Positions 1 to 64,000 are shown, numbered from the stretch's first letter. The stretch: 64,000 bases of DNA from Clostridia bacterium (GCA_022791915.1 JAAWAB010000020.1:4391-68390), one strand, 5' to 3'. Translations and numbers: made by a program. The notes: generated by a model from the letters alone, not told the origin.

Positions 1-1
1 G

Positions 2-1321
2 ATGTGCTTGTTTATTTCCGGCTTTTTCGGCATGTTTTCGGTGGAAGTGGATAAAGACGCAAAGGCAACCGTTACGGGGTTCGATGCGGTGCGGGGCATG
101 TTTTTGTTGATTGACCCGCCTACGGATGCGGAATCGGAAAAAGAGTTTAACGAGTTTGCGATCGAATACGTGCGCAAGCACGGAATTTCTACTACAAACT
201 TAAATAAATTTGCGTCGAAAATTCTCCAAAACTACGGCGTGTTGAAATACCTTATCACACAGGAAAACAGATCGATTGACATGATTGTGCAGGTGCTTTT
301 GTGGGGCTTGCAATCGTTGGCGCTGATAGTGCTCTCGCTGGTGTTCTTTATACTTTCTTTGGTGCACGCTATAAATTTTGTTCTGAAAAAGAAAACGGGC
401 GTATATAAACACGAAACGTTGCCGCTTGCATTGATTGTTGCGCTCACGTTTGCGTTTATCATGACGGGCGAAGGCGGACTTGCAGGCGCCGCCGTTGCCA
501 TGGTGGTGTTGGGTTGTATAGGGCTTTCGGGAATTTTGGCGTGCAAGCGGTTTGTGGAAAAAATGCCGCGGGCGTCGGTGCTCACGCTTGTGCGCAGAGG
601 CGTTTGTGCGGCACTTGCGATAACGGTGATTTGCTTGGCGTCTTCGTCGCTTGTTACGGTGAAATTTACGGGGGCGGTACCAGACAATATTCCCACTGAA
701 GAAAAAGTGTGGAGTATCAACGGTAACATAGGTGCGGGTTCGTTATACGAAGGTATGGAAAATCCGTTTGAATATATTGAAAGCGGCATTTCCGCCGATC
801 AATTTTTGGAAGATTTTGTGCGCCAGTACGGTAATTTTGGAAGCACTCTTTCTAAACTGAACAAGAATTTTGCCGCAGCTTATCTGTCGCCTGCACGATT
901 GTGTTTTGTTAGCGAGGCAATCGACGGATTTTCGGCAGGTGCAATGGCGTCGGCGAGTCTGTTATTTATTGCCAATCTGTTTTTTGCGGCAACGATGACG
1001 CTGTGGCTGTTCTACTCATTGCAGGACGAAGCCAATCCCGAGCGGGAACGGAAAACGGCTTTGTGGAATATTCTGTCGTTTGTAGGCGTGTGTGCCGTGC
1101 TCGGGGTTACCATACCGTTCGCCGTGATGGGCAATTCCATTTCGGGCGATCTCGGCATGGGGTTGCATTACGGTGTGAGCGGTATGATTATTGCGGCGGC
1201 GGCTTTGGGGCTTGCGAATATGATTACCGAACTTGTGATGCGCAAAATCGAGTCGAACAAGAAGAAACGGCTTGCCGAATCGGACGCAAATCCGTTGCAA
1301 ATGCAAGGCGATACAATTTAA
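2..1321 (+). CDS. polytopic membrane protein of unknown function (may continue upstream of the window)
   Basis: 439-aa ORF reaching the window edge. Several long hydrophobic segments (LQSLALIVLSLVFFILSLV, AAVAMVVLGCIGLSGILA, LLFIANLFFAATMTLWLF, ILSFVGVCAVLGVTIPFAV). No family recognised. Confidence 0.55.
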   Translation: MCLFISGFFGMFSVEVDKDAKATVTGFDAVRGMFLLIDPPTDAESEKEFNEFAIEYVRKHGISTTNLNKFASKILQNYGVLKYLITQENRSIDMIVQVLLWGLQSLALIVLSLVFFILSLVHAINFVLKKKTGVYKHETLPLALIVALTFAFIMTGEGGLAGAAVAMVVLGCIGLSGILACKRFVEKMPRASVLTLVRRGVCAALAITVICLASSSLVTVKFTGAVPDNIPTEEKVWSINGNIGAGSLYEGMENPFEYIESGISADQFLEDFVRQYGNFGSTLSKLNKNFAAAYLSPARLCFVSEAIDGFSAGAMASASLLFIANLFFAATMTLWLFYSLQDEANPERERKTALWNILSFVGVCAVLGVTIPFAVMGNSISGDLGMGLHYGVSGMIIAAAALGLANMITELVMRKIESNKKKRLAESDANPLQMQGDTI

Positions 1322-1343
1322 TGCAAATTTAATCTGAAAAATA

Positions 1344-1372
1344 TTGAACAAAACGGCGTAGTATGATATAAT
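1344..1372 (+). promoter_or_regulatory. sigma-70-type promoter for the NfeD-flotillin operon
   Basis: TTGAAC (1344-1349), 17-nt spacer, TATAAT (1367-1372). An imperfect hairpin acggcgtagtat/atactgcgccgt brackets the -10. Confidence 0.5.
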
Positions 1373-1427
1373 TATACTGCGCCGTAGATATAATAACCGT
1401 ATACACGGCGCAAAGGAGAACGTAACC

Positions 1428-2063
1428 ATGACCAAATGGTGGAACGAAATGCACGGGTTTCAACAAGTGCTGTTTGTGGTCGCCTGTGCGGCAACGCTGT
1501 TTATGATTGTGCAAATCATATTGCTTGCCATAGGCTCGGGCGATAACGACGCGACGTTCGACGCCGACACGAGCGTGGACGACGTAGACACAATCAACGA
1601 CGGCGGTGTGGGACTGACGATTTTCGGATTGCGCATTCTTACCGTTCGCGGCGTGATTGCGTTTTTGGCGGTGGGCAGTTGGCTCACGTTTGCGCTTTTT
1701 TACAGCATTCGTTTTTACGCGCTTATTCCCGGCATTGCGGCGGGTATCGGCGCGGCGTTCGTGATTGCGCTCTTTATGAAAGCTATGGACAAATTGCAAG
1801 GCAGCGGCAATCTTAAAATCGAGAACACGGTGGGCAAAACCGCCGAAGTGTATCTAACCGTGCCCGCTCTTCGCGCGGGGAACGGAAAAGTGAACGTGTA
1901 CGTGCAGGAGCGCTATGCCGAAATGGAAGCGGTGACCGACAGTCCCGCCCCCATTAAAACGGGTGAAAAAGTAAAGATTATCGATACGTTAAACGAAGGT
2001 ACGGTTGTGGTGGAGCCTTTCGGCGCCGCGCAGACCGCCCTTGAAAAGAAAGAGGAGGAATAG
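1428..2063 (+). CDS. NfeD-family membrane protein
   Basis: RBS aaaggaga. N-terminal TM helices followed by a soluble C-terminal beta-rich domain (GKTAEVYLTVPALRAGNGKVNVYVQERYAEMEAVTD...GEKVKIIDTLNEGTVVVEP). Lies directly upstream of a flotillin gene, the classical NfeD-SPFH pairing. Confidence 0.7.
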   Translation: MTKWWNEMHGFQQVLFVVACAATLFMIVQIILLAIGSGDNDATFDADTSVDDVDTINDGGVGLTIFGLRILTVRGVIAFLAVGSWLTFALFYSIRFYALIPGIAAGIGAAFVIALFMKAMDKLQGSGNLKIENTVGKTAEVYLTVPALRAGNGKVNVYVQERYAEMEAVTDSPAPIKTGEKVKIIDTLNEGTVVVEPFGAAQTALEKKEEE

Positions 2064-2067
2064 GAAA

Positions 2068-3501
2068 ATGTTGGTTTCGGCTACCGGTTCGGTTGTGGGC
2101 ATTGTGGGATTGATTATTGCCATAGTAGTCATTCTTATATCGCTGTTTGCGCTCATTGCGAGCAGATACAAAAAATGTCCGTCCGACAAAATCATGGTAA
2201 TCTACGGAAGTGTTGGCAGTAACAAAGACGGCACGTCGCGCGCGGCAAAATGTATTCACGGCGGCGCAAGTTTCGTTATGCCGTTCTTTCAGGCGTATAG
2301 CTTTTTGGACTTGACGCCCATTTCTATTAGCGTAGACCTGAAAAACGCGCTTTCCCGTCAGAATATCCGTATCGACGTTCCCAGCCGCTTTACGGTGGGT
2401 ATTTCCACCGAGCCGGGCGTTATGCAAAACGCCGCCGAGCGGTTGTTGGGGCTTAAACTCAACGATATTCAGGACCTTGCCAAAGATATCATTTTGGGTC
2501 AGCTTCGTTTGGTTATCGCGCTTATGGATATAGAAGAAATCAACACCGACCGCGACAAGTTTTTGGAAGCCGTGTCGCGCAACGTGGAAGGCGAACTCAA
2601 AAAAATCGGTTTGCGGCTCATTAACGTGAACGTAACCGATATCAACGACGAATCGGGGTACATTGACGCGCTCGGTAAAGAGGCGGCGGCAAAGGCGATT
2701 AACGACGCAAAGCGCAGCGTGGCGGAAAAGAACCGCGACGGTAGTATCGGCGAAGCGAACGCCGTGCGTGACGAAAGAATCGAAGTGGCAAGCGCCAATT
2801 CGCAGGCGGTGGAAGGCGAAAACGAATCGCAGGCAAAAATCAGTCAGTCCAACGCGCGTAGGCGTCAGATAGAGGCGGAAGCGGAGCGCGTGGCGTCGGT
2901 TGCCGAAATGATTGCCGAGGCAAACGCCAAGAAAGAGGCGTACAAAGCCGAGCGGGAAGCCGAGCAGGCGCGTGCCGACCGCGAAAAGAGCACGCTCGAA
3001 GCGGACGTTATCGTAAAGCAGGAAGTGGAAAAGCGCAAACTCGAATTGCAAGCCGAAGCGGAGGCGGAAATGATTCGCCGCAAAGCGCAAGGCGAGGCGG
3101 ACGCATTGCGTGCCATGAAACAGGCGGAAGCCGACGGTATGCTCGAAGTGCTCTCCAAGCAAGCGCTCGGTTTTGAAAAGTTGGTGAAAGCTGCGGGCGG
3201 CACGTCGGACGACGCCGTGAAAATGCTTATTTCCGACAAACTCGACCAGCTTGTTGCCACGCAGGTGGAAGCGGTTAAGGGAATCAAAATCGATAAAGTT
3301 ACCGTTTGGGATTCCATGGGCGGAAAAGACGGCGAATCCACTACCGCGAACTTTATTTCCGGCATGCTCAAAGCGGTACCGCCGCTTAACGAAGTGTTTA
3401 AGATGTCGGGCATGCAACTCCCCGAGTATCTGGGCAAGGTGGAAGATGCGCCCGCGAAAATCGAGAGCGCCAAGCCTTCACGCAAGGGAAAACCCGAATA
3501 A
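2068..3501 (+). CDS. flotillin / SPFH-domain protein (FloT/YuaG-like)
   Basis: Start refined to ATG 2068, after RBS gaggaggaa. N-terminal TM (VGIVGLIIAIVVILISLFALIA), an SPFH core, then a long Ala/Glu/Lys-rich coiled-coil region (EAEAERVASVAEMIAEANAKKEAYKAEREAEQARADRE). Confidence 0.85.
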   Translation: MLVSATGSVVGIVGLIIAIVVILISLFALIASRYKKCPSDKIMVIYGSVGSNKDGTSRAAKCIHGGASFVMPFFQAYSFLDLTPISISVDLKNALSRQNIRIDVPSRFTVGISTEPGVMQNAAERLLGLKLNDIQDLAKDIILGQLRLVIALMDIEEINTDRDKFLEAVSRNVEGELKKIGLRLINVNVTDINDESGYIDALGKEAAAKAINDAKRSVAEKNRDGSIGEANAVRDERIEVASANSQAVEGENESQAKISQSNARRRQIEAEAERVASVAEMIAEANAKKEAYKAEREAEQARADREKSTLEADVIVKQEVEKRKLELQAEAEAEMIRRKAQGEADALRAMKQAEADGMLEVLSKQALGFEKLVKAAGGTSDDAVKMLISDKLDQLVATQVEAVKGIKIDKVTVWDSMGGKDGESTTANFISGMLKAVPPLNEVFKMSGMQLPEYLGKVEDAPAKIESAKPSRKGKPE

Positions 3502-3613
3502 GCGGAGCGGGTGCGATTTTTAACGGCATAAGCGGACGTTGTTTTCGTGCGTGCGAAAAAGATAATTTGCGTAAATATCGCATATCTTTACGTGCGGAAT
3601 GTGCTTTGTGTAC

Positions 3614-3642
3614 TTGACAAATGCAACAAAATAGTGTATGCT
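3614..3642 (+). promoter_or_regulatory. sigma-70-type promoter of the zinc-ribbon gene
   Basis: TTGACA (3614-3619), 17-nt spacer, TATGCT (3637-3642). Leaves a 5' UTR of about 85 nt containing an agacc/ggtct hairpin (3672-3690). Confidence 0.55.
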
Positions 3643-3728
3643 ATCGTTAGGTGAATTTTCGAGTCGTGTAAAGACCCCCGTGGTTGGTCTCTGAATTTAC
3701 TACGAAACTAACAGGAGGTTATACGACG

Positions 3729-3899
3729 ATGGCAGATAAAATTCTGATTTGCAAGGATTGCAATAAAGAATTCACGTTCACCGAAGGCGAACAGGCGTTC
3801 TATGCGGAAAAAGGCTTTGCGAACGAGCCCAAGCATTGTCCCGAATGCCGCAAGGCACGCAAGGCTGCGCGCAGAAACGGCGAGCCGCGCAACAATTAA
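3729..3899 (+). CDS. small zinc-ribbon protein (CxxC...CxxC)
   Basis: Start refined to ATG 3729, after RBS aggaggt. 56 aa: MADKILICKDCNKEFTFTEGEQAFYAEKGFANEPKHCPECRKARKAARR, with two CxxC pairs and a basic tail. Confidence 0.75.
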   Translation: MADKILICKDCNKEFTFTEGEQAFYAEKGFANEPKHCPECRKARKAARRNGEPRNN

Positions 3900-3932
3900 G
3901 GCGTAGCACCGTTTTTCATTCAGACATAAAAG

Positions 3933-3961
3933 AAAGTCGACCCTAAAAGGTCGGCTTTTTT
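3933..3961 (+). terminator. Rho-independent terminator
   Basis: Stem aaagtcgacc/ggtcggcttt with a ctaaaa loop, followed by a T-run. Confidence 0.75.
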
Positions 3962-4142
3962 CATGGGCGGAAATACGTTATGCCGCAAAATCGGCAACAA
4001 TCGACAAATGCAGAGAACGTGAAGCAATACGGTACGGTAAAAATGTTTTACAAACCGATTTTTGTATGGTATACTCTATATGTATATTTCGGCGAAGGGC
4101 GGCGTCCCGTTCGCGTACTACTTTTGAAACGGTGTGTTTTTC

Positions 4143-4607
4143 ATGACAGAGAAAAAGGTTTCGGACAGCTTTACCACGCAGGTGCAAGTGCTGATGCCCG
4201 AGCATATAAACGGGCAGAGCCGTATGTTCGGCGGCAAGATTATGGAATGGATAGACGTGGTGGCGGCGGTTGTGGCGCGGCGGCACAGCGGGTGCGAAGT
4301 GACCACGGCTTGCGTGGATACGCTCGAATTCAAGGCGCCCGCCTACGTAAACAGCACGCTCATTATAGAAGGCAGAATGACCTGGGTGGGGAATACGTCT
4401 ATGGAAGTGCGGGTAGACGCTTTTACCGAAAGTCTGTCGGGCAAACGCAAGCAGATTACCAAAGCGTATTTGGTGCTTGTGGCAATAGACGAACGCGAAC
4501 AACCCGTGTGCGTACCGCGGCTGGCACTACTTTCGGACGAAGAAAGAGCGGAATTCGAAAACGGGAACATTCGCGCGAGAATGCGTGCCGAACGGCGCAA
4601 ATTATAA
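4143..4607 (+). CDS. acyl-CoA thioesterase (hotdog fold, YciA/Acot-like)
   Basis: Motif pattern MPEHINGQSRMFGGKIMEWIDVVAAVVARRH...VTTACVDTLEFKAPAYVNSTLIIEGRMTWVGNTSMEV is typical of hotdog acyl-CoA hydrolases. Confidence 0.75.
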   Translation: MTEKKVSDSFTTQVQVLMPEHINGQSRMFGGKIMEWIDVVAAVVARRHSGCEVTTACVDTLEFKAPAYVNSTLIIEGRMTWVGNTSMEVRVDAFTESLSGKRKQITKAYLVLVAIDEREQPVCVPRLALLSDEERAEFENGNIRARMRAERRKL

Positions 4608-4658
4608 ACGAATACAAATAGTAAAAACGGACAAACCGGATACGAGAGGTAAATCGGT

Positions 4659-5561
4659 ATGGCGACCAAAGAACAAATATTGGAAAAAGAAAGGGCAAAA
4701 GCGCTGGGCGATTTGTTTGTTGCCGAATGCAGGGCGGACGAACCCAATTTCGACACGTTGCGCACGATGTGCTTAAACGGCGCCGACGTATGCTATCGTC
4801 ATGCCACGGCGTTACACTGGGCGGCAAAACTCAATCGTTTTTCGCTTGTGTCGTATCTTATCGATAACGGCGTGCTCCGTGAACCCGTGAGTCGCAGTAT
4901 AATTGCCAACATGTGCAACAACAAAGGATTCACCGAAGAGAACGAACCGCAATTTTTCGAAGTGCTCGACAACGTGCGTCGCGTTTCGTCGGACGGCGGA
5001 ATCGATATTTTTGTACCGTACATCAATTCCATGGCGGTGGCGGGCAGGCTGGATAAACTGCGCGCGCTCATGAAACGCTACTATCTTACCGAGGCGGAAG
5101 TGGCGAAGTCGGTATTCATACGCATAATATTCGAGATTATCCTCAACGCGCACGACGAAATGCTGGCGTTTATCAACAGGCACGTGGAGTGGCAGGACCG
5201 TACCGCTCTCGACCTTGCCGTGTCGGGTGGCGACTGGGTGGTGCTCGAATATCTTCTGCACAGCGGAAAAGTAGATATTACGCCGAGTGAAAAGGCAGTG
5301 TCGCAGGCAATATTCACGGGTAGTACCGAAGTGCTCGATATTTTATTGCACTGCGGCTATTCGTTTGACCGTAATCCGCAATTTATCAAAAAAGCGTGTA
5401 GGGCTGCGTTTAACGACGGCGGCAGAATGCTCAAATATATGCTGTGTCACGGCTATTCCGCGTCGGATAAATACGACGGCAGAACGTTGCGTGAGAATGC
5501 CGTGCTGGACGCGAACACGGCGGCGATTGCCGTAATCGACGCGGGTGCGGCGGCGCTGTAA
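4659..5561 (+). CDS. ankyrin-repeat protein
   Basis: RBS gagagg. Repeated ankyrin-like units: TALHWAAKLNRFSLVSYLIDNGV, TALDLAVSGGDWVVLEYLLHSGKVDI, AIFTGSTEVLDILLHCGYSFD, GGRMLKYMLCHGYSA. Confidence 0.65.
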   Translation: MATKEQILEKERAKALGDLFVAECRADEPNFDTLRTMCLNGADVCYRHATALHWAAKLNRFSLVSYLIDNGVLREPVSRSIIANMCNNKGFTEENEPQFFEVLDNVRRVSSDGGIDIFVPYINSMAVAGRLDKLRALMKRYYLTEAEVAKSVFIRIIFEIILNAHDEMLAFINRHVEWQDRTALDLAVSGGDWVVLEYLLHSGKVDITPSEKAVSQAIFTGSTEVLDILLHCGYSFDRNPQFIKKACRAAFNDGGRMLKYMLCHGYSASDKYDGRTLRENAVLDANTAAIAVIDAGAAAL

Positions 5562-5616
5562 ATCGGACAACGCGATTGTTTGCAGGGCGGCGCGAGCCGT
5601 AAGGATATCGGACGAA

Positions 5617-6282
5617 ATGGAAGAACAAGAAGAAGTACAACCGAAAGAGAACGGGCAAAACGCGGCGCCCGACGAAGAACAAACGGGCGGCGAACAGAAT
5701 GCGCCCGAGCGGGAAAAAGAGCCGCGCGAACATTTTACGCTGTATAAAAAGCGGGAAAAGCGCACGGGGAAATATGTGTCGTCGCTTACCGACAAAGAAT
5801 TGGATTCGTTTCGGTTGCGCAAGGCGTTGTTTATGTATTTGAGCACGCTGTTTTTTGCCGTATCGTTGTTTCTGAAAGTGGAAGGGCGCGCCAAGTTTGC
5901 CGATGTGACGGCGCTGTTTTCTTTGTATTCGCTGTACGTGATTTGTCAGCTTGTCATGCTTTTTTATTCGGTGTATATTATGATTATGGGACGATTCGGA
6001 CACCGAATCGGGCGCGAACTGAAAGCCAAAGACGTACCGCCCGACGGGCTGGATAAACATACGTTTCGTTCGTATGAAGTATTTAACGCGTTTCACATTG
6101 TGATGGCGCTTGCCGAAATTGCGGTGTCGGTTTACGGATTCGGCGTGTGGGGCGCCGTAAATATTGTTTGTGCCGCGGCTTCCGCCGTATTCTGCTTTTT
6201 ATCGCGGCAGGTGTTGTATAAAGCCAACGCAGGACGTCTTACCTATATTCCCGAAGAAGGTTCGGAACAAAATAAGCAGTAA
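5617..6282 (+). CDS. membrane protein with acidic N-terminal tail, unknown function
   Basis: Start set at ATG 5617 (MEEQEEVQPKENG). Four hydrophobic helices (LFMYLSTLFFAVSLFL, LFSLYSLYVICQLVMLFYSVYIMIM, AFHIVMALAEIAVSVYGF, AVNIVCAAASAVFCFL). Confidence 0.55.
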   Translation: MEEQEEVQPKENGQNAAPDEEQTGGEQNAPEREKEPREHFTLYKKREKRTGKYVSSLTDKELDSFRLRKALFMYLSTLFFAVSLFLKVEGRAKFADVTALFSLYSLYVICQLVMLFYSVYIMIMGRFGHRIGRELKAKDVPPDGLDKHTFRSYEVFNAFHIVMALAEIAVSVYGFGVWGAVNIVCAAASAVFCFLSRQVLYKANAGRLTYIPEEGSEQNKQ

Positions 6283-6386
6283 AAAATTTATGTTTTCGTC
6301 GGATTTTCTGCCCCTTTGATAGCGTACGGCTATATTTTTAACAATGGTATATAGCAAACTGCAATAATTGTCAAGAGGTATTCGGG

Positions 6387-6593
6387 GTGAAAATTTTTCA
6401 ACAACGTTTAATCGAACAACGAAAACTTTTCGGATTTACGCAACGGGAGATGTCCGAAAAATTGCAAATCACGCAACCGTCGTATATTCGGTATGAGAAC
6501 GATACGTCGGAACCTACGCAGGAATGCCTGGTGAAGATAGCCGATATATTTGATGTGTCGGTGGATTTTTTGTTGGGGCGAAAAGAAATATAA
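6387..6593 (+). CDS. XRE-family helix-turn-helix transcriptional regulator
   Basis: GTG start. 68 aa with a Cro/C1-type HTH: LIEQRKLFGFTQREMSEKLQITQPSYIRYENDTSEPTQECLVKIADIFDVSVDFLLGR. Confidence 0.8.
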   Translation: MKIFQQRLIEQRKLFGFTQREMSEKLQITQPSYIRYENDTSEPTQECLVKIADIFDVSVDFLLGRKEI

Positions 6594-6609
6594 ATTCAAT
6601 ACGAACAGT

Positions 6610-7494
6610 TTATTTCCCGAAGTCGGGGGTGAAGGCGGACGATGCCGACGAGGCGTCTTGCATAAAGCCGATAAGCCCTGCGTCTGCGGCGGCGTTTAGC
6701 ACGCGGTTATATTCGAGCGTAGTGACTTTGCGGTTTAATGCGCAGTCGCCCGTGCGGTTGAACGAGGGCGTATATTGGCGCATAATACTCACGCGCGCCT
6801 GTTTATAACGCTCGGCAATCAAGCGCATAATTGCTTCGCCGTCGCGACTCAATGTGGGAAGAACGAGATGGCGGATAATCGTGCCGCGCACGGCTATGCC
6901 GTTTTCTTCCCGATAGGCGCCCGTTTGCCGTATCATTTCGGCAACGGCGGCTTGCGCCACGGCGGGGTAGTCTTCGGCAAAAGAATATTTTTTTGCGGCG
7001 GCGGAATTCAGATATTTGAAGTCGGGCAGGTAAACGTCTACCAGTCCGTCGAGCAAGCGGAGCGTTTCCGTTTTTTCGTAGGCGGAGCTGTTGTAAACCA
7101 CGGGAACGGTAAGGCGGGGTTTTGCGATACGCAACGTTTCCGCTATGCGGGGAACGAAATGCGCGGCTGTAACGAGATTGATGTTGTGCGCCCCTTTTTC
7201 TTGTAAGGCAAGCATATGTTCGGCAAGGCGAACGGGCGTAAAAACTTCTCCCGTCGATTTTCCGTGCGATATTTCCGCGTTCTGACAATAGCCGCAACGC
7301 AGATTGCACCCGCAGAAGAAAACAGCGCCGCTGCCGCGCGTGCCGCTGACAGGGGGTTCTTCGTAGCGGTGCAACATGATTTTCGCAACGCGCATTTCGG
7401 CGCCTTGCCCGCACATGCCCGTGCCCGTTATGCGATTGGCGTGGCATTCCCGCGGGCACAGTGTGCAGTCGGTTTCGTAAGAGTTTGTAATCAT
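6610..7494 (-). CDS. radical SAM protein, PflX-type (homolog of glycyl-radical-enzyme activases)
   Basis: CxxxCxxC cluster motif in FFCGCNLRCGYCQN. N-terminal Cys-rich stretch CTLCPRECHANRITGTGMCG. 294 aa, as in the COG1313 PflX-type family. Confidence 0.8.
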   Translation of the reverse strand: MITNSYETDCTLCPRECHANRITGTGMCGQGAEMRVAKIMLHRYEEPPVSGTRGSGAVFFCGCNLRCGYCQNAEISHGKSTGEVFTPVRLAEHMLALQEKGAHNINLVTAAHFVPRIAETLRIAKPRLTVPVVYNSSAYEKTETLRLLDGLVDVYLPDFKYLNSAAAKKYSFAEDYPAVAQAAVAEMIRQTGAYREENGIAVRGTIIRHLVLPTLSRDGEAIMRLIAERYKQARVSIMRQYTPSFNRTGDCALNRKVTTLEYNRVLNAAADAGLIGFMQDASSASSAFTPDFGK

Positions 7495-7503
7495 TCCGAT
7501 TGT

Positions 7504-7532
7504 AGTATAGTGGTATTTAGCGGGAATGTCAA
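7504..7532 (-). promoter_or_regulatory. promoter of the radical SAM gene (near-leaderless transcript)
   Basis: On the minus strand: TTGACA (7532-7527), 17 nt, TATACT (7509-7504). Only 9 nt separate the -10 from the ATG at 7494, and there is no Shine-Dalgarno sequence. Confidence 0.5.
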
Positions 7533-7659
7533 GAGCTTACGGTTGCATTGCGAAAATCCCGTTTGGGAAAACAAACGTGCGTGAGAAAGCGCGACGGTTG
7601 GGGAATATTCCGCATAATTATTTTTTTTGCGGATTGCGTTGCAAATACGGAAAAAGCGG

Positions 7660-7689
7660 TTGACAAATTCGACGTGCGGAATATATAAT
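7660..7689 (+). promoter_or_regulatory. sigma-70-type promoter
   Basis: TTGACA (7660-7665), 18-nt spacer, TATAAT (7684-7689), upstream of the 7721 gene. Confidence 0.55.
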
Positions 7690-7720
7690 GATAGTATCAA
7701 TTTGTTTTGGAGGATTAGCA

Positions 7721-8257
7721 ATGAAGAAAAAGGTTAAGACGGGCAATATCGTGCAGTTGGTTGCGGCGCTTTTGGGCGTTGTCGCACTGCTTATGATGTT
7801 TATGCCGGGTGTTTCTTGGAAAACGGTGCTGCTCGGGAAAGAGGTGGCGTCGGACGGAATCAACGGATTCAAAATGATGTTCGGCGGCGAAATCGGCGGG
7901 GATTTCAAGTACGAATTACAGTTCAATTTTATGGCGTTTATGTCGTTTGTATTCTTGTTGGTAGGGCTTGCGGGCGTGATTCTTTCGCTTTTGTTGAAAG
8001 GCAAAATCGGCGCGTTCCTTGCAATCGGCGGATTTTTGCTTGCGGGTATTTTCTTCTTTCTGTATCGTGCCGTACTTCCTATGAGCTTTAAGGACGTTAC
8101 AATCGGTTCGACGACTATTTCGGGTAAAGACGCGCTTGACGCGATGAAAGAACTCGGCACGACGTTCTCGCTCGGAATCGGTGCGATTATGGCGGGGATT
8201 CTTTCGCTGTTGGCTTCCGCGGCTTCCGCAGTTGCGACGTTTGTCATCAAAAAGTAA
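7721..8257 (+). CDS. small polytopic membrane protein, unknown function
   Basis: Start refined to ATG 7721, after RBS ggagga. Four hydrophobic helices (IVQLVAALLGVVALLMMFM, FMAFMSFVFLLVGLAGVILSLLL, AFLAIGGFLLAGIFFFLY, LGIGAIMAGILSLLASAASAV). Confidence 0.6.
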   Translation: MKKKVKTGNIVQLVAALLGVVALLMMFMPGVSWKTVLLGKEVASDGINGFKMMFGGEIGGDFKYELQFNFMAFMSFVFLLVGLAGVILSLLLKGKIGAFLAIGGFLLAGIFFFLYRAVLPMSFKDVTIGSTTISGKDALDAMKELGTTFSLGIGAIMAGILSLLASAASAVATFVIKK

Positions 8258-8276
8258 AAAACAAATCGAAAAATCG

Positions 8277-8316
8277 GAAAAGCGGCACAGGATTTTGTGT
8301 CGCTTTTCTTGTTTTC
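8277..8316 (+). terminator. Rho-independent terminator
   Basis: Stem gaaaagcggcaca/gtgtcgcttttc followed by a T-rich tail ttgtttt. Confidence 0.6.
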
Positions 8317-8356
8317 GGTTTATTGTTTGCACCGAAAAGCCGCGGATTCCATTTAC

Positions 8357-8385
8357 TTGACGCCGCGGCGGGAAAAGAGTATAAT
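8357..8385 (+). promoter_or_regulatory. sigma-70-type promoter of icd
   Basis: TTGACG (8357-8362), 17-nt spacer, TATAAT (8380-8385). Confidence 0.55.
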
Positions 8386-8410
8386 GGAAAAAATCCGAGG
8401 AGGTGCTTTC

Positions 8411-9613
8411 ATGGCGCGCATAACATATCCGACGCCCATAGTGGAAATGCAGGGCGACGAAATGACGAGAATTCTGTGGGATTGGATTAAAGAAATTTTA
8501 ATTGAGCCGCATGTGGAACTGAACTGTGCGTATTTCGATTTGGGATTGCCCGAACGGGATAAAACGGACGACGGCGTTTCGCTTGCCGCGGCAAAAGCGA
8601 TTGAAAGGTACGGCGTGGGGGTGAAATGCGCTACCATTACGCCCAACGCGCAACGTGTGGAAGAATACAAACTGAAAAAAATGTGGAAGTCGCCCAACGG
8701 AACGATTCGTGCTTATCTGGACGGCACCGTATTTCGCGAACCGATTGTTTGCGAAGGTATCGCGCCGTATATTCCCACATGGACGAAACCGATTACCATT
8801 GCGCGTCATGCGTTCGGCGACGTGTACAAAAACTGCGAAATGCGCATTGCGGGCGGCTCGGACGCTTTTTTGCACGTGACGAACGACGACGGCTCGGACG
8901 CGTGCGAATCGATTGCCCGTTTTGAAGGCGGCGGCGTATTGCAAGGGCAATATAACACCGACGCAAGCATAGAAAGTTTTGCCCGTTCGTGCTTTACATA
9001 CGCACTTGACCGCAAACGCGATTTATGGTTTGCCGCAAAGGATACCATTTCCAAAATTTACGACGGCACGTTCCGCAACATTTTTGAAAAGCTGTATGAA
9101 AGCGAATACAAAGAAAAGTTTGAAAAAGCGGGAATTCGTTACGAGTATTCGTTGATAGACGACAGTGTGGCGCGCGTTATCCGTTCGGACGGCGGCATGA
9201 TTTGGGCGCTCAAAAACTATGACGGCGACGTGATGAGCGACATGGTGGCAACGGCGTTCGGCTCGCTTGCCATGATGACCAGCGTGCTTGTTTCGCCTTC
9301 GGGGGCATACGAATACGAGGCGGCGCACGGCACCGTTACGCGGCATTATTACCGTTACCGCAACGGAGAAATCACGTCTACCAATCCCGTGGCTACCGTG
9401 TTCGCCTGGACGGGCGCACTGCGCAAACGGGGCGAAAAAGATAGCGTATCCGCGTTGTGCGATTTTGCCGATAAAACGGAAAACGCCGTACGCCGTGCGA
9501 TTGCCGACGGATTCATTACGGGTGACCTTAAAGCGCTTTACCGCAAAGAAAACGTTACGCCTACCGTGCTCGATTCGCGGGCGTTTCTCAAAAAGGTTTC
9601 CGAATATCAATGA
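8411..9613 (+). CDS. icd: NADP-dependent isocitrate dehydrogenase (about 400-aa, eukaryote-like subtype)
   Basis: Start refined to ATG 8411, after RBS gaggaggt. N-terminus IVEMQGDEMTRILWDWIKEILI and GVGVKCATITPN match the IDH1/IDH2-like type. The track start at 8297 would overlap the upstream terminator and promoter. Confidence 0.85.
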   Translation: MARITYPTPIVEMQGDEMTRILWDWIKEILIEPHVELNCAYFDLGLPERDKTDDGVSLAAAKAIERYGVGVKCATITPNAQRVEEYKLKKMWKSPNGTIRAYLDGTVFREPIVCEGIAPYIPTWTKPITIARHAFGDVYKNCEMRIAGGSDAFLHVTNDDGSDACESIARFEGGGVLQGQYNTDASIESFARSCFTYALDRKRDLWFAAKDTISKIYDGTFRNIFEKLYESEYKEKFEKAGIRYEYSLIDDSVARVIRSDGGMIWALKNYDGDVMSDMVATAFGSLAMMTSVLVSPSGAYEYEAAHGTVTRHYYRYRNGEITSTNPVATVFAWTGALRKRGEKDSVSALCDFADKTENAVRRAIADGFITGDLKALYRKENVTPTVLDSRAFLKKVSEYQ

Positions 9614-10389
9614 TAAGCAGTGACAAATCGGGTGAAATCCGTCTGTCGTTTTGCAACGACGAATATATCCGCATTACGGCGGCGGGCAAAGCGGAAGCGG
9701 GACGGGAGCGTCCCTGTTTTTCGGGTACCGATTGCGTTTTATTGTGCGGCAGAGGCGTGTGCGTGCAGACGGGAAAAGACAATCTGTTGCTTGCCGAAAA
9801 CGAGGCGGCTCTGGTGGCGCCCGACACGCTTTTTTATGTGTGGGGTATGCCGACGTACGTTCGGTTTTTCTCGCCGCGAAAGCTGTTTGACGGCGCGGCG
9901 ACACGCGTGCGGAACGATGCGGTTGCGCGGATAGAAACGCTTATTTGCGATAAGACGGAGCAGGGGACGGGGGCGCGTCTTACTTCGGAGTTGTGCTCGT
10001 TGCTTTCTTGTATTGCGTATTACGGCGAAAAAAGCGACGCAATCGAAGATGCGAAATCGTATATCGAACAATATTACTATCTTCCCGTAGACGTGGGCAT
10101 GTTGGCGGAATCCGCAGGATATTCGCGCGGATATTTTACCGTAAAATTTACCGCCGATACGGGGTGTTCGCCGTATAAATATCTTACGCTTGTGCGCGTG
10201 AAAAATGCCGAGCGCATGCTTGCCTGCGGCGGTATGTCCGTTTCCGCGGTGGCGGCGGCGTGCGGTTACGCGGGGGCGGAACGGTTTTGCGAGATGTTTC
10301 GCAAATACAAAGGCATATCGCCGCGTCGTTACGGCGTGCGGGCGCGGGAAAGCGAAAGATTGCCCGCAGACAACAAAGAAACCCGTTGA
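9610..10389 (+). CDS. AraC-family transcriptional regulator
   Basis: C-terminal double HTH (VGMLAESAGYSRGYFTVKFTADTGCSPYKYLTLVRVKNAERML...SVSAVAAACGYAGAERFCEMFRKYKGISPRRY). The start overlaps the icd stop codon (ATGA). Confidence 0.8.
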   Translation: MISSDKSGEIRLSFCNDEYIRITAAGKAEAGRERPCFSGTDCVLLCGRGVCVQTGKDNLLLAENEAALVAPDTLFYVWGMPTYVRFFSPRKLFDGAATRVRNDAVARIETLICDKTEQGTGARLTSELCSLLSCIAYYGEKSDAIEDAKSYIEQYYYLPVDVGMLAESAGYSRGYFTVKFTADTGCSPYKYLTLVRVKNAERMLACGGMSVSAVAAACGYAGAERFCEMFRKYKGISPRRYGVRARESERLPADNKETR

Positions 10390-10408
10390 AAATCCATGGG
10401 TGCTATCC

Positions 10409-10437
10409 TTGCCAAACGCGAAAATTTGTGGTATAAT
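10409..10437 (+). promoter_or_regulatory. sigma-70-type promoter with extended -10
   Basis: TTGCCA (10409-10414), 17-nt spacer, TGgTATAAT (-10 hexamer at 10432-10437). Confidence 0.55.
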
Positions 10438-10502
10438 ACGGGTATAATAAAAACAGCGAATGGGACAAATCCCGATTGCAAACACAAGGGAAAGGAAGAA
10501 TC

Positions 10503-11135
10503 ATGAAAAAGTTTTTCAGTGAATTCAAAGCGTTTATCACGCGCGGCAACGTGCTCGACATGGCTGTGGGCATCATTATCGGCGGCGCGTTCACCGCGAT
10601 TATTACGGCAATTGTGGGCAATATTCTCACGCCGCTCATCAACTGGATTCCCGGTTCGGGTGCGGACGGAACGGGCGCGTTGCAGGTAGTGCTTCGCAGC
10701 GCCACATTCGACGCGGAAGGAAACGTACTCACCGAGGCGCTCATTATCGACTTCGGCGCCGTTATTTCGGCAATCGTCACGTTTCTGATTACTGCGTTCG
10801 TGCTGTTTTTGGTGGTAAAAACTATCAATACGGTGCGCGCGGGCGGCAAGAAATTCCGTAACGAGCAAGAAACGTTCAACAAAGCGGAATATAAAGCGCT
10901 CCGCAAACAGCTCAAAGCCGAAGGCATGGGCAAATACGAAATAGACGAAGCGATTCTTGCGCGCGAACAAGAAAAGCTGGCGGCGGCAAAAGCCGAGCAA
11001 GACGCAAAAGATGCGGCGGCGAAAGCGGAAGCGCTCGCCAACGCGCCCGAAACGTTGTTGCGTGAAATCCGCGACTTATTGGCACGGCAAACAAAGCAGT
11101 CCTCCGGCGATGACAAACCGTCGGTAAACGGATAG
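10503..11135 (+). CDS. mscL: large-conductance mechanosensitive channel MscL with a long C-terminal extension
   Basis: Start at ATG 10503. N-terminus FKAFITRGNVLDMAVGIIIGGAFTAIITAIVGNILTPLI is the MscL signature. 210 aa, with an Ala/Lys/Glu-rich tail (REQEKLAAAKAEQDAKDAAAKAEALA). Confidence 0.85.
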   Translation: MKKFFSEFKAFITRGNVLDMAVGIIIGGAFTAIITAIVGNILTPLINWIPGSGADGTGALQVVLRSATFDAEGNVLTEALIIDFGAVISAIVTFLITAFVLFLVVKTINTVRAGGKKFRNEQETFNKAEYKALRKQLKAEGMGKYEIDEAILAREQEKLAAAKAEQDAKDAAAKAEALANAPETLLREIRDLLARQTKQSSGDDKPSVNG

Positions 11136-11188
11136 TCCTACCTTAAAAATGTGCGGCATCCGTTACGGTTGCCGATTTGAGGATTACA

Positions 11189-12208
11189 ATGAAAGCATGG
11201 AGATTACACGACAAAGAGCAGCTCACGCTTGACGAATTGCCCGTTCAGACGGTGGGCGAGAATTGTGTGAAAATCAAAACTTTGGCAAGCGGAATCAGCA
11301 CGACAGACGTTCTGATGTATCAGGGCAAGATGTCGTTATCGTCGGCGCCGCTCATTATCGGGCGGCAGTGTGTGGGCATGGTTACCGAAGTGGGCGAGGG
11401 CGTCACGGGCTTGCAACGGGGCGACCGTGTTGCCGCCGACCCGTTTGTGTGTTGCACTACCTGTGCGCAGTGCAAAGCCGAAAAACACAACGAATGCGAG
11501 CGCATGCTCTGCCGCGGTGTGGGCGACGACGGGTTCATGAGCGATTTTTCGGTACTGCCCGCCGATATGCTCTATGTTTTGCCCGAGCGCATTAAAGACA
11601 ACGACGCCGTATTTATCGAACATATTGCGCTTTGTATCAATGCGGTGAGCAAGCTCAATCTTGAAAAAGGCGAACATCTTGTGATTGTGGGCGCGTCTGC
11701 GTTGGGGCTTATTCTGGCGCAGGTTGCCATATATTATCAGGCGGTGCCCGTGTTGGTGGATACCGATGCCGCGGCGCTTTCACTCGCCGAAGAACTGGGC
11801 GTATATTACACGGTCAACAGTGTGGAAACCGACCCGATGAAAAAGATTTTCACCATTACGGGCGGTAAAATGGCGGAAGCCGTTGCCTATATCAATTTGG
11901 CGCATATGGCTTTCGGGCGCAGTTTGGATTACGCGGCAAAAGGCGGCAGAGTGGCGCTTGTGGGTTGGTCGGACGTGGCGGACGACCTTTCGGGCGAATT
12001 CGGCGCCATACTCAACAAGCAACTCACCGTTTTGGGTGTGAACAACGGGGCGCGCACTTTTCCTTCCGCAATCAATCTTTTGGCAACTCGCACGATAGAC
12101 GTGAGCAGGTTGGTGAGCCACGAAGTGGCGTTTGCCGACGTGGAAAAATCGGTGCGCGAACATGCCGAAAATATGTCGCGGTTTATGAAAGCGGTGGTAA
12201 AACCGTAA
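11189..12208 (+). CDS. medium-chain dehydrogenase/reductase (Zn-ADH family) lacking the catalytic-zinc ligands
   Basis: MDR fold with a structural-zinc Cys cluster, CCTTCAQCKAEKHNEC. The usual GxCGSD and GHE motifs read GISTTD and GRQ. Confidence 0.7.
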   Translation: MKAWRLHDKEQLTLDELPVQTVGENCVKIKTLASGISTTDVLMYQGKMSLSSAPLIIGRQCVGMVTEVGEGVTGLQRGDRVAADPFVCCTTCAQCKAEKHNECERMLCRGVGDDGFMSDFSVLPADMLYVLPERIKDNDAVFIEHIALCINAVSKLNLEKGEHLVIVGASALGLILAQVAIYYQAVPVLVDTDAAALSLAEELGVYYTVNSVETDPMKKIFTITGGKMAEAVAYINLAHMAFGRSLDYAAKGGRVALVGWSDVADDLSGEFGAILNKQLTVLGVNNGARTFPSAINLLATRTIDVSRLVSHEVAFADVEKSVREHAENMSRFMKAVVKP

Positions 12209-12516
12209 TGAAAACGTCTGTGCCCAAAAAACAACGCAAATTGCAGATTATCGAAAAAGAAAACCGTGCGTTCGATTGTTTTGCCACCATTAAAAAGGAC
12301 GCTTACTGCATGCCCAGCAAGTTCTACGCCACAACGGTATACTATCCCGCAACGGCGGAAGAAACGCAAACGTATTTGACTACGATTGACGCGTCGGCAT
12401 ACGTGGGAACCGAAAAGGCGAAAGATTTTTACAAGACAGACGAATTCGATACGGCGCGTCAGGCGCTGAAATGGATACGTAAAGTGTATGCCGAATTTCT
12501 GAAAATTGTTCTGTGA
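12208..12516 (+). CDS. hypothetical protein (102 aa)
   Basis: ATG 12208 overlaps the upstream stop (TAATG), suggesting translational coupling. No recognisable motif. Confidence 0.45.
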   Translation: MKTSVPKKQRKLQIIEKENRAFDCFATIKKDAYCMPSKFYATTVYYPATAEETQTYLTTIDASAYVGTEKAKDFYKTDEFDTARQALKWIRKVYAEFLKIVL

Positions 12517-12542
12517 AAGAGTGAAAACATGATGTAAATCGG

Positions 12543-12571
12543 TTGCGGATTCCGTGAATCCGTGCTATAAT
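12543..12571 (+). promoter_or_regulatory. sigma-70-type promoter of the rpsF operon
   Basis: TTGCGG (12543-12548), 17-nt spacer, TATAAT (12566-12571). Confidence 0.55.
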
Positions 12572-12647
12572 AGAAAGGCTTGGGTTGTCCCGAGCCTTTC
12601 CTTACTCCCGCAAACGGGAGTCAGAGACCATAAGGAGGTGTTAAAGC
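12572..12647 (+). ncRNA. structured rpsF 5' leader (candidate S6:S18-binding autoregulatory element)
   Basis: Two hairpins. The first has an 11-bp stem, 12574-12584 paired with 12589-12599 (aaaggcttggg/cccgagccttt). The second pairs ctcccg with cgggag (12605-12620). Both lie just before RBS aaggagg. Confidence 0.45.
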
Positions 12648-12929
12648 ATGAATAAGTACGAGGTTTTGTATATTCTCAAAACCAACCCCGACGAGCAGGC
12701 GATTGAGGCGCAGATGGAAAAATACAGCGCATTGGTTACGAGCAACGGCGGTGAGGTGGAGAGCGTCAACAAGTGGGGAACCAAGCGTTTCGCCTACGAA
12801 ATCGACGGCAAAAACGACGGCTGCTATGTGCTTATGAATTTCACGGCGAATTCCGATTTTCCCAAAGAAATGGAACGTCAGATGAAAATCAGCGATGAAG
12901 TCGTGCGTTGCATGATTGTCCGCAAATAA
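12648..12929 (+). CDS. rpsF: 30S ribosomal protein S6
   Basis: MNKYEVLYILKTNPDEQAIEA...WGTKRFAYEIDGKNDGCYVLMNF. Part of the conserved rpsF-ssb-rpsR order. Confidence 0.95.
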   Translation: MNKYEVLYILKTNPDEQAIEAQMEKYSALVTSNGGEVESVNKWGTKRFAYEIDGKNDGCYVLMNFTANSDFPKEMERQMKISDEVVRCMIVRK

Positions 12930-12945
12930 TAGGAGAGCACATAAG

Positions 12946-13371
12946 ATGAACAAGTGTATTTTGGTGGGCAATTTGACCCGCGACCCCGAGCTTACGCAAA
13001 CCACGTCGGGCGTATCGATGTGCCGTTTTTCCATAGCGGTAAACCGTAACTACGCCAACGCCAACGGCGAGCGCGAAGCCGATTTTATCAATATCATCAC
13101 ATGGAGAGGACTTGCCGATAACTGCGGAAAGTATCTTTCCAAAGGTCGTAAGGTGGCAATCTGCGGTTCTATTCAAACGCGTAGCTACGACGACAAAGAA
13201 GGAAACAAACGCTATTCCACCGAGGTGGTGGCGGACGACGTCGAGTTTATCGGCGGCGGAAACAGCGAGGGCGGGAATTACGGCGGTGCGCCGAGAGAAG
13301 AAAGAACGTCTGCGCCCAAAAAACTCACGAGCGAACTCAAACCCGTAGAGGATGACGGTTTGCCTTTCTAA
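12946..13371 (+). CDS. ssb: single-stranded DNA-binding protein
   Basis: Start at ATG 12946, after RBS aggaga. [34 protein letters not shown], a Gly-rich linker and the acidic tip DDGLPF. Confidence 0.95.
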
Positions 13372-13388
13372 ACAAGGAGTACGGAAAA

Positions 13389-13652
13389 ATGGAACAAAAA
13401 AAAGTAGAGAACGGCGAAGAAAAAGTAAAGCGTGTTCGCCGCGCGCCCAAGAAGAAGGTGTGTGCCTTCTGCGTGGAAAAAGCCGAAGAAATCGACTATA
13501 AAGACGTTGCCAAATTAAAGCGTTACATCACCGAAAAGGGAAAAATCATTCCCCGCAGAACGAGCGGAACGTGCGCCGAACATCAGCGCGCGTTGGGCAC
13601 GGCAATTCGTCGGGCTCGTGTGATGGCGTTGTTGCCCTTTAAGGCGGAATAA
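13389..13652 (+). CDS. rpsR: 30S ribosomal protein S18
   Basis: [60 protein letters not shown]. Confidence 0.95.
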
Positions 13653-13724
13653 ACGCAAACGGAGCGGAAATATCCGCAATCGTGCTTGAAATTCGGGCAC
13701 AAAAAGAAAAAACGATTTTTTACG

Positions 13725-13753
13725 GCGGCTCAATTTGCAACGAATTGAGCCGC
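13725..13753. other. perfect 11-bp stem-loop between rpsR and the ABC-F gene
   Basis: gcggctcaatt tgcaacg aattgagccgc. No U-tail follows on the plus strand, so it may act as an operon-end or stability hairpin rather than a canonical terminator. Confidence 0.4.
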
Positions 13754-13772
13754 TCGTACTGTGGAGAGATGT

Positions 13773-15347
13773 ATGATTGGTGTAAACAACGTAACCCTGC
13801 AATTCGGCGGAAGGGTGCTGTTTGAAAACGTAAATCTGAAATTCACCAAAGGAAATTGCTACGGGATTATCGGCGCGAACGGCGCGGGTAAGTCTACTTT
13901 TTTGCGCATTTTGAGCGGCGACCTCGAACCGAACAAGGGTGACGTGACGATAGACAAGAACGAACGCATGAGCGTTTTGATGCAGAATCAGAATGCCTAC
14001 GACGCCTACACGGTGCGCGACGCCGTAATGTGGGGGCACAAGCGTTTAATGGAAGTAGCGAAAGAACGCGAGGCATTGTATGCCAAACCCGATTTTTCGG
14101 ATGCGGACGGAGAGCGCGCGGCGATTTTGGAAGGCGAATTTGCCGATATGAACGGTTACGAAGCGGAATCTGCCGCCGAAACGCTTTTATCGGGACTGAA
14201 AATCGATGCGGCACTGTTCGATACGCAGATGTCCGAAATCGACGCCAAACTCAAAGTGAAAGTGCTGTTGGCACAAAGTCTGTTCGGCAATCCCGATATT
14301 TTGGTGTTGGACGAACCGACCAACAATTTGGACGCCAAAACGGTGAAGTGGCTGGAAGATTATCTTATGGGACTTACCGATACGATTGTGATTATCGTAT
14401 CGCACAACCGTCACTTTCTCAATCGCGTTTGCACGCATATTTGCGACGTGGATTTCAAGCAGATTAACGTATTCGTAGGCAACTACGATTTTTGGTACGA
14501 AACCAGTCAGCTGTTGGCGCGTCAGGCAAAAGAGCAGAATAAGAAAATGGAAGCGCGCGCCAAAGAATTGCAAGAATTCATTGCTCGCTTTTCGGCAAAT
14601 GCGAGCAAGTCCAAACAGGCGACGAGTCGCAAACGCGAATTGGAAAAAATCAAATTGGAAGACATCAAGCCGTCGTCACGCCGTTACCCGTATATCGATT
14701 TTAAGTACGAACGGGAAATCGGAAACGAAATTCTGGAAGTGGAAGGCTTGACTAAAAAAGGATATTTTGAAAATATATCCTTCAAGCTCAAACGCGACGA
14801 CAAAATCGGATTTCTCTGTTCGTCCAGCCAGTGCATGAGCATGCTGTTTGACGTGCTTATGGGGTTGGAGCAACCCGACGGCGGATATTTTAAGTGGGGG
14901 CAAACAATTACAACCGCCTATTTGCCGCAGAATTACGACAATTATTTTGACGGAATCGACCTGACGCTCGTGGAATGGTTGAGTCAGTACTCCAAAGACC
15001 ACTACGAAGAGTATTTGCGCGGCTGGTTGGGGCGTATGCTCTTTTCGGGGCAGGAAGCGCTTAAAAAAGCAAAAGTGCTGTCGGGTGGCGAAAAGGTGCG
15101 TTGTATGCTTGCGCGCATGATGTTGCTCGGTGCCAACTTCCTTGTGTTCGACGAGCCGACCAATCATCTCGACCTTGAAAGCATTACCGCGCTCAATAAG
15201 GGCATGACAAACTTCAAGGGCGGCATGTTGTTCGTAACGCACGACGAAGAAATCATTTCCACTGTGGCAAACCGCATTATAGAAATCGAAGGCGGTAAAA
15301 AAATTCTCGACCGCGATATGACCTACGACGAGTATCTCGAACTGTAA
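13773..15347 (+). CDS. ABC-F family ATPase (two nucleotide-binding domains, no TM domain) with one degenerate ATP site
   Basis: Start at ATG 13773, after RBS ggagag. NBD1 has Walker A GANGAGKST and Walker B LVLDEPTNNLD. NBD2 has signature LSGGEKVR and Walker B LVFDEPTNHLD. The interdomain linker is basic (ARQAKEQNKKMEARAKELQEFIARF). Confidence 0.85.
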   Translation: MIGVNNVTLQFGGRVLFENVNLKFTKGNCYGIIGANGAGKSTFLRILSGDLEPNKGDVTIDKNERMSVLMQNQNAYDAYTVRDAVMWGHKRLMEVAKEREALYAKPDFSDADGERAAILEGEFADMNGYEAESAAETLLSGLKIDAALFDTQMSEIDAKLKVKVLLAQSLFGNPDILVLDEPTNNLDAKTVKWLEDYLMGLTDTIVIIVSHNRHFLNRVCTHICDVDFKQINVFVGNYDFWYETSQLLARQAKEQNKKMEARAKELQEFIARFSANASKSKQATSRKRELEKIKLEDIKPSSRRYPYIDFKYEREIGNEILEVEGLTKKGYFENISFKLKRDDKIGFLCSSSQCMSMLFDVLMGLEQPDGGYFKWGQTITTAYLPQNYDNYFDGIDLTLVEWLSQYSKDHYEEYLRGWLGRMLFSGQEALKKAKVLSGGEKVRCMLARMMLLGANFLVFDEPTNHLDLESITALNKGMTNFKGGMLFVTHDEEIISTVANRIIEIEGGKKILDRDMTYDEYLEL

Positions 15348-15365
15348 GAAAACAAATATGCGACA

Positions 15366-15397
15366 AAAGAATCCGGAGCGACGTTCCGGATTTTTTT
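15366..15397. terminator. bidirectional Rho-independent terminator
   Basis: Stem atccgga/tccggat flanked by an A-run and a T7 run. Sits between two convergent genes. Confidence 0.75.
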
Positions 15398-15426
15398 ATG
15401 CAAAACGATTCGTTTTTTTGTGGCTG

Positions 15427-15651
15427 TCAGAACGTGGTGTTGCCGTCGGGGCACCGTCTGCACGAACTTGCGGATATATTGTCGGCTACAAGGGCGGTGT
15501 CGCGCGAGTTGCAACTGCTCATTAAAAGTGATGCGATAATCAGTTCATTGAGAGAACTGCGTGTAGAACGGCAGTCGGTAGGGCAGCCGTCTTTTTCGTT
15601 GCTCATCAGAAGAATGAGAAGCAGCAGATTGTAGATGTCGTCTTGATTCAT
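15427..15651 (-). CDS. small Cys-motif protein (74 aa), possible metal-binding partner of the divergent ArsR-family regulator
   Basis: RBS ggagag lies 7 nt before the ATG. Motifs CPTDC, a single Cys, and CRRC (5 Cys in total). No family recognised. Confidence 0.5.
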   Translation of the reverse strand: MNQDDIYNLLLLILLMSNEKDGCPTDCRSTRSSLNELIIASLLMSSCNSRDTALVADNISASSCRRCPDGNTTF

Positions 15652-15717
15652 GGTTATTCTCTCCGATTCGCGGTTTGCCTACAAGAAAAGCCGTGTCGGT
15701 ATACTTGCAGGGCGGTA

Positions 15718-15743
15718 TATGTTTATATTAAAATATATGCATA
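15718..15743. promoter_or_regulatory. 12-2-12 imperfect inverted repeat (candidate ArsR/SmtB operator)
   Basis: TATGTTTATATT AA AATATATGCATA, with 10 of 12 positions complementary. Located 14 nt upstream of the arsR-family start, in the 105-bp divergent intergenic region. Confidence 0.55.
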
Positions 15744-15756
15744 GGAGAAAACGAGT

Positions 15757-16098
15757 ATGACGGGCGAACAAAGATTGTTAATAGACAGAAAGACCTTGGA
15801 ACTTGTGCGCAGTTACGTGCCGCAGGAAGATGCGCTGGCGGCGATGTCCGAATTTTTCTCGGCGTTGGGAGACGGCACGCGACTCAAACTGATTTCGGCG
15901 TTAAGCATATGCGAGATGTGCGTGACCGATTTGAGTTTAAGTTTGGGAATCAATCAGACCACCGTGTCGCACCAACTGCACAATCTCAAAACAATCGGGG
16001 CGGTAAAGATGCGGCGGCAGGGTAAAATTGCCTTTTATTCGCTCAAAAGCAGCGAACTTCTGGATATTATGTTGCAAGCCGTCAATTTTGTTTCGTGA
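15757..16098 (+). CDS. ArsR/SmtB-family metalloregulatory transcriptional repressor
   Basis: Winged HTH: FSALGDGTRLKLISALSICEMCVTDLSLSLGINQTTVSHQLHNLKTIGAVKMRRQGKIAFYSL. A CxxC (CEMC) sits at the alpha3 sensing position. Confidence 0.85.
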   Translation: MTGEQRLLIDRKTLELVRSYVPQEDALAAMSEFFSALGDGTRLKLISALSICEMCVTDLSLSLGINQTTVSHQLHNLKTIGAVKMRRQGKIAFYSLKSSELLDIMLQAVNFVS

Positions 16099-16245
16099 AC
16101 AAGTGCGCATGCGTGTATACTTTGCGGCATTTTTGCGCAAAGTAATCGTGTACCAAAGATAAAAGCCTTTCCGCTCGGGTTGCCCTTTTGCCGGCGGGAA
16201 GGCAGGTACTACATAGATTGAAAGTAAAGCCTTATTTTGCCGATA

Positions 16246-16278
16246 GGTAACCGTTCCCGTTACGGTTGCTTTTTTTTG
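16246..16278 (+). terminator. Rho-independent terminator
   Basis: Stem ggtaaccgt/acggttgct (9 pairs including wobbles) followed by T8. Confidence 0.65.
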
Positions 16279-16327
16279 CATTGTATGCTACAATATTTGC
16301 AGAAAACCTTGTGCGGGAGAAAAAGTA

Positions 16328-17044
16328 ATGAATTCAATCGGCAATTCGTGGGATAACATTCTTGCAGACCAATTTTCGGCGCCGTATTATGCCGACTTAT
16401 GCGAGCAGGTGGAAGAAGAGTATAAAAAGCATACCGTTTTTCCGCCGCACGAACTCATATTCCGCGCGCTTTCCATGATTGATTATAACGACGTGAAAGT
16501 GGTGATTTTGGGACAGGACCCGTATCACGGCGACGGACAGGCGAACGGCATTGCTTTTGCGGTGAACAAGGGGATTCCGCTTCCGCCGTCGCTCGTGAAT
16601 ATTTACAAGGAAATCGAGGACGATATCGGTGTAAAGATGCCGCAAACGGGCACACTTCTCGGGTGGGAAGAACAGGGAGTGCTGCTGCTTAACGCTACGC
16701 TTACGGTACGAAAGGCTACGCCGCAGTCCCATTCCAAGTTAGGTTGGCAACAGTTTACCGACGCGGTTACGCGGGCGATTGCGAAACGCGAAAAACCTGC
16801 GGTGTTTATTTTATGGGGCGCGGGCGCAGGAGCAAAAAAAGATTTGATTCCCGCGCGGCATTTGGTGCTTATGTCGCCGCACCCTTCTCCGTTATCGGCA
16901 AGCCGCGGTTTTTTCGGTTGTAAGCATTTCAGTCGCGCCAACGCTTTTTTGGCGGAAAACGGCATGACGCCCATCGACTGGGCGAATGTAGACGGCGGAC
17001 TGGCGGGGTATTACAGGGGCGGCGGCAAAATCTACCGCGTATAG
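16328..17044 (+). CDS. ung: uracil-DNA glycosylase (family 1)
   Basis: GQDPYH water-activating motif and HPSPLSA DNA-intercalation loop. Confidence 0.95.
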   Translation: MNSIGNSWDNILADQFSAPYYADLCEQVEEEYKKHTVFPPHELIFRALSMIDYNDVKVVILGQDPYHGDGQANGIAFAVNKGIPLPPSLVNIYKEIEDDIGVKMPQTGTLLGWEEQGVLLLNATLTVRKATPQSHSKLGWQQFTDAVTRAIAKREKPAVFILWGAGAGAKKDLIPARHLVLMSPHPSPLSASRGFFGCKHFSRANAFLAENGMTPIDWANVDGGLAGYYRGGGKIYRV

Positions 17045-17128
17045 AATTTGTTGCCCAAACGCAATACGGGGCGGTGTGTTACATATGGGCATATGTGAAA
17101 ATCAACAAGTATACAATAAGGATAGCGC

Positions 17129-18277
17129 ATGGTTGAAAACGAAGAAAAAATGAACGGAACGGAAGATTTTCCCGCAAAGCAAAAGCGGGGGATTATGTTT
17201 TGGCTGATTGCGGCGATTGCGCTTGCGGCAAGTTTGGCGCTTTCAATTTCGGCGCTTATCGTTGCTATGGCAAACAGGCAAAAAACGGACGGCGGACGCA
17301 TGGATTACGAAACTCTGTTTGCGAGTGTGCAACCGTCGGTAGTGGAAGTATATGGCGCCGCAAACAATAAGCGCGGCAGCGGCGTTATTTATAAAATAGA
17401 AGAAGGGCAGGCATATATTTTTACCAACTTTCACGTGGTGGACGCAACGCCTACCGCTCTTGTTCGGTTTAACGAGTTCGGCGATAAAGTGGAAAGTACG
17501 CTTTTAGGGTATGACGAGTATCACGATATTGCGGTGTTGCGTGTGTCTGCGGCGGAAGGTGCCGTTGCGGCGAAAATAAGCGGACTGCCGAATACGGGCA
17601 TGCCCGTGTTGGCGGTGGGCAACAGTTTGGGGTACGGGATTGCGGCGTTTGACGGCATTGTATCCAAAAGCAATCGGATATACACAATCGGCAATAAAGC
17701 GGTGCCTGTGATAGCGGTCACTTCCCCTATCAATGCGGGCATGAGCGGCGGCGGGGTATTCGATAGCACGGGCGCTCTTGTGGGAATAGGAACCTATCAG
17801 ACCACGGCGGTGAGCGACCCTTCGTCCGGTTCGGGCACGCGCCCCGTAGACGGCATGAGCTATGCCGTTCCCGCGGAAATTGCCGCAAAAATCGCACGCA
17901 AAATCGAGAACAATCCAAGCGGCGGACAGATAGACAGAATCGACGTGCGCGCCAATCCCGATATAGAAGATCAGGTGGATTTCAACGGTTTATATTTTCG
18001 AGCAAAATATACCGAAAAAGGACTTGCGGTGAATGTGATTGCGTATGCGGAGAACGACCCGCCTTCGTCGATGCAAGGCGGCTTGCCCAAAGTGGGGGAC
18101 GTTGTGGAGAAAATCGGTACGCTCGATATTACGGCACAAACGGGATTCGTACCGCTGTTTTCGGCGTGTTTGGATTATGCGCACGGCGGCAAAGGCGCGC
18201 CGCTTACCGTGGTGTTGCGTCGCGGAACCGAAACCGTTACCGTAACGTATTACGGGTTGGGACGCGATGACCGATAA
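17129..18277 (+). CDS. membrane-anchored S1C (trypsin/HtrA-like) serine protease
   Basis: N-terminal TM (IMFWLIAAIALAASLALSISALIVA). Triad context TNFHVV, HDIAVLRV and NAGMSGGGVFD. Confidence 0.8.
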   Translation: MVENEEKMNGTEDFPAKQKRGIMFWLIAAIALAASLALSISALIVAMANRQKTDGGRMDYETLFASVQPSVVEVYGAANNKRGSGVIYKIEEGQAYIFTNFHVVDATPTALVRFNEFGDKVESTLLGYDEYHDIAVLRVSAAEGAVAAKISGLPNTGMPVLAVGNSLGYGIAAFDGIVSKSNRIYTIGNKAVPVIAVTSPINAGMSGGGVFDSTGALVGIGTYQTTAVSDPSSGSGTRPVDGMSYAVPAEIAAKIARKIENNPSGGQIDRIDVRANPDIEDQVDFNGLYFRAKYTEKGLAVNVIAYAENDPPSSMQGGLPKVGDVVEKIGTLDITAQTGFVPLFSACLDYAHGGKGAPLTVVLRRGTETVTVTYYGLGRDDR

Positions 18278-18290
18278 AGGAGGGAGCGCA

Positions 18291-19427
18291 ATGCGGAAAT
18301 ACGCGAAAGCAATACGGGCGACGGTCGTTTTTGCGACATCGGCAATGTTTTTATTGTGGTTGGTCGGTTGCTCGTTTATCGAGTCGATTATCGGCGGAAA
18401 AAAGAGCGGCGATATTTTGCCGCACCTGATTTCCGAAGAAGAGAAAGAAGAAAATCCCGTGCGCCCCATAGATTCGCTTACGAAAACGCGCGGCTTTACG
18501 GCAAAAAACGTGGCGGCGCAGTATGACGAACTGTTGGATATTGTGTATGCGGGCGGAGAAAAATGCCGACCCGATTTTACCGACGCATCCGATGAAGTGG
18601 TGCGCGTATACAATGCCGCCGTGCGCGTACTCAACCGTTATATCCGCAACGATTTCACCGAGTATGAGCGCGTGCACGCCATTCACGATTATCTTTCGTA
18701 TTTTATAAAATACGACTTCGATTTATTGCAGAATGCGGGCAATGCGTCGGGCGATGACCCTGCGTTCCGTCTTGACGGCGTTTTCATCAACGGGAAAGCG
18801 GTATGCGACGGATTCAGCAAAGCGTTTTTGTTGTTGTGCGGAATCGAACAAATCCGTTGTATTCGTATAACGGGGCTATATAACATGGAAGGCACGAACA
18901 TCAATCACGCTTGGAACAAAGTGCAAATGGACGGCGTGTGGTACAATGTGGATACCACCATGGACGCATGGCACGTGTACACCGATTCGGGGGATACGCC
19001 GACCAGTTTGTTGTGTCACGGATATTTTCTGATTTCCGACGATTTGATTACCGAACCGCTGACGGGACGGCATGTGCAGAGCGGAAAAGACGACGTGAAC
19101 TACGAGTGTACCCAAACGTATGATTTTTACCGCAATACGCCTTCGGGCATAGGTACCCAATCCATGGAAGTAACGAGCGGTGCGGAGTTGAACGAACTAT
19201 TCGAGCAGATTAAAAAGAAAAAGCGCGCCGTGGGAAAAATCGAATTGAAACTGAATTTTCCCGAATACGATAAAAGCAATCTTGCGCGTCCCGACGCCTA
19301 TGCGTCGTACATTGCGGCGGCGTATAAAAAGGTGTCCGATACCGATTTTGTTTTGGATGCGGAGAACGGAACCTATCCGTATCAGCGTTATCCCGACGGA
19401 GTGTTTGTGTTTTTGATTTATAAGTAA
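18291..19427 (+). CDS. transglutaminase-like (papain-fold) lipoprotein
   Basis: Start at ATG 18291, after RBS aaggaggga. Lipobox LWLVGC. Transglutaminase core: CDGFSKAFLLLC ... HAWNKVQMDGVWYNVD. Confidence 0.75.
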   Translation: MRKYAKAIRATVVFATSAMFLLWLVGCSFIESIIGGKKSGDILPHLISEEEKEENPVRPIDSLTKTRGFTAKNVAAQYDELLDIVYAGGEKCRPDFTDASDEVVRVYNAAVRVLNRYIRNDFTEYERVHAIHDYLSYFIKYDFDLLQNAGNASGDDPAFRLDGVFINGKAVCDGFSKAFLLLCGIEQIRCIRITGLYNMEGTNINHAWNKVQMDGVWYNVDTTMDAWHVYTDSGDTPTSLLCHGYFLISDDLITEPLTGRHVQSGKDDVNYECTQTYDFYRNTPSGIGTQSMEVTSGAELNELFEQIKKKKRAVGKIELKLNFPEYDKSNLARPDAYASYIAAAYKKVSDTDFVLDAENGTYPYQRYPDGVFVFLIYK

Positions 19428-19471
19428 ATGTTTTATGATTTTGCCGAAACAGTTATATTTGCTTACAAACA

Positions 19472-19508
19472 AAAAAAGAGAGTTTCAAAAAACTCTCTTT
19501 TACTTTTT
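19472..19508. terminator. bidirectional Rho-independent terminator
   Basis: Stem aaagagagtt/aactctcttt flanked by A7 and a T-rich tail. Sits between convergent genes. Confidence 0.8.
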
Positions 19509-19520
19509 GCGTTTTAATCG

Positions 19521-19784
19521 TCAGCGTGCCAAACCGTGTTTTACTCTGTCGCGTTCTTCGGCGGCTTTGGCATTGTTGAAACGGTCGAGCGTGCCCACCA
19601 AATAGCCCGTTATGCGGCGAATGCGCTCAAACGGTTTGCGGGTGTAATATTTAATGTCTACATACTCGCCGTTGGGTGTAAGTTCTACTTTGTAAATAGT
19701 ATCGCTCGGGTGTTTTGCGTTCAGCGTTTGCAATGCGGCGTCTACTTCGGCTTCGGTTACGTCGCCGTTTTTTACGATTTCCAT
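19521..19784 (-). CDS. stand-alone NrdD-type glycyl-radical domain protein (87 aa)
   Basis: Start refined to ATG 19784, after RBS aggagaa. The C-terminus FERIRRITGYLVGTLDRFNNAKAAEERDRVKH matches the class III RNR glycyl-radical loop pattern RxxGYL...(W/F)NxxK...E...R. No barrel domain and no Cys residues. Confidence 0.65.
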   Translation of the reverse strand: MEIVKNGDVTEAEVDAALQTLNAKHPSDTIYKVELTPNGEYVDIKYYTRKPFERIRRITGYLVGTLDRFNNAKAAEERDRVKHGLAR

Positions 19785-19795
19785 GGTTGCTTGTT

Positions 19796-19811
19796 CTCCT
19801 ATATATAGTGT
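19796..19811. promoter_or_regulatory. NrdR box 1 (promoter-proximal)
   Basis: CTCCTATATATAGTGT matches 13 of 16 positions of the NrdR-box palindrome acaCwAtATaTwGtgt. Lies between the predicted TSS and the RBS. Confidence 0.6.
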
Positions 19812-19827
19812 TGTTGTGCCACGATTG

Positions 19828-19843
19828 ACACTATATATAGTAT
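19828..19843. promoter_or_regulatory. NrdR box 2 (overlaps the -10)
   Basis: ACACTATATATAGTAT matches 15 of 16 positions of the NrdR-box consensus. Centre-to-centre distance to box 1 is 32 bp. Confidence 0.7.
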
Positions 19844-19867
19844 AGCACACCTGTCCGATTTTGGCAA
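19839..19867 (-). promoter_or_regulatory. promoter of the NrdD-like gene
   Basis: On the minus strand: TTGCCA (19867-19862), 17 nt, TGcTATACT (-10 hexamer at 19844-19839). Confidence 0.55.
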
Positions 19868-19909
19868 CCGTTTGAACGGAAAAATTTGTATGCGATAGGG
19901 AATTCTCTT

Positions 19910-20140
19910 TTATTTTTTCATTTGGCTTTCGATATAATCGACAAGCGCGCCCACTTTGGTAAGTTCTTCTACCTTTTCGTCGGGAATGGTGATACCTGCC
20001 TGTTCTTCGAGCGTGAACAACATTTCCACTATCACCAATGAATCGGCGTTGAGGTCTTTGCGGATATCGGTGTCGCGCGTAATGGCGCTTTTATCCGCTT
20101 TGAGATATTTTGCCAGCAATTCGGTTACTTGGTCGAACAT
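19910..20140 (-). CDS. acyl carrier protein
   Basis: Start refined to ATG 20140, after RBS aggagaa. 76 aa with the phosphopantetheine-attachment motif LNADSLVIVEM. Confidence 0.8.
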   Translation of the reverse strand: MFDQVTELLAKYLKADKSAITRDTDIRKDLNADSLVIVEMLFTLEEQAGITIPDEKVEELTKVGALVDYIESQMKK

Positions 20141-20171
20141 ATTTTTTTCTCCTATAATGGTTATTTTATTT

Positions 20172-21251
20172 TTAACTGTTAAGAATTTCGAGCGCAATCA
20201 ATTCGCCCATTTTCGAGCAACTTACTTTTTTGTTGCCCGTTTCCGATATATCGAGCGTGCGGTAGCCCTTATCTAAAATCACGTTGACTGCCCGTTCTAC
20301 CGCCGTGGTTTCCTGAATCAAAGAGAACGACGACGAAAGCATCATGGCGGCGGCTAAAATAGTTGCGATGGGGTTTGCGATATCTTGCCCCGCGATGTCG
20401 GGCGCCGACCCGTGAATGGGTTCATACAGTCCCAGCTTGGTTGCGCCCAAACTGCTGCTCGGCAACAATCCGATAGACCCCGTAATCATTGCCGCTTCGT
20501 CGGTTAAAATATCGCCGAACATGTTGGGGCAAAGCATTACGTCGAATTGCGACGGCTCTTTAACGAGTTGCATGGCGCAGTTATCCACTAACATGTGTTC
20601 CACCCGAACGTCGGGATAACTTTTGGCTACTTTGTTCACGGTGGCGCGCCACAATCTTCCCGTTTCCAATACGTTGGATTTATCGATACTCGTCACCTTT
20701 TTGCGGCGTCCCATGGCGATATCGAAGGCGATTTTTGCCACGCGTTCGATTTCGGCAATGGAGTACACTTCGGTGTCGTACGCTTCCTGCCCGTTTTTGC
20801 CGTCACGGTAACCGCGCGGTCCGAAATAAATGCCGCCCGTCAGTTCACGCACCACCATGATGTTCACGCCTTTTTTGGCGATTGCGGGTTTTAAGGGCGA
20901 ACCTGCGCGCAACTGGTCGTATAAAACGGCGGGGCGAACGTTGGCATATAAGCCGAGCGCGCTGCGCAGATTGAGCAATCCTTTTTCGGGACGCAAGTGC
21001 CCCGCAAGATTATCCCACTTGGGTCCGCCTACCGCGCCGAGCAATACGGCGTCCGAGCGCAGACAGTCGTCTATCGTTTCTTGCGGAAGGGGTACGCCCG
21101 TTGCGTCGATAGCCGCGCCGCCCATCGGCGGAAAGGAATAGCGGAACGTGTGCCCGAACCGACGAGCTACCGCGTCTAAACAACCGATTGCCGCATCGAT
21201 GATTTCCGGTCCGATTCCGTCGCCGCGGATTACCGCAATTTTACATTCCAT
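20172..21251 (-). CDS. leuB: 3-isopropylmalate dehydrogenase
   Basis: IAVIRGDGIGPEI, GSIGLLPSSSLG and LYEPIHGSAPDIAGQDIANP. Confidence 0.9.
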   Translation of the reverse strand: MECKIAVIRGDGIGPEIIDAAIGCLDAVARRFGHTFRYSFPPMGGAAIDATGVPLPQETIDDCLRSDAVLLGAVGGPKWDNLAGHLRPEKGLLNLRSALGLYANVRPAVLYDQLRAGSPLKPAIAKKGVNIMVVRELTGGIYFGPRGYRDGKNGQEAYDTEVYSIAEIERVAKIAFDIAMGRRKKVTSIDKSNVLETGRLWRATVNKVAKSYPDVRVEHMLVDNCAMQLVKEPSQFDVMLCPNMFGDILTDEAAMITGSIGLLPSSSLGATKLGLYEPIHGSAPDIAGQDIANPIATILAAAMMLSSSFSLIQETTAVERAVNVILDKGYRTLDISETGNKKVSCSKMGELIALEILNS

Positions 21252-21323
21252 GATTTTATCCTCCTCGTATACGTCGGTTTGCGTACGCCGTTTTGCGCCG
21301 CTTGCCGATTTTTTGTCCCCGAT

Positions 21324-21788
21324 TTATTTGAGCAAGCCGCCGCGCTCTATGATTTTGCGGATTTCGGCGGGGTAGGGCGGTACGGCGTATTCTTTGCCCG
21401 TTCGCTCGTTTGTTATTTTTCCGTTTGTTAAATCTACGGTAAGCGTATCTCCGTTGCGTGCTTCGTCTGCCGCTTGCGGACATTCGAGAATAGGCAACCC
21501 GATATTGATGGCATTACGGAAGAAAATGCGCGCGAAACTGCGGGCTATCACGCATGAAATTCCCGCCGCTTTAATGGCGAGCGGCGCGTGTTCGCGGGAA
21601 GACCCGCAACCGAAGTTTTCGCCTGCCACTAAAATGTCGCCGTTTTGCACTTTACGCACGAATTCCGCGTCGAGGTCTTCGAGGCAGTGTGTGGCAAGAT
21701 CTTTTTCGTCCGACGAATTGAGATACCGCGCGGGAATAATTACGTCGGTGTCTACGTTGTCGCCGTATTTATGTACTGTACCCGTCAT
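21324..21788 (-). CDS. leuD: 3-isopropylmalate dehydratase small subunit (short LeuD type)
   Basis: [15 protein letters not shown] and [14 protein letters not shown]. Confidence 0.85.
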
Positions 21789-21841
21789 AGCTATACCGCT
21801 CCTTTTGTTTTAGTTGTTCGTGTTTGTTTCTGCGTTTCGTT

Positions 21842-23098
21842 TCAGTCGTCGATTGCGCCCAATCGCCCGAGCACCGCGCTCGACGCGGCAACATACGGCG
21901 ACGCCAGATAGATTTCACTGCTTGTGTGTCCCATTCGCCCCACAAAGTTGCGGTTGGTGGTGGCGACGCACCGTTCGCCTTGGGCGAGAATGCCCATGTA
22001 TCCGCCCAAACACGGTCCGCAGGTGGGGGTGGATACCACCGCACCCGCTTTTATAATGGTTTCGATTAAACCTTCTTGGATTGCCTGCAAATAGATTTCG
22101 TTGGTGGCGGGAATCACGATTGTCCGCACGCCTTTTGCCACTTTTCTGCCCTTGAACACTTCGGCGGCGGCGCGCAGGTCGGATATGTGCCCGTTGGTAC
22201 ACGAGCCGATGACTACCTGGTCGATTTTGATTTCGCCCGCTTGGTCGATGGTGCGCGTGTTTTCGGGCAGGTGGGGGAATGCGACCGTGGGGCGAAGCGT
22301 CGATAAATCGATTTCTACCGTTTGTTCGTATACGGCGTCGGGGTCGGCGCGGTAGCATTTCCCTTTGCGTTCCGTTCTGCCTTGTAAATAACTTTCGGTA
22401 ACCGTGTCGCAGGCAAAAATGCCGTTTTTGGCTCCCGCTTCGATTGCCATGTTGCAAATCGTGAAACGGTCGTCTATATCGAGCGCCGCACAGCCGTCGC
22501 CCGTAAATTCCAACGATTTATACAGAGCGCCGCATACGCCGATTTTTCCGATTAAATGCAAAATCACGTCTTTGCCGCAGATATGCTTTGCCTTTCTGCC
22601 GTGCAATATCACATGGATTGCGGCAGGCACTTTGAACCAGGCGGTTCCCGTTGCCATACCGTACGCCATGTCGGTAGAGCCGACGCCCGTGGAAAACGCG
22701 CCGAGCGCGCCATACGTGCAGGTATGCGAATCGGCGCCGATAATCAGGTCGCCGGGAGAAACGAGTCCCTGTTCGGGCAACAGTGCATGCTCTATACCCA
22801 TGTTGCCCACGTCGTAAAAATGCGAAATCTGTTCGCGGCAAGCAAAATCGCGGCACTGCTTGCATTGCTGTGCCGATTTGATGTCTTTATTGGGAACGAA
22901 ATGGTCCATGACAAGAGCGATTTTGTCTTTATCGAAAACGCCCGATTTGCCCGCTTTTTCCAATTCTTTAATCGCAACGGGAGACGTAATGTCGTTGCCG
23001 AGTACAAGGTCGAGTTTTGCGGTAATCAGCTGACCCGCTTCCACGCGGTTTAATCCCGCTTTATCGGCAAGTATTTTCTGTGAAAGTGTCATACCCAT
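21842..23098 (-). CDS. leuC: 3-isopropylmalate dehydratase large subunit
   Basis: Aconitase-family Fe-S ligand contexts [24 protein letters not shown] and TCGPCLGG. Confidence 0.9.
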
Positions 23099-23144
23099 AG
23101 GCGCGCCCTCTTATTGCCCGTTGCCCGACGTGCGGACAAAACGG

Positions 23145-24803
23145 TCAGAATTTCTTTTTGAGCACGGCGCCCTGTGCCGCGCCCGTAACCAAATATTTAT
23201 AGCGGAGTAACCAGCCCGTAGGTTCGCCGTCTTTGGGACGGTATTTTTTGGTGCGTGCCGCCATTTCCTTTGCGTTGATTTCCAGATTGAGTTTTCCGTT
23301 GGGGATATCGATACTGATTTTGTCGCCGTCTTTAATGAGCGCGATTTTACCGCCCGCCGCCGCTTCGGGGCACACGTGCCCGATTGCCGCGCCGCGCGTT
23401 GCGCCCGAGAATCTGCCGTCGGTGATAAGCGCTACGTCTTCGTCTAACCCCATGCCGCACAAAGCCGAAGTGGGGGAGAGCATTTCGCGCATGCCCGGTC
23501 CGCCTTTGGGGCCTTCGTAGCGGATAACCACCACGTCGCCCTTTTGGATTTTGCCGCTCATGATGGCGAGCACGCAATCTTCTTCGCTGTCGAACACTTT
23601 GGCTTTGCCCGTGAACGTGAGCATTTTATGCGAAACCGCGCTACGCTTTACCACCGCGCCGTCTTCGCAGATGTTGCCTTTAAGCACCGCAATGCCGCCG
23701 CACGGCGAAATGGGATTGTCTATCGGCTGAATCGCTTCGCCCGTTACCGCTTTTCCCGCATACGAATGGGAAAGCGTTTTACCCGTTACGGTAAGGGAAT
23801 CGCCTTTAATCAGATTTTTGCTTGCCAGCTGATTGAGCACTGCCATAATGCCGCCCGACCTACCGAGGTCTTCCATATCCTGCGTGGTGGAAGGGCTCAA
23901 TTTGCAGAGATTGGGCGTGCGGTCGGAAATTTGTTGCACCAAGTCGAGATTGAGCGTGATTCCGCATTCGGCGGCAACGGCAAATAAGTGGAGCACCGTG
24001 TTGGTGGACGCCCCGATTGCCATGTCGACGGCAAGCGCGTTCATAAATGCGTCTTTGGTTAAAATCATGCGCGGGCGGATGTCGTTTTCCACCAGTTTCA
24101 TAATGGCTTCGCCCGCCTTTTTGGCAAGCCGCAACCGTTCCGCTTGCACGGCGGGCACGGTGCCGTTTCCGGGAAGCGCTATGCCGAGCGCTTCGCACAG
24201 ACAGTTCAGGCTGTTCGCCGTATACATGCCGCAACAACTTCCGCAGCCGGGACAAGCGCAGTTTTCTAATTCGGTTAATTCGTCCAAAGACATTTTGCCC
24301 GCTTTTACGGCGCCCACCGCTTCAAACGTGGAAGAAAGGCTGACTTTTTTTCCGCGGTAGATTCCGCTACTCATCGGTCCGCCCGATACGAGCACGGTGG
24401 GAAGATTGACGCGTGCCGCGCCCATCAGCATGCCCGGTACGATTTTATCGCAGTTGGGAACGAGCACCGCTCCGTCGAACGCGTGCCCTATAAGCATGCT
24501 TTCCACGCCGTCGGCAATGAGTTCGCGGCTGGGCAACGAATATCGCATACCGTCGTGCCCCATGGCAATGCCGTCGCAGATTCCGATTGCGGGAACCACA
24601 ACGGGCGTGCCGCCCGCGGCGTAAATGCCAGCCTTTACGGCGTCGGTAATCGTGTCAAGGTGCATATGACCGGGAACGATTTCGCTCTTTGCCGAAATAA
24701 CGGCGATTATCGGCTTGGCGATTTCGTCGTCGGATAATCCCAACGCTTTGTAGAGCGCTCTTTGCGGCGCTTTTTCTATACCCGAACTCAATTCTTTGGA
24801 CAT
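23145..24803 (-). CDS. ilvD: dihydroxy-acid dehydratase
   Basis: Start refined to ATG 24803, after RBS agagagga. [36 protein letters not shown] and [11 protein letters not shown]. Confidence 0.92.
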
Positions 24804-24840
24804 ACGGTTTTGTTCCTCTCTTTGATAGTATTCCGTATAT

Positions 24841-24870
24841 AGTATAACAAAAAAACGGCTTGTTTGTAAA
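24841..24870 (-). promoter_or_regulatory. promoter of the ilvD-leuCDB operon
   Basis: On the minus strand: TTTACA (24870-24865), 18 nt, TGtTATACT (-10 hexamer at 24846-24841). Leaves a 5' UTR of only about 30 nt. Confidence 0.5.
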
Positions 24871-25115
24871 GTCGTTTTGCCTTTTCTTACTATGATAATT
24901 TTATCCAAAGGGCGGATTTTTCGGTTTTTTGCCCGTTTATTTGCTTGTTACGCCGTTTTCGGGCTTTTCGGAGTTGCCGTTTTGGGTAGTTGCGTCGTCT
25001 TTTTTTACGATTGTGTGCGCGGTTTATGTTTTTCAAATCCTTTACTTTTTGCGTAAAACTGTGCTATACTAATAAAGTATGCGGCAAATTATGCCGTATG
25101 CTACGGAGAAACCAG

Positions 25116-25736
25116 ATGACGGACGTATTCAGTCAATCCGAAAAAGCGGCGGCGCGTCGGGAAAAGAAAATTCTTTTCTGGACGTGGTTTGCCATAACGG
25201 CGGCATATGTTGCGTTGATGGCAACGTTGATTGCCACCGACCTTGTGTTGGTGAGCGTACACCGCAATCGCAACCACACGCTTTGGATGGGAGCGTTGAG
25301 TATGCTTGCAACGGTAGCATACGTTTGTTTTACGCTCTTTTTCTTTTCGATTAAGTATCGTTTAACGCGCAAATACGTGCGCATGCTACGCGATATGGAC
25401 AGGGGGCTCAAAGATACCTTTGAAGGCAGGTTCATGGGCTACGACGACGCTATCGGCATGAAAGACGGCGTATACTTTTATTCCATGCTCTTAAAGACCC
25501 GTCCGCTTCGCCGTGACGACATCGACGAACGAAAACTTTTAATCGAACACACGGTGCCCAAAATCGAATTGAACGAAGGGGATAAATTGCGGCTTGTCAG
25601 CCATGCCAACATTTTGATTTCGTACGAAATACTCGAACGCGCGCCCGTGGCGGAGAAAGCGGAAGAGAATACACAAAATACGGACGCCGCACCTGTGACG
25701 CCCGTCATACAGCAAACCAAGGAGAGAACGGAATGA
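25116..25736 (+). CDS. membrane protein, unknown function
   Basis: Start set at ATG 25116, after RBS acggaga. Two TM helices (ILFWTWFAITAAYVALMATLIATDLVLV, LWMGALSMLATVAYVCFTLFFF), then a soluble domain. Its stop overlaps the next gene's start. Confidence 0.55.
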   Translation: MTDVFSQSEKAAARREKKILFWTWFAITAAYVALMATLIATDLVLVSVHRNRNHTLWMGALSMLATVAYVCFTLFFFSIKYRLTRKYVRMLRDMDRGLKDTFEGRFMGYDDAIGMKDGVYFYSMLLKTRPLRRDDIDERKLLIEHTVPKIELNEGDKLRLVSHANILISYEILERAPVAEKAEENTQNTDAAPVTPVIQQTKERTE

Positions 25737-25996
25737 AAGCAATCGTTACGGTAGTGGGTAAAGACAAATCGGGTATCATAGCGCGCGTTACGGCATTTTT
25801 GGCGGAAGCGGGCGCCAATGTGGAAGACATCAGCCAGACGGTGCTACAAGACTGGTTTGCCATGATTATGCTTGTGGAAACGGGCAAGGCGCAAATAGGA
25901 GAACTTCGTAAAGGTGCCGCGGCATTGGGCGAAACAATCGGTGTGGATATTTCGGTGCAACACGAAGATATCTTTACGGCAATGCACAGAATATAA
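25733..25996 (+). CDS. ACT-domain protein (UPF0237 family)
   Basis: MKAIVTVVGKDKSGIIARVTAFLAEAGANVEDISQTVLQDWFAMIMLVE. Conserved pairing with the UPF0210 gene that follows. Confidence 0.8.
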   Translation: MKAIVTVVGKDKSGIIARVTAFLAEAGANVEDISQTVLQDWFAMIMLVETGKAQIGELRKGAAALGETIGVDISVQHEDIFTAMHRI

Positions 25997-26008
25997 GAGG
26001 GCGGCGCA

Positions 26009-27370
26009 ATGTTGAGTTTTAACAAAAACGAAATACTCGAAACCGTCCGCATGATAGACAGCGAAAATTTAGACGTGCGCACGATTACCATGGCGCTCTC
26101 GCTGTTCGATTGCGTGGGAAGGGACGCCCGCGAAACCGCCGACCTTATCTATAAAAAAATCGTTAACCGTGCGGGCAAGCTTGTGTCGGTGGGGAACGAA
26201 ATTGCCGAACAGTACGGCGTGCCCATTGTAAACAAGCGCGTGTCCGTTACGCCTATCAGTTTAATCGGCGCAAAGTGCGGCAATTATCGGTTGCTTGCCG
26301 AAGCGCTCGATAAGGCGGCGGAAGAAATCGGAATCGATTTTATAGGCGGATACTCGGCGCTTGTGCACAAGGGTACTACGGCGTACGAAAAAGATTTTCT
26401 CGAAAGCATTCCCGAAGCGATTGCGTCTACAAGAAAAGTGTGTTCGTCGGTCAATGTGGGGAGCACGCGCAGCGGCATTAACATGGACGCCGTGCGGCAA
26501 ATGGGCGAAACGGTAAAAGCGCTTGCTGCCCGTACCGCAGACGAAGGCGGCTTGGGTTGTGCCAAACTTGTCGTTTTCTGCAACGCCGTGGAAGACAATC
26601 CGTTCATGGCGGGCGCGTTTACGGGCGTGGGCGAAGGCGACGCAATTATCAACGTGGGTGTTTCGGGTCCCGGCGTGGTGAGTTGCGCGTTGCGTAAAAT
26701 CGGCAAGCAAGCCGACCTGCTCACGGTTGCCGAAGAAATCAAACGTACGGCGTTCAAAATCACGCGTGTGGGGCAACTTGTTGCAAGCGAGGCGGCAAAG
26801 CGACTGAGCGCGCAGTTCGGCATTGTGGATTTGAGCTTGGCGCCCACTCCCAAAGTAGGGGACAGCGTGGCGCAGATTCTCGAAGAAATGGGCTTGGACA
26901 GCGTGGGGGCGGCAGGCACCACGGCGTGCCTTGCCATACTCAACGATGCGGTCAAAAAAGGCGGCGTAATGGCGTCGAGCAGTGTGGGCGGATTATCGGG
27001 CGCGTTCATTCCCGTATCCGAGGATGCGGGCATGATTCGGGCAGTGCAAAAGGGCGCGCTTTCGCTCGAAAAACTGGAAGCCATGACGTGCGTGTGCAGT
27101 GTAGGATTGGATATGATTGCCGTGCCCGGCTCTACGAGCGCCGCCACAATCAGCGCAATCATTGCCGACGAGTGCGCCATCGGCATGGTGAACAATAAGA
27201 CGACCGCCGTGCGCATTATTCCCGCGCCCGGCAAAGAAGTGGGCGACGAAGTGGAGTTCGGCGGTTTGCTCGGCAAAGCGCCCGTAATGCCCGTGAATCC
27301 CTATTCGGCGGAAACGTTTATCCGCAGGGGCGGACGGGTGCCCGCGCCCATTCATTCGCTCAAAAATTAG
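26009..27370 (+). CDS. UPF0210/DUF711 protein (annotated in databases as a PFL-family protein)
   Basis: 453 aa. [24 protein letters not shown]...GGYSALV...[13 protein letters not shown]...[12 protein letters not shown] are typical of UPF0210. Confidence 0.8.
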
Positions 27371-27436
27371 GAAGGGGTCGTAGCGCCTACAAAGCGCTTT
27401 ATCCGTGTGATAAAAAAATCCGAGAGGTGAATCAAT

Positions 27437-29212
27437 ATGAAAAGAAACGAAGTGAACGAAAGAGATACCTGGCGTACCGAAGACATATTTTCTTCGGTTG
27501 CCGAATGGGAAAAGGAATTCGGCGAAGTCAATAAACTTCTTCCGTCTATCCTTTCGTATAAAGGAAAGTTGGGCGATAAATACGATTTTCTTGCCTGTAT
27601 GGAAAACAACAGCGCCGTATGCATGCGTTTGGAACGATTGATTTGCTATGCGCAGTTAAAGCATGACGAAAACAGCGTCGACGAAACGGGACTTTCTTTG
27701 TACAGTCGTGCCGAAGATTTATACATGCACTATGCCACATATTCGTCGTTCGTTACTCCCGAACTCGGCAAGCTGGACGACGTGACGTTGTCCGCTTATA
27801 TGAACGACCCCGATTTGGCGGTATACAAATATATGCTGTCCGAAGTGCGCCGCAGTAAAAAACATATTCTGTCGGCAGAAGAAGAACGCTTGCTTGCGTT
27901 GGGGCAGACTACTTTTTCGGGATACGGCAACGTGTTCGGCATGATTAACAACGTAGATATGCCCTTTCCCAAAATCGACGTAAACGGAAAAAAGGTACGT
28001 TTAACGCACGGGTTATACAGCGAATGTCTGTCGTCTGCCAACCCTGTTTTGCGCAAAAAGGCGTTTGAGGGAATGTATAAAGCGGTAGGAAGTTTAATCA
28101 ATACCATTGCGGCGAACTACGCCGCGTCGGTCGCCAAAGATAATTATCTTGCAACGGCGCGCGGTTACGGCAGTGCGGTGGAAAAGTCCACCGATTCGGA
28201 CAACGTGCCCGGCGAAGTGTATCATAAGTTGGTAAAAACGGTAGGCGAGAATCTCGAACCCGTGCACCGTTATGTGGCGCTCCGCAAAAAAGCGTTGGGT
28301 GTGGAAAAACTGCACATGTACGATTTGTATGTGTCTATTACCAAAGACGCCGACTTAAAGCCCGACTACGAACAGGCGTTCGAGTTGGTGCTCAAAGGAT
28401 TGGCGCCGCTCGGCGAGGAATATCAAACGCTTTTGAAAACGGCAAAGCAAGCGCGTTGGATAGACGTGTACGAAACGGAGAACAAGCGTAGCGGGGCGTA
28501 CAGCATGGGCGTGCACGGCGTGCATCCGTATGTTCTGCTCAATTACAGCGGTACGGCGCACGACGTGTTTACCATAGCGCACGAATTGGGGCACTCCATG
28601 CACTCCTATTATTCGAGCAAGACGCAGGATTACGTAAATGCCGACTATTCCATATTCGTTGCCGAAGTGGCAAGTACGGTAAACGAAGTGCTACTTCTCA
28701 AATACATGATGAACAACGAGAAAGACCCCGCTATGAAAAAGTTCTTGCTGTCGTACTATCTCGATATGTTCCGCACCACGTTGTTCCGTCAGACGATGTT
28801 CGCCGAATTCGAGTTGAAAAGTCACGGCATGGCGCAGGCGGGCAAGCCGCTTACGGTGGAATCGCTTTCGCGCGAGTATATGAAACTCAACAAAAAATAC
28901 TACGGTCCCGCCGTTACGCACGATAAGCAAATCCGTTTGGAATGGGCGCGTATTCCGCATTTTTATCATGCTTTCTACGTATATAAGTATGCTACGGGTA
29001 TCACCAGCGCCGTGAATATTGCGCATGCGATTTTAAGCGAAGGCGAAACGGCGGTAAAGCGCTACAAAGAAAAATTCCTGTGCGCGGGCGGCAGTAAATC
29101 CCCGTACGACATTTTGTGCGACGTGGGCGTCGACCTCAAATCGGACGAACCGTATAAAATCGCCATGGACGAATTCGCGCAGACGCTTGCGCGTTTAGAG
29201 GAGCTTGTGTAA
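27437..29212 (+). CDS. pepF: oligoendopeptidase F (M3B metallopeptidase)
   Basis: HELGH zinc motif in TIAHELGHSMHSYYS. 591 aa, typical PepF length. Confidence 0.9.
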   Translation: MKRNEVNERDTWRTEDIFSSVAEWEKEFGEVNKLLPSILSYKGKLGDKYDFLACMENNSAVCMRLERLICYAQLKHDENSVDETGLSLYSRAEDLYMHYATYSSFVTPELGKLDDVTLSAYMNDPDLAVYKYMLSEVRRSKKHILSAEEERLLALGQTTFSGYGNVFGMINNVDMPFPKIDVNGKKVRLTHGLYSECLSSANPVLRKKAFEGMYKAVGSLINTIAANYAASVAKDNYLATARGYGSAVEKSTDSDNVPGEVYHKLVKTVGENLEPVHRYVALRKKALGVEKLHMYDLYVSITKDADLKPDYEQAFELVLKGLAPLGEEYQTLLKTAKQARWIDVYETENKRSGAYSMGVHGVHPYVLLNYSGTAHDVFTIAHELGHSMHSYYSSKTQDYVNADYSIFVAEVASTVNEVLLLKYMMNNEKDPAMKKFLLSYYLDMFRTTLFRQTMFAEFELKSHGMAQAGKPLTVESLSREYMKLNKKYYGPAVTHDKQIRLEWARIPHFYHAFYVYKYATGITSAVNIAHAILSEGETAVKRYKEKFLCAGGSKSPYDILCDVGVDLKSDEPYKIAMDEFAQTLARLEELV

Positions 29213-29215
29213 CGA

Positions 29216-30337
29216 TTGAAAACGCGTAAAACCAAAAAATTCCTTTTGTGTGTATTGTTGGTTGTGTTTGTGCTGTCTTTAACCGCCTGCGACGGTATGC
29301 GGTTAGACGTTTACGAGCAACAGGACGAAGACAACTGGTATTTCGAAGTGGACGTCGTGCTGAATCGCACGTTGGTACGCACGCTCGAATCGTCCGCCGT
29401 TTATTCTGCCGCGCACAAACATACCTGGACGGTCAGCGACTGGCTTGCCGATTATTTTGAAATTTTGCAAGAGAGTTTCGGGTTTTCGTACCGCTATGTG
29501 GGCGAACTGAACGAAAACGAGTCGCAGGTATATACGTTTGTGGTAAACATACCCAAGTCGACGTCAAGCACCGAGTTGTCGGAAGGGCTTTCGCTTACCG
29601 AAGGCGCCACACAGGACGTAAAAACCAATCTGTTTGTGCGTACGGTAAGCGTGGCACGCGACGACCGATTCAATTACTGGGTGCGTTTGTTTAATTCCGC
29701 TTACGACAGATATGTGGCGGCAACAGAAGATAAGCGTTTGTATCCCACCACGGGCGACGGTGATTTCAAAGCGAATTGCCAGTCGTTTATGGGGAGTCTG
29801 CTGTTCGGATTCGTGGAAATCCGCGCCGATCTCAAACCGCAAGACGTGGAAGGAACCCAAGGTTTTTGGGCGGACGACAAAGGCAACGTATATACCAAAC
29901 TGTTGCCCGGACTTACGGAAGCGTTTCCCGCCGTCAATTTGGACGCGTATACCGACGTATTGTTGCGCAATTACTGGTATGCGTCCAAAAAAATGAACGT
30001 GAATTACGATAACAAAGTGGGGGCGGCGGACAGCGACGGCACCCCCGATACTTACGGCGTATACTATCTGTTTGAAAAAACGGTGGGAGAAGGCGACACT
30101 ACGGTGGAATACGAATACTATCGTGCCGACCCCACGGGCTGGTATCTTGTGGCGATTGCCGCGGGCGGACTCACGGTGCTGATAGCGTATCTGGTGGCTC
30201 GGAACAAAAAACGCAGGCAGGAAAAACAACCGCCCGCAAAGGTACAGGATTCGTTCCCTTACGACCCGTTTGCCGATTATTTTAACGGAGAAGGAAACGG
30301 CGGAAACGATTCGGGGAAAATCGACCCTTTCGCATAA
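29216..30337 (+). CDS. lipoprotein with an additional C-terminal TM anchor, unknown function
   Basis: TTG start. Lipobox LSLTAC. C-terminal TM WYLVAIAAGGLTVLIAYLVA followed by RNKKRRQEK and a Pro/Gly/Asp-rich tail. Confidence 0.6.
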   Translation: MKTRKTKKFLLCVLLVVFVLSLTACDGMRLDVYEQQDEDNWYFEVDVVLNRTLVRTLESSAVYSAAHKHTWTVSDWLADYFEILQESFGFSYRYVGELNENESQVYTFVVNIPKSTSSTELSEGLSLTEGATQDVKTNLFVRTVSVARDDRFNYWVRLFNSAYDRYVAATEDKRLYPTTGDGDFKANCQSFMGSLLFGFVEIRADLKPQDVEGTQGFWADDKGNVYTKLLPGLTEAFPAVNLDAYTDVLLRNYWYASKKMNVNYDNKVGAADSDGTPDTYGVYYLFEKTVGEGDTTVEYEYYRADPTGWYLVAIAAGGLTVLIAYLVARNKKRRQEKQPPAKVQDSFPYDPFADYFNGEGNGGNDSGKIDPFA

Positions 30338-30400
30338 ATCGGTTTTGTAAGATGAGCAGTGGGTAAACGATGAAATTTCGCAGAAAAGAGAAAAAAGAAT

Positions 30401-32224
30401 ATGACGAATGAACAAATCAGAAATGTGGCGATTATCGCGCACGTAGACCACGGTAAAACGACGCTTGTCGACCAGATGCTCAAACAGGGCGGCGTATTTC
30501 GCAGCAATCAGGTGGTGGCGGAACGCGTAATGGATTCCAATGCGCTCGAACGCGAACGCGGCATCACCATTCTTGCAAAAAATACGTCGGTAAAATACGG
30601 CAACTATAAAATCAACGTGGTGGACACGCCCGGACACGCCGACTTCGGCGGCGAAGTGGAGCGCATTCTCAAAATGGTGAACGGCGTCGTTTTGTTGGTG
30701 GACGCTTACGAAGGTACCATGCCGCAAACCCGTTTCGTGCTCGGTAAAGCGCTTGAATTGGGACATAAAGTGGTGATTGTGGTGAACAAAATCGACCGTC
30801 CCGACCGCAGAGTGCGCGAAGTATGCGACGAAGTGATTGAACTTTTAATGGAACTAAACGCCACTGACGAACAGTTGGATAGTCCAATCATTTACTGTTC
30901 GGGTAGAAACGGCACGGCGTCTACCGACCCCGATACCCAAGGCGAGAATCTGATTCCTTTATTCGAAACCATTGTTCGGCATATTCCCGCGCCCAGCGGC
31001 GACCCCGCCGCTCCCGTGCAAATGCTCGTTTCGGCTCTCGATTACAGCGACTATGTGGGCGCAATCGGTATCGGGCGAATCGAGCGCGGCACGCTTAAAA
31101 CGGGGCAGAACGTATTGCTTGCAAATTATCATGCCGATAAACCGCCGCTTAAAGCAAAGGTGACCAATATTTATCAGTTTGAAGGATTAACGCGTGTTGT
31201 GGCGGAAACGGCTACGGTGGGCGATATTGTATGCGTTTCGGGCGTGGAAGGCGTTTCGATAGGCGATACGCTGTGCGACCCCGTTGACCCTACGCCCATC
31301 GAATTCCCCAAAATCAGCGAGCCGAGCGTGGAAATGACTTTTTCGGTCAACGACAGTCCGTTCGCGGGTAAAGAAGGCAAGTTTGTTACCAGTCGTCACT
31401 TGCGGGCGCGTTTGTATAAAGAAGCGGTGCGCGACGTCAGCATTCGCGTAACCGACACCGATACGAGCGAAGCGTTCCGCGTATGCGGCAGGGGAGAAAT
31501 GCATCTTTCCATTCTGATTGAAAACATGCGCAGAGAAGGGTATGAATTTCAGGTGTCTATGCCGCGCGTGCTCTTTAAGGAAGAAGACGGCGTAGTTACC
31601 GAGCCGATTGACACGTTGATTGCCGACGTTCCTACCGACAGCGTGGGCATTGTAATGGAAAAAATGGGCGTGCGCAAAGGCGAGCTTAAAAACATGAATG
31701 CGTTGGGCGAACGCATGCGGCTGGAATTTTCGGTGCCCAGCAGGGGACTGTTCGGGTATAAATCCGAATTTTTAACCGACACCAAGGGCGAAGGGATTCT
31801 CACGTCGGTATTCGATAGCTATGCGCCGTATCGGGGCGAGATAGACCGCCGTCCATGCGGCAGTCTGATTGCTTTTGAAACGGGCGACGCCGTGCCGTAC
31901 GGACTGTATAATGCGCAGGAACGCGGACCGTTGTTTATCGGTGCGGGTACGCGCGTATACGAAGGTATGATTGTGGGTGAAAACCCCAAGGGCGACGATA
32001 TTGTGGTGAACGTGTGCAAGCGCAAACAGATGACGAACATGCGCGCCGCGGGCAGCGACGAAGCGCTTCGTCTTACGCCGCATCGCGTAATGAGTTTGGA
32101 ACAGGCGCTCGATTTTATTGCCGACGACGAATTGTTGGAAGTAACGCCTGCCAATATCCGTATCCGTAAAAAGATTCTCAATGCGGAGTTGCGGGCAAAG
32201 GCACGCGCACACGCAAAAAAGTAA
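30401..32224 (+). CDS. typA: translational GTPase TypA/BipA
   Basis: IRNVAIIAHVDHGKTTLVD, DTPGHADFGGEVER and NKIDR. Confidence 0.95.
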   Translation: MTNEQIRNVAIIAHVDHGKTTLVDQMLKQGGVFRSNQVVAERVMDSNALERERGITILAKNTSVKYGNYKINVVDTPGHADFGGEVERILKMVNGVVLLVDAYEGTMPQTRFVLGKALELGHKVVIVVNKIDRPDRRVREVCDEVIELLMELNATDEQLDSPIIYCSGRNGTASTDPDTQGENLIPLFETIVRHIPAPSGDPAAPVQMLVSALDYSDYVGAIGIGRIERGTLKTGQNVLLANYHADKPPLKAKVTNIYQFEGLTRVVAETATVGDIVCVSGVEGVSIGDTLCDPVDPTPIEFPKISEPSVEMTFSVNDSPFAGKEGKFVTSRHLRARLYKEAVRDVSIRVTDTDTSEAFRVCGRGEMHLSILIENMRREGYEFQVSMPRVLFKEEDGVVTEPIDTLIADVPTDSVGIVMEKMGVRKGELKNMNALGERMRLEFSVPSRGLFGYKSEFLTDTKGEGILTSVFDSYAPYRGEIDRRPCGSLIAFETGDAVPYGLYNAQERGPLFIGAGTRVYEGMIVGENPKGDDIVVNVCKRKQMTNMRAAGSDEALRLTPHRVMSLEQALDFIADDELLEVTPANIRIRKKILNAELRAKARAHAKK

Positions 32225-32286
32225 ACGGGCGCAATTTTCGTTGCGACTTTCTATTCTATATAATATAGGCAAAACAGGAGAACATT

Positions 32287-33849
32287 ATGGCAGGTAAAGG
32301 TATCGGACAAAACGGAATCAATCCCGACCACCCCAATCTGAAAGCGCGGATATTGCCGCACAACAACGAAGCCGAACAGGCGGTTTTGGGGTGCGTGCTT
32401 TTGGATGCCGACGCGCCCATACATATTCTTACGGTGCTCACGCCCGCCGACTTTTACAGCAAAGCGCACGGAAATATTTTCGACGCCATGGTGCGTATTT
32501 CGCGCAGGGACGAGCCTGTGGACGTGGTAACGCTCACGCAGGAACTGGATACCATGGGACTGCTGGAAAGCGTGGGCGGACTTACGTATCTTGCCGATTT
32601 AAGCAACTGTGTGCCCGGCGCCGCCAATTATAAGCATTACGTGGGGTTGGTGCGTAAACTTTCCAATCTTCGCAAGTTAATCGGCGCGGCGCAGAAAATC
32701 ACCGACGTGGCGTTTGTGGGCGACCCCGACGACGATGCGTTGGGGTTCGCCGAGCGGGAAATTTATGCTTTATCCGAAGAAAACGACCGCAGTGCGTTGC
32801 GGGAGATTCAGCCCAGCGTAGTGGAAGCCATTGCCAAAATGGAAACAATGTACCGCGACCCTACGGCGGGGCGGGGAATTCCAACGGGGTTTAAGGGGCT
32901 CAATGCCATACTCAACGGATTTCAGCCGTCCGACCTGATTCTGATTGCGGCGCGTCCCGGTCAAGGAAAAACGAGTATCGGCATGAACTTTATAGAACAT
33001 GCCGCCATGCACGCCGAACGAAAGACGGCGGCGGGCAAATCGGACCCGTATAAATGCGCGGTGTTCAGTTTGGAAATGCCTGCCATTCAGCTTGCCAAGC
33101 GTATGTTGTGCAGTGAAGCGGGCGTGGATATGAGCAAAGCGAATTCGGGCAAATTGAGTCCCGACGATTGGCGCAGTATTGCGGCGGCAAAAGCACGGCT
33201 CGACAAGGCACACATTTATATAGACGACAGCTCACTCACCACTCCCATAGAAATACTTTCCAAATGCCGCAGATTAAAGCGGGAGAAAGGACTCGACCTT
33301 GTAATGGTGGACTACCTGCAACTGATGACGAGCGGCGACAGGGTGGAGAGCCGTCAGCAGGAAATCAGCACGATTACCAGAACGATGAAGATTGCGGCAA
33401 AAGAACTCAACGTACCCATTTTATTGTTGAGTCAGATGTCGCGTGAAGTGGAAAAACGTACCAACAAAAGACCGCAGATGTCCGACTTGCGCGAATCGGG
33501 CGCTATCGAGCAGGACGCCGATATTATCATGTTTATATACCGTGAATACGATAAAGACGACCCCGCGGTAGACGAGGAAAAGCGCAACAAAGTGGAACTT
33601 GTTATAGCCAAGCACCGAAACGGCGAAACGGGAAACGTGGAACTGCGTTGGGACGGACCTACCGTGCGGTTTTTGGACGTGGATAAGTCGCGCGCCACGG
33701 CGTCGCTCGAAAAGAATATTCCGCCCGAACGCGGCGTCGGCTTTGTGGGACCGGATGACGAACCGCCCGAGCCGTTTTCTTTAAGCGAAAAATCCGCCGA
33801 AGAGATTCTTTCGGTGCCCGACAGCGGCGACGTGAACGATATCTTTTAA
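32287..33849 (+). CDS. dnaB: replicative DNA helicase (DnaB family) with an acidic C-terminal tail
   Basis: LPHNNEAEQAVLGCVLLD N-terminal domain. Walker A AARPGQGKTS, Walker B VMVDYLQLM, plus SQMSREVEKR and ESGAIEQDAD. Confidence 0.92.
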   Translation: MAGKGIGQNGINPDHPNLKARILPHNNEAEQAVLGCVLLDADAPIHILTVLTPADFYSKAHGNIFDAMVRISRRDEPVDVVTLTQELDTMGLLESVGGLTYLADLSNCVPGAANYKHYVGLVRKLSNLRKLIGAAQKITDVAFVGDPDDDALGFAEREIYALSEENDRSALREIQPSVVEAIAKMETMYRDPTAGRGIPTGFKGLNAILNGFQPSDLILIAARPGQGKTSIGMNFIEHAAMHAERKTAAGKSDPYKCAVFSLEMPAIQLAKRMLCSEAGVDMSKANSGKLSPDDWRSIAAAKARLDKAHIYIDDSSLTTPIEILSKCRRLKREKGLDLVMVDYLQLMTSGDRVESRQQEISTITRTMKIAAKELNVPILLLSQMSREVEKRTNKRPQMSDLRESGAIEQDADIIMFIYREYDKDDPAVDEEKRNKVELVIAKHRNGETGNVELRWDGPTVRFLDVDKSRATASLEKNIPPERGVGFVGPDDEPPEPFSLSEKSAEEILSVPDSGDVNDIF

Positions 33850-33864
33850 CGGGGAGAGAACACT

Positions 33865-34185
33865 ATGGCTACAAGCAAAGACTATATCGATTTTATTTTG
33901 CAACAGCTTTCCGACTTGCGGGAAATTGCCTGTCGGTCTATGATGGGGGAGTACGTCATTTATTATCGCGGCAAGATTGCGGCATACGTGTGCGATAACC
34001 GTTTTTTGGTAAAGCCGGTTGCCGCCGCTGTGGAAAAAATGGCGTCGCCCGTTTTCGAACCGCCGTACAAAGGCGCAAAAGATATGCTATTGGTGGAAAA
34101 TATAAACGATAAAGTATTTTTAACGCAATTATTCGAGGCGATGTACGACGAGTTGCCCCTGCCCAAACCCAAGAAAAAGAAATAA
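33865..34185 (+). CDS. TfoX/Sxy N-terminal-domain protein
   Basis: DYIDFILQQLSDLREIACRSMMGEYVIYYRGKIAAYVCDNRFLVK is typical of the TfoX_N domain. Confidence 0.7.
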   Translation: MATSKDYIDFILQQLSDLREIACRSMMGEYVIYYRGKIAAYVCDNRFLVKPVAAAVEKMASPVFEPPYKGAKDMLLVENINDKVFLTQLFEAMYDELPLPKPKKKK

Positions 34186-34214
34186 CGTATATACGAAATA
34201 AAATCGGACATAAT

Positions 34215-34257
34215 TCTCCGTGTCAATCGCAGATAAGATTGCACACGGAGATTTTTT
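34215..34257 (+). terminator. Rho-independent terminator overlapping the next gene's RBS
   Basis: Stem tctccgtgt/cacacggaga followed by T6, immediately before ATG 34258. The right arm contains the ggag RBS. Confidence 0.55.
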
Positions 34258-34602
34258 ATGCGCAGAATTGCCGCCGTGCTGGGCGTGTTGCTCATGCTCA
34301 CGGGAGTTAAACTATATGAATTACAGCCTGCCGATTGCGGATATGCGGGGGAAACACGCGTGTTGTCGCATTCGGTGCGCTACGATTTTTTGGGTGACGA
34401 AACGTGCGCACGCAATGCCGTAAACAATCTAAAAGGGAAAATCCTGTGGAGTGAATCTTGTGAAAACGGCAAAACGGTATATTATGCGTACAGTAAGAGA
34501 ATATACGATTCTGTTACGATAGGCGGATGGCGCGTTAATATTGTGGCGGAAGTCGTGGGCAACGAAGTGCATATCGGCGTGCCTTTACTCGAAGACGGTT
34601 GA
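34258..34602 (+). CDS. hypothetical secreted or membrane-anchored protein (114 aa)
   Basis: N-terminal hydrophobic segment IAAVLGVLLMLTGV. No motif recognised. Confidence 0.45.
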   Translation: MRRIAAVLGVLLMLTGVKLYELQPADCGYAGETRVLSHSVRYDFLGDETCARNAVNNLKGKILWSESCENGKTVYYAYSKRIYDSVTIGGWRVNIVAEVVGNEVHIGVPLLEDG

Positions 34603-34716
34603 AGGAACAAAAAAATTTGAAAAAAATCGAAAAGTATGGTATAAACAAAAAAAATCGGGCGATAATTCCCGTACAATAAAAAAACAAAAACAATTTTTTC
34701 GGAGGTAACCCCAAAC

Positions 34717-35337
34717 ATGAGAACGTATAAGAGCAACAGACCCACAGCGGAAAAGAGTAAGAAACGCATGTCCAAAAAAGGCGTGTATGCGCTTGCCGCA
34801 AGCGCATCGGTCGTTTTGATTGCGGTGGCGCTTACGCTTTCGCTCACATTCGGATTGCGTAGCAACGTGCCCGCAGACGAGCAGGACAAGCCTGTGGTCA
34901 ACGACCCCATAGTCAACAAGATTACGTTTACCGCACCTTTGACGCAGTGCACCGTAACCAATGGCGCGGCGCTTAACAAATTGGTGTATAACGATACGCT
35001 CAAACAATGGCGCACGCACAACGGCGTAGACTTTGAAGCGGCGGCAGGCAGCGACGTGCTGTCGGTGGCGGACGGCACCGTCAAGTCGGTGGAAAACACC
35101 ATTTTGGAAGGTGTAGTCGTAACGGTGGAACATGCCGAAGGATACGTTACCATCTATAAAGGATTGGAAACGGCAGCCGTGGAAGCGGGCGAAACGGTAA
35201 CGGCGGGCGCAAAGCTCGGCAGTATCGGCAATATGATGTGCGAAAAGCACATGGGCGCGCACCTGCACCTCGAAATGAAGAAAGACGGCAAATACGTAGC
35301 CGCAACCGATTATATCGAACTGGAAAACAATAAGTAA
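34717..35337 (+). CDS. M23-family (LytM-type) metallopeptidase
   Basis: N-terminal TM anchor. HNGVDF (HxxxD) and GAHLHLEM (HxH) zinc motifs. Confidence 0.85.
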   Translation: MRTYKSNRPTAEKSKKRMSKKGVYALAASASVVLIAVALTLSLTFGLRSNVPADEQDKPVVNDPIVNKITFTAPLTQCTVTNGAALNKLVYNDTLKQWRTHNGVDFEAAAGSDVLSVADGTVKSVENTILEGVVVTVEHAEGYVTIYKGLETAAVEAGETVTAGAKLGSIGNMMCEKHMGAHLHLEMKKDGKYVAATDYIELENNK

Positions 35338-35346
35338 AACAGTCAA

Positions 35347-35375
35347 CAAAAATCCGTCGCCCGACGGATTTTTTG
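35347..35375 (+). terminator. Rho-independent terminator (first of a tandem pair)
   Basis: Stem aaaaatccgtcg/cgacggattttt with a T-run. Confidence 0.8.
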
Positions 35376-35381
35376 CTTTGC

Positions 35382-35416
35382 GGAACGTAAGCCAATCGCT
35401 TGCGTTCTTTTATTTT
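35382..35416 (+). terminator. Rho-independent terminator (second of a tandem pair)
   Basis: Stem ggaacgtaagc/gcttgcgttc followed by ttttatttta. Confidence 0.6.
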
Positions 35417-35548
35417 ATAGTAATGAAAGTTGCGTCGTATCGGTAAAAAAAGTTAGGATACAAAGCTCTTTACAAAAAATGTCGAGACAATAAAAAAACG
35501 GGCTGTGCACGGAATTTTCGGAAACATTGCATTTGTTTGCACTAACGC

Positions 35549-35577
35549 TTGATTTTGTATGGAGAATATAGTATAAT
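35549..35577 (+). promoter_or_regulatory. sigma-70-type promoter of the glycan locus
   Basis: TTGATT (35549-35554), 17-nt spacer, TATAAT (35572-35577). Leaves a leader of about 220 nt before the first gene. Confidence 0.55.
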
Positions 35578-35803
35578 TAACAAGAAAAATGGGCACCTAA
35601 TATACTGTTGGGGTGCAAATTTTTTCGGCACACTTTCATAAAAATCCCTGTTTATTCGGCTATTGAAAAGCTTGAAAAATCTTAATGAATTATGCAAAAG
35701 CCGAGATGTGACGAGTTACCGTAAATAATACATATATTTACGGGAGATATGTCGGAGTAGGTTAAGGCAAAAAGTAAAGGTATTGCGGTTAAAGGATAAA
35801 AAC

Positions 35804-37012
35804 ATGAATATCAAATTTTCACCACCCGATATCAGCGAACTGGAAATAGAAGAAGTAACTGCGGCGTTAAAGTCGGGTTGGATTACAACGGGACCGCGCG
35901 TCAAGCGGTTGGAAAAACAGATAGCGGAATATGTGGGAACGCCCCAATGCGTATGTTTGAATTCGCAAACCGCATGTGCGGAGATGGCATTGCGGATTCT
36001 GGGAATCGGTGAAGGCGACGAAGTAATCACGTCGGCGTATACATACACCGCAACGGCTTCGGTTGTATGTCATGTCGGCGCAAAACTTGTGCTGGTGGAT
36101 ACGCAAAAAGATAATCTTCAACCCGATTATAAGGCGTTGGAAGCTGCAATTACCGAGCGTACGAAAGCAATTATTCCCGTGGATATAGCGGGTATTCCGT
36201 GCGATTACGACACGCTGTTTTCCATTGTGAATCGTAAGAAAAATCTGTTTAAGCCGGTGTGTGATATACAGAAATCCATGGGCAGAGTGGCTGTTTTGGC
36301 GGATACCGCGCATGCGTTCGGTGCACAGTGGCATGGAAAAAAAGTGGGGAGTATCGCAGACTTTTCGTCGTTCAGTTTTCATGCCGTTAAAAATTTTACT
36401 ACGGGTGAAGGCGGTGCGTTGACTTGGCGCCACATCGATGGAATCGACGATGAAGAAATTTACCGCAGATTGCAATTATTGTCTTTACACGGACAGAACA
36501 AAGACGCGCTTGCAAAGACCCAACTCGGCGCGTGGGAATACGATATCATCGGTACTTGGCACAAGTGCAACATGACCGATGTTGCCGCGGCTATGGGACT
36601 TGCGCAGTTTAAGCGGTATCCGCTTTTGTTAAAGCGTCGCCGCGAGATGATAGAGCGGTACGATAAAGCATTTAAGCCGCTCGGCATTCGGGTCTTGGAG
36701 CATTATACGGATAAATATGTTTCGTCGGGGCATTTATATCTGACGCGCGTGCCTAATATCACACCCGAGCAACGCAATGAAATCATAACGCGCATGGCGC
36801 AAAAAGGAATTGCTTGCAATGTGCATTACAAACCGCTACCCATGCATACGGCATACAAAAATCTCGGTTTTGACATAAAACGTTACCCGAACGCATACGA
36901 AAATTATGCAAATGAAATTACATTGCCGTTGCACACTTGTCTAACGGATGAAGAAGTGGAATATATTGTGGAAAACTATTGTGAAGTCGTTAAAGGAATA
37001 GAAAATGTATAA
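35804..37012 (+). CDS. DegT/DnrJ/EryC1/StrS-family sugar aminotransferase (PglE/EpsN-like)
   Basis: Start at ATG 35804. FSPPDISELEIEEVTAALKSGWITTGP and the PLP-lysine context SFHAVKNFTTGEGGAL. Confidence 0.85.
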   Translation: MNIKFSPPDISELEIEEVTAALKSGWITTGPRVKRLEKQIAEYVGTPQCVCLNSQTACAEMALRILGIGEGDEVITSAYTYTATASVVCHVGAKLVLVDTQKDNLQPDYKALEAAITERTKAIIPVDIAGIPCDYDTLFSIVNRKKNLFKPVCDIQKSMGRVAVLADTAHAFGAQWHGKKVGSIADFSSFSFHAVKNFTTGEGGALTWRHIDGIDDEEIYRRLQLLSLHGQNKDALAKTQLGAWEYDIIGTWHKCNMTDVAAAMGLAQFKRYPLLLKRRREMIERYDKAFKPLGIRVLEHYTDKYVSSGHLYLTRVPNITPEQRNEIITRMAQKGIACNVHYKPLPMHTAYKNLGFDIKRYPNAYENYANEITLPLHTCLTDEEVEYIVENYCEVVKGIENV

Positions 37013-37799
37013 ACACTTCTTTAAGCCATTATTTGATTTTATAATTGCTTTGATAGGGTTACCTTTTTTTATCCTGTTGTTTATTCCCATTGCAATCGCC
37101 ATTAAAATTAACGATGGCGGTCCCATATTTTATTGCGGAAAAAGATTGGGACGAAACGGTAAACCGTTTAGAATGTATAAATTTCGTTCCATGAAGGTGA
37201 ATGCGCCCGATATCCGTTTAAGCGACGGTTCGACATATAATGCGGAAGACGATGACAGAGTTACGAAAGTAGGGCGATTCTTACGCAAAACTTCATTAGA
37301 TGAAATTCCGCAATTATTAAATGTTTTGCTTTTTCAGATGAGTTTTATCGGTCCGCGTCCCGATCCGATTGATTGGTTGGAAAAGTATCCGGAGGACGAA
37401 AGGGATTTTCTGAAATTACGCCCCGGAATTACGGGATACAATCAAGCGTATTTCCGTAACAGTGCCGACGGTAACGAAAAAATACGCAATGATAACTATT
37501 ATGCAAGACATATTTCTTTTTGGTTGGATATTAAAATCTTTTTTAAGTCTTTTATTGTAGTAATCAAAAAAGAAAATATAAATGTAACGGAAAACAGAAT
37601 AGAAAATGGTACCGAAACAATGGAGTCAAATGATGCTTTTCAATCCGAAGAACTCTTGGCGGAGAGTGAAGAATTGGGTGAAATCTCTGATGATACGGGA
37701 ATGGGTGTTGACGATTCGGTAGCAAGTGAAACGGACGAGCGCAGAACAGTGGACGATTCGGAGTCCGACGAGCAGTCAAATGGCGGAGAGATAATATGA
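37005..37799 (+). CDS. small monotopic phosphoglycosyl transferase (bacterial sugar transferase, PglC/WbaP-C-like) with an acidic tail
   Basis: Re-entrant helix LFDFIIALIGLPFFILLFIPIAIAI. Motifs YKFRSM, DEIPQLLNVL, IGPRPD and RPGITGY. About 70 aa of Asp/Glu/Ser-rich C-terminus. Confidence 0.85.
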   Translation: MYKHFFKPLFDFIIALIGLPFFILLFIPIAIAIKINDGGPIFYCGKRLGRNGKPFRMYKFRSMKVNAPDIRLSDGSTYNAEDDDRVTKVGRFLRKTSLDEIPQLLNVLLFQMSFIGPRPDPIDWLEKYPEDERDFLKLRPGITGYNQAYFRNSADGNEKIRNDNYYARHISFWLDIKIFFKSFIVVIKKENINVTENRIENGTETMESNDAFQSEELLAESEELGEISDDTGMGVDDSVASETDERRTVDDSESDEQSNGGEII

Positions 37800-38839
37800 G
37801 AGAATATGGATCCGAATTTTCATATTATGCCGATTGCAGTCCGATTCAAACGCGATGGCAAAAGTATTCCGCCTTTCACCTGTTACGATGTGGGCGAGAT
37901 GCTATTTTTTTGGCAGCGAAAGCAGTCGCGGAAGAGTACGGAATAAAAAAAGTTTATATGCCGGCATTGGCGTGTCATTCCATGTTTGAAGCATTTCAAG
38001 AGTTGGGCTATACGGTTATATTTTACCCGATTGACTCATCGTTTGATTATGTATTAAATGAAGAAAATTACAATCAATGCTTGGTCTTTTTTATGCTTTA
38101 CTATGGCGTTACAGATGTCGGTAAAATCGACAACTTTATCAAAAAGCATAAAAACTGTATTACCTTGGTAGATATTACCCATTCGATTTGGGATAGTCAT
38201 ACTTATAATATGAAAGCGGACATTTTGGTCGGAAGTGTTCGTAAAAGCATAGGCGTTGTGAATGGGGGGATTTTTTTATCCGATGCGATAGATATTACGC
38301 CAAATATGGGTGTTAACGAATTTACGCATTTACGTCAAAAAGCTTTTGCAACAAAATTATTGTATGAAAGCGAGAGCGATTTACGGTACAAAGATGCATT
38401 TAGGTTGCTATTTTCGGAGGCGGAGCAATCATTGCAAATAAAGGGATATGCTGCGAATCAAGAAAGCATTGATAGCATTATGAAAGTTAACGCGGAATAT
38501 ATTCGCAGAAAACGAGAAGCAAATTACAAAATTTTATACGAAGAGTTAAAAGAAATTACGGACATCAACATATTATCCGAAAAAATGAAAAAGGAGAGTA
38601 TTCCGTTTTCTTTGCCGATAACAATATCCGGCAGACAATCATTCCAAAAGAAATTAGCGGAAAAAGGTGTATATGCACCCGTATTATGGCCTATAACGGA
38701 GCAACAAAAAGAGGTGTGTGCCTTTTCGCGTTATGTGGAGGAAAATATGCTTTCGTTGCCGATTGACCAACGGTATAATATCGAGGATATGAAAAATATT
38801 GCCGAAAGAGTTCGAGAGGTGGTCTATGAAAGGCGATAA
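37796..38839 (+). CDS. PLP-fold (DegT-like, type I aminotransferase fold) enzyme of unknown specificity
   Basis: Layout resembles DegT-like enzymes: LRCGRDAIFLAAKAV, MPALACHSMFEAF, VDITHS, and a candidate PLP-lysine in VGSVRKSIGVVNGGIF. Overlaps both neighbouring genes. Confidence 0.55.
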   Translation: MREYGSEFSYYADCSPIQTRWQKYSAFHLLRCGRDAIFLAAKAVAEEYGIKKVYMPALACHSMFEAFQELGYTVIFYPIDSSFDYVLNEENYNQCLVFFMLYYGVTDVGKIDNFIKKHKNCITLVDITHSIWDSHTYNMKADILVGSVRKSIGVVNGGIFLSDAIDITPNMGVNEFTHLRQKAFATKLLYESESDLRYKDAFRLLFSEAEQSLQIKGYAANQESIDSIMKVNAEYIRRKREANYKILYEELKEITDINILSEKMKKESIPFSLPITISGRQSFQKKLAEKGVYAPVLWPITEQQKEVCAFSRYVEENMLSLPIDQRYNIEDMKNIAERVREVVYERR

Positions 38840-40013
38840 AATTCTTATAGTCGGTGCGAGTATATTGCAAATGCCTGCCATTAAGCGGGCAAAAGAAATG
38901 GGGTTAACGACTGCCGTTGCCGATTATAATCCCAATGCGGTAGGAATCCGATTTGCCGATGAATATTATAATTGTAGCACTCTTGATAAAGACGGAATGC
39001 TTAATGTAGTGGAAAAATTTTGCCCGGACGGAATCATGACAATGGCGACCGATTTGCCGATGCGAACGATTGCGCATGTGTGCATGAAAAAAAATTTGGT
39101 TGGAATTTCGGAAGAATGCGCATTGAATTGTACCGATAAAATTCAAATGATTCGCTGTTTCAAAGAAAATGGGGTGCCTTCTCCGAACTTTGAAGAAATA
39201 ACCGATTTATCGGATTTGAAAAGTAAAGCGGACACTTTGCAATTTCCTGCCATTATGAAACCCGCCGATAATTCGGGAAGTCGCGGTGTTGTATTGGTGC
39301 ATAACATAGAAGATTGTTTGGCGCAATATGATTATGTTTATGAATGCTCGCATAACGGGAAAATACTTATTGAAGAATATTTGAGTGGACCGGAAGTGAG
39401 CGTGGAAACTTTTGTTGTCGGTGGGAAGGCACATGTTTTGCAAGTGACCGATAAGGTGACAACGGGAGCGCCGTATTTTGTGGAACTCGGGCATTCCCAG
39501 CCGGGTATGCTAAATCAAAATATCATAGAAAAAATAACCGCCGTAGCGGATTCGGCTTGTCGGGCTGTGGGATTGATAAACGGACCTGCGCATTTGGAAA
39601 TGATTATAACCGAAGGCGAACCCAAAATGGTGGAAATGGGCGCTCGGATGGGCGGAGATTGCATAACGTCGCATTTGGTTCCTTTGTCTACCGGAATCGA
39701 TATGACAGAACAGACTATACGGTATTGTCTTGGATTGCCCGTAAATCTCAACGAAAAGTTGCATATGGGTAGTGCGGTATGTTTTTTAACCGCTCGCGCG
39801 GGGAGAATTAAGGATATACAAGGAGTGGAAAGAGCTTATCGAATTGACGGTGTGAAAGAAGTCGGATTTTTCAAGCAGGTGGGGGAAGAAGTTGCGGAAA
39901 TTCATTCTTCTTCCGATAGAATCGGATATGTTATTGTCCAGAAAAAATCCGCAAAAGACGCCATTGCCGCATGCAAAAAGGCGGCAAGTAAAATAAAGAT
40001 ACACATTGCGTGA
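38826..40013 (+). CDS. ATP-grasp family ligase
   Basis: Start at ATG 38826. KILIVGASILQMPAIKRAKEMG pre-ATP-grasp domain. FPAIMKPADNSGSRGVVLV, ILIEEYLSGPEVSVE and GPAHLEMIITEGEPKMVEMGARMGG. Confidence 0.8.
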   Translation: MKGDKILIVGASILQMPAIKRAKEMGLTTAVADYNPNAVGIRFADEYYNCSTLDKDGMLNVVEKFCPDGIMTMATDLPMRTIAHVCMKKNLVGISEECALNCTDKIQMIRCFKENGVPSPNFEEITDLSDLKSKADTLQFPAIMKPADNSGSRGVVLVHNIEDCLAQYDYVYECSHNGKILIEEYLSGPEVSVETFVVGGKAHVLQVTDKVTTGAPYFVELGHSQPGMLNQNIIEKITAVADSACRAVGLINGPAHLEMIITEGEPKMVEMGARMGGDCITSHLVPLSTGIDMTEQTIRYCLGLPVNLNEKLHMGSAVCFLTARAGRIKDIQGVERAYRIDGVKEVGFFKQVGEEVAEIHSSSDRIGYVIVQKKSAKDAIAACKKAASKIKIHIA

Positions 40014-40020
40014 GGTACTT

Positions 40021-41268
40021 ATGAAAAAAGTTTGGCTTGTATCGCATTATGCAATGCCGCCGCAACTGGAAGTGCGTGTTAAAACGATTCGATATGCTCG
40101 GATTCTGCAAGAACGAGGATATGAAGTGTTATTGATTACCGCCAGTACGATTCATAACAGTGATATCAACTTGATAGACACAAAAGATTTTTATGTGGAA
40201 CGAGAATACGAAGGGCTGAAATACGTACACATTAAATGTTCTTCGTATAGTGGCAGCGGAATAAAGCGAATTATCAATATGTTGCAGTTTCAACGTCGAT
40301 TCAAAAAAGTTATGAAACATTTTTCCGCTCCCGATGTAATTGTTGCCGATTGCAATTGCGTGAATTACAAGGGGTTGATACAATATGCAAAAGCAAGACG
40401 TGTGCCATTTGTTACGGAAGTAAGAGATTTATGGCCGTTGTCCATTGTTGAATATAAGAACATTTCTCCGAAAAACCCGATTATTCGTAATTTGTATGCG
40501 CGTGAAAGAAAAATGTATTGCTTGTCGGATGCTATAATTTTTTCCATGGAAGGCGGAAAAGATTATATCGTGGAAAAAGGTTGGGATGATACGGTTGATT
40601 TGAACAAAGTATTTTATATCAATAACGGATTAGACGTAGAGTTGCAGAACAAGCAGAAAGAAGAGTTTACGATTGACGATGAAGACTTGAATGATACGGC
40701 TTTCAAAATTGTGTATGCGGGGTCTATTCGTACTGCGAATTCAGTGGATTTGTTGGTAAAAGCCGCCGAACAATTACGCGAGCAAACGGATATCCGCTTT
40801 TTGATATATGGCGATGGAGATAAAAAAGAAGAACTGGAACGGTATTGCGTGGCAAATAATCTTCAAAATGTTCGGTTCAAAGGAAGAGTAGATAAAAAGT
40901 ACATTCCGTATATTTGCTCGAAAGCAAATGTGAACTTTATCAGCGTTAAACAAACGGGTATTTCAAAATACGGGGTTAGTTGGAATAAATTATTCGACTA
41001 TATGAACGCCGAACGACCGATACTATCCAATGTTAAAGTAAATTACGACTTACTTGAAAGATATCGGTGCGGCATCAGTTTGGAAGAGCAGACGCCGGAA
41101 GCCATAGCACAAGCAATTTTGCAAATTTACAATATGCCGAGCGAAGAATATGAGCAGATGTGTCAAAATGCGAAAGAAGCGGCAAAGAATTTCGACTATT
41201 CTATTCTTACGGATAAGTTGGAAGAAGTTATCGAATATGCCATAGAACATCACGGAGAAAAAGGTTGA
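40021..41268 (+). CDS. glycosyltransferase family 4 (WbuB-like)
   Basis: Start at ATG 40021, after RBS gaggt. MKKVWLVSHYAMPP N-terminus typical of WbuB-like GT4 enzymes. GT-B C-terminal domain (VYAGSIRTANSVD..., ISKYGVSWNKLFDYMNAERPIL). Confidence 0.75.
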   Translation: MKKVWLVSHYAMPPQLEVRVKTIRYARILQERGYEVLLITASTIHNSDINLIDTKDFYVEREYEGLKYVHIKCSSYSGSGIKRIINMLQFQRRFKKVMKHFSAPDVIVADCNCVNYKGLIQYAKARRVPFVTEVRDLWPLSIVEYKNISPKNPIIRNLYARERKMYCLSDAIIFSMEGGKDYIVEKGWDDTVDLNKVFYINNGLDVELQNKQKEEFTIDDEDLNDTAFKIVYAGSIRTANSVDLLVKAAEQLREQTDIRFLIYGDGDKKEELERYCVANNLQNVRFKGRVDKKYIPYICSKANVNFISVKQTGISKYGVSWNKLFDYMNAERPILSNVKVNYDLLERYRCGISLEEQTPEAIAQAILQIYNMPSEEYEQMCQNAKEAAKNFDYSILTDKLEEVIEYAIEHHGEKG

Positions 41269-42395
41269 TGGAATTTATAGATTTGCATAAACAATATCGC
41301 GCATTGCAAGAGAATATCGACGCGCGGATTAAAGGCGTGTTGGAACGCGGACAGTATATCGGCGGCGAAGAAGTGCGGGAACTTTCCGAAAGATTAGCCG
41401 CCTATTGCGGCACGCAATATTGTTTAACGTGTGCCAACGGTACCGACGCTCTCACGCTTGCACTCCGTTGTTTTAACGTGAAAAAAGGCGATGCTGTGTT
41501 TGTGCCCGATTTTACGTTTTTTGCGAGCGCCGAAACCGTGGCGCTCGAAGGCGCAACGTGTGTGTTTGTAGACGTAGAAGAGCGTACTTTCAATCTGGAT
41601 GCGCGAAAACTTGAAGATGCGATTTGCGAAGTTATACGGCAGAGAGAGTTAACGCCCAAAGCGATTGTTGCGGTGGATTTATTCGGCTTGCCCGCAAACT
41701 ATCCGAAAATCCGTGCGGTGGCAAAAAAATATAATTTGCCGATTATCGAGGATGGAGCGCAAGGGTTCGGCGGCAGTATAGGTATGCAAAAAGCATGTTC
41801 TTTCGGCGATATTTCCACTACGTCGTTTTTTCCCGCAAAGCCGTTGGGATGTTACGGTGACGGAGGAGCGATATTTACCGATAATAAAGCATATTACGAT
41901 TTAATGTGTTCGCTTGCCGTACACGGAAAGGGCACGTTCAAATATGATAATGTGCGCATAGGGTATAATTCGCGGTTAGATACCGTACAGGCTGGTATTT
42001 TGTTGGAAAAGTTGTCCGCTTTCGAGCGTTACGAATTACAAGACAGAAATATGGTTGCGGAACGGTATACAAAAGCGTTGCGGAATCGATATAAAACGCC
42101 GCAAATTCCCGACGGATTCGGCAGTAGTTGGGCGCAATATACGTTGATTCTGAAAGATAAAAACGAACGCGCGTCGTTGCAGGAATATCTGAAAGCCAAA
42201 GGGATTCCCACCATGGTTTATTATCCCAAACCGATGCACGCGCAAACGGCTTTTGCCGAGTTGCCGAGTCGAAAAGAAAAATTGACGATTTCGTCGCATT
42301 TGTCCGATTGCGTGTTAAGCATACCCATGCACCCGTATTTAACCGAGACGGAGATAAATTCCGTTTGCAATGCTTTGTTGGAGTATAACCAATGA
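41265..42395 (+). CDS. DegT-family aminotransferase, WbpE-like (UDP-2-acetamido-2-deoxy-3-oxo-glucuronate aminotransferase)
   Basis: QYIGGEEVRELSERLAAYCG and the PLP-lysine context TSFFPAKPLGCYGDGGAI. Genetic context includes WbpD/A/B-like genes. Confidence 0.75.
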   Translation: MMEFIDLHKQYRALQENIDARIKGVLERGQYIGGEEVRELSERLAAYCGTQYCLTCANGTDALTLALRCFNVKKGDAVFVPDFTFFASAETVALEGATCVFVDVEERTFNLDARKLEDAICEVIRQRELTPKAIVAVDLFGLPANYPKIRAVAKKYNLPIIEDGAQGFGGSIGMQKACSFGDISTTSFFPAKPLGCYGDGGAIFTDNKAYYDLMCSLAVHGKGTFKYDNVRIGYNSRLDTVQAGILLEKLSAFERYELQDRNMVAERYTKALRNRYKTPQIPDGFGSSWAQYTLILKDKNERASLQEYLKAKGIPTMVYYPKPMHAQTAFAELPSRKEKLTISSHLSDCVLSIPMHPYLTETEINSVCNALLEYNQ

Positions 42396-42967
42396 ACAAA
42401 AAATATTTTGTGCACCAATCGAGCTATGTGGACGAGCCGTGCGAAATCGGCGAAGGCACGAAAATCTGGCATTTCTGTCATATTATGAGCGGATGCACGA
42501 TAGGAAAAAATTGCAATATCGGACAAAACGTCGTTATCTCGCCCGATGTGGTTTTGGGAAACAATGTAAAAATACAGAATAACGTTTCGGTATATACGGG
42601 CGTTACATGCGAAGATGATGTTTTTTTGGGACCAAGTTGTGTATTTACCAACGTAACAAACCCGAGAAGTCATATTTGCAGGAAAGAAGAATACAAAAAA
42701 ACGCTGTTGCAAAAAGGGTGTACCGTAGGAGCAAACAGCACGATTGTATGCGGGCACACAATCGGAAAATACGCATTGATTGGTGCGGGCAGTGTTGTTA
42801 CCAAAGATATTCCCGATTATGCGTTGGTAAAAGGGAATCCCGCGCGCATTAGCGGATTTGTATGTGCTTGCGGAGAAAAGTTGATGTTTGAAAACAACGT
42901 TGCGCAATGTAAATGCGGAAAAAAATACGAAAAACAAGAAGATTCGGTTAAGGAGATAAACCAATGA
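42392..42967 (+). CDS. left-handed beta-helix N-acetyltransferase, WbpD-like
   Basis: Hexapeptide repeats (IGEGTKIWHFCHIMSGCTIGKNCNIGQNVVISPDVVLGNNVKIQNNVSV). Translationally coupled on both sides. Confidence 0.75.
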   Translation: MNKKYFVHQSSYVDEPCEIGEGTKIWHFCHIMSGCTIGKNCNIGQNVVISPDVVLGNNVKIQNNVSVYTGVTCEDDVFLGPSCVFTNVTNPRSHICRKEEYKKTLLQKGCTVGANSTIVCGHTIGKYALIGAGSVVTKDIPDYALVKGNPARISGFVCACGEKLMFENNVAQCKCGKKYEKQEDSVKEINQ

Positions 42968-44286
42968 ATATGAAAGAACTGTTGCTGAAAAAGATTGCGG
43001 ACAAGTCTATTGTAGTCGGCGTTTGCGGACTCGGATATGTCGGATTGCCGCTTGCCGTGGAAAAGGCAAAAGCGGGATTTAAGACAATCGGATTCGACGT
43101 ACAGGAATCCAAAGTTCAAATGGTGAACGAAGGGCACAATTATATCGGCGACGTCGTGGATTCCGAACTTTCCGCTATTGTGAAAAGCGGCATGCTTTCG
43201 GCAACGACCGACTTTTCATTTGTCAAAGACGTGGATTTTATTGCAATTTGCGTGCCCACGCCGCTGGATGCGCATCAACAACCCGATATCAGTTATGTGC
43301 GAGACAGCGCTGTTTCCGTGGCAAAGTATTTGCGTAAAAACACTATGGTGGTGTTGGAGTCCACAACTTATCCGGGCACCACGGAAGAATTGCTCAAACC
43401 CATACTCGAAAAAGGGAGTGGTTTGAAGTGCGGCAAGGATTTCTATTTGGGATTCAGCCCCGAGCGAGTAGACCCGGGCAATCTGATTTACAAAACCAAA
43501 AACACGCCCAAAGTTGTGGGAGCAATCGGTAAAGACGCCACCGAAGTGATTGCCGCTATGTATCGCGCCGTTTTACAGAGCGATATACACGAAGTATCTT
43601 CGCCTGCCGTTGCGGAAATGGAAAAGATACTCGAAAACACATATCGCAATATCAATATCGGTTTGGTGAACGAGCTGGCACAACTTTGTCACAAAATGGG
43701 TATCAGTATTTGGGAAGTCATCGATGCCGCAAAAACCAAACCGTACGGGTTTCAGGCTTTTTATCCCGGTCCCGGTTTGGGCGGACATTGTATTCCGCTT
43801 GACCCATACTATTTGTCCTGGAAGGCGCGCGAATATGGGTTCCATACGTCTATGATTGAATCTTCTATGATGATAAACGATAAAATGCCCGAGTACACCG
43901 TAGAGAGATTGGGAGATATTCTCAATAAGCAGAAAAAATCGCTTAACGGTGCAAAAATCTTGCAACTCGGCGTAGCTTATAAAAACGATATAGACGATTA
44001 TCGTGAAAGCCCCGCGTTGGCTGTGCGGGAGTTACTGAATGCGGAAGGGTGCGACGTGGAGTATTTTGACCCGTTTGTGGCAACATATCGCTATCACGGG
44101 AAACAATACGGCAGTCTGCCCGCTATATCTCCCGAGATTGTGAAAAAGTATGACGCAGTGATTATAACGGCGGGGCATACGAAAAACGTGGACTATCAAA
44201 TGGTTGCCGATAACGCAAAAGCGATTTTCGACACGAAAAACGTTATGAAAAACATAACAAAACGTGATAATATCGAGGTATTGTGA
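42964..44286 (+). CDS. UDP-N-acetyl-hexosamine 6-dehydrogenase (nucleotide-sugar dehydrogenase, WbpA/WecC-like)
   Basis: Rossmann VGVCGLGYVGLPLAV and catalytic Cys context PGPGLGGHCIPLDPYY. Confidence 0.8.
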   Translation: MNMKELLLKKIADKSIVVGVCGLGYVGLPLAVEKAKAGFKTIGFDVQESKVQMVNEGHNYIGDVVDSELSAIVKSGMLSATTDFSFVKDVDFIAICVPTPLDAHQQPDISYVRDSAVSVAKYLRKNTMVVLESTTYPGTTEELLKPILEKGSGLKCGKDFYLGFSPERVDPGNLIYKTKNTPKVVGAIGKDATEVIAAMYRAVLQSDIHEVSSPAVAEMEKILENTYRNINIGLVNELAQLCHKMGISIWEVIDAAKTKPYGFQAFYPGPGLGGHCIPLDPYYLSWKAREYGFHTSMIESSMMINDKMPEYTVERLGDILNKQKKSLNGAKILQLGVAYKNDIDDYRESPALAVRELLNAEGCDVEYFDPFVATYRYHGKQYGSLPAISPEIVKKYDAVIITAGHTKNVDYQMVADNAKAIFDTKNVMKNITKRDNIEVL

Positions 44287-44288
44287 TA

Positions 44289-45371
44289 ATGAAATACGCA
44301 CTTATCGGTTGCGGGAGAATTTCCACCAATCATATCAAGGCGGCTGTAAACAATAATTTACAAATCGTTGCCGTGTGCGATATGGTTCCCGCCCGCATGC
44401 AAGAAGTTCTTTCCAAACACGGGTTGGAAAATAATATGTCGATTGCACGGTATACCGATTATAAAAAAATGCTTGCCGAACATTCGGATATACAACTTGT
44501 GAGTATTGCTACCGAAAGCGGAAAGCATGCCGAGATTGCGTTGTATTGTATAGAAAAAGACATCAATGTAATTATCGAAAAGCCGATGGCTATGAGCATA
44601 GCCGATGCCGAAAAAATCATTGCGTTATCACAAAAGAGAAACGTGAAAGTTTCGGCTTGTCATCAGAATCGGTTTAATATTGCCGTGCAACAAATGCGTC
44701 AAGCTCTCGAATCGGGACGTTTCGGAAAAATTTCGCACGGGAGCGTGCATGTGCGTTGGAATCGCAATAAAGACTATTACGAACAAGCGAAATGGCGGGG
44801 TACATGGGCGCAAGACGGAGGCGCGCTTATGAATCAGTGCATTCATGGAATCGATTTATTGCGCTGGATGATGGGTGATGAAATCGAAGAAGTATACGGC
44901 GTTACAAAGCAACAATTGCATACGTATTTGGAATGTGAAGATATCGGCATGGCGGTTGTTCAATTCAAAAACGGAGCCGTGGGGACAATAGAGGGCACTA
45001 CGAATGTGTATCCCAAAAATCTGGAAGAAACATTGTATCTTTTCGGAGAGAACGGCACGGTGAAACTGGGCGGAAAATCAACCAACGCGATTGACGTATG
45101 GGATTTTGCCGACGAAACGAATGCGGATAAAGAAAACAAAGGACTTTTCGAGCAAACGAGCAACGTGTACGGCAACGGACACACGAGTTTATTTGCCGAT
45201 ATGATGGACGCGATTCAAAATAATCGCAAACCGTATGTCGATGCCGTAGCCGGGCGCAATGCGTTGGAATTGGTGTTAGCAGTATATAAGTCGGCGGCGG
45301 AAGGTAAGCCTGTTAAACTGCCGCTTAAAGAATGCGCGAGTATAGATTTTACGGGAAGGTTTGGAAAGTAA
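44289..45371 (+). CDS. Gfo/Idh/MocA oxidoreductase, WbpB-like (3-dehydrogenase of UDP-GlcNAcA)
   Basis: MKYALIGCGRISTNHIKAA and the IIEKPMA motif. Start could alternatively be GTG 44283. Confidence 0.75.
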   Translation: MKYALIGCGRISTNHIKAAVNNNLQIVAVCDMVPARMQEVLSKHGLENNMSIARYTDYKKMLAEHSDIQLVSIATESGKHAEIALYCIEKDINVIIEKPMAMSIADAEKIIALSQKRNVKVSACHQNRFNIAVQQMRQALESGRFGKISHGSVHVRWNRNKDYYEQAKWRGTWAQDGGALMNQCIHGIDLLRWMMGDEIEEVYGVTKQQLHTYLECEDIGMAVVQFKNGAVGTIEGTTNVYPKNLEETLYLFGENGTVKLGGKSTNAIDVWDFADETNADKENKGLFEQTSNVYGNGHTSLFADMMDAIQNNRKPYVDAVAGRNALELVLAVYKSAAEGKPVKLPLKECASIDFTGRFGK

Positions 45372-45383
45372 GGGGATTTTGCA

Positions 45384-46481
45384 TTGAAAATTGCGTTTGT
45401 GTCTAATTCAAAAAGTATTCATATTATACGTTGGGCAAATGCGTTTGCGGAAAGGGGAAACGACGTTTCGGTTATATCCTGTGCCAACGATGTGGAAACG
45501 GACGGAAAACCATATAACGATAACGTAAAAATTATTTCGCTTAAATTTGCTACTCCGCTCGGATATTATCTGAATGCGGGGCAGTTGAAACGCATTGTAA
45601 AAAGAGAAAAATTCGATGTAATCAATGTGCATTATGCAAGCGGATATGGCACGTTGGGGCGCAAGGCAAAATTGAAGAATGCATTGTTGAACATATGGGG
45701 CAGTGACGTATATGACTTTCCGTATCAAAGCGCTTTCAAGATGCGAGTAATTAAGAAAAATCTGTCGTATTACCGTTATGTTGCATCTACAAGCTTTTGC
45801 ATGGCAGAGCAGGCAAAAAAGTTGGTGGGCAGAGAATATTTCATCACGCCGTTCGGAGTGAACACCGAGTTGTTTAAGCCGATGCCCGAATTTAAACCGC
45901 AGGATAAAATTATTTTCGGGACGGTGAAAACGCTTTCTCCCAAATACGGAATTACCGATACGGTAAAAGCATTTATAAAACTGGTTCAACGACTGACAGC
46001 GGAAGGACACAATAAATTGGCAGACAAATTATATTATGAAATTTACGGGCAGGGTGAACAAAAAGAAGAAATACAAAAATTGATTGGTGGTAACGGAATG
46101 TCCGACAAAATAAAATTGTGTGGCTATGTGCCCAATAATCGTTTGCCCGAGATTTATAATCGGTTTACGGTGAGTAACAGCAACAGCATTCGCAACAGCG
46201 AATCTTTCGGGGTTGCGGCGGTAGAAGCGATGGCATGCGGTATTCCCGTGCAAGTCAGCGATGCCGACGGTTTTGTCGAAGTGGTGGAAAACGGTGTAAC
46301 GGGGTTGATTGCGCCCAAAGGAGATATAGACGCCATTGCCGAAAATATGTATACATTATTGATGAATGACGATTTGCGGGAACGCATGGGAAAAGCGGGC
46401 ATCGAGCGGGTGAAAGCGCTGTATGATTGGCAGAACAATGTAGATACAATGGAAAAGATATATAGGAAGTCGGAGAATTGA
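45384..46481 (+). CDS. glycosyltransferase family 4
   Basis: TTG start after RBS aagggga. GT-B fold with the E-x7-E region (NSESFGVAAVEAMACGIPVQVSDADGFVEVVENGVTG). Confidence 0.8.
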   Translation: MKIAFVSNSKSIHIIRWANAFAERGNDVSVISCANDVETDGKPYNDNVKIISLKFATPLGYYLNAGQLKRIVKREKFDVINVHYASGYGTLGRKAKLKNALLNIWGSDVYDFPYQSAFKMRVIKKNLSYYRYVASTSFCMAEQAKKLVGREYFITPFGVNTELFKPMPEFKPQDKIIFGTVKTLSPKYGITDTVKAFIKLVQRLTAEGHNKLADKLYYEIYGQGEQKEEIQKLIGGNGMSDKIKLCGYVPNNRLPEIYNRFTVSNSNSIRNSESFGVAAVEAMACGIPVQVSDADGFVEVVENGVTGLIAPKGDIDAIAENMYTLLMNDDLRERMGKAGIERVKALYDWQNNVDTMEKIYRKSEN

Positions 46482-46482
46482 G

Positions 46483-47571
46483 ATGATTAGGGTATTAAAT
46501 GTTATTTCGGCGCTGAATAATGCTGGAACGGAAGCGGTAGTAATGAACTATTATCGCAATATGGACAGAGAAAAGGTTCAATTTGATTTTTTGGTGCTAA
46601 ATACTGAAAAGGGCTATTACGAAGATGAAATTTTGGCTTTGGGAGGAAATATATATAAAATCCCTTCCTTTACGAAACAACCGTTGAAATGTATGAGAGC
46701 GCGGAAGGCGTTCTTCAAAACACATCATTATGATATTGTGGAAGTACATTCTCCTACGGCATTACGCTATGCTTATTGTAAATTGGCAAAAAAGAATGGT
46801 TGTCAAAATGTTATTTTTCATATTCATAGTTCTTCTAACAGAAAGGGTTTATTGATTAAATATGCACGAAAGCAATTAAAAAAATATTGTGATCAAACAG
46901 CAACATGCTCTCAATTTTCTGCGATTAGTGTTTTGGGTAAAACAGCAGACAAGATAGTTTATAATGCAATAGAATACAATAACTACAAATACAACGATCT
47001 TCTTCGCCGTAAAATTCGAATGTACTATAATATTAAAAATAATATTAAAGTTATTGGATTTGTGGGACGATTTTCAAAAGTAAAAAATCCAATTTTTCTC
47101 TTGGAAGTTTTGTCAGAAATAATACGTTTAGATGATACAATTTTGTTGATGATGAAAGGATTCGGAGAACTGGCAGACGATATTCGAAATAAAATATATG
47201 ATTTACATTTAGAGAAAAAAGTTATTTTATGCGATGAGCAATTTCCCACTTCGGAATTATATAATGCGTTTGATGTTTTAGTTTTACCTTCCTTGTGGGA
47301 AGGATTGCCACTTGTTGGAATTGAAGCCCAGGCAAACGGATTACGGACGCTTTTTTCGGACGTTATTACAAAAGAATTGAATATAAGCGGATTTGCTACA
47401 TTTGTTCCGTTGAACTCTGTGCAATGGCAACAAGCATTTTTAGATTCTCGGAACTTTGAAAGAATTCCCGAAACGTTTGATTTCGGGCAAACGGAATATA
47501 ACATACAGACTGCAGCTCAAAAAAGACAGAATGAATATTTGGAGATGGCGTTTGAAGGCAGTAAAAAATAA
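46483..47571 (+). CDS. glycosyltransferase (GT1/GT4-type GT-B fold)
   Basis: MIRVLNVISALNNAGTEAVVMNYY N-terminus and LPSLWEGLPLVGIEAQANG C-terminal motif. Confidence 0.75.
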   Translation: MIRVLNVISALNNAGTEAVVMNYYRNMDREKVQFDFLVLNTEKGYYEDEILALGGNIYKIPSFTKQPLKCMRARKAFFKTHHYDIVEVHSPTALRYAYCKLAKKNGCQNVIFHIHSSSNRKGLLIKYARKQLKKYCDQTATCSQFSAISVLGKTADKIVYNAIEYNNYKYNDLLRRKIRMYYNIKNNIKVIGFVGRFSKVKNPIFLLEVLSEIIRLDDTILLMMKGFGELADDIRNKIYDLHLEKKVILCDEQFPTSELYNAFDVLVLPSLWEGLPLVGIEAQANGLRTLFSDVITKELNISGFATFVPLNSVQWQQAFLDSRNFERIPETFDFGQTEYNIQTAAQKRQNEYLEMAFEGSKK

Positions 47572-49021
47572 TAATGAATATGGAATTCAAAGTATATACG
47601 GGTTTAATGCAATAAAACCGATTGCTGTATTTTTAAGTGTGGTATGTTTCTTATGCCTATTATTTGCAGAGCAAAGAACGCAATATGTAGGGGTAATATT
47701 TTTGCCGTTATGTTTTTTTATTATAGTGGCGGTGTTTAATACAAGACGGAATATTAATGGATTAGGTGGTTTTCTTGTATATTGCGCTTATATGTTACGT
47801 TTTACTGTTTTTCCTTTAATTATTGTATTAGGTGAATATCGGGCGGACGTCTCCTCCGACATTTACGAACCGTATTTTAATCAAGCATGCGTTATTATGA
47901 TTATTGAATGTATGGCTGTATTTTTGTTGTTGACTCTTTTTGGAAAAAGACAAGGTAGAAAAAAAGTAAAAAAGAGAACTTTACATGATGTTTCCGATAA
48001 AATAGAAAAACTCTGTGGAAATCATTTTTTGAAATTGATAACGGTCGTTTTTTTTGTTTATAATTGTTTTATGTATATTCGCTATCCAACATTGTTATCG
48101 CTTTATTGGCGATCCATATTTATAAGAAGCGATGATTATATTCGTTTGGTAGCATTACAACATTTAATATCAACAATTCCAGGCTTTTTATATTATCCGT
48201 TTAAGTTAAGCGCCGAATTGCTCCGATATTTTATTACTGCGATTTTGGTAGTAAGAGTTAATAAAAACAAGAAGACAGTGATAAAGAATTGGATTCTTAC
48301 AATTATTATAGCTTTTTTTGCTTTTTCTTTGTTATCTTCCGAACAAATCAATTCTATAATTATTGGAATCAGTATTGTGTATTATATGGTTCTTAAATAT
48401 CATCGACATAGTAAACGAATAATTTTATTTGGATTGATGGCGTTCTGCATTGCAACGATTTTTGTTTTTGTCAGTATAGCGGATGTAACAGATATTGGCT
48501 CGATTGGTCGCATTATTAATAATTATTTTAATGGACCTGTGAATACTGCGATTGCAATTCACATGAAAGAAAATCACTTTGTCGGATTGGAAAATTTGAT
48601 AAATGACTTTTTGGACGCAATTCCTATCATTGGTCGATTAACGGGGACGGTATCCGTAAATACCTTTTATGGCGAAATATACAATATGCAAGGGGCTATT
48701 ATTCCCATGTGTGGCTATGGCTATTACTTTTTCGGATATATTGGGTGTTGGTTGCCTGCGGCATTGGTAATTTGCACGGTTAATTTGTTTGACAAAATCC
48801 TTTTGCAAAAGTTAGGGGCCGAATACAAAATTATTGTAACAGTTGCCGTTATTCATATGGCTATTTGTGTTTTTATGTATACGTTAAATATTTATTTTGC
48901 GTCGTGGATTTACTTTTTCATTCCGATAGTAATAGCTTATAAAATAGATAATAAACAAAAACATATAAAACAAAAAAAATACTTATGTAATGTAAAAAAA
49001 GTATATTATCGGCAGATTTGA
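47531..49021 (+). CDS. polytopic membrane protein, probable Wzy-type repeat-unit polymerase
   Basis: At least 10 hydrophobic helices, very AT-rich, positioned between the GTs and the flippase. Start is uncertain (ATG 47531 or TTG 47552; the track ORF opens at 47456). Confidence 0.55.
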   Translation: MNIWRWRLKAVKNNNEYGIQSIYGFNAIKPIAVFLSVVCFLCLLFAEQRTQYVGVIFLPLCFFIIVAVFNTRRNINGLGGFLVYCAYMLRFTVFPLIIVLGEYRADVSSDIYEPYFNQACVIMIIECMAVFLLLTLFGKRQGRKKVKKRTLHDVSDKIEKLCGNHFLKLITVVFFVYNCFMYIRYPTLLSLYWRSIFIRSDDYIRLVALQHLISTIPGFLYYPFKLSAELLRYFITAILVVRVNKNKKTVIKNWILTIIIAFFAFSLLSSEQINSIIIGISIVYYMVLKYHRHSKRIILFGLMAFCIATIFVFVSIADVTDIGSIGRIINNYFNGPVNTAIAIHMKENHFVGLENLINDFLDAIPIIGRLTGTVSVNTFYGEIYNMQGAIIPMCGYGYYFFGYIGCWLPAALVICTVNLFDKILLQKLGAEYKIIVTVAVIHMAICVFMYTLNIYFASWIYFFIPIVIAYKIDNKQKHIKQKKYLCNVKKVYYRQI

Positions 49022-49041
49022 TTAAGATTTTTTGTAATAAT

Positions 49042-50670
49042 ATGATGGATAAAAAGCGAAGTGTCTTAAATATCTCTATATCTATAATATTTCGTATATT
49101 ATTGTTGGTTGCCAGTCTTTTGGTTCGTCGATATTTAATTCGTTATATCGGAAACGAAGCGAACGGATTGGATTCCCTTTATACGAGTATTATCGGTTTT
49201 TTGTCGGTTGCGGAGTTGGGTGTTGGCTCTGCTATCACTTTTTGTATGTACAAACCGATTGTAGAAGGCAATACCCAAAAAGTGTCGGCGCTATTCGGTT
49301 TGTTTCGCAAGTTATATTTTATTATCGGTGCGATTATTTTGCTTGGCGGTTGCGCGGTTATGCCCTTTTTGCCGTATTTGGCAAAAGATTATTCTTCCGC
49401 AAATTGGCAGCTATTTGTTACGTTTGGATTACTGCTTGTTGCTATCGTATTGTCGTATGCGTTCAGTGCCGAAATTTCGTTAATCAACGCATATAAAAAT
49501 AACTATATTACCACGGCGGTTCACTCGGGCGGTCAGTTACTACAATTTGTGTTGCAAGTTGCGGTAATTATTACAACGCGCTCTTTTATCGGATATTTTA
49601 TTTGTCGGATTGTTGCTACGGGAGTGCAATGGGGCGTTACCGTATTGATTTCGCGTAAACAATACGGAAACATAATGCGGGATAAACGGCGCATAGACGT
49701 TGAAACCAAAGGGGAAGTGGTTAAAAACGTTCGGGCAATGTTTATGCATAAAATCGGCGGTATTTTGGTGAATACGGTAGATAGCATTGTTATTTCCGCA
49801 TGTATCGGTGTGGTTATTTTGGGCAAGTACACCAACTATACCGTCATCATGGCGGCTATGACGGGAACGATTTCCCTGTTTTTCACCCCTTTAACTTCCG
49901 TTATAGGGCATATGTGCATAGAAGAAAATAAAGAGTCCGTTTGCAAATATTATAACTTCTTTTATACGTTTAATTTTGTTTTGGGAATCATATTCTTTTT
50001 GGGGTATTATGCTACCATTGATAACATTGTAACAATTTGTTTCGGTGGCGGACTCGAAATGAATAAAACAATATCTTTGGTGATTACGGTAAATTATTTT
50101 ATTCAGTTTATGCGTCAGGCGACGTTGTTGTTTAAGGACGCTACGGGTACATTTTATAACGATCGGTGGAAACCGCTTATAGAAGGACTAGTCAATATTG
50201 CATTATCTATCGGTTTTGTGTATGTATTCGGCTACCTTTGGGGAGAAAATTTTGCCGTTGTCGGTGTGATTGCGGCAACGATTTTGACGAATTTGTTTAT
50301 TTGCCACATGGTAGAACCGCATGTGCTTTTCAAATATGCTTTCAATAGAAAGGCAAAAACGTATTATATAAAGAATTATCTTTACATGCTACTGTTTGTC
50401 GGTATATTGTTTGCTTTGCATTTCACCATGATTACAAATGAAAATCAATGGATAGAAATGCTTGCAAACGGGGGAATATCTCTTGCCTATTCATTTGCAA
50501 TTTCTCTGGCGGTTATTTTGTGCAATAAAGATTTCCGCTATTATATAAAAAGAGTAATGCGTAAATTAAAACACTCTAAAACAGTAGAACCTTTTCCGCC
50601 CGTTGCGGATAGTGTCAACACGGTTGTCGATGATGACCCTATGCAAACGGACAAGAATGATTTAACATAG
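49042..50670 (+). CDS. Wzx-type oligosaccharide flippase (MOP superfamily)
   Basis: About 12-14 TM helices. N-terminal SVLNISISIIFRILLLVASLLVRRYLIRYIGNEANGL is typical of polysaccharide biosynthesis (PST) flippases. Confidence 0.65.
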   Translation: MMDKKRSVLNISISIIFRILLLVASLLVRRYLIRYIGNEANGLDSLYTSIIGFLSVAELGVGSAITFCMYKPIVEGNTQKVSALFGLFRKLYFIIGAIILLGGCAVMPFLPYLAKDYSSANWQLFVTFGLLLVAIVLSYAFSAEISLINAYKNNYITTAVHSGGQLLQFVLQVAVIITTRSFIGYFICRIVATGVQWGVTVLISRKQYGNIMRDKRRIDVETKGEVVKNVRAMFMHKIGGILVNTVDSIVISACIGVVILGKYTNYTVIMAAMTGTISLFFTPLTSVIGHMCIEENKESVCKYYNFFYTFNFVLGIIFFLGYYATIDNIVTICFGGGLEMNKTISLVITVNYFIQFMRQATLLFKDATGTFYNDRWKPLIEGLVNIALSIGFVYVFGYLWGENFAVVGVIAATILTNLFICHMVEPHVLFKYAFNRKAKTYYIKNYLYMLLFVGILFALHFTMITNENQWIEMLANGGISLAYSFAISLAVILCNKDFRYYIKRVMRKLKHSKTVEPFPPVADSVNTVVDDDPMQTDKNDLT

Positions 50671-50761
50671 TTTATCACGGTTTTAACCCCAAAACCTAAC
50701 GCAAATTTCCTTGACAAAGAAAACGGTTTGTGATATAGTTTCTCTCACTGTCGGGGTTTGT

Positions 50762-52090
50762 ATGAAAATCGGATTATCGGACAAGTTCACATACGGAAAG
50801 TTGTTACGGTTCACGTTGCCGTCTATTTTTATGATGATTTTTACATCGGTCTACGGAATTGTGGACGGATTTTTCGTATCCAACTTTGTGGGAAAAACGC
50901 CGTTTGCCGCAGTAAACTTTATTATGCCGTTTTTAATGATTTTGGGAACGGTGGGATTCATGTTCGGCGCGGGCGGCAGTGCGTTGGTTGCCAAAACGTT
51001 GGGAGAAGGAAAGCGGGAAGAAGCCAATCGGATTTTCTCGTTGATTGTGTATGTTTCGGCGGCGCTCGGCGTTGTATTGGGTGTTCTCGGCATTTTGTTT
51101 ATCCGTCCGTTGGCGCGACTTTTGGGCGCCGAAGGGGAAATGCTTGCGGGGTGTGTGCAATACGGGCGGATTATTCTGATTGCCATACCGCTTTTTATCC
51201 TACAAATGGAGTTTCAGAGTTTTTTCATTACTGCCGAAAAGCCGACGCTCGGGCTTGTTTTTACGCTTGCGGCAGGTATAACGAACATTGTTTTAGACGC
51301 TGTTTTTGTAGGGCTGTGCCGCTGGGGATTGGTGGGCGCCGCCGCCGCGACGGCAGTGGGGCAGGCGGTAGGTGCCGTTGGTCCGCTTATCTACTTTTTC
51401 GGTAAAAACGGTAGCTTGCTTCATTTGGGCAAAACGCGTTGGAACGGAAAAGCATTGTGGCGCACTTGTACGAACGGTTCGTCCGAATTTATGTCTAACG
51501 TGGCAATGAGCGTGGTGAGTATGTTGTACAACATGCAACTCATGAAGTACGCAGGTGAAAACGGCGTGGCGGCATATGGCGTTTTAATGTACGTGAGTCT
51601 TGTGTTCAATGCAATCTTTATCGGTTACGCCATCGGTACCGCGCCCATTGTGGGATATAATTACGGGGCGCTCAATACCGACGAATTGCGCAGTGTGTTC
51701 CGCAAAAGTCTGCTCATTATCCTCATAGCGTCGGTGTGTATGGTGGGGCTTGCCGAGGGGTTGGCAACACCGCTTTCCAAAATGTTTACGCGCTACGACC
51801 CCGAGTTGCTGGCTCTTACCAAACGAGGATTTTTCATCTATTCGTTTGTATTTCTGTTTGCGGGTATCAATATTTACGGTTCGTCGTTTTTCACTGCGCT
51901 CAATAACGGACTGGTGTCTGCCGTCATTTCCTTTTTGCGGACGCTTGTTTTTCAGATTTCCGCCGTGTTGGTGCTTCCTATATTTTGGGCAACAGACGGC
52001 ATATGGGTTTCCATAGTGATTGCCGAAGTTGCCGCCGTAATCGTCACCGTAATCTTTCTTCTTGCCTTGCGTAAACGGTATGGGTATTGA
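50762..52090 (+). CDS. MATE-family efflux transporter
   Basis: Start at ATG 50762. LLRFTLPSIFMMIFTSVYGIVDGFFVSNFVGKTPFAAVNFIMPF and 12 TM helices. Confidence 0.85.
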   Translation: MKIGLSDKFTYGKLLRFTLPSIFMMIFTSVYGIVDGFFVSNFVGKTPFAAVNFIMPFLMILGTVGFMFGAGGSALVAKTLGEGKREEANRIFSLIVYVSAALGVVLGVLGILFIRPLARLLGAEGEMLAGCVQYGRIILIAIPLFILQMEFQSFFITAEKPTLGLVFTLAAGITNIVLDAVFVGLCRWGLVGAAAATAVGQAVGAVGPLIYFFGKNGSLLHLGKTRWNGKALWRTCTNGSSEFMSNVAMSVVSMLYNMQLMKYAGENGVAAYGVLMYVSLVFNAIFIGYAIGTAPIVGYNYGALNTDELRSVFRKSLLIILIASVCMVGLAEGLATPLSKMFTRYDPELLALTKRGFFIYSFVFLFAGINIYGSSFFTALNNGLVSAVISFLRTLVFQISAVLVLPIFWATDGIWVSIVIAEVAAVIVTVIFLLALRKRYGY

Positions 52091-52117
52091 TTGCCCGTAC
52101 AACTACAATTATAAAGT

Positions 52118-52148
52118 AAAACAGCCGACGGAATATCGGCTGTTTTGT
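52118..52148. terminator. bidirectional Rho-independent terminator
   Basis: Stem aaaacagccga/tcggctgtttt between convergent genes. Confidence 0.8.
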
Positions 52149-52168
52149 GTATAAGCATTTTTGTTCGA

Positions 52169-53431
52169 TTAGCGACAGGTTCTGCCCACGTCGGTGTTGT
52201 CGCAGGTGCGGCATTGCAATTCTTTTACGGGGTGTTTGCTTTCTTCAAAGCGGTAATCTTCGCCCGCTTCGGTGATATACTGTTCAATCACGTTGTGGCT
52301 TGCAACGTTGCCCGAAGAACCGTTCACCGTGTCGTTGTATTTGAAGAACTCGTAATTTTCGGGAATGGAGCATACTTCGGTATATTCTTCGAGAACGGAG
52401 GTGTTGTTCACCGTGTTGGAAAGAATGTCACGCACATACTTTTTGTTGTTGGTGATGTTCTTGTCAAACGAAAGAAGCATGGGGAATTCACCTACGGGAA
52501 TCACTTGCTGCCATTCCTTCTTTTCATACTTTTTGAGCATGTTGGCGGCGGCGTGTAGGTGTGCGATTTCCATGTTGAAATGTTCTTCCCAAATGTCGCG
52601 GATATAGCCGTCGGTTTCGTCTTCCATCATGGAGTAGTAGAGATAACATTCGGTGTATTCGTGGCACAGCGCCATTTCCAGCCAAGTGGCGTTGGGGTCG
52701 ATTAAACTTTCGTACTGACTCACGTGCTGTTCTTCTATCATGGCAATCTCGCTGTAAAGACGTCTGCCCAACTCGGTTTTATGCGTCTGCCCGATGTTCA
52801 TATAGTAGTTCATCGTCTGCTGTTCGGCTGCGGTGATAATCATGGTATGCAGATTGGTAAGCGGGTCGCTGCTGCCGCGCGGTGCAAATCGGCGGATATC
52901 GTCGAACGGATAGCGGTGTTCCGAAATGGTGGGGCGTCCGGGCATGATTTCGGTGTAACTGCCTACAAGCCGCTCGCCGCGGATTCCTTCTTCCATTTCC
53001 AGCAAATCGCTGTAACGGTACAGGTGGTCAAAGTCTTCGAGCAGAGCAAAGTCGAGCGCCGCTTTCACGTATTTATCGGGTTCGTATTGCGCCATCATGG
53101 CGGTTAAATCCACCGCAAGTTGTTCGTACGATATCGTTGTTTCCAGCGTGCTTTCATCCATGGGTTTGAGCATGCTGATTTTTTTCTGCTGCTGTTGTTC
53201 GATTCTGCGGGTGAGCGCAATCTCACGACGGATATCGTTGTTGTTGCAGTGCCGCGCAAAGTTGTGCAAAAACCATTGCGCTTCGAACTCGGTGCCGTTC
53301 ATCAATATAACGCGCACTTTGGTGTAGGGGTCTACTTCGTTTTTGTCGTAGGCTTTGGGATACAGTTTGTTCCAATTCTCAAAGCACTTGTTCATCGGCA
53401 TGGGTTTGACGTTGAACGGGTTGAAACTCAT
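52169..53431 (-). CDS. ferritin-like superfamily protein with di-iron-type motifs (420 aa)
   Basis: Start refined to ATG 53431, after RBS aaaggagaa. Carries an E / ExxH / E / ExxH set: ITAAEQQ, IEEQH, CHEYTE, MEIAH. An upstream half has EFEAQ, YEQL and LEDFDH. C-terminal CRTC...C. Confidence 0.6.
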   Translation of the reverse strand: MSFNPFNVKPMPMNKCFENWNKLYPKAYDKNEVDPYTKVRVILMNGTEFEAQWFLHNFARHCNNNDIRREIALTRRIEQQQQKKISMLKPMDESTLETTISYEQLAVDLTAMMAQYEPDKYVKAALDFALLEDFDHLYRYSDLLEMEEGIRGERLVGSYTEIMPGRPTISEHRYPFDDIRRFAPRGSSDPLTNLHTMIITAAEQQTMNYYMNIGQTHKTELGRRLYSEIAMIEEQHVSQYESLIDPNATWLEMALCHEYTECYLYYSMMEDETDGYIRDIWEEHFNMEIAHLHAAANMLKKYEKKEWQQVIPVGEFPMLLSFDKNITNNKKYVRDILSNTVNNTSVLEEYTEVCSIPENYEFFKYNDTVNGSSGNVASHNVIEQYITEAGEDYRFEESKHPVKELQCRTCDNTDVGRTCR

Positions 53432-53588
53432 TTTTTCTATTTCTCCTTTTTTCCCGCAATTCGGGTCGTTACGCGTAGTTTGTCCATTGTTGCATACGCA
53501 TATACCGTGCGCGGAACGCCGTTCCGAAAAAATGTGTTTGCCGTTGTCGAAAAAGTGGGACTTCCGTCGGCTTGTGGCGGAGAATGGC

Positions 53589-53618
53589 TTGACTTTTGGC
53601 ATGGCGGCGGTTTATAAT
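53589..53618 (+). promoter_or_regulatory. sigma-70-type promoter of the uracil permease-upp operon
   Basis: TTGACT (53589-53594), 18-nt spacer, TATAAT (53613-53618). Confidence 0.55.
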
Positions 53619-53683
53619 AAAACGTGGGTGTGCGTGCGGAGTTTTCGTCGCTTACCGAATCAAACAACAGGAGAAAATGAAAG

Positions 53684-55216
53684 ATGAAGATGATTTACGG
53701 CGTCAAAGACAGACCGCCCGTGGGCAGATTGATTCTGTTTGCGTTGCAACAGTTGCTTGCCATTTTGGCGGCAACCATAGCGGTGCCCATGATTACCAAT
53801 AACACGGTGCTCGTTAAATACGGTTTGGATATACAGATGTCTAACAGCGCGGCGTTGTTCGGTGCGGGCGTGGGTACGATTGTGTATCTGTTATTGACGC
53901 GATTCCGTAGCCCCGTGTTCCTTGGCAGCAGTTTTGCCTTTCTCGGTTCTATGGCGGCGGCGTTTGCGGGCGGCGTGTCTATGTCGCTCGGCTATTTGGG
54001 GCTTTTAATCGGTGCGGCATTTGCCGGCGTTGTGTATGTAATCATTGCGCTGATTGTCAAGTTTGCGGGTACCAAATGGATTGATAAAGTAATGCCTGCC
54101 GTGGTAATAGGACCCACGGTTGCAATTATAGGACTTTCGCTTGCGGGCAACGCAATCGGGCAGCTTACCAGTTCGCCTGTGGCGGAAGCGGGCGGCTATC
54201 TCATGAATACGCACGGTATTTTATGCCTTATCTGCGGATTGGTGACGCTTGTCGTAACGATTGTATGCTCGGTATTCGGCAAAAAAATGCTGAAAATGAT
54301 TCCGTTTATTATCGGAATACTTTCGGGGTATGCGTTGGCGGCGATTTTAACGGGCATAGGGCATGCGGCAGGAAACGAAGCGCTCAAAATCATCGATTTC
54401 ACGCTGTTTAAGAATATGAAATGGTATCCCGACTTCTCGTTCCTGCAAGCGTTCAAAGGCGGGTACGGAACGGGTGCGGACGGCATAACCAAAATCAACG
54501 TGGGCGCCTATATCGGCTCTATTGCCGTGGCGTATATTCCCGTGGCGTTCGTTGTGTTTGCCGAACACCTTGCCGACCATAAAAATATTTCGTCGATTAT
54601 CGAACATGATTTGCTCAAAGACCCCGGGTTGAACCGCACGCTTTTGGGCGACGGTGTGGGCTCGGTGGCGGGCGCGCTTTTCGGCGGTTGTCCCAACACC
54701 ACCTACGGCGAATCGGTGGGGTGCGTGGCGATTTCGGGCAATGCGTCGGTGGTCACTATTTTGGTTACGGCGCTCATGGCGATTGTGTTTGCGTTCGTTG
54801 CGCCCTTTGTCACGTTCCTTTCCACAATTCCCGACTGCGTAATGGGCGGCGTATGTATTGCGTTGTACGGCTTTATCGCCGTGTCCGGCTTAAAAATGAT
54901 TCAGAAAGTGGATTTGGGAGATAACCGCAATCTGTTCACCGTGTCGGTTATCTTGATTGCGGGCGTGGGCGGTATGGCTCTCACGTTCGGAAAAGTTACG
55001 GTTACCGAAGTAGCATGCGCGCTCATTCTGGGTATACTTACCAACGTGTTGGTGAATATCGGCAAAAAGAAAGAAACGCCCGAATCGATTTCGGCAGAAG
55101 ACGCGGTGCCTGCTGCGGGAGTAGGGCAAGCGGATTCTGTTTCGGAAGAAGGAGAAGCCGCTCCTACGGCAAGTGATACGGCGAACGAACAAGCCGATAC
55201 GGACAACGTACAGTAA
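53684..55216 (+). CDS. uraA: uracil/xanthine permease (NCS2/NAT family) with a C-terminal low-complexity tail
   Basis: [36 protein letters not shown] (NAT signature region), 14 TM helices. About 50-aa Ala/Glu/Asp-rich tail. Confidence 0.8.
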
Positions 55217-55235
55217 AAACATAAGGGGAAAGAAT

Positions 55236-55874
55236 ATGAAAAACTATAAAAACGTAACGGTGCTCGACCATCCGCTCATTCGGCATAAGATTGCCATTTT
55301 GCGCGATAAGCGAACGGGAACAAAGCAATTCCGCGAACTGATTGAAGAAATTACCACGCTCATGACGTTCGAGAGTTTTAAGGACGTTCCCACCAAAACG
55401 GTGACCGTTTCCACGCCGCTCGAAGACTGCGAGCAGAAAATGGTGGTAGACGGCAGCATTGCCATAGTGCCCATTCTGCGCGCGGGGCTCGGCATGGTGA
55501 GCGGCGTACACACGTTGTTTCCCACCGCAAAAGTGGGGCACATCGGCATGTATCGTGACGAAGAAACGCTTGAACCGCAAGAATATTATTGCAAGCTGCC
55601 TGCGGGTATCGAGAAAATGCAGGCAATCGTGCTCGACCCCATGCTTGCTACGGGCGGCAGTGCGTGCGACGCAATCGATTTGCTGAAAAAACGCGGTTGC
55701 AAGTCCATTAAGCTGATGAATATTATCGGCGCGCCCGAAGGCGTGCAAAAAGTTGCCGAAGCGCACCCCGACGTGAATATCTATATTTCCACGCTGGACC
55801 GTTGCTTAAACGAGAACGGCTATATTCTGCCGGGATTGGGCGACGCGGGCGACCGCATTTTCGGCACCAAATAA
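55236..55874 (+). CDS. upp: uracil phosphoribosyltransferase
   Basis: Start at ATG 55236, after RBS aagggga. [28 protein letters not shown] (PRPP loop) and [15 protein letters not shown]. Confidence 0.95.
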
Positions 55875-55902
55875 TTTGCTTTTATACAAGAATCACAAAA
55901 CG

Positions 55903-55932
55903 AAAAATCGGCGGTTTATCCGTCGATTTTTT
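55903..55932 (+). terminator. Rho-independent terminator
   Basis: Stem aaaaatcggcgg/ccgtcgattttt with a T-run. Confidence 0.75.
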
Positions 55933-56017
55933 CATGGTGCGTGCTTATGTATTGATTTTTGAAAATTCGGACGACCGCTTGCCTTTCGGCGGGTAATATG
56001 ATAGAATAGCGTTGGGT

Positions 56018-57448
56018 ATGTCACACGCGAGAACATCGGAAAAAGATATGACGGCGCAGTTGGACAAGGGCAGAATTCTGCCGTTGGTATTTAAGCTTAC
56101 CGTTCCCGCCGTTATCGCGCAACTGATTACGTTTTTGTATAATATCGTAGACAGAATGTTCGTAGCCAAAATCGACGGGTCGGGTATGGACGCATTGGCG
56201 GCGCTCGGCGTCGTATTGCCGATTACGCTCATCATGCAAGCGTTTGCCAATTTGATCGGAATGGGCGGCGCGCCGCGTGCAAGCATTAAGCTGGGCGAAG
56301 ACGACAGGCGGGAAGCCAATAAAATTTTCAACACGTCGTTCGCGCTTTTGATGTCGGTGGGAATATTGCTTTCCGTATCGGTGTTTTTTCTGTCCGAGCA
56401 AATCGTGGTGCTGTTCGGTTGTCCGCCGAGCGCTACGGCTTTTGCTACGTCTTATCTGAAAATTTATTCGCTCGGCACGTTGTTTGTAATGGCGGCGCAA
56501 GGACTGAATCCGTTTATTACCGCGCAGGGATATTCTTTGATTGCCATGTCTGCCGTTTTAATCGGCGCGCTTTCCAATATTGCGCTCGACCCGCTGTTCA
56601 TCTTTGTTTTCGATATGGGCGTGTCGGGTGCGAGCCTTGCCACTGTTCTTTCGCAGTCTTTATCGTGTCTGTGCAGTGTTGTGTTTTTCTTTTCCCGCAA
56701 AAGCCTTTTCAAGTTGCGCGTGGGAGATATGAAACCGAACGGAAAAAGAATTTTTGCCATATTGTCGTTGGGCATAACGCCGTTTATCATGACGCTTACG
56801 GAATGCGCCGTGCAGATTGTTTTTAATGTGAATCTCAACATGTCTACGGGCGGCAATAAAGATTATACGGCGGCGCTCACCATTATGATAAGCGCATTGC
56901 AACTGATTTCGTTGCCGCTTAACGGATTAGGCTACGGCATGCAACCGTTCGTCAGTTTCAATTACGGAAGGGGAAACGCAGACAGGCTGAAAAAGGGTGT
57001 GCGATACGTGACGGTAATCGCATTCATTTTTGCGGCGATGATATGGTCGGTTTCGCTTGCCGTTCCGCAGGTGTATGCTTACCTGTTTTCGGCGAGCGAA
57101 AGCGTGACGGGAATCGTGAAAGCATATTCTCCGCTTTTTCTCATGGGGTCGATTATGTTTTTCGTGCAGATGACCTTACAGAATATCAACGTGGCGCTTG
57201 GGCAAGCGAAATCCGCACTCATTCTTGCGGTGGTGCGGAAGGTGATTATTCTGATTCCGTTATGCTTTGTTCTCACGCATTGTATCGGTTATAAGGGCGT
57301 GTATATGTCCGAAGGCATTGCGGACTTTGCCGCAGGTATTATTACAACCGTTGTCATTTTTATCACGTTCCCCCGAATTTTCAAAAAGCGGGAAGAGATG
57401 GTAAAGGCGCAGAATCTTCGGGAGAATCTTTCCGACGGCAAAGAATAG
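56018..57448 (+). CDS. MATE-family efflux transporter
   Basis: LVFKLTVPAVIAQLITFLYNIVDRMFVAKIDGSGMDALAALGVVLPI and 12 TM helices. Start is uncertain (56012 TTG, 56018 ATG or 56048 ATG). Confidence 0.8.
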   Translation: MSHARTSEKDMTAQLDKGRILPLVFKLTVPAVIAQLITFLYNIVDRMFVAKIDGSGMDALAALGVVLPITLIMQAFANLIGMGGAPRASIKLGEDDRREANKIFNTSFALLMSVGILLSVSVFFLSEQIVVLFGCPPSATAFATSYLKIYSLGTLFVMAAQGLNPFITAQGYSLIAMSAVLIGALSNIALDPLFIFVFDMGVSGASLATVLSQSLSCLCSVVFFFSRKSLFKLRVGDMKPNGKRIFAILSLGITPFIMTLTECAVQIVFNVNLNMSTGGNKDYTAALTIMISALQLISLPLNGLGYGMQPFVSFNYGRGNADRLKKGVRYVTVIAFIFAAMIWSVSLAVPQVYAYLFSASESVTGIVKAYSPLFLMGSIMFFVQMTLQNINVALGQAKSALILAVVRKVIILIPLCFVLTHCIGYKGVYMSEGIADFAAGIITTVVIFITFPRIFKKREEMVKAQNLRENLSDGKE

Positions 57449-57459
57449 GCATACTGTTT

Positions 57460-58305
57460 CTATTTGCGGCGCCGTGCAAGCATTTTTTTGTATTCTGCGG
57501 GGGAATACAAGCGGTATTTTTTGAAAACTTTTCCAAAATAGAGCGGGTCGGAAAATCCCACCATGTGTCCCACCGACTTAATATAGAGATTAGACGTTTC
57601 TATGAGTTCGGTGGCTTTTTTTATGCGTTCATAGTTTACGTATTCCTTGAATGACACGTTCAGATTTTTTTTGAACAAAACGGAAAAATAAGCGGGGCTG
57701 ACGTAGAAACGCTGCGCTATGCTCTGTGCCGACAGTTCTTTATCGTATAGGTGTAAAGAGATATATTCGAAAATCTGGTCGAACAGAATTTTCTTTTTTT
57801 CGTCGTATATTTCGGTGTGTTGCTCGGCTTGCGCAATGCACCCGAATACGCTGTATAAGTCGCCCAATACGGTATACGTGTTTCCGAATATGTCGCCCCG
57901 CGCCCGCAATGCCTGTATGAAATATTTTTTTGCTTCGGGTAACGGTTTAGACACATAATATTTTCGGTTGGTAATGCCCAGCCGTTGCAGTATGTTTTTT
58001 GCCTGTAATCCGTTGAAATTAATCCAATAGTATTCCCAAGGATTATCGGAATCCACATGATACACAATAGGGGTGTCCGGGTGCAAAATAAACACTTCGT
58101 TTCGTCCGAATATGTGCGTCTGTCCGCCGATTTCTATGCTTCCCTTGCCCTTAATTACAAAGTGCAATAAGTAGTAGGGGTAGTTGTTGTGTATGTCGGG
58201 CGCGTCTTTTGCAAATATTTGATGCCCTACGTCTACCGGAAAGATATCGGTGGTGACTGTGTTGTTTATGTGGTAATATTCATAATCCGGATATTGTATT
58301 TCCAT
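57460..58305 (-). CDS. AraC-family transcriptional regulator (cupin sensor plus double HTH)
   Basis: N-terminal cupin (YYLLHFVIKGKGSIEIGGQTHIFGRNEVFILHPD). C-terminal HTH (LSAQSIAQRFYVSPAYFSVLFKK...IKSVGHMVGFSDPLYFGKVFKKY). Confidence 0.85.
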   Translation of the reverse strand: MEIQYPDYEYYHINNTVTTDIFPVDVGHQIFAKDAPDIHNNYPYYLLHFVIKGKGSIEIGGQTHIFGRNEVFILHPDTPIVYHVDSDNPWEYYWINFNGLQAKNILQRLGITNRKYYVSKPLPEAKKYFIQALRARGDIFGNTYTVLGDLYSVFGCIAQAEQHTEIYDEKKKILFDQIFEYISLHLYDKELSAQSIAQRFYVSPAYFSVLFKKNLNVSFKEYVNYERIKKATELIETSNLYIKSVGHMVGFSDPLYFGKVFKKYRLYSPAEYKKMLARRRK

Positions 58306-58311
58306 GTAGTT

Positions 58312-58341
58312 ATCTTATCATAAGTTGCCCATAGATGTCAA
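58312..58341 (-). promoter_or_regulatory. promoter of the AraC gene giving a leaderless mRNA
   Basis: On the minus strand: TTGACA (58341-58336), 18 nt, TGaTAAGAT (-10 hexamer at 58317-58312). Only 6 nt separate the -10 from ATG 58305, and there is no SD sequence. Confidence 0.4.
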
Positions 58342-58383
58342 TACATAGTTAAAAAAATTCCATATTATCAATAAATTCGTCCA

Positions 58384-58412
58384 TTGACATTTGAAAAGTC
58401 GTGTGGTATAGT
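58384..58412 (+). promoter_or_regulatory. sigma-70-type promoter (extended -10) of the oxidoreductase operon
   Basis: TTGACA (58384-58389), 17-nt spacer, TGgTATAGT (-10 hexamer at 58407-58412). Confidence 0.55.
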
Positions 58413-58454
58413 TAATGTATACGAAAACCAAACAAACGAGCGTAGGAGAAAATA

Positions 58455-59750
58455 ATGATGCGGACAATTCCGATTGTTGTGGTAGGTTGCGGAGATCGTG
58501 CCACCGTGTATTGCGAAGAGGGCGTCCACAACTTAAAAACAATGCAAATTGCCGCAGCGGTCGACCCCGATACCGAGCGACTCAAATATATGCGCGAGCA
58601 TTTCGGCGTGCCGCAGGAAAAATGTTTCACCGATATCGAAGACGTCTTGCGCCAAGGTAAGATTGCCGATTGCGTCATAAACGGAACGATGGACAGCCTG
58701 CATTTGCGCACCACATTGCCCTTTTTACAGCAGGGGTACGATATGTTGCTCGAAAAGCCCGTTGTGAATAATGCCGTCGATTTATTTACCATCAAGCGGA
58801 CGGCGCAAGAGAACGGTTGCAAGCTGATGATTTGCCACGTGTTGCGATACGCGCCGTTTTACCGCAAAATCAAAGAGCTTATTCTTTCGGGCGAGTTGGG
58901 CGAAATCGTACATATCGATACCAGCGAGCGCGTAGGCGTTTTTCATTCGTCCGTATCGTATGTGCGCGGAAAATGGAACAGCGAACGCGAATGCGGGTCG
59001 TCGTTGTTGCTTGCCAAATGTTGCCACGATATCGATTTGTTATGCTGGCTGAATAACGATACCGTGCCCGCGGAAGTTTTCAGTATAGGCGGACGAAATT
59101 TTCTTGTGCCCCAAAAGGCGCCCGAAGGCGCGGGAACGCGTTGTTTGGTGGATTGTCCTGCCGAAGTGCGGGAACGGTGCATTTTCGACGTGCAATCCAT
59201 GTATCTCGATAATTGTATGTTGCCTTGGTATCCTTGGCAATGTACGGGCAAGAATTGGCAAGACGTCACCCACGAAGAGAAAGTGCAGTCGCTCAAAACA
59301 TATAATCCGCACGGCGTGTGCGCTTATAAGGCGGGCGGCGATTTGGTAGACCACCAACAAGTATCCATCACGTTTGCCAACGGCTCCACGGCGGGGCATA
59401 CCTTGCTACTCTCTTGCATGAAAGCGGGGCGTCGCATTTGGATTACGGGTACGCGCGGGGAACTGGAAGGCAATGTAGACGACGGGACGTTTTCGCTACG
59501 CAAGTATGATAAAAAGACGTCTACGTATACCGAAAAGATTTTCGATTTTATCGATACGCAAGGCGAAACGGGTGGACATTTCGGCGGCGATCGCGGGTTG
59601 GTGCAAGATTTCTGTGCCGTTATTCAAGGACGAACGCCATCCGTTTCGTGTACGAGTATAGAAGATTCCGTGAACGGACATTTAACGGTGTTTGCTGCCG
59701 ACGCGGCGCGTAAAGTCAATCGACCTGTGAGATTGGAGGGAAAAGAATGA
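58455..59750 (+). CDS. Gfo/Idh/MocA-family oxidoreductase
   Basis: IPIVVVGCGDRATVY Rossmann N-terminus, the LLEKPV motif, and a Cys-rich C-terminal domain (KCCHDIDLLCW, CLVDCPAEVRERC). Confidence 0.8.
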   Translation: MMRTIPIVVVGCGDRATVYCEEGVHNLKTMQIAAAVDPDTERLKYMREHFGVPQEKCFTDIEDVLRQGKIADCVINGTMDSLHLRTTLPFLQQGYDMLLEKPVVNNAVDLFTIKRTAQENGCKLMICHVLRYAPFYRKIKELILSGELGEIVHIDTSERVGVFHSSVSYVRGKWNSERECGSSLLLAKCCHDIDLLCWLNNDTVPAEVFSIGGRNFLVPQKAPEGAGTRCLVDCPAEVRERCIFDVQSMYLDNCMLPWYPWQCTGKNWQDVTHEEKVQSLKTYNPHGVCAYKAGGDLVDHQQVSITFANGSTAGHTLLLSCMKAGRRIWITGTRGELEGNVDDGTFSLRKYDKKTSTYTEKIFDFIDTQGETGGHFGGDRGLVQDFCAVIQGRTPSVSCTSIEDSVNGHLTVFAADAARKVNRPVRLEGKE

Positions 59751-61606
59751 GAAAAAAATCGGGAATAATCGGAATAGCGGTGTTGCTGGTTTGTTTTGCA
59801 TTTGTTGCGGGTACGGTTGCGTTTGCCCAAAGCGATACGCCTACGCAAACGAAAGCGATAACCGTTACGGGGGTAAGTGCTTGGCAATACGAAAACAATG
59901 TTTCGTATTATGCCGAAATCACGGTAGCAGAAGATGCGTTCAGTGAAAACGGCGCCGCTATGGGATATCATATTGCCGAAGAAAGCGGGGCGTATCGTTA
60001 TATTCAAGATTACGTTTCCATTCGGCTGGATAATGAAGAGTGGCGTACGGTAAAAGAAATTTCCGCCGATGCGTCGAAATACACGTATCCGGACGAAGGA
60101 ACGCCTTTTTGGCATATTAAAGAACCCGTCGTCATATTCGGACAAGATACCAAAATTTTGCGGTTGTATTTTCACAAAGATTTCGTGGGAATCGCGAAAA
60201 CGGTGGGCGTTCGGTTGGAAAAAGGCTTGTATGTGCATGTGAACAATATACGCTACGAACTGCCCGAAACGATAGAGTGCGAACATACGGAAAGCGGTTG
60301 GAAGATTCGGTACGACACGCGTAGCGAACCGCTGGGGCTTTCGGCGGTGACGGGTTGGGCGAGCAGAAACAACGAATGGAACGAATGCGACGTGTATTTT
60401 TCGCGTAAAGTCTTTCTGAAAACAAGCGGAAAACCGTTGGAATACGATATCATGGATAAATCCGCCTGTTTCTATTTGCAGGATTTGATTTTCGTCAACG
60501 GAAAAAGCATGCGGGAAATCAACCAAACCACCGATATAGAGGGTTGGTCGTTTACGGGGTTTCCGCACGAACTCGATACGAAGTACGACGGCGTGCACTA
60601 TGCATACCGCACTCCCGTATTCATTTTTTCCAAAGCGGGTAATCACATGCAAATCCGCATACACGTTAACTATCTCGAAACGTTAACCGAGCAAGTAAAA
60701 ATAACGTTTAAGGCGGGCAAATACGCCACGGTAATACAAAAAAAAGAGAGTGGCGGCATGGAAGCGGTGGAATATTCGTTTGCGGAAGATTTTAGCGTAA
60801 CCAAGAACGACGGCAACGAGTGGATTCCGTCGGGTGATTGGACGCCGTATTCGGAACCCGAAGAAATAATCGACCGCAAAGACATCGATTTCGATTCCAT
60901 TGCATACGACACGTTGCGCGTCCGTTCCGTATCGCCTATTGCCGAATACGGCAACAACATTCTGCATAAAGGGCTCAAAGTAAAAAATCAGTATATAACG
61001 GTGTATTTCGATAAACCGGTGTGCAATCAGTATATTCCGTATGCCTCTTACGGCAAGAGTTTTTTGGAAAGTCAAATGAGTGCGTTTTCTTTAACGCAGG
61101 CGCAAGTGGATTCGTTGTACGATTATCGTATCGATGAATCGCTTAATCATCATATTAAAATCGACGGACTTACTGTTGCCGAAATGAAAGCGCGCGAGAT
61201 GATTAACGGCGAATCGGCAGTGCGTATAGACTATGCGGGAACTTCCGGTTCTACGTACAGCATAACCGTATATCTTGCCGCCGAATCGCTTTCCTGGCTG
61301 GCACCGTATACGTCGCATACGTTTGAAATTACGGCGGGATTTCGCACGCCGTTGTTCGGCGAAGTAAAACACGACGCCGTATTTTATTACGACCCTGTTA
61401 CGCGCACCTGGTCGGAAACCGATTACGAGGCAAATTCCGAATGGGGAAATCCGCAATCGCCCGCAATCCATCCGACCGTAAAAGGGTGTGGCGGTATAGT
61501 AATAGGACTTGCGGTGGGTATTTCCGTTGCCGTAGTGGTGCTTGCCGCAGGCGTTGCGGTGTTTGTTTGGTATCGTAACAAGAAGGGAAAAGGGGCGACA
61601 GAATGA
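59747..61606 (+). CDS. secreted protein with a C-terminal TM anchor and three apparent internal repeats, unknown function
   Basis: Signal peptide IIGIAVLLVCFAFVAGTVAFA. C-terminal TM GIVIGLAVGISVAVVVLAAGVAVFVW followed by YRNKKGKG. Three modules of about 170-190 aa begin VTGVSAWQYENN, VTGWASRNNEWN and VRSVSPIAEYGNN. Confidence 0.6.
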   Translation: MRKKSGIIGIAVLLVCFAFVAGTVAFAQSDTPTQTKAITVTGVSAWQYENNVSYYAEITVAEDAFSENGAAMGYHIAEESGAYRYIQDYVSIRLDNEEWRTVKEISADASKYTYPDEGTPFWHIKEPVVIFGQDTKILRLYFHKDFVGIAKTVGVRLEKGLYVHVNNIRYELPETIECEHTESGWKIRYDTRSEPLGLSAVTGWASRNNEWNECDVYFSRKVFLKTSGKPLEYDIMDKSACFYLQDLIFVNGKSMREINQTTDIEGWSFTGFPHELDTKYDGVHYAYRTPVFIFSKAGNHMQIRIHVNYLETLTEQVKITFKAGKYATVIQKKESGGMEAVEYSFAEDFSVTKNDGNEWIPSGDWTPYSEPEEIIDRKDIDFDSIAYDTLRVRSVSPIAEYGNNILHKGLKVKNQYITVYFDKPVCNQYIPYASYGKSFLESQMSAFSLTQAQVDSLYDYRIDESLNHHIKIDGLTVAEMKAREMINGESAVRIDYAGTSGSTYSITVYLAAESLSWLAPYTSHTFEITAGFRTPLFGEVKHDAVFYYDPVTRTWSETDYEANSEWGNPQSPAIHPTVKGCGGIVIGLAVGISVAVVVLAAGVAVFVWYRNKKGKGATE

Positions 61607-64000
61607 AAAAGTTCTTTTTAAGAGTAGTATCGGTAGCAATTGCGCTTTTGTGTGTATGCGGGTTTTGCGGGTGCAACGATGGCGGTATCAGCGATATCGG
61701 ATATGTTCCGCCCAAAGCAACGGATGCGGACGCACTGCATTTTTCTGCGTCCGACACGGCGTTCGCCGACTTTCTGAACGATTTTGCACATCGTCATCTC
61801 CGCTATGACGATTATTCGGTGGCGGATTTGTCGGGACTTGGTTTTGCATTGGGCTCGGGGTCGGGTTTTGCTAAAAACTGGGAAACCATGGGACTTGTGT
61901 GGCACAACAGTGTGGGAACAACGTTGGGTAGCGATAAGCAACAGGCGCTTAAAGAATTTTTGCGCAGTATCACGCAAGACGATTTGGGTATGGTATATAA
62001 CTCGCACAATATCTTTTTGCCGCACAACGTGAATCTTGCCGCATACACGGCTACCGGCTTTACCATGCCGCAAGGCTGGCCCATTCCGAATATCTATTTC
62101 AGTAACGGAAAGTCGCAGGCATTCGAGTTTAATACCGACCAGGAAATGTCGTATTGGAAAATTTCGGGCGGCGGCACATTGAAAAAAGACCCAAGTCGCG
62201 GGTATGCGTTGTTCACGTATGAAGGAGCGCGGAACGAGCCGCTTCGTATCACGCGGGAAACGGGTGTACGTATCGACACGAAACACGCGCCTATGCTCGA
62301 CATCGAGTTGTGCTATAACGACCGCAACAACGCAATCGGTTCGGGCAGCGACGTGGCGGACGTTTCGATTATTTTCCGAACGGAAAAGGGCGGCGATACC
62401 TGGTACCGTTGCAAGCGCAGCAAATATGCGTCCGTAGTGTCGCCGTTAACGTATTCCTATGCCGAACGCGCCTATTATTCCATGTATCTCAATCCCGATT
62501 GGGACGGACAGACGGTTACGGCAATCGGCGTGGAAATCACGCCCAAAGAAGGGTGCGCGCTCAATCTGTCGGACGGGCGAATCAACTATATTCATCCCGA
62601 TTACGACACACGCCAGTCCAATCCCACGTATCAGTGGTTGCTGGCGTTCGGAAACTATGTATCGTACACCAACGATAACGCTTTTTTGGCGGAAATGATG
62701 CCCAAGGCGCGCAAAGCGATTCTCTTTCTTTCGCATGCATTGCGCGGCGAAGAAGGACTTTTGGATATCGGCTATTTTTACGGACATAACGGTATCGGCT
62801 ATACTTCGCACAACGGAGCACTCGTTCGCTCTGCGGCAGACGGTGTGGGAAACGGTTATTGGGATATCCTTTCTACGCCTGCGCTGAATTTGGAAGCAAA
62901 TATTTACTACTATCAGGCGTTGCTCACTATGGCTTCCATCGAGCAACGCGCAATCGATGCGGGTATCACGGCGGAAACCGTTACGGTAAAGAATCGGGCG
63001 GTGGGAGAAGAATGCGTGTCGTACGCCTATACGCCCGACAGTCTGCGTTCCTTGGCTGCGAAGGTAAAACAGAACGTCGAAAAAGACGTGAATCCCGTTC
63101 GGTTACAGGATGGAACCTATACCAATGCGGGCGGCTTTTATAATCCCGTAACGGCGCGATTTGTCAGCGGCGTGCGCCCCGATACGGGCGAAATTCTCGA
63201 TAACGGATACATCATGTGGAATCAAGAAGCGCTTGCGGCGGGCATAGGCACCGCGCGGCAACAAAAGCGCATTATGGAGTGGATTAACGGAGAACGCATT
63301 GTACAAGGCGACAATTCCACGGGCAAAGATATATACTTGTATGAATTCGGACCGCGTACTTCCACCAAACAGAACGCAATGAATTGGGCGGGTTTTTACG
63401 ACGGCACAACTGTGTGGAGCGAGTCGGTGCAGAACGGCGGCGCCATACTGTGCTGGTCGTATTACGATTTGATGAGTCGTTTGCAAATTTACGGTGCCGA
63501 CGATATGTTCAATCGGTTCTCCGCAATTTCGCGGTGGTATGCAAAAGTGCGCGACGCAGGCGGCGAAGGCGATCGTTTTTACAGCGAATACTACACCCAA
63601 CTCAATGCGTATCTCACACGCAAGATAACCGATAGCAATGCGGTGCCGTATGTGCAACTGCCCGACTATCTCCCCGAGAACCAGAATCCCGACGCATTTA
63701 TCATGCAGCAGAACACGGGCACCAACGGTGCAATCGGGTTGGACGCCGAGTTTTTGGAAAATATCGTGTTGATAACGGCAGTGCCGTACGGACTGTTCGG
63801 TATGGACGGTACGCAGTACAACACGTTGCGGTTTACCAATAATTTGCCGTCACAGCTTTCCTATTTGCAAATGGAAAATATGCTGTACGGCGGCACGTTC
63901 AAGTATACGGTGCGCATGGAAAAAGGCATGTTGCAAATCTCCGACGCACAAGGAAAAGTGCCCGAAGGCGCAATGCTTGCGTTATGCTTTAAGGAACCGA
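61603..64000 (+). CDS. large lipoprotein, (alpha/alpha)6 six-hairpin-glycosidase-like (3' end outside the window)
   Basis: I translated this ORF by hand and found no stop codon from ATG 61603 (which overlaps the upstream stop, ATGA) to 64000. It is absent from the supplied track. Lipobox LLCVCGFCGC. Motifs GNGYWDILSTPALNLEANIYYYQALLTMASIE and NGGAILCWSYYDLMSRL resemble six-hairpin GH catalytic domains. Confidence 0.6.
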   Translation, partial: MKKFFLRVVSVAIALLCVCGFCGCNDGGISDIGYVPPKATDADALHFSASDTAFADFLNDFAHRHLRYDDYSVADLSGLGFALGSGSGFAKNWETMGLVWHNSVGTTLGSDKQQALKEFLRSITQDDLGMVYNSHNIFLPHNVNLAAYTATGFTMPQGWPIPNIYFSNGKSQAFEFNTDQEMSYWKISGGGTLKKDPSRGYALFTYEGARNEPLRITRETGVRIDTKHAPMLDIELCYNDRNNAIGSGSDVADVSIIFRTEKGGDTWYRCKRSKYASVVSPLTYSYAERAYYSMYLNPDWDGQTVTAIGVEITPKEGCALNLSDGRINYIHPDYDTRQSNPTYQWLLAFGNYVSYTNDNAFLAEMMPKARKAILFLSHALRGEEGLLDIGYFYGHNGIGYTSHNGALVRSAADGVGNGYWDILSTPALNLEANIYYYQALLTMASIEQRAIDAGITAETVTVKNRAVGEECVSYAYTPDSLRSLAAKVKQNVEKDVNPVRLQDGTYTNAGGFYNPVTARFVSGVRPDTGEILDNGYIMWNQEALAAGIGTARQQKRIMEWINGERIVQGDNSTGKDIYLYEFGPRTSTKQNAMNWAGFYDGTTVWSESVQNGGAILCWSYYDLMSRLQIYGADDMFNRFSAISRWYAKVRDAGGEGDRFYSEYYTQLNAYLTRKITDSNAVPYVQLPDYLPENQNPDAFIMQQNTGTNGAIGLDAEFLENIVLITAVPYGLFGMDGTQYNTLRFTNNLPSQLSYLQMENMLYGGTFKYTVRMEKGMLQISDAQGKVPEGAMLALCFKEP

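Follow-up and report, generated by a model that had tools for sequence, protein, structure and literature searches.

Within the window, the 64,000-nucleotide stretch of Clostridia bacterium DNA that was analyzed (GCA_022791915.1, JAAWAB010000020.1:4391-68390), a pair of overlapping genes encoding a PLP-fold protein and an ATP-grasp enzyme lies in a glycan locus. A DegT-type gene and a Bac_transf gene are found upstream of the pair, and a glycosyltransferase (GT) gene of the GT4 type followed by a WbpE/D/A/B-like cassette is found downstream. The features of this region are as follows.

35783..37012, + strand: C4 sugar aminotransferase, DegT/PglE/Pat-like (Pfam DegT_DnrJ_EryC1, 1e-94)
37005..37799, + strand: small monotopic priming phosphoglycosyl transferase (PGT), PglC-like (Pfam Bac_transf, 4.7e-59, residues 7-188)
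37796..38839, + strand: divergent PLP protein of fold type I, without a named family, 347 aa
38826..40013, + strand: ATP-grasp carboxylate-amine ligase of the L-amino-acid-ligase (LAL) type, 395 aa (Pfam LAL_C2, ATP-grasp_4)
40006..41268, + strand: GT4 glycosyltransferase, the first transferase after priming (Pfam Glyco_trans_1_4, Glycos_transf_1), given for context only
41265..45371, + strand: WbpE/WbpD/WbpA/WbpB-like cassette for UDP-2,3-diacetamido-uronate (Pfam, NCBIfam), given for context only and outside the module

The interval given for the C4 aminotransferase is that of its longest open reading frame, and the true start possibly lies a few codons inward. Its top NCBIfam match is PseC (1.5e-85), at a score under the PseC cut-off. 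The PGT ends in an acidic C-terminal tail of approximately 75 aa. Its stop codon overlaps the start of the PLP-fold gene by 4 nt; the next two junctions share 14 nt (PLP-fold/ATP-grasp) and 8 nt (ATP-grasp/GT4), and all four of these genes, from PGT to GT4, are translationally coupled. A preliminary description of this DNA had reported two overlapping genes between the priming transferase and the first GT, and both reading frames are indeed there. It had also placed them immediately upstream of a diacetamido-uronate module; the cassette is confirmed, although a single GT4 gene intervenes. The locus as a whole resembles a Wzy-type polysaccharide locus, and its host is a gut Clostridia-type bacterium.

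By homology, both reading frames are real genes and not chance open reading frames, since the PLP-fold and ATP-grasp proteins each have hundreds to thousands of homologs. The ATP-grasp reading frame is open from a TTG at 38799. Because an ATG at 38826 is preceded by a GAGAGGTGG ribosome-binding site, and because homologs align from residue 1-5 of the 395-aa form, we assign the real start of the gene to ATG 38826 on the basis of these sequence features.

The PLP-fold protein contains the motif VGSVRKS, the lysine of which is K150. Its match to the Pfam DegT family is marginal (20.8 bits, where 19.8 is the cut-off, and confined to C-terminal residues 234-340), no NCBIfam family was matched, and a phmmer search against PDB sequences returned no match. 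The protein has 372 homologs. In an alignment of 35 PLP-fold sequences, five residues (D126, H129, S147, R149, K150) do not vary, nor does the N-terminus, M-[RK]-E-[YF]-G-S-E. K150 lines up with the catalytic lysine of DegT enzymes (in SFFPAK) and D126 with their catalytic aspartate (in EDGAQ), and hhalign pairs the protein with the WbpE-like DegT of the same locus at an E-value of 1.2e-4 and a probability of 55%. Judged from these alignments, the Schiff-base lysine and the pyridine-binding aspartate are in place. When an AlphaFold2 model of the protein (pLDDT 91.6) was searched with Foldseek, the top matches were sugar aminotransferases, including PseC, WecE, ArnB, QdtB, and NtdA, together with NifS/IscS, all at TM 0.6-0.68. 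The predicted structure confirms a fold-type-I PLP fold, and in the model the protein resembles cysteine desulfurases about as much as it resembles sugar aminotransferases. The alignment bears out the earlier reading of VGSVRKS as the motif with the candidate lysine, and the structure search, a check that had been proposed, bears out the PLP fold. The protein shares with the DegT/DnrJ/EryC1 enzymes PseC, WecE, ArnB, and QdtB its fold type and equivalently placed Asp, His, Ser, and Lys residues; it differs from them in its low sequence identity (12-16%), in a lysine loop, S147-x-R149-K150, that is two residues shorter than the SFxxxK of DegT, and in its own invariant N-terminus. It represents an undescribed enzyme family that is currently annotated as hypothetical.

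The ATP-grasp protein carries all three of the motifs that had been quoted for it, namely KPADNSGSRGV, EEYLSGPEVSVE, and EMGARMGG, and it matches the Pfam families LAL_C2 (1.3e-21) and ATP-grasp_4 (1.1e-20). Residues K145, E183, E258, E270, R274, and G276-G277 are invariant in a 21-sequence alignment and E184 is nearly so, from which the nucleotide, Mg, and acyl-phosphate residues are predicted to be intact. The top PDB match is the structural-genomics protein 4dim (3.7e-39), followed by BL00235 (2.2e-29), RizA (3.3e-17), and BacD (3e-15). These nearest solved relatives (the latter three being PDB 3vot, 4wd3, and 3vmm) share with the ligase the LAL_C2 domain and the E-x-G-A-R-x-G-G region. No TupA-like family was matched in a Pfam scan at E-values up to 0.01, in which eight ATP-grasp families were matched. 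Relatives of the ligase number more than 6000 in the database, with 300 matches in the species-representative genome set. Ligase cassettes of this kind are common among gut Clostridia and Bacteroidales, and almost none has been characterized.

We compared the neighborhoods, within 10 kb, of ligase orthologs at least 50% identical across 80 species-level genomes, which span two phyla. A PGT gene is present in 77 of the 80 loci, directly upstream of the ligase in 61-67, and an ortholog of the C4 aminotransferase (at least 45% identity) is found in 71 of the genomes. Co-occurrence with WbpA/B/E/D genes, which had been suggested as a check, did not hold: the WbpB-type uronate cassette is near the ligase in 8 of the 80 loci, all from one clade. 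Any UDP-sugar dehydrogenase gene at all is found in 19 loci, leaving 61 with none, and orthologs at 50-55% identity occur in approximately 70 genomes without a Wbp cassette. PGT/PLP-fold/ligase trios are likewise found without uronate genes, as are PLP-fold/ligase pairs (the L025, L041, L111, L112, and P0102 loci). A GT4 gene directly follows the ligase gene in WbpABED-type loci only. Fusion to a small PGT is seen among close ligase homologs, 54-65% identical; PGT-ligase fusions are P0127-P0131, P0135, P0136, P0230, P0354, and P0377, and one natural fusion joins the PLP-fold protein to the ligase itself (P0349, at L022:3611-5923; 32% identity, E = 6e-38). A second candidate PLP-fold fusion, P0388 (729 aa), was ruled out. 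An ATP-grasp/FMN-dehydrogenase fusion, P0474 (35% identical), was considered as a sign of alpha-hydroxy or alpha-oxo acid chemistry and rejected because its context is non-glycan.

The ligase has variable partners. Approximately 70 of the 80 orthologs have no PLP-fold partner, a second LAL-type ATP-grasp gene adjoins the ligase in 29 loci, a PglD-like acetyltransferase gene lies immediately 3' of it in 8, and other partners include GNAT fusions. The PLP-fold protein and the second LAL-type ligase do not co-occur in any ligase locus surveyed. All of these partners could use a free alpha-amine. In the 8 loci with a PglD-like enzyme, that enzyme could instead acetylate the sugar 4-amine, removing it as an acceptor for the ligase.

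Because the pair tracks the PGT and the C4 aminotransferase and not uronate genes, and because the ligase is LAL-type and not TupA-like, its carboxylate substrate is more likely to be a small free acid and its amine the 4-amino group of the priming sugar. We consider it likely that the ligase acts on this 4-amino group. From the enzyme classes, catalytic residues, synteny, and fusions that we observe, we infer an acceptor, an acyl donor, an order of steps, and a chemistry for the PLP enzyme. A PglF-like 4,6-dehydratase, encoded on another contig of the genome (C23), and the DegT enzyme would together produce UDP-2-acetamido-4-amino-2,4,6-trideoxyhexose. The carboxylic acid that the ATP-grasp enzyme converts to an acyl phosphate would be small and free, most probably an alpha-amino acid or else the corresponding 2-oxo or 2-hydroxy acid, and the enzyme would attach it to the sugar 4-amino group in place of a PglD-type acetylation. 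The PLP-fold protein, which we tentatively place after ligation, would then work on the alpha-position of the acyl group, either as a transaminase that interconverts aminoacyl and 2-oxoacyl forms or as an L-to-D epimerase. The small PGT would load the decorated sugar, as its phosphate, onto undecaprenyl phosphate, and GT4 enzymes would then extend the primed sugar with the diacetamido-uronate. On balance, we favor this scheme as a whole, a PglB2-like or Pat/Pyl-like N-acylation of the priming sugar coupled to PLP tailoring, and the four coupled genes at 35783-40013 would on the same footing constitute a priming-sugar cassette.

The ligation step has precedents. Neisseria meningitidis PglB2 is an ATP-grasp/PGT fusion whose product is a glyceramido-acetamido-trideoxyhexose (PMC11130364). 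There, as proposed here, an ATP-grasp enzyme with a physical link to a small PGT replaces the acetyltransferase of bacillosamine-type priming. In the present locus, however, the genes are adjacent and separate, with the PLP-fold gene between them, and the fusion is seen in close homologs. The partner of PglB2 is the ORF8 gene whereas the partner here is a PLP enzyme, and the likeness is one of enzyme type and gene arrangement. The Pat/Pyl enzymes of Bacillus cereus ATCC 14579 act in the pathway to UDP-yelosamine (Hwang et al. 2014, as cited in PMC11626204). According to the account given there, this system combines a C4 aminotransferase with an ATP-grasp enzyme, which couples 2-oxoglutarate as the free acid to a UDP-4-amino sugar, next to a small PGT; that account reports no PLP-fold partner in B. 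cereus. A 2-oxoacyl amide of the Pyl type would suit a transaminase partner, which could either form it or use it up. In a word-index search that brought up gut relatives only, the B. cereus protein is not among the 120 closest relatives of the ligase ortholog from Niallia (Bacillaceae), so that by sequence Pyl would be, at best, a more distant relative of the ligase. The gene content of the present locus corresponds to that of the PglB2/Pyl type, with a C4 aminotransferase in the locus, a dehydratase elsewhere, and no dedicated 4-N-acetyltransferase, unlike the 8 other loci with a PglD-like gene. The sole hexapeptide enzyme that Pfam identifies in the locus lies inside the Wbp cassette, and apart from it no acetyltransferase for the 4-amine was detected there by Pfam.

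The order of the two steps could be reversed, with the same 4-amino target but with the PLP enzyme acting before ligation to make an unusual acid such as a D-amino, 2-oxo, or non-proteinogenic amino acid. Gene fusion and coupling are compatible with either order, and the Campylobacter PLP enzymes provide a co-substrate for their ligase. However, distant relatives of the PLP-fold protein adjoin FemAB-like aminoacyl transferases in nonulosonic-acid loci; in about half of the distant PLP-fold loci, an amino-acid-adding neighbor was not found with the queries used. FemAB-like enzymes draw their amino acid from aminoacyl-tRNA and need no supplier, and a role for the PLP enzyme after attachment is therefore favored. 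Moreover, the nearest folds are those of nucleotide-sugar aminotransferases, which bind large sugar-nucleotide substrates, and common 2-oxo acids would not require a dedicated supplier. We judge PLP action before ligation to be unlikely. With PLP action placed after ligation, and more tentatively still, the PLP-fold family would tailor amino-acid side chains once these are joined to amino sugars by an amide bond, interconverting aminoacyl and 2-oxoacyl groups or producing the D-form, and would be an interchangeable partner of ATP-grasp and FemAB-type adders.

The PLP-fold protein might instead be an extra sugar aminotransferase that adds an amino group to a nucleotide sugar, with the ATP-grasp enzyme acylating the new amine. 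The Foldseek matches to PseC, WecE, ArnB, QdtB, and NtdA and the alignment of K150 and D126 with the DegT catalytic residues are consistent with such a role. On the other hand, most ligase orthologs have no PLP-fold protein, so their acceptor amine must be independent of it, and a canonical DegT gene is already present in the searched flank of most, though not all, PLP-fold loci. The shortened S-x-R-K loop also argues against this role, as does the lack of an additional keto-forming enzyme in the locus, and we regard it as quite unlikely.

The preliminary description had proposed a uronate amidation module, in which the ligase would activate the 2,3-diacetamido-uronate at its C6 carboxylate and join it to a small amine from the PLP enzyme, in the manner of Cj1438C with Cj1436/Cj1437 in the Campylobacter jejuni HS:2 capsule. 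The enzyme classes and the coupling of the pair as glycan-tailoring genes stand, but the uronate substrate does not. A complete WbpE/D/A/B cassette does lie two genes downstream of the pair, and an ATP-grasp uronate amidoligase has precedent: Cj1438C, fused to a GT2 domain, uses the glucuronate carboxylate and amine phosphates, with a HAD phosphatase acting afterward (PMC11800379). In a quick IQ-TREE tree, from which L001-L003 were omitted as metagenome contigs largely redundant with included loci, the Wbp-associated ligases form a single clade (SH-aLRT 99, stem branch 0.38), and the clade to which the ligase belongs has ten members, every one in a Wbp locus. Since these ligases stand apart on that stem branch, a substrate change specific to the Wbp clade is possible as far as synteny goes. 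Even within this clade, however, L009 is a PGT-ligase fusion, and the family as a whole is mostly without uronate genes, as both the dehydrogenase counts and the pairs cited above attest (L111 and L112, among the latter, are long branches whose placement in the tree is unreliable). The Cj1438/Cj1436/Cj1437/Cj1435 system is similar in that an ATP-dependent amide ligase and PLP enzymes decorate a surface polysaccharide, but Cj1438C is TupA-like, whereas the ligase here is LAL-type and tied to a PGT and an aminotransferase, and no HAD phosphatase resembling Cj1435 was found among the locus genes scanned. Amidation of the uronate is thus very unlikely, which corrects the error of assuming that an ATP-grasp enzyme encoded beside uronate genes amidates the uronate.

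Finally, it is highly improbable that the pair makes a free, dipeptide-like molecule unattached to the glycan, as might be expected from the LAL_C2 domain and from BL00235, RizA, and BacD, the closest named PDB relatives, which condense free amino acids pairwise in dipeptide or antibiotic biosynthesis, because the ligase has a glycan-locus context and translationally coupled glycan genes in every locus examined, with no exporter or natural-product context, and is fused to a membrane PGT in close homologs; this context suggests an amino-sugar nucleophile instead.

The pair most likely attaches a small, probably amino-acid-like acid to the first sugar, at its amino group, and then modifies the acyl group. 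While the ligase step has precedents in PglB2 and Pyl, the PLP partner family is undescribed. The antigenic face of a glycan changes when its bacillosamine-type priming sugar carries another group in place of acetyl, and the switch from pglB to pglB2 in Neisseria has been linked to immune escape. If the proposal is correct, PLP tailoring would be a previously unseen first-sugar decoration on the surface glycans of gut Christensenellaceae and Bacteroidales. Solving the reaction of the PLP partner would establish a new amino-sugar tailoring step and would aid the prediction of glycan structures for abundant commensals such as Christensenellaceae. The PLP family is conserved; one lineage has it fused to the ligase, and it occurs beside two unrelated kinds of amino-acid adders.

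In the window, the glycan locus has a G+C content of 35-45%, versus approximately 50% in its surroundings. From 35783 to 45371, all of the genes lie on the plus strand and mostly overlap one another, in the following order:

35783-37012, + strand, DegT aminotransferase
37005-37799, + strand, small Bac_transf priming transferase (PGT)
37796-38839, + strand, PLP-fold ORF, 347 aa
38826-40013, + strand, ATP-grasp ligase, 395 aa, start ATG at 38826
40006-41268, + strand, GT4
41265-45371, + strand, WbpE/WbpD/WbpA/WbpB-like cassette

Further GT4s and membrane proteins are encoded downstream of the Wbp cassette, and no acetyltransferase for the 4-amine is found in the window's locus. The motifs quoted in the preliminary description are all present in the PLP-fold and ATP-grasp ORFs, and a ribosome-binding site and homologue alignments both support the 395-aa start. 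The PGT continues past its catalytic core of about 190 aa into an acidic tail rich in Glu, Asp, and Ser (about 75 residues, 37569-37799), whereas the lengths of its orthologues from related loci are only 197-215 aa. Two long ORFs at 47456-50670 (521 and 550 aa) lack Pfam matches and occupy the lowest-GC stretch of the locus (~35% G+C); they presumably encode the polymerase and another membrane component.

The ligase has ATP-grasp_4 and LAL_C2 domains (Pfam), and among solved structures it is closest to 4dim (3.7e-39), followed by the L-amino-acid ligases BL00235, RizA, and BacD. The family is very large, with 6342 matches in a word-index search and 15957 in an exhaustive search. In several close homologues (54-65% identity), a Bac_transf PGT lies N-terminal to the ATP-grasp within one polypeptide of about 600 aa. 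We also observed a 753-aa protein in which an LAL-type ATP-grasp with 35% identity to the window's is fused to an FMN-dependent alpha-hydroxy-acid dehydrogenase; its gene adjoins that of an HpaB-like hydroxylase, and the surroundings are not those of a glycan locus (L093:2476-4737).

We compared the window proteins to each of 80 loci from species-representative genomes with ligase orthologues at least 50% identical, including Christensenellaceae, other Clostridia, Bacteroidales, Niallia, and Odoribacter. A PGT is present no more than 10 kb from the ligase in 77 of the 80 loci (directly upstream in 61-67), and a C4 aminotransferase at least 45% identical in 71. The Niallia cassette opens with a PglF-like dehydratase and continues with DegT, PGT, ATP-grasp, a second ATP-grasp, and a hexapeptide acyltransferase; a PglF-like 4,6-dehydratase is likewise encoded in the window's own genome, on another contig. 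Neisseria PglB2 is a bifunctional ATP-grasp/PGT protein whose product is a glyceramido-acetamido-trideoxyhexose in place of diNAcBac (PMC11130364), and a further precedent is Bacillus cereus Pyl, an ATP-grasp that ligates 2-oxoglutarate to a UDP-4-amino sugar (Hwang et al. 2014, as cited and discussed in PMC11626204). Judged by the descriptions of PglB2 and Pyl, the simplest reading is a comparable role for the window ligase, which would use a free acid to N-acylate the priming sugar at its 4-amino group; this is also the most likely reading. The ligase step would then be of a known kind, with a PLP partner that represents an undescribed variant.

The gene immediately 3' of the ligase is a second LAL-type ATP-grasp in 29 loci, a GT4 in 15, a PglD-like acetyltransferase in eight, a sugar-transfer-associated ATP-grasp in seven, and a MaoC-like protein in five; GNAT fusions are also found among the homologues. 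A free alpha-amine could serve as substrate for an acetyltransferase, for a second ligase, and for a PLP enzyme alike, and we infer that such partners are consistent with a first product that bears an aminoacyl group. A 2-oxo or 2-hydroxy acid, of the kind that Pyl and PglB2 use, would be equally compatible with a transaminase partner. In the eight loci with PglD-like genes, the target of acetylation could be the sugar itself. In none of the 80 loci do a PLP-fold protein and a second ATP-grasp occur together. Tandem LAL-type ATP-grasps follow the PGT in many loci (for example L029:9992-13273 and L024:9971-13516), and are themselves followed by the hexapeptide acyltransferase in Niallia and by an ornithine-cyclodeaminase/mu-crystallin protein in Odoribacter laneus, an arrangement suggestive of side chains that are dipeptidyl or elaborated in some other way.

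The preliminary description had instead proposed, from a Campylobacter capsule enzyme, that the ligase amidates the uronate. That enzyme, Cj1438C, is indeed a glucuronate amidoligase, but it is a TupA-like ATP-grasp (PMC11800379), whereas a Pfam scan of the window ligase gives no TupA-like match. Nor is co-occurrence with Wbp genes general in the family: a WbpB-type cassette lies within 10 kb of the ligase in only 8 of the 80 loci, and any UDP-sugar dehydrogenase in 19. In a quick maximum-likelihood tree, all of the Wbp-associated ligases, the window's among them, group into a single ten-member clade (SH-aLRT 99), so the link to the uronate cassette reflects one inherited or transferred locus type and is not a family trait. 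Within this clade, locus L009 (also represented by L002) has a ligase fused to the PGT and lacks the PLP-fold gene. The clade could have changed specificity. Overall, the uronate-amidation reading is very unlikely.

The PLP-fold protein has 372 homologues, matches no NCBIfam family and no PDB sequence, and matches DegT only marginally in Pfam. Residues M1, E3, G5, S6, E7, D126, H129, S147, R149, and K150 are invariant in 35 homologues. When its profile is compared with that of the WbpE-like DegT encoded in the same locus, K150 aligns with the Schiff-base lysine, D126 aligns with the aspartate of the cofactor site, and the PLP-fold protein has a lysine loop shorter by two residues. AlphaFold2 predicts the structure with confidence (pLDDT 91.6), and the best structural matches of the model are the sugar aminotransferases PseC, WecE, ArnB, QdtB, and NtdA and the NifS/IscS desulfurases (TM 0.6-0.68, 12-16% identity). 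Together, the conserved residues, the aligned lysine and aspartate, the confident fold, and the marginal family match indicate a probably active PLP enzyme of fold type I that belongs to a family of its own.

The PLP-fold/ATP-grasp pair is real and coupled. The PLP-fold gene occurs in 10 of the 80 loci, always between the PGT and the ligase, and two of these (L025 and L041) have no Wbp cassette. A Bacteroidaceae MAG (L022:3611-5923) encodes both as one 778-aa single-ORF protein, P0349, which matches the PLP-fold protein at 32% identity (E 6e-38) and the ligase at 55%. The whole of this locus (DegT, PGT, GT4, WbpE/D/A/B) mirrors the window's, suggesting transfer of a complete locus between phyla. 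The PLP-fold relative P0102 (31% identical; 23 contigs) lies in a PGT/PLP-fold/ATP-grasp/GT4/DegT locus without uronate genes. Among 401 sampled genomes of the same phylum, 15 carry the family, and the two closest matches beyond the window's own genome have PGT, PLP-fold, and ATP-grasp together. Distant members (22-26% identical) adjoin FemAB-like aminoacyl transferases in five NeuB/cytidylyltransferase loci, and in a sixth, L112, a FemAB-like gene lies about 2 kb away. Thus, members of the family co-occur with enzymes that attach amino acids to sugar amines. FemAB enzymes draw their amino acid from tRNA, so the PLP enzyme more likely acts after attachment than as a supplier. The five loci with an adjoining FemAB-like gene (L113, L119, L120, L121, and L122), which also contain UDP-GlcNAc 2-epimerase, are probably nonulosonic-acid pathways with aminoacyl N-substituents.

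On contig C23 (L124:7691-11159), the only strong PglF/CapD-like 4,6-dehydratase of the window's genome (649 aa) lies amid housekeeping genes, directly 5' of a D-Ala-D-Ala ligase and a Wzy_C protein of 538 aa (O-antigen-ligase or PglL-like). This Wzy_C protein may act on the glycan from the window's locus, as a ligase or an oligosaccharyltransferase.
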